Below are positions 1 through 64,000 of a DNA stretch of 64,000 nucleotides, one piece after another (position 1 is the stretch's first letter; each line of letters starts with the position of its first letter). Origin of the DNA: Escherichia coli (GTDB lineage Bacteria > Pseudomonadota > Gammaproteobacteria > Enterobacterales > Enterobacteriaceae). The stretch lies in NCBI RefSeq assembly GCF_003334305.1, contig NZ_QOWS01000014.1; one strand, given 5' to 3'. Both the position numbers and the translations under genes were made by a program. Below the pieces are notes generated by a model. That model worked only from the letters and a program-made list of their open reading frames with translations, searched no databases and had not been told where the DNA came from.

Positions 1-44883: not shown

Positions 44884-45888
44884 ATGTCTGGTTCTGTTGC
44901 CGTGACACGCGCCATTGCCGTGCCCGGATTGCTGTTATTACTGATTATCGCGACGGCATTAAGCCTGCTCATTGGGGCAAAATCACTCCCCGCTTCCGTA
45001 GTGCTGGAGGCCTTCTCCGGCACCTGCCAGAGCGCCGACTGCACCATCGTGCTCGACGCGCGTCTGCCGCGTACCCTTGCCGGTTTACTGGCAGGCGGCG
45101 CGCTTGGCCTTGCCGGGGCGTTAATGCAAACCCTCACCCGTAACCCACTTGCCGACCCCGGCTTGCTTGGCGTGAACGCCGGAGCCAGCTTTGCCATTGT
45201 GCTGGGTGCGGCGCTGTTTGGTTACTCTTCCGCACAGGAACAACTGGCGATGGCCTTCGCCGGGGCGCTGGTGGCCTCGTTGATTGTTGCCTTTACCGGC
45301 AGCCAGGGCGGCGGGCAGTTAAGTCCGGTGCGTTTAACCCTGGCGGGCGTGGCGCTGGCGGCGGTGCTGGAAGGACTGACCAGCGGCATCGCCCTGCTTA
45401 ATCCTGACGTCTACGATCAACTGCGTTTCTGGCAAGCCGGTTCGCTGGATATTCGCAATCTACATACCTTAAAAGTGGTGCTGATCCCGGTTCTGATCGC
45501 CGGAGCAACTGCGCTATTACTGAGTCGCGCGCTGAACAGTTTGAGCCTCGGCAGTGACACCGCGACGGCGCTGGGCAGTCGCGTGGCGCGCACACAGTTA
45601 ATTGGTCTGCTGGCGATTACCGTGCTTTGTGGTAGTGCGACAGCGGTAGTTGGCCCGATTGCCTTTATTGGCCTGATGATGCCGCATATGGCGCGTTGGC
45701 TGGTGGGTGCCGATCATCGCTGGTCGCTGCCCGTCACGCTACTCGCCACCCCTGCCCTGCTGCTGTTTGCCGATATCATCGGGCGGGTGATTGTGCCCGG
45801 CGAGTTGCGCGTTTCTGTGGTCAGTGCGTTTATTGGTGCACCGGTGCTGATCTTCCTCGTGCGACGTAAAACGCGAGGTGGTGCATGA
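44884..45888 (+). CDS. fepD: Ferric enterobactin ABC transporter permease FepD
   Basis: 334-aa CDS MSGSVAVTRAIAVPGLLLLLII...; the ORF track begins 4 codons upstream. Confidence 0.9.
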   Translation: MSGSVAVTRAIAVPGLLLLLIIATALSLLIGAKSLPASVVLEAFSGTCQSADCTIVLDARLPRTLAGLLAGGALGLAGALMQTLTRNPLADPGLLGVNAGASFAIVLGAALFGYSSAQEQLAMAFAGALVASLIVAFTGSQGGGQLSPVRLTLAGVALAAVLEGLTSGIALLNPDVYDQLRFWQAGSLDIRNLHTLKVVLIPVLIAGATALLLSRALNSLSLGSDTATALGSRVARTQLIGLLAITVLCGSATAVVGPIAFIGLMMPHMARWLVGADHRWSLPVTLLATPALLLFADIIGRVIVPGELRVSVVSAFIGAPVLIFLVRRKTRGGA

Positions 45889-46877
45889 TTTACGTCTCTC
45901 GCCGATTACTCATCACCTGTTTGCTGCTTATTTCCGCCTGTGTGGTTGCAGGTATCTGGGGATTACGCAGCGGTGCCGTCACGCTGGAAACCTCGCAGGT
46001 ATTCGCCGCGCTGATGGGCGATGCGCCGCGCAGTATGACGATGGTGGTCACCGAATGGCGTTTACCACGCGTGCTGATGGCGCTGTTGATTGGCGCGGCA
46101 CTGGGCGTCAGCGGTGCGATTTTTCAGTCGCTGATGCGTAACCCGCTCGGCAGCCCTGACGTAATGGGCTTTAACACCGGGGCGTGGAGCGGCGTGCTGG
46201 TGGCGATGGTGCTGTTTGGTCAGGACCTGACGGCTATCGCGCTGGCAGCAATGGTGGGCGGCATTGTCACTTCTCTGTTGGTCTGGCTGCTCGCCTGGCG
46301 TAACGGTATCGACACCTTTCGGTTGATTATTATCGGCATCGGCGTTCGCGCCATGCTGGTGGCCTTTAATACCTGGCTGTTGCTGAAAGCGTCTTTAGAA
46401 ACGGCGCTAACAGCGGGTTTGTGGAATGCCGGATCGCTCAATGGCCTGACGTGGGCAAAAACTTCGCCTTCCGCACCCATCATTATATTGATGCTCATTG
46501 CCGCCGCCTTGCTGGTGCGGCGAATGCGCTTGCTGGAGATGGGCGATGATACCGCCTGCGCGCTGGGCGTCAGCGTCGAGCGTTCGCGTCTGTTAATGAT
46601 GCTGGTTGCAGTGGTGCTTACCGCTGCGGCAACGGCGCTTGCCGGGCCGATTTCCTTTATTGCTTTAGTCGCGCCGCACATTGCCCGACGCATTAGCGGC
46701 ACCGCTCGCTGGGGGCTGACCCAGGCGGCGCTGTGCGGAGCGCTGTTACTGCTGGCGGCCGATCTCTGCGCCCAACAACTGTTTATGCCGTATCAACTTC
46801 CGGTTGGCGTCGTTACCGTCAGCCTCGGCGGTATTTACCTTATCGTCTTGTTAATTCAGGAGTCTCGCAAAAAATGA
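45885..46877 (+). CDS. fepG: Ferric enterobactin ABC transporter permease FepG
   Basis: 330-aa ORF overlapping the fepD stop by 4 nt. Confidence 0.92.
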   Translation: MIYVSRRLLITCLLLISACVVAGIWGLRSGAVTLETSQVFAALMGDAPRSMTMVVTEWRLPRVLMALLIGAALGVSGAIFQSLMRNPLGSPDVMGFNTGAWSGVLVAMVLFGQDLTAIALAAMVGGIVTSLLVWLLAWRNGIDTFRLIIIGIGVRAMLVAFNTWLLLKASLETALTAGLWNAGSLNGLTWAKTSPSAPIIILMLIAAALLVRRMRLLEMGDDTACALGVSVERSRLLMMLVAVVLTAAATALAGPISFIALVAPHIARRISGTARWGLTQAALCGALLLLAADLCAQQLFMPYQLPVGVVTVSLGGIYLIVLLIQESRKK

Positions 46878-47689
46878 CCGAATCAGTAGCCCGTTTGCGC
46901 GGCGAACAGTTAACCCTGGGATATGGCAAATATACCGTTGCGGAAAATCTGACTGTAGAAATTCCTGATGGTCACTTCACGGCAATTATCGGACCAAATG
47001 GCTGTGGTAAATCCACGTTACTGCGTACCTTAAGCCGCCTGATGACGCCTGCTCACGGGCATGTCTGGCTGGATGGCGAGCACATTCAACATTACGCCAG
47101 TAAAGAAGTTGCACGCCGGATTGGTCTGTTGGCGCAAAATGCTACCACGCCGGGCGATATCACCGTGCAGGAGCTGGTGGCGCGTGGACGTTATCCGCAT
47201 CAACCGCTGTTTACCCGCTGGCGCAAAGAGGATGAAGAAGCGGTAACGAAAGCGATGCAGGCCACGGGAATAACTCATCTGGCAGATCAAAGCGTGGATA
47301 CCCTTTCTGGCGGACAACGCCAGCGAGCGTGGATCGCGATGGTGCTGGCCCAGGAAACGGCAATTATGCTGCTCGACGAACCCACGACCTGGCTGGATAT
47401 CAGTCATCAGATTGATCTACTGGAACTGTTAAGCGAACTGAACCGCGAGAAAGGCTATACCCTGGCGGCGGTGCTGCACGATCTTAATCAGGCCTGTCGT
47501 TACGCCAGCCATTTGATTGCATTGCGGGAAGGGAAAATTGTTGCTCAGGGAGCGCCGAAGGAGATTGTCACTGCTGAACTGATTGAGCGCATTTATGGTC
47601 TGCGATGCATGATCATTGACGATCCGGTAGCCGGAACGCCGCTTGTGGTGCCGCTCGGACGAACGGCACCTTCAACCGCAAATAGTTAA
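46874..47689 (+). CDS. fepC: Ferric enterobactin ABC transporter ATP-binding protein FepC
   Basis: 271-aa CDS MTESVARLRGEQLTLGYG... with Walker A (GPNGCGKST) and the ABC signature (LSGGQRQR); the ATG overlaps the fepG stop by 4 nt. Confidence 0.92.
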   Translation: MTESVARLRGEQLTLGYGKYTVAENLTVEIPDGHFTAIIGPNGCGKSTLLRTLSRLMTPAHGHVWLDGEHIQHYASKEVARRIGLLAQNATTPGDITVQELVARGRYPHQPLFTRWRKEDEEAVTKAMQATGITHLADQSVDTLSGGQRQRAWIAMVLAQETAIMLLDEPTTWLDISHQIDLLELLSELNREKGYTLAAVLHDLNQACRYASHLIALREGKIVAQGAPKEIVTAELIERIYGLRCMIIDDPVAGTPLVVPLGRTAPSTANS

Positions 47690-48819
47690 ACTAAGTGGTC
47701 TGCCATCATGGCATCCTGTTTTCTGGATGCCATCGCATAGCGCAATAACACGCTACCACAAGCCACCATCCCGCCGATCAGCGCGGAAAGGATCACAATA
47801 ATCGCCTTACCCGGACCGTCTTTTTTCACTGGCAATGACGGGCTTAACTGATATTTAAACGGCGTAAAATTCACATCGTTGATATTTGCTTTTGTTAACT
47901 GCTCAACAAGATACTGACGATTACGTAATTCACCGTTCAGTTCCGCAACGTCAGTGACCGCTTTTTCAATTTCCAGTTTGCGTTCAATACCGTCTGCGCC
48001 GAGAGAAATAGAGAAATCGGGGTCATCTTTAACGGCCTGACCATTACTGTATACGGGCTTTTTAATTCCCGCCGCGTTGGCAATGTCGAGTGAATAATTG
48101 AGGCGCTGAATGTTTGCATCAAGTTGATTTTTCGTTTTAATGCGATCCTGAGCCAGTTTTTCTTTTTCAAACTGGGTTTTGATCTCCAGTTTATTACGGA
48201 CGTTTTCTATCGACTCTTTCACCACCAACGCAGAGATATAATCGATATACCCGCTCAAAACGGTCTGCGCCTCTTTACTGGTTGGCGCGGTAAAACTTAG
48301 CGTCCAGGAGGTATACAGTGACGGTTCATCTTTTTTCTTACTGGCATTGTCATCAACCGCTTTCATTTTTTCGCTCAATGCAACAATAGCGCGATGCAAA
48401 TCCAGTTCATCGATTTTCGCCTCTTTTAATTGGTCCATCACATAAGGTGATGAACGCAGGTACTCTTCCAGCAAGCTAACAGACTGAAACTTCTTGATAA
48501 ACAGGTTAAATGCACCGCCACGGTCGATATTAACATCGAGATCAAGAACGCGGAGTTTGGTAAAGGTTTTCTCCAGGTCCTGCCACTGAATGGCTTCGGC
48601 GGGAGTAATAACGGCTGAGCTGGTCCATTTTTGCGGCAGGATGAAAGAGATCAGTAAACCTGCGCAGGCAAATGCAAAAACGACCGCCATGACCGTTTTT
48701 TTGGCCCGCCATAAAACTTCGATTAGATTAAGTAAATCAATTTCATTATTACTGGGCGACGCCAGAGGATACTCAGAAAAATGAGCGTCACTTCCCTGTT
48801 TAATATTCAATGATGACAT
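47686..48819 (-). CDS. fepE: Polysaccharide co-polymerase (O-antigen chain-length regulator, Wzz family) FepE
   Basis: 377-aa ORF with N- and C-terminal transmembrane helices and a long coiled periplasmic region. Confidence 0.9.
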   Translation of the reverse strand: MSSLNIKQGSDAHFSEYPLASPSNNEIDLLNLIEVLWRAKKTVMAVVFAFACAGLLISFILPQKWTSSAVITPAEAIQWQDLEKTFTKLRVLDLDVNIDRGGAFNLFIKKFQSVSLLEEYLRSSPYVMDQLKEAKIDELDLHRAIVALSEKMKAVDDNASKKKDEPSLYTSWTLSFTAPTSKEAQTVLSGYIDYISALVVKESIENVRNKLEIKTQFEKEKLAQDRIKTKNQLDANIQRLNYSLDIANAAGIKKPVYSNGQAVKDDPDFSISLGADGIERKLEIEKAVTDVAELNGELRNRQYLVEQLTKANINDVNFTPFKYQLSPSLPVKKDGPGKAIIVILSALIGGMVACGSVLLRYAMASRKQDAMMADHLV

Positions 48820-48985
48820 GGGGTATAACCTGAAAATGAGTCCAATAGGGGAAAATCTCCACGGCGCTCACTTTACCAGTTGGTGAGAATTATCCGAAGC
48901 TGAAGTTTGTAAATTCCTTCCACTGAATGCAACATTCACTCTATTTAAGAGAAATAACTAGCAAACTTATAAACTAAATAAATGA

Positions 48986-49020
48986 TTAACCCATAATTAT
49001 TTCCTATAATTATGGGTTAA
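48986..49020. terminator. Perfect 15-bp inverted repeat between entF and fepE (putative entF terminator or fepE regulatory site)
   Basis: TTAACCCATAATTAT-ttcct-ATAATTATGGGTTAA, 15 bp downstream of the entF stop and about 170 bp upstream of the fepE ATG. Confidence 0.5.
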
Positions 49021-49034
49021 TAGATAATGTTAAT

Positions 49035-52000
49035 TTACCTGTTTAGCGTTGCGCGAATAATCGGCCCAATTTTTTCAAACGCCCCTGGAGAGATAATATC
49101 CACATGCGCACAATCCTGACGATAGATATCCAGCTCCGCAATCCACGGCGACCAGGCGCGTTCGGGGCTCATACCTTCCTGAAGCGTGCGTTCAGCAACA
49201 AACAGCGTCGCTTTACCATCAAACGGTACGCTATGAGCAGTCGTCAGCAGGCGCACAGCATCAGCGTAGTTGCCTTCAATGGTGGTAAACAACTCCGTTG
49301 AAGTACTTCCCTGCTGTGCAGCCAGGAAGGCCTCGCGCTCGCGGTTAATCTCCGCCAGCACTTCCGGGTCCAGACCATTAGCTTCTTTTTCCTGCCAGTT
49401 TTGCGTTTCTGGCGGCCAGGTATCCAGCAAGCCAAGAAATGCCACCTGTTCGCCACGGGCACGCAGTCGCGCCGCAATACCCTGCACCAGCGTACCGCCA
49501 AGGGAATACCCCAGCAGGTAATAAGGGCCGTGCGGTTGTTGCTCAAGTAACGTTGCCAGATGCGCTTCGCAGACTTCATCCAGGTTTGTCGCTGTCTGCA
49601 TGGGTCCATGAGGGCGCGGCGACTGAATGCCAATAATCGACCATTGTGGATCGAGATAACGCGAGAGCACGCTAAACTGCCAGGCAAAACCGGATGCCGG
49701 ATGGAAACAAAACAGCGTCGGGCCATTACCTTCACGCAACGGCAGAATGGTTTCGAATCCCATGCGCCGGGAGCTGTCCTCTTCACCATCAATAATCGTT
49801 GCCAGTTTGGCGACGGTTGACGCGACCATCACCTGCCCCGGCGTCACCTGACGAGCAAACTGTCGACTTAACTGCGCTGCCAGTTTCATTGCCAGTAGCG
49901 AATGACCGCCCAGCGCAAAGAAATCAGCATCGGCATCCTGCACGTCACAACCCAGCAACGACGCGAATGCCGCGGCGATAATCTTTTCACTGCCCGCTTT
50001 CGGTGCACGTCCCGACGCTTGTGTCTTCAGTTCAGGCAACGGTAAGGCTTTGCGATCCAGCTTGCCGTTGGCGCTAAGAGGTAACTGTGGAAGTTGCAGC
50101 AGAACCACCGGCACCATATGCGGCGGCAATGTTTCGCGAAGCTGTGCCTGTAATGCGCTGGTATCCAACGGCAGACCTGATTGCGACACCAGATAGCCCA
50201 CCAACTGACGCGCATCACCACCGGTGGCTGCCGCCAGGTTAATCACACAGGCGTGGGTAACGGCTTGTTTGACATCCGGCAGCGCCTGCATCACGCGATC
50301 GATTTCGCCCAGTTCGATACGCTGCCCGCGAATTTTTAGCTGATCGTCACTGCGCCCGAGGTACTCCACCGCGCCGTTATCCAGCCAGCGGGCGACGTCT
50401 CCGGTACGATACATCCGTTCACCTGGGGCAAAAGGATCGGCAATAAAACGGCTGGCGGTCAGATCGGGTCGTCCAAGATACCCCTGCGCCAGTTGGATGC
50501 CGGTGAGATAGAGATCACCCGCCACACCCGGCGGCACCGGATGCATCATCGCATCAAGAATACGCAGACCCGTATTCCATACCGGATAACCAATCGGCAC
50601 ACTGCTGCCGCGCACCTGTGCCAGTTCCTCGCCAAAAGCCGGATACCAGCTGACATCTACCGCCGCTTCCGTCGGGCCATACAGGTTATGCAACGGCGCG
50701 CCGGTTAACTGTTGCCATTCGCGGCATAAATCAGCCGGTAAGGCCTCACCACTACAGAAAACCTGTTTCAACGTCGCGCAATTCTGGCGAGCGGTTTGCG
50801 GCGTCAGCGATGCAACAAATGCCGCCAGCATCGACGGCACAAAGTGCGTGGTCGTTACGCCATATTCGGCAAAGAATTGCTGCATAGCGAGCGGGTCACG
50901 GTGCGCTTCCGGTTCAGCCATCACCAGTTTTGCCCCTGCGATAAACGGCCAGAAAAACTCCCACACCGAGACATCAAAACTGCACGGCGTTTTTTGGGCA
51001 ACGACATCTTCGCCTGTAAGCGGGTAGTGATTTTGCATCCATAACAGGCGGTTAACGATAGCCGTCTGCCCGACCATTACACCTTTCGGCCTGCCGGTGG
51101 AGCCAGAGGTAAAGATGATATAAGCCGTGTGGTGCGGTTGTGAAAGTTGCAGCGGCGCACTGCCCTGGGGGGTAAGCGGGGCGTTATAGCAAAGGCTTGT
51201 TAAATTGGGAACATCGCTAAAGCGCGGCAGTTGATCGTCGGTGGTAATTAACAGCGACGGACGCGCATCTTCCAGCATCATTTTCAGGCGATCGTCCGGA
51301 TAGCCGGTATCCAGCGGTAGCCAGGCCGCGCCAGCTTCAACTATTGCATGGAGTGCCAGGGTCAAAAAGACCGAGCGCGGTAGTGCCACCGCCACGCTGT
51401 CCCCTGGTTTAACGCCGCGCTCACGCAGCAGATTCGCCAGCGCCACCACCTGCTCGCGCATTTCCCGATAGCTGAACAGGTAACGCGCATCTGCCAGCGC
51501 CGGAGCATCCGGTGTTTTTGCCGCTTGTTCTGCCACCAGCGCGCTCAGCGTGGTTTCTGGAATCTCAACCTGAGTGGCGTTGATCTGCGCCAGCTGCGCA
51601 TACTCACCTGGCAGCATAATATCGACATCGCCGCACAACAGCGCCGGATCCGCGGCGAACTGGGCAATCAGCATTTTCAGGCGTTCAGCATGCTGGATTA
51701 ACGTTGGCTCATCGTAACGCTGTTTATTGGCGAGGATCTCAATACTCAAATCACCGTGTTCATCCGGGAACAGGGCCAGTTCAAGGTCATTAACCGGACC
51801 GGTTGCCAGGGTATGGGTTTGCGTCTGAACACCAGGAATATCCAGTTGGTAATCAAATACCTTGATATTGAGTACCGGACCGAACAGCGGTTCCTCTCCT
51901 GCCGCTCGCCCGCTGTCACGGACAATTTGTTCGGCATCGTAACGTTGATGACGACGCATTTTTTTCAGTTGTGCTGCCAGTCGGGTTGCCAGTTCCGGCA

Positions 52001-52916
52001 GCGTTTCTTGCGCCGCAATGTGAATACCCAACGGTAAAACGTTGAGCACGGGTCCGCTAGCCGTCAGCGCCGCCGAGCCCAGTCGACGCATAAAGATAAA
52101 TCCGGCGGCATAGTCCATGCGATTGCACAATCGCCCCAGCCACAAGGCTGCCAGCGCAAGGGCTAAATCGGTACGCTGCACACCTGAAAGTTGCGTAGCC
52201 AGCTGGCGGAATTCCCCGTCGGTAAATTCCAGTTTCAGGCGCAGAATATCTGCCGAAGCGCTGCGCCTCGCTAAAGGTGCCGGAGAAAGTGACGCGGGCG
52301 GCGGCAGTTGACGACGCTGTTCTGCCCAGAATGCCGCATCACGCTGCCAGGCTTCGCTTTCGCGGTATTGCTGGTACTCTTCCACTACATCAGCGAAAGG
52401 CGTAAACGGCGAAGCAGGCGTTGGTTCGCCACGCAGCCATGTGCAGTAAATATTGGCGATCTGGCGAGTAATGGCCGGGAAACTGAAGCCATCGACCAGC
52501 AAATGGTGATAACGCTGATACCAGTACCAGCGGTTATCCGCAACATGTATCAGCTGATGAAAGACCAGTGGTTTACCGCTATCGACGCGCAAATCTTGTT
52601 GCAAATCCGCCAGCATTAATGCCTGCGCAGTACCGTGCGGATCAATATTGGTTCGCAGGTCGATAATTTCTGGCAGTTCGAATATCAGCGCATCATCGAC
52701 CCACTGCCAGACTTCGCCGTTATCTTCCGTAAAACGCATCCGCAACGTATCTGCTTGCGCTAGTCCGACAACCACCGCGCGGGCCAGTAATGGCGCATCA
52801 ACATCTCCAGTTAACTCAACGTAATGCGCCACGCTCCAGGCGGAGGGTAAATCCGACAGTTTTTCTGCCATCCAGATGCCGGGCTGTGCGGCGACCAAAG
52901 GTAAATGCTGGCTCAT
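49035..52916 (-). CDS. entF: Enterobactin synthase component F (NRPS: condensation, Ser-adenylation, peptidyl carrier and thioesterase domains)
   Basis: 1293-aa CDS MSQHLPLVAAQPGIWMAEKLSDLP...; the ORF track's upstream GTG-type extension overlaps ybdZ; AMP-binding motifs (…SGSTGRPKG…) present. Confidence 0.93.
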   Translation of the reverse strand: MSQHLPLVAAQPGIWMAEKLSDLPSAWSVAHYVELTGDVDAPLLARAVVVGLAQADTLRMRFTEDNGEVWQWVDDALIFELPEIIDLRTNIDPHGTAQALMLADLQQDLRVDSGKPLVFHQLIHVADNRWYWYQRYHHLLVDGFSFPAITRQIANIYCTWLRGEPTPASPFTPFADVVEEYQQYRESEAWQRDAAFWAEQRRQLPPPASLSPAPLARRSASADILRLKLEFTDGEFRQLATQLSGVQRTDLALALAALWLGRLCNRMDYAAGFIFMRRLGSAALTASGPVLNVLPLGIHIAAQETLPELATRLAAQLKKMRRHQRYDAEQIVRDSGRAAGEEPLFGPVLNIKVFDYQLDIPGVQTQTHTLATGPVNDLELALFPDEHGDLSIEILANKQRYDEPTLIQHAERLKMLIAQFAADPALLCGDVDIMLPGEYAQLAQINATQVEIPETTLSALVAEQAAKTPDAPALADARYLFSYREMREQVVALANLLRERGVKPGDSVAVALPRSVFLTLALHAIVEAGAAWLPLDTGYPDDRLKMMLEDARPSLLITTDDQLPRFSDVPNLTSLCYNAPLTPQGSAPLQLSQPHHTAYIIFTSGSTGRPKGVMVGQTAIVNRLLWMQNHYPLTGEDVVAQKTPCSFDVSVWEFFWPFIAGAKLVMAEPEAHRDPLAMQQFFAEYGVTTTHFVPSMLAAFVASLTPQTARQNCATLKQVFCSGEALPADLCREWQQLTGAPLHNLYGPTEAAVDVSWYPAFGEELAQVRGSSVPIGYPVWNTGLRILDAMMHPVPPGVAGDLYLTGIQLAQGYLGRPDLTASRFIADPFAPGERMYRTGDVARWLDNGAVEYLGRSDDQLKIRGQRIELGEIDRVMQALPDVKQAVTHACVINLAAATGGDARQLVGYLVSQSGLPLDTSALQAQLRETLPPHMVPVVLLQLPQLPLSANGKLDRKALPLPELKTQASGRAPKAGSEKIIAAAFASLLGCDVQDADADFFALGGHSLLAMKLAAQLSRQFARQVTPGQVMVASTVAKLATIIDGEEDSSRRMGFETILPLREGNGPTLFCFHPASGFAWQFSVLSRYLDPQWSIIGIQSPRPHGPMQTATNLDEVCEAHLATLLEQQPHGPYYLLGYSLGGTLVQGIAARLRARGEQVAFLGLLDTWPPETQNWQEKEANGLDPEVLAEINREREAFLAAQQGSTSTELFTTIEGNYADAVRLLTTAHSVPFDGKATLFVAERTLQEGMSPERAWSPWIAELDIYRQDCAHVDIISPGAFEKIGPIIRATLNR

Positions 52917-53131
52917 TGTGCCTCCTGCAACTGGGTGAAATTGGCCGGTGTCAGAGTACGCCAGTGGACTTCCAGCCACTGCTGGCAGGACGCCTGTGAC
53001 TGCGGCTGACACACAATGTCCCAGCCTGCCGGTAAGGCGCATTGTTGCGGCCACAGACTGAATTGCCCCTGCGCATTGCGCAAAATGTAAAACGCTCCCT
53101 GTGGATCATCGAAGGGATTACTGAATGCCAT
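52913..53131 (-). CDS. ybdZ: MbtH-like protein YbdZ (NRPS adenylation-domain partner)
   Basis: 72-aa CDS MAFSNPFDDPQGAFYILRNAQGQFSLWP...; its stop overlaps the entF start by 4 nt. Confidence 0.92.
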   Translation of the reverse strand: MAFSNPFDDPQGAFYILRNAQGQFSLWPQQCALPAGWDIVCQPQSQASCQQWLEVHWRTLTPANFTQLQEAQ

Positions 53132-53133
53132 AT

Positions 53134-54336
53134 TCAACTCCTGTCATGGAAAAGTGGTTGCCAGAGGTCGATTAGCCCCTGCATCAAGCCACCGCGCCAA
53201 CAAAGCGCATCATGTCCGCCGTCAACCTGACGCCAGAAAATGGATTCTTTTATGGGGTGTAATTGCGCATACAGCGCCTGATTGGCCCGCATAATCATCG
53301 GCTCGCGAATACCCGCTTCCAGCACAATGCGCAGACCTTCGGCGCTAACTTCACCAGCTTTAAGCTTTTCAAGTAACACGCCCTCTTGCTGCCCGCCCCG
53401 ATGCGGCCACCAGTACGATCCTGACTGGCTTAATACACAGCCAAAGCGTTCAGGCCAGTGCAGTCCGGCATACAGCGCGGAAAGTCCACCAAAACTCTGC
53501 CCGGCGACCACGGTGCGATCGGCGCGATCGCTAAAAGGGGCAATAGCTTTCACCAGGGGTAATAACTCTTGCTGTACTGCCAGCCAGAAATCCGCATTAC
53601 ACGGCAGTTCGTGAGCGCGGTGCGTAGTGTCGATAGCGTCGATCAACACATACACGGCGGGAGGAAGTTGCTGACGATGGGTCAACGAAGTCAGCACAGG
53701 CCAGACAGGCATACTCTGCGCCCAAAATTCGCCATCGAGCAAAACTGCCAGCGGGCGTTCTCCTGCTGTTGCATCGCCAGTGGTAAAAATCCATACACGG
53801 CGTGAATTTTTCAACCGTTCACTTTTCCAGATAATTTCTTTGGCAGGCGTTTCTGGCGCTTGCGGACAATCCCATCCCGGTTGCAGAGGCGCTTGCGGCA
53901 TTTCGAGTGCAGAAACAGCGTGCCCTCGCCCGCCTTTCCAGCTTTGTGGATTCAGCGGATCGGCTATTGCCTGGGGTAATAGTTTTCGCCAGCCTTCACG
54001 TAATTCGAGGCGATCGGGGGATGGTGCAGAAAAAATGTCATCGCGTTCGGTGGGAATAAAACAGTAGCTGCCGCGCCAGTTGGCATTGAGTTGTGTCGTC
54101 CACTGCCAGACGTTGGTGCCTGCAATTCGCTGCATCGACTGGGGCTGGCTGTTCTGATGGTGATCGGTCACACCAGTGATGTAGACCCATACGCGCTTTA
54201 TCGTCGAGTATTCTTCAGAACCTTGGGGATCACGCCACCAGAAAGTGACCTCAAACATTTCGTCATTCAGACGCTGCCATTCCGGGCCATGTTTCGACTG
54301 CCACCAGCTCTCACTTCCTACTTTTAACGCCGTCAC
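53134..54336 (-). CDS. fes: Enterochelin (ferric enterobactin) esterase Fes
   Basis: 400-aa ORF with GTG start, containing the serine-hydrolase motif GQSFGG. Confidence 0.9.
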   Translation of the reverse strand: MTALKVGSESWWQSKHGPEWQRLNDEMFEVTFWWRDPQGSEEYSTIKRVWVYITGVTDHHQNSQPQSMQRIAGTNVWQWTTQLNANWRGSYCFIPTERDDIFSAPSPDRLELREGWRKLLPQAIADPLNPQSWKGGRGHAVSALEMPQAPLQPGWDCPQAPETPAKEIIWKSERLKNSRRVWIFTTGDATAGERPLAVLLDGEFWAQSMPVWPVLTSLTHRQQLPPAVYVLIDAIDTTHRAHELPCNADFWLAVQQELLPLVKAIAPFSDRADRTVVAGQSFGGLSALYAGLHWPERFGCVLSQSGSYWWPHRGGQQEGVLLEKLKAGEVSAEGLRIVLEAGIREPMIMRANQALYAQLHPIKESIFWRQVDGGHDALCWRGGLMQGLIDLWQPLFHDRS

Positions 54337-54385
54337 ACCATAACCCCATGTTTACTGTGCAATTTTTCATTGATTGCAGAAATAT

Positions 54386-54412
54386 ATTGATAATATTATT
54401 GATAACTATTTG
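54386..54412. promoter_or_regulatory. Fur-box-like sequence(s) in the divergent fes / fepA promoter region
   Basis: TTGATAATATTATTGATAACTATTTGC contains tandem GATAAT hexamers resembling the Fur consensus. Confidence 0.8.
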
Positions 54413-54578
54413 CATTTGCAATAGCGTAATGGCGCGCCGTGGGAAGCGCGGACATTAATTAACCAACTGCACTGCGTGTCTTTCAGGATCAAAGGTTTTC
54501 GCGGTAGCGGGATGCGTCGTGTTGATGACGACCATGCCCGACAGTTGCAATTCGTGGCAAAAATGCAGGAATAAAACA

Positions 54579-64000: not shown

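Follow-up and report, generated by a model that had tools for sequence, protein, structure and literature searches.

A perfect, AT-rich palindrome lies between entF and fepE in the 64,000-nucleotide stretch of Escherichia coli DNA analyzed here (hereafter, the window), and it raises the question of whether the element acts in RNA, as the end of the fes-ybdZ-entF message, or in DNA, as the binding site of a protein. Termination of that transcript, insulation of fepE, and a protein-binding operator had all been proposed in the first-pass annotation. Our analysis indicates that the palindrome is likely the stem-loop of a Rho-independent terminator that ends the fes-ybdZ-entF mRNA before the separately controlled fepE. 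Termination and insulation are really one function, and this part of the proposal is supported by the position of the element, strand-specific T-tails, covariation that includes G·U pairs, and uncoupled expression of the flanking genes, whereas the operator part is disfavored. The features concerned, all on the minus strand, are as follows.

49035 to 52916, minus strand: entF coding sequence (enterobactin NRPS), from the open reading frame list; RefSeq entF of matching E. coli records is 3882 nt
49006 to 49021, minus strand: hairpin 5' arm, AUUAACCCAUAAUUAU in entF-sense RNA, from the repeat search, terminator scan, and fold
49001 to 49005, minus strand: loop AGGAA, from the repeat search, allele alignment, and fold
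48985 to 49000, minus strand: hairpin 3' arm, AUAAUUAUGGGUUAAU, from the repeat search, terminator scan, and fold
48966 to 48984, minus strand: U-rich tail CAUUUAUUUAGUUUAUAAG with an interrupted U-tract; passes the terminator scan, approximate d-score negative
48953 to 48965, minus strand: homolog (TTTGCTAGTTATT) of the EDL933 H-NS DNase I footprint TTTGCTGGTTATT (PMC8669466), placed through the alignment of E. coli alleles
48884 to 48897, minus strand: putative homolog (TCGGATAATTCTCA), by homology, of the Salmonella SL1344 RcsB box overlapping the fepE -35 (PMC7913699)
48862 to 48878, minus strand: predicted fepE core promoter, with an extended -10 TGgTAAAGT at 48878-48870 and a start at about 48862, from the SL1344 start site and the window sequence
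47686 to 48819, minus strand: fepE, that is wzz(fepE), the O-antigen length gene, from the open reading frame list and RefSeq records

Both genes are transcribed from the minus strand, a detail missing from the earlier description. Read along the transcript, the successive elements are the entF TAA (49037-49035, closing a translation that ends ...IIRATLNR), 13 nt, AUUAACCCAUAAUUAU-AGGAA-AUAAUUAUGGGUUAAU, the tail CAUUUAUUUAGUUUAU, and the fepE ATG (48819), which begins 165 nt past the hairpin; the spacing first reported, 15 bp after entF and about 170 bp before fepE, was close to these measured distances. The entF-fepE spacer is 215 nt long, untranslated, and AT-rich, with a GC content of 33% compared with 56% for entF and 44% for fepE. 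No annotated gene overlaps the hairpin, and the palindrome hairpin on the minus strand was the sole element of the spacer to pass the terminator scan. A 301-bp region is 100% identical to E. coli CFSAN061769 and 93.7% identical to MG1655, and the DNA is not K-12.

The repeat quoted at 48986-49020 was found with the sequence given for it and is indeed perfect; its arms, described as 15 bp, are 16 nt each (48985-49000 and 49006-49021), 100% complementary around a 5-nt loop, the additional base pair lying on the outside of the repeat. Among the perfect inverted repeats of the window with loops of 3–10 nt, none is longer. Simulating the window 200 times with a first-order Markov model never produced arms of at least 14 nt, the maximum of 13 being reached once. 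The stem is as AT-rich as had been noted, with an arm GC content of 19% and 3 G-C pairs in 16; these CCC/GGG pairs occupy positions 6–8 counted from the base, near the stem base, the part in which a terminator requires them. Folded alone as RNA, the hairpin has a dG of -17.2 kcal/mol (z = -5.9 against dinucleotide shuffles).

The element is directional. A T-run follows the hairpin on the entF-sense strand only, and the 10 nt downstream contain on average 6.6 T on the sense strand compared with 2.9 on the antisense strand. Using an approximate d'Aubenton-Carafa score, in which the 1990 formula was combined with current energy parameters, values above 0 were obtained for 14 of 29 hairpins in the sense direction and for none of the 29 in the antisense direction. 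On this approximate scale, the alleles of K-12 (+14), O104 (+20), CFT073 (+7), and E. albertii (+11) are positive; the window allele, whose tail CAUUUAUUUA holds 6 U in 10 and passes a simple scan, scores -35 because its U-tract is interrupted.

To place the hairpin in an evolutionary context, fepE loci were collected by a FepE-based scan with one genome per species, yielding 75 loci. In 22 of these, which belong to other Escherichia, Salmonella, Citrobacter, and Intestinirhabdus, fepE is immediately preceded by entF, and a hairpin with a T-rich tail is located 13–41 nt past the entF stop in 21 of the 22. The exception, Citrobacter sp. MGH106 (L021), has a hairpin 56 nt from the stop and a tail with 2 T in the first 8 positions. 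The 21 hairpins include those of S. diarizonae (GAAACCCAUAAU...AUUAUGGGUUUUUUAUUG), C. koseri (GCCCAUAAUAG...UUAUUAUGGGCUUUUUAUUUG), and Intestinirhabdus (AACCCUUAAUAAU...AUUAUUAAGGGUUUUUUAAUUG). The arm sequences vary between genera while pairing is retained. In a plain MAFFT alignment of 26 homologous hairpins, in which the ten inner pairs were counted, standard pairing was present in 97.7% of cells and changes on both sides of a pair had occurred in 5 of the 10 pairs. The covariation score was 0.346, compared with 0.159 ± 0.017 in shuffles, and was reached by 0 of 500 shuffles; as a control, sliding the 3' partner by 1–3 columns reduced pairing to 35–50%. In C. amalonaticus, an unrelated GC-rich stem (CCCCCGUAAC...GUUACGGGGG) followed by UUUUUUUU occupies the same place; the sequence was exchanged there and the function presumably kept.

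Within the C. amalonaticus group (L025, L026, L030, and L081), the AT-rich hairpin is replaced about 20–40 nt past the entF stop by a GC-rich stem, CCCCCGTAAC...GTTACGGGGG. A T-run follows this stem in L025, L026, and L030, and the tail of L081 is AATTTATAAT. Judged from these sequences, the replacement is a probable example of terminator turnover at a fixed position. FepE homologs with 47–63% identity are also found away from entF, in Enterobacter, Lelliottia, Buttiauxella, Cedecea, and others (L034-L074); in Pseudocitrobacter, entF ends about 1.6 kb upstream of the fepE homolog. Because homologs exist elsewhere and the GC content differs (44% in fepE and 33% in the spacer against 56% in entF), these comparisons suggest that fepE entered the enterobactin cluster by insertion, in an ancestor from which Escherichia, Salmonella, and Citrobacter descend.

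Variation within E. coli was examined in an alignment of ten alleles with 90–100% identity. The core stem, AACCCAUAAUUA/UAAUUAUGGGUU, is kept in all ten. The outer pair is U-A (T..A in DNA) in the window allele and A-U (A..T) in most alleles, so that both sides have changed, and the exchange is a compensatory swap. At the loop-closing position, the window allele has U-A where the others have a C/A mismatch, and the loop is therefore 5 nt in the window allele and 7 nt in most others. In the allele of strain 111, an A-to-G change produces a G·U pair, which preserves pairing in entF-sense RNA only.

The alleles also differ in what follows GGG: the window allele has UUAAUCAUUU, B2 and O157-like strains have UUUAUCAUUU, and K-12 and O104-like strains have UUUUUU(U)AUUUGUUU, the DNA of the K-12 and O104 alleles reading GGGTTTTTT(T)ATTTGTTT immediately past the stem. 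At the position of the window tail (48966-48984), orthologous alleles carry GGGUUUUUU(U)AUUUGUUU. Runs of 5–8 consecutive U, or nearly so, are present in K-12, O104, CFT073, Salmonella, C. koseri, and Intestinirhabdus. In K-12-type alleles, the stem is 13 bp and the CCC/GGG pairs are 3 pairs away from the U-run; because the U-run follows the 13-bp stem without a gap, the K-12 form is a textbook terminator. In the window allele, the proximal U-run has been turned into extra stem pairs (GGGUUAAU-CAUUUAUUU in place of GGGUUUUUUAUUU), and this allele may therefore be leakier than the common K-12 type. We consider it possible, though rather doubtful, that the natural terminator alleles differ in strength, the types being the canonical U-run (K-12, O104, and CFT073), UUUAUCAUUU (B2 and O157), and UUAAUCAUUU with a longer perfect stem (window). 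The termination efficiency of the window allele is uncertain because its U-tract is interrupted.

Among 5426 complete E. coli genomes, the window allele had 227 exact matches (about 4%), the K-12 allele 1424 exact matches and a further 1047 within 95–99%, and the B2/BH100 allele 538 exact matches. Conservation of the palindrome across genomes, named in the first-pass annotation as a check, was found for the paired hairpin at this site, which is kept across alleles; the perfect palindrome itself is a minority allele, present in about 4% of the complete E. coli genomes. A further 516 genomes (101 exact matches and 415 at 95–99%) carry the CFT073-type allele, whose spacer is non-homologous: blastn similarity to the window is absent from a block that reaches from about 9 codons ahead of the entF stop to some 14 nt short of the fepE ATG. 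A comparable hairpin, AAAACCAUAAUC...GAUUAUGGUUUU, is still present in this spacer, with the canonical U-run UUUAUUC behind it.

Comparison of CFT073 (L086, 5240-5500) with window positions 49063-48833 showed flanks identical to the window at 95% (entF) and 92% (fepE). In about 516 of the 5426 genomes, the replacement takes in ~9 codons at the end of entF, the entire spacer, and the promoter region of fepE; it is a cassette-like recombination block, still with a terminator hairpin and an RcsB-like box, TCGGATAAATCTCA. A different rearrangement was observed in E. coli A30 (L010, NZ_CP092500.1, 3040-4184), where IS1A lies directly 3' of entF. Missing from this locus are the terminator, the spacer, and the 5' portion of fepE; the annotation treats fepE as a pseudogene and makes entF 15 nt longer (3897 compared with 3882 nt). 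Additionally, NZ_CP026085.1, recorded as 'Escherichia coli strain DH5alpha' with 4.83 Mb, carries the exact window minority allele and not the K-12 allele. Its size is also larger than expected for a K-12 derivative, and the strain label looks doubtful.

With a stem-loop right after the stop codon on the coding strand, G-C pairs near the base, a U-rich tail, an upstream A-run able to pair with the U-run in most alleles, and a structure kept by compensatory changes, the entF-fepE hairpin is an ordinary example of a well-known kind of element, the canonical E. coli intrinsic terminator. Its dG ranges from -11 to -19 kcal/mol, which is within the usual range for intrinsic terminators. The window allele departs from the canonical form in that its stem is unusually long and AT-rich (3 G-C pairs in 16) and its proximal U-run is interrupted (UUAAUCAUUUAUUU) and lies partly inside the stem, and the classical score gives no call. 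The site also resembles leaky intra-operon terminators, as it lies inside the annotated fes-ybdZ-entF-fepE unit and expression steps down sharply across it (294- versus 4.9-fold in CFT073). It shows no sign of regulated read-through, as no antiterminator structure, leader peptide, riboswitch, or Rfam match was seen, and it appears to be a constitutive partial terminator.

Published expression data bear on this reading. In RNA-seq of CFT073, the ratios of fur mutant to wild type were 388-fold for fes, 158-fold for ybdZ, 294-fold for entF, and 4.9-fold for fepE (PMC7157518 Table S1), figures that pertain to an allele with a canonical U-run and not to that of the window. In ExPEC O78-9, heat-inactivated serum induced fes, ybdZ, and entF and did not induce fepE, which responds to active complement (PMC4145685). 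Both data sets are consistent with a stop between the two genes that is strong but leaky, and do not prove it, because the promoter of fepE itself sets a baseline and the CFT073 allele differs; the smaller fold change of fepE could come in part from a high basal level of that promoter. Databases and papers still give fes-ybdZ-entF-fepE as one operon (PMC5927463 lists the operon name only), and the Fur regulon of CFT073 has been taken to include fepE; termination is therefore taken to be incomplete. Published 3'-end mapping for the site was not found, the supplements of Adams et al. 2021 list neither entF nor fepE, and a full-text literature search with the K-12 hairpin sequence returned no paper. 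That transcripts end at the hairpin, and how efficiently, is what we infer, especially for the minority allele of the window.

The following mechanism can be proposed. The palindrome would reflect, at the DNA level, a stem-loop that forms in RNA where the entF message ends. RNA polymerase running past entF would transcribe the 16-bp hairpin, with three G-C pairs near its base, and then a U-rich stretch, and most Fur-controlled fes-ybdZ-entF transcripts would stop there. The terminator would largely uncouple fepE from iron regulation, leaving it to its own promoter, predicted to lie about 100–140 nt further on under the control of H-NS and RcsB, and a minority of read-through may produce the weak iron response of fepE. 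The hairpin probably also shields the 3' end of the entF mRNA from exonucleases. The main use of the result is in correcting the common single-operon annotation: judged from the conserved terminator together with the published expression data, fepE is for the most part a unit of its own, reached by only a little iron-dependent read-through. The distinction bears on the reading of fepE expression data and promoter-deletion experiments, given the links of fepE to O-antigen length, virulence, and serum resistance. If alleles differ in read-through, iron limitation would feed into fepE expression to differing degrees.

Alternatively, the hairpin could form in RNA without terminating, as a 3' stabilizer or processing barrier, with transcription ending elsewhere, for example through Rho in the spacer. 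Hairpins at mRNA 3' ends block exonucleases, the U-tract of the window allele is weak and interrupted, and a 215-nt untranslated AT-rich spacer could admit Rho. A pure stability element, however, needs no U-run, and one lies directly past the stem in most orthologs, even behind the unrelated stems of C. amalonaticus. Rho sites, moreover, tend to be rich in C and poor in G, unlike this A/T-rich spacer. We therefore regard this explanation as improbable.

A still less likely explanation is that the palindrome acts in DNA, as the operator of a dimeric transcription factor or as an H-NS-type nucleation site regulating the fepE promoter. Like palindromic operators, among them the Fur boxes of the same cluster, it is an AT-rich intergenic dyad within the enterobactin cluster; it is perfect, and it stands in a spacer of 33% GC upstream of a regulated promoter. 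A DNA operator keeps its half-site sequence and its symmetry on both strands. Here the half-sites vary and pairing alone is conserved, and the T-run flanks one side. In the C. freundii group, each hairpin contains 2–5 G·U pairs, which as G·T positions break the DNA symmetry while pairing in one RNA strand is kept; the entF-sense strand folds at -16 to -19 kcal/mol and the antisense strand at -5 to -14 kcal/mol (in one example, -18.5 versus -6.5 kcal/mol). Changing arms with preserved pairing, together with G·U pairs that work in the sense strand only, point to an RNA terminator and not to a DNA operator.

The organization of the fepE promoter bears on the same question. Transcription of fepE in Salmonella SL1344 starts from a site of its own, 43 nt upstream of the ATG. 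Footprinting and EMSA confirmed an RcsB box there, TCGGATAATTCTGA, which lies at -79 relative to the ATG and at -36 to -22 relative to the start (PMC7913699). The window has TCGGATAATTCTCA (48897-48884) at the same distance from the fepE ATG, followed by the extended -10-like TGgTAAAGT. With the fepE start placed by homology at about 48862, the center of the dyad would lie about 140 nt upstream, far from the promoter. In EHEC EDL933, H-NS represses gfp expression driven by a fragment that spans the 3' end of entF and extends into fepE, with the footprint TTTGCTGGTTATT (PMC8669466). H-NS thus binds the intergenic fragment about 20 nt from the palindrome, which could be read in favor of an operator; the window equivalent of the footprint (48965-48953) nevertheless lies outside the palindrome, just past the terminator tail. 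A pull-down with the EDL933 fragment, which contains the O157 allele, recovered H-NS, Dps, CbpA, and abundant non-DNA contaminants and no specific regulator (PMC8669466). The operator proposal therefore fared poorly: half-sites vary, symmetry is lost in Citrobacter, the predicted start is distant, and the DNA-binding proteins pulled down were nucleoid proteins only.

The 'H-NS binding-site deletion' of EDL933, described as removing TTTGCTGGTTATT, raised fepE 2.1-fold (PMC8669466). In Table S4 of that paper, the overlap primer of the pair fepE-bs F2/R1 reads ...CCCATAATTGCAGGAAATAATTATG|TTCTTAAATAGAGTG, and this junction, in the region of window positions 48945-48991 (minus strand), implies a deletion of about 40 bp that also removed the base of the 3' arm and the whole U-tail. 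Judging from the primer sequences, part of the 2.1-fold rise could be read-through from entF.

Candidate binding sites for known regulators were also considered. With the Fur consensus GATAATGATAATCATTATC, the best match in the spacer was 12/19 at 49023-49041, which is background, as 76 sites in the window score 12; a Fur box in the entF-fepE spacer was therefore rejected. The best matches in the window, 42218-42236 (15/19) and 44853-44871 (16/19), served as positive controls of the scan; from the CFT073 gene order, they are predicted to be the known entC/fepB and fepD/entS divergent promoter regions. A PmrA/BasR direct repeat, an idea that stems from the Salmonella wzz(fepE) literature, was likewise rejected, since the two TTAAC motifs start 13 nt apart instead of 11 and the first is TAAAC in most alleles.

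The last explanation, in which the palindrome would derive from a repeated mobile palindromic element (REP, MITE, or IS end), as its copy or its scar, or would mark a recombination junction dating from the acquisition of fepE, draws on the AT-richness of fepE and the spacer relative to entF, the placement of fepE homologs elsewhere in Enterobacter, Lelliottia, and Buttiauxella, and the block swap of the spacer in CFT073-type strains, but it leaves the covariation and the one-sided T-tail unexplained and is excluded as a repeat element. The arm motif has no second copy in the 64-kb window and the 63-nt element occurs at a median of 1 place per genome (maximum 2) in 250 genomes, so it is not a member of a repeat family; the repeat search found no direct repeats flanking the palindrome, and an Rfam 15 scan of 47500-49500 at a permissive threshold gave chance-level matches only (E above 4, far below gathering scores).

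Several minor observations concern promoter-like and palindromic sequences. A promoter-like match inside the hairpin on the minus strand (TTAACA-16-AATTAT, 9/12) was set aside, as the number of such matches equals the shuffled expectation. On the plus strand, antisense to entF, the loop-closing C-to-T change of the window allele creates a perfect TATAAT at 49005-49010, in place of the TGTAAT of most other alleles; with a spacing of 17 nt, the best -35 is ATGATT, which agrees at 3/6 only, and the promoter scan made no call there. Other perfect inverted repeats in the window, with arms of 10–13 nt, are located at 7925-7954, 9602-9626, 4449-4472, 22063-22090, and 62810-62836; the first of these, AAAAAACCCGCTTTTTGAAGCGGGTTTTTT, resembles a bidirectional terminator and is flanked on each side by A and T runs.
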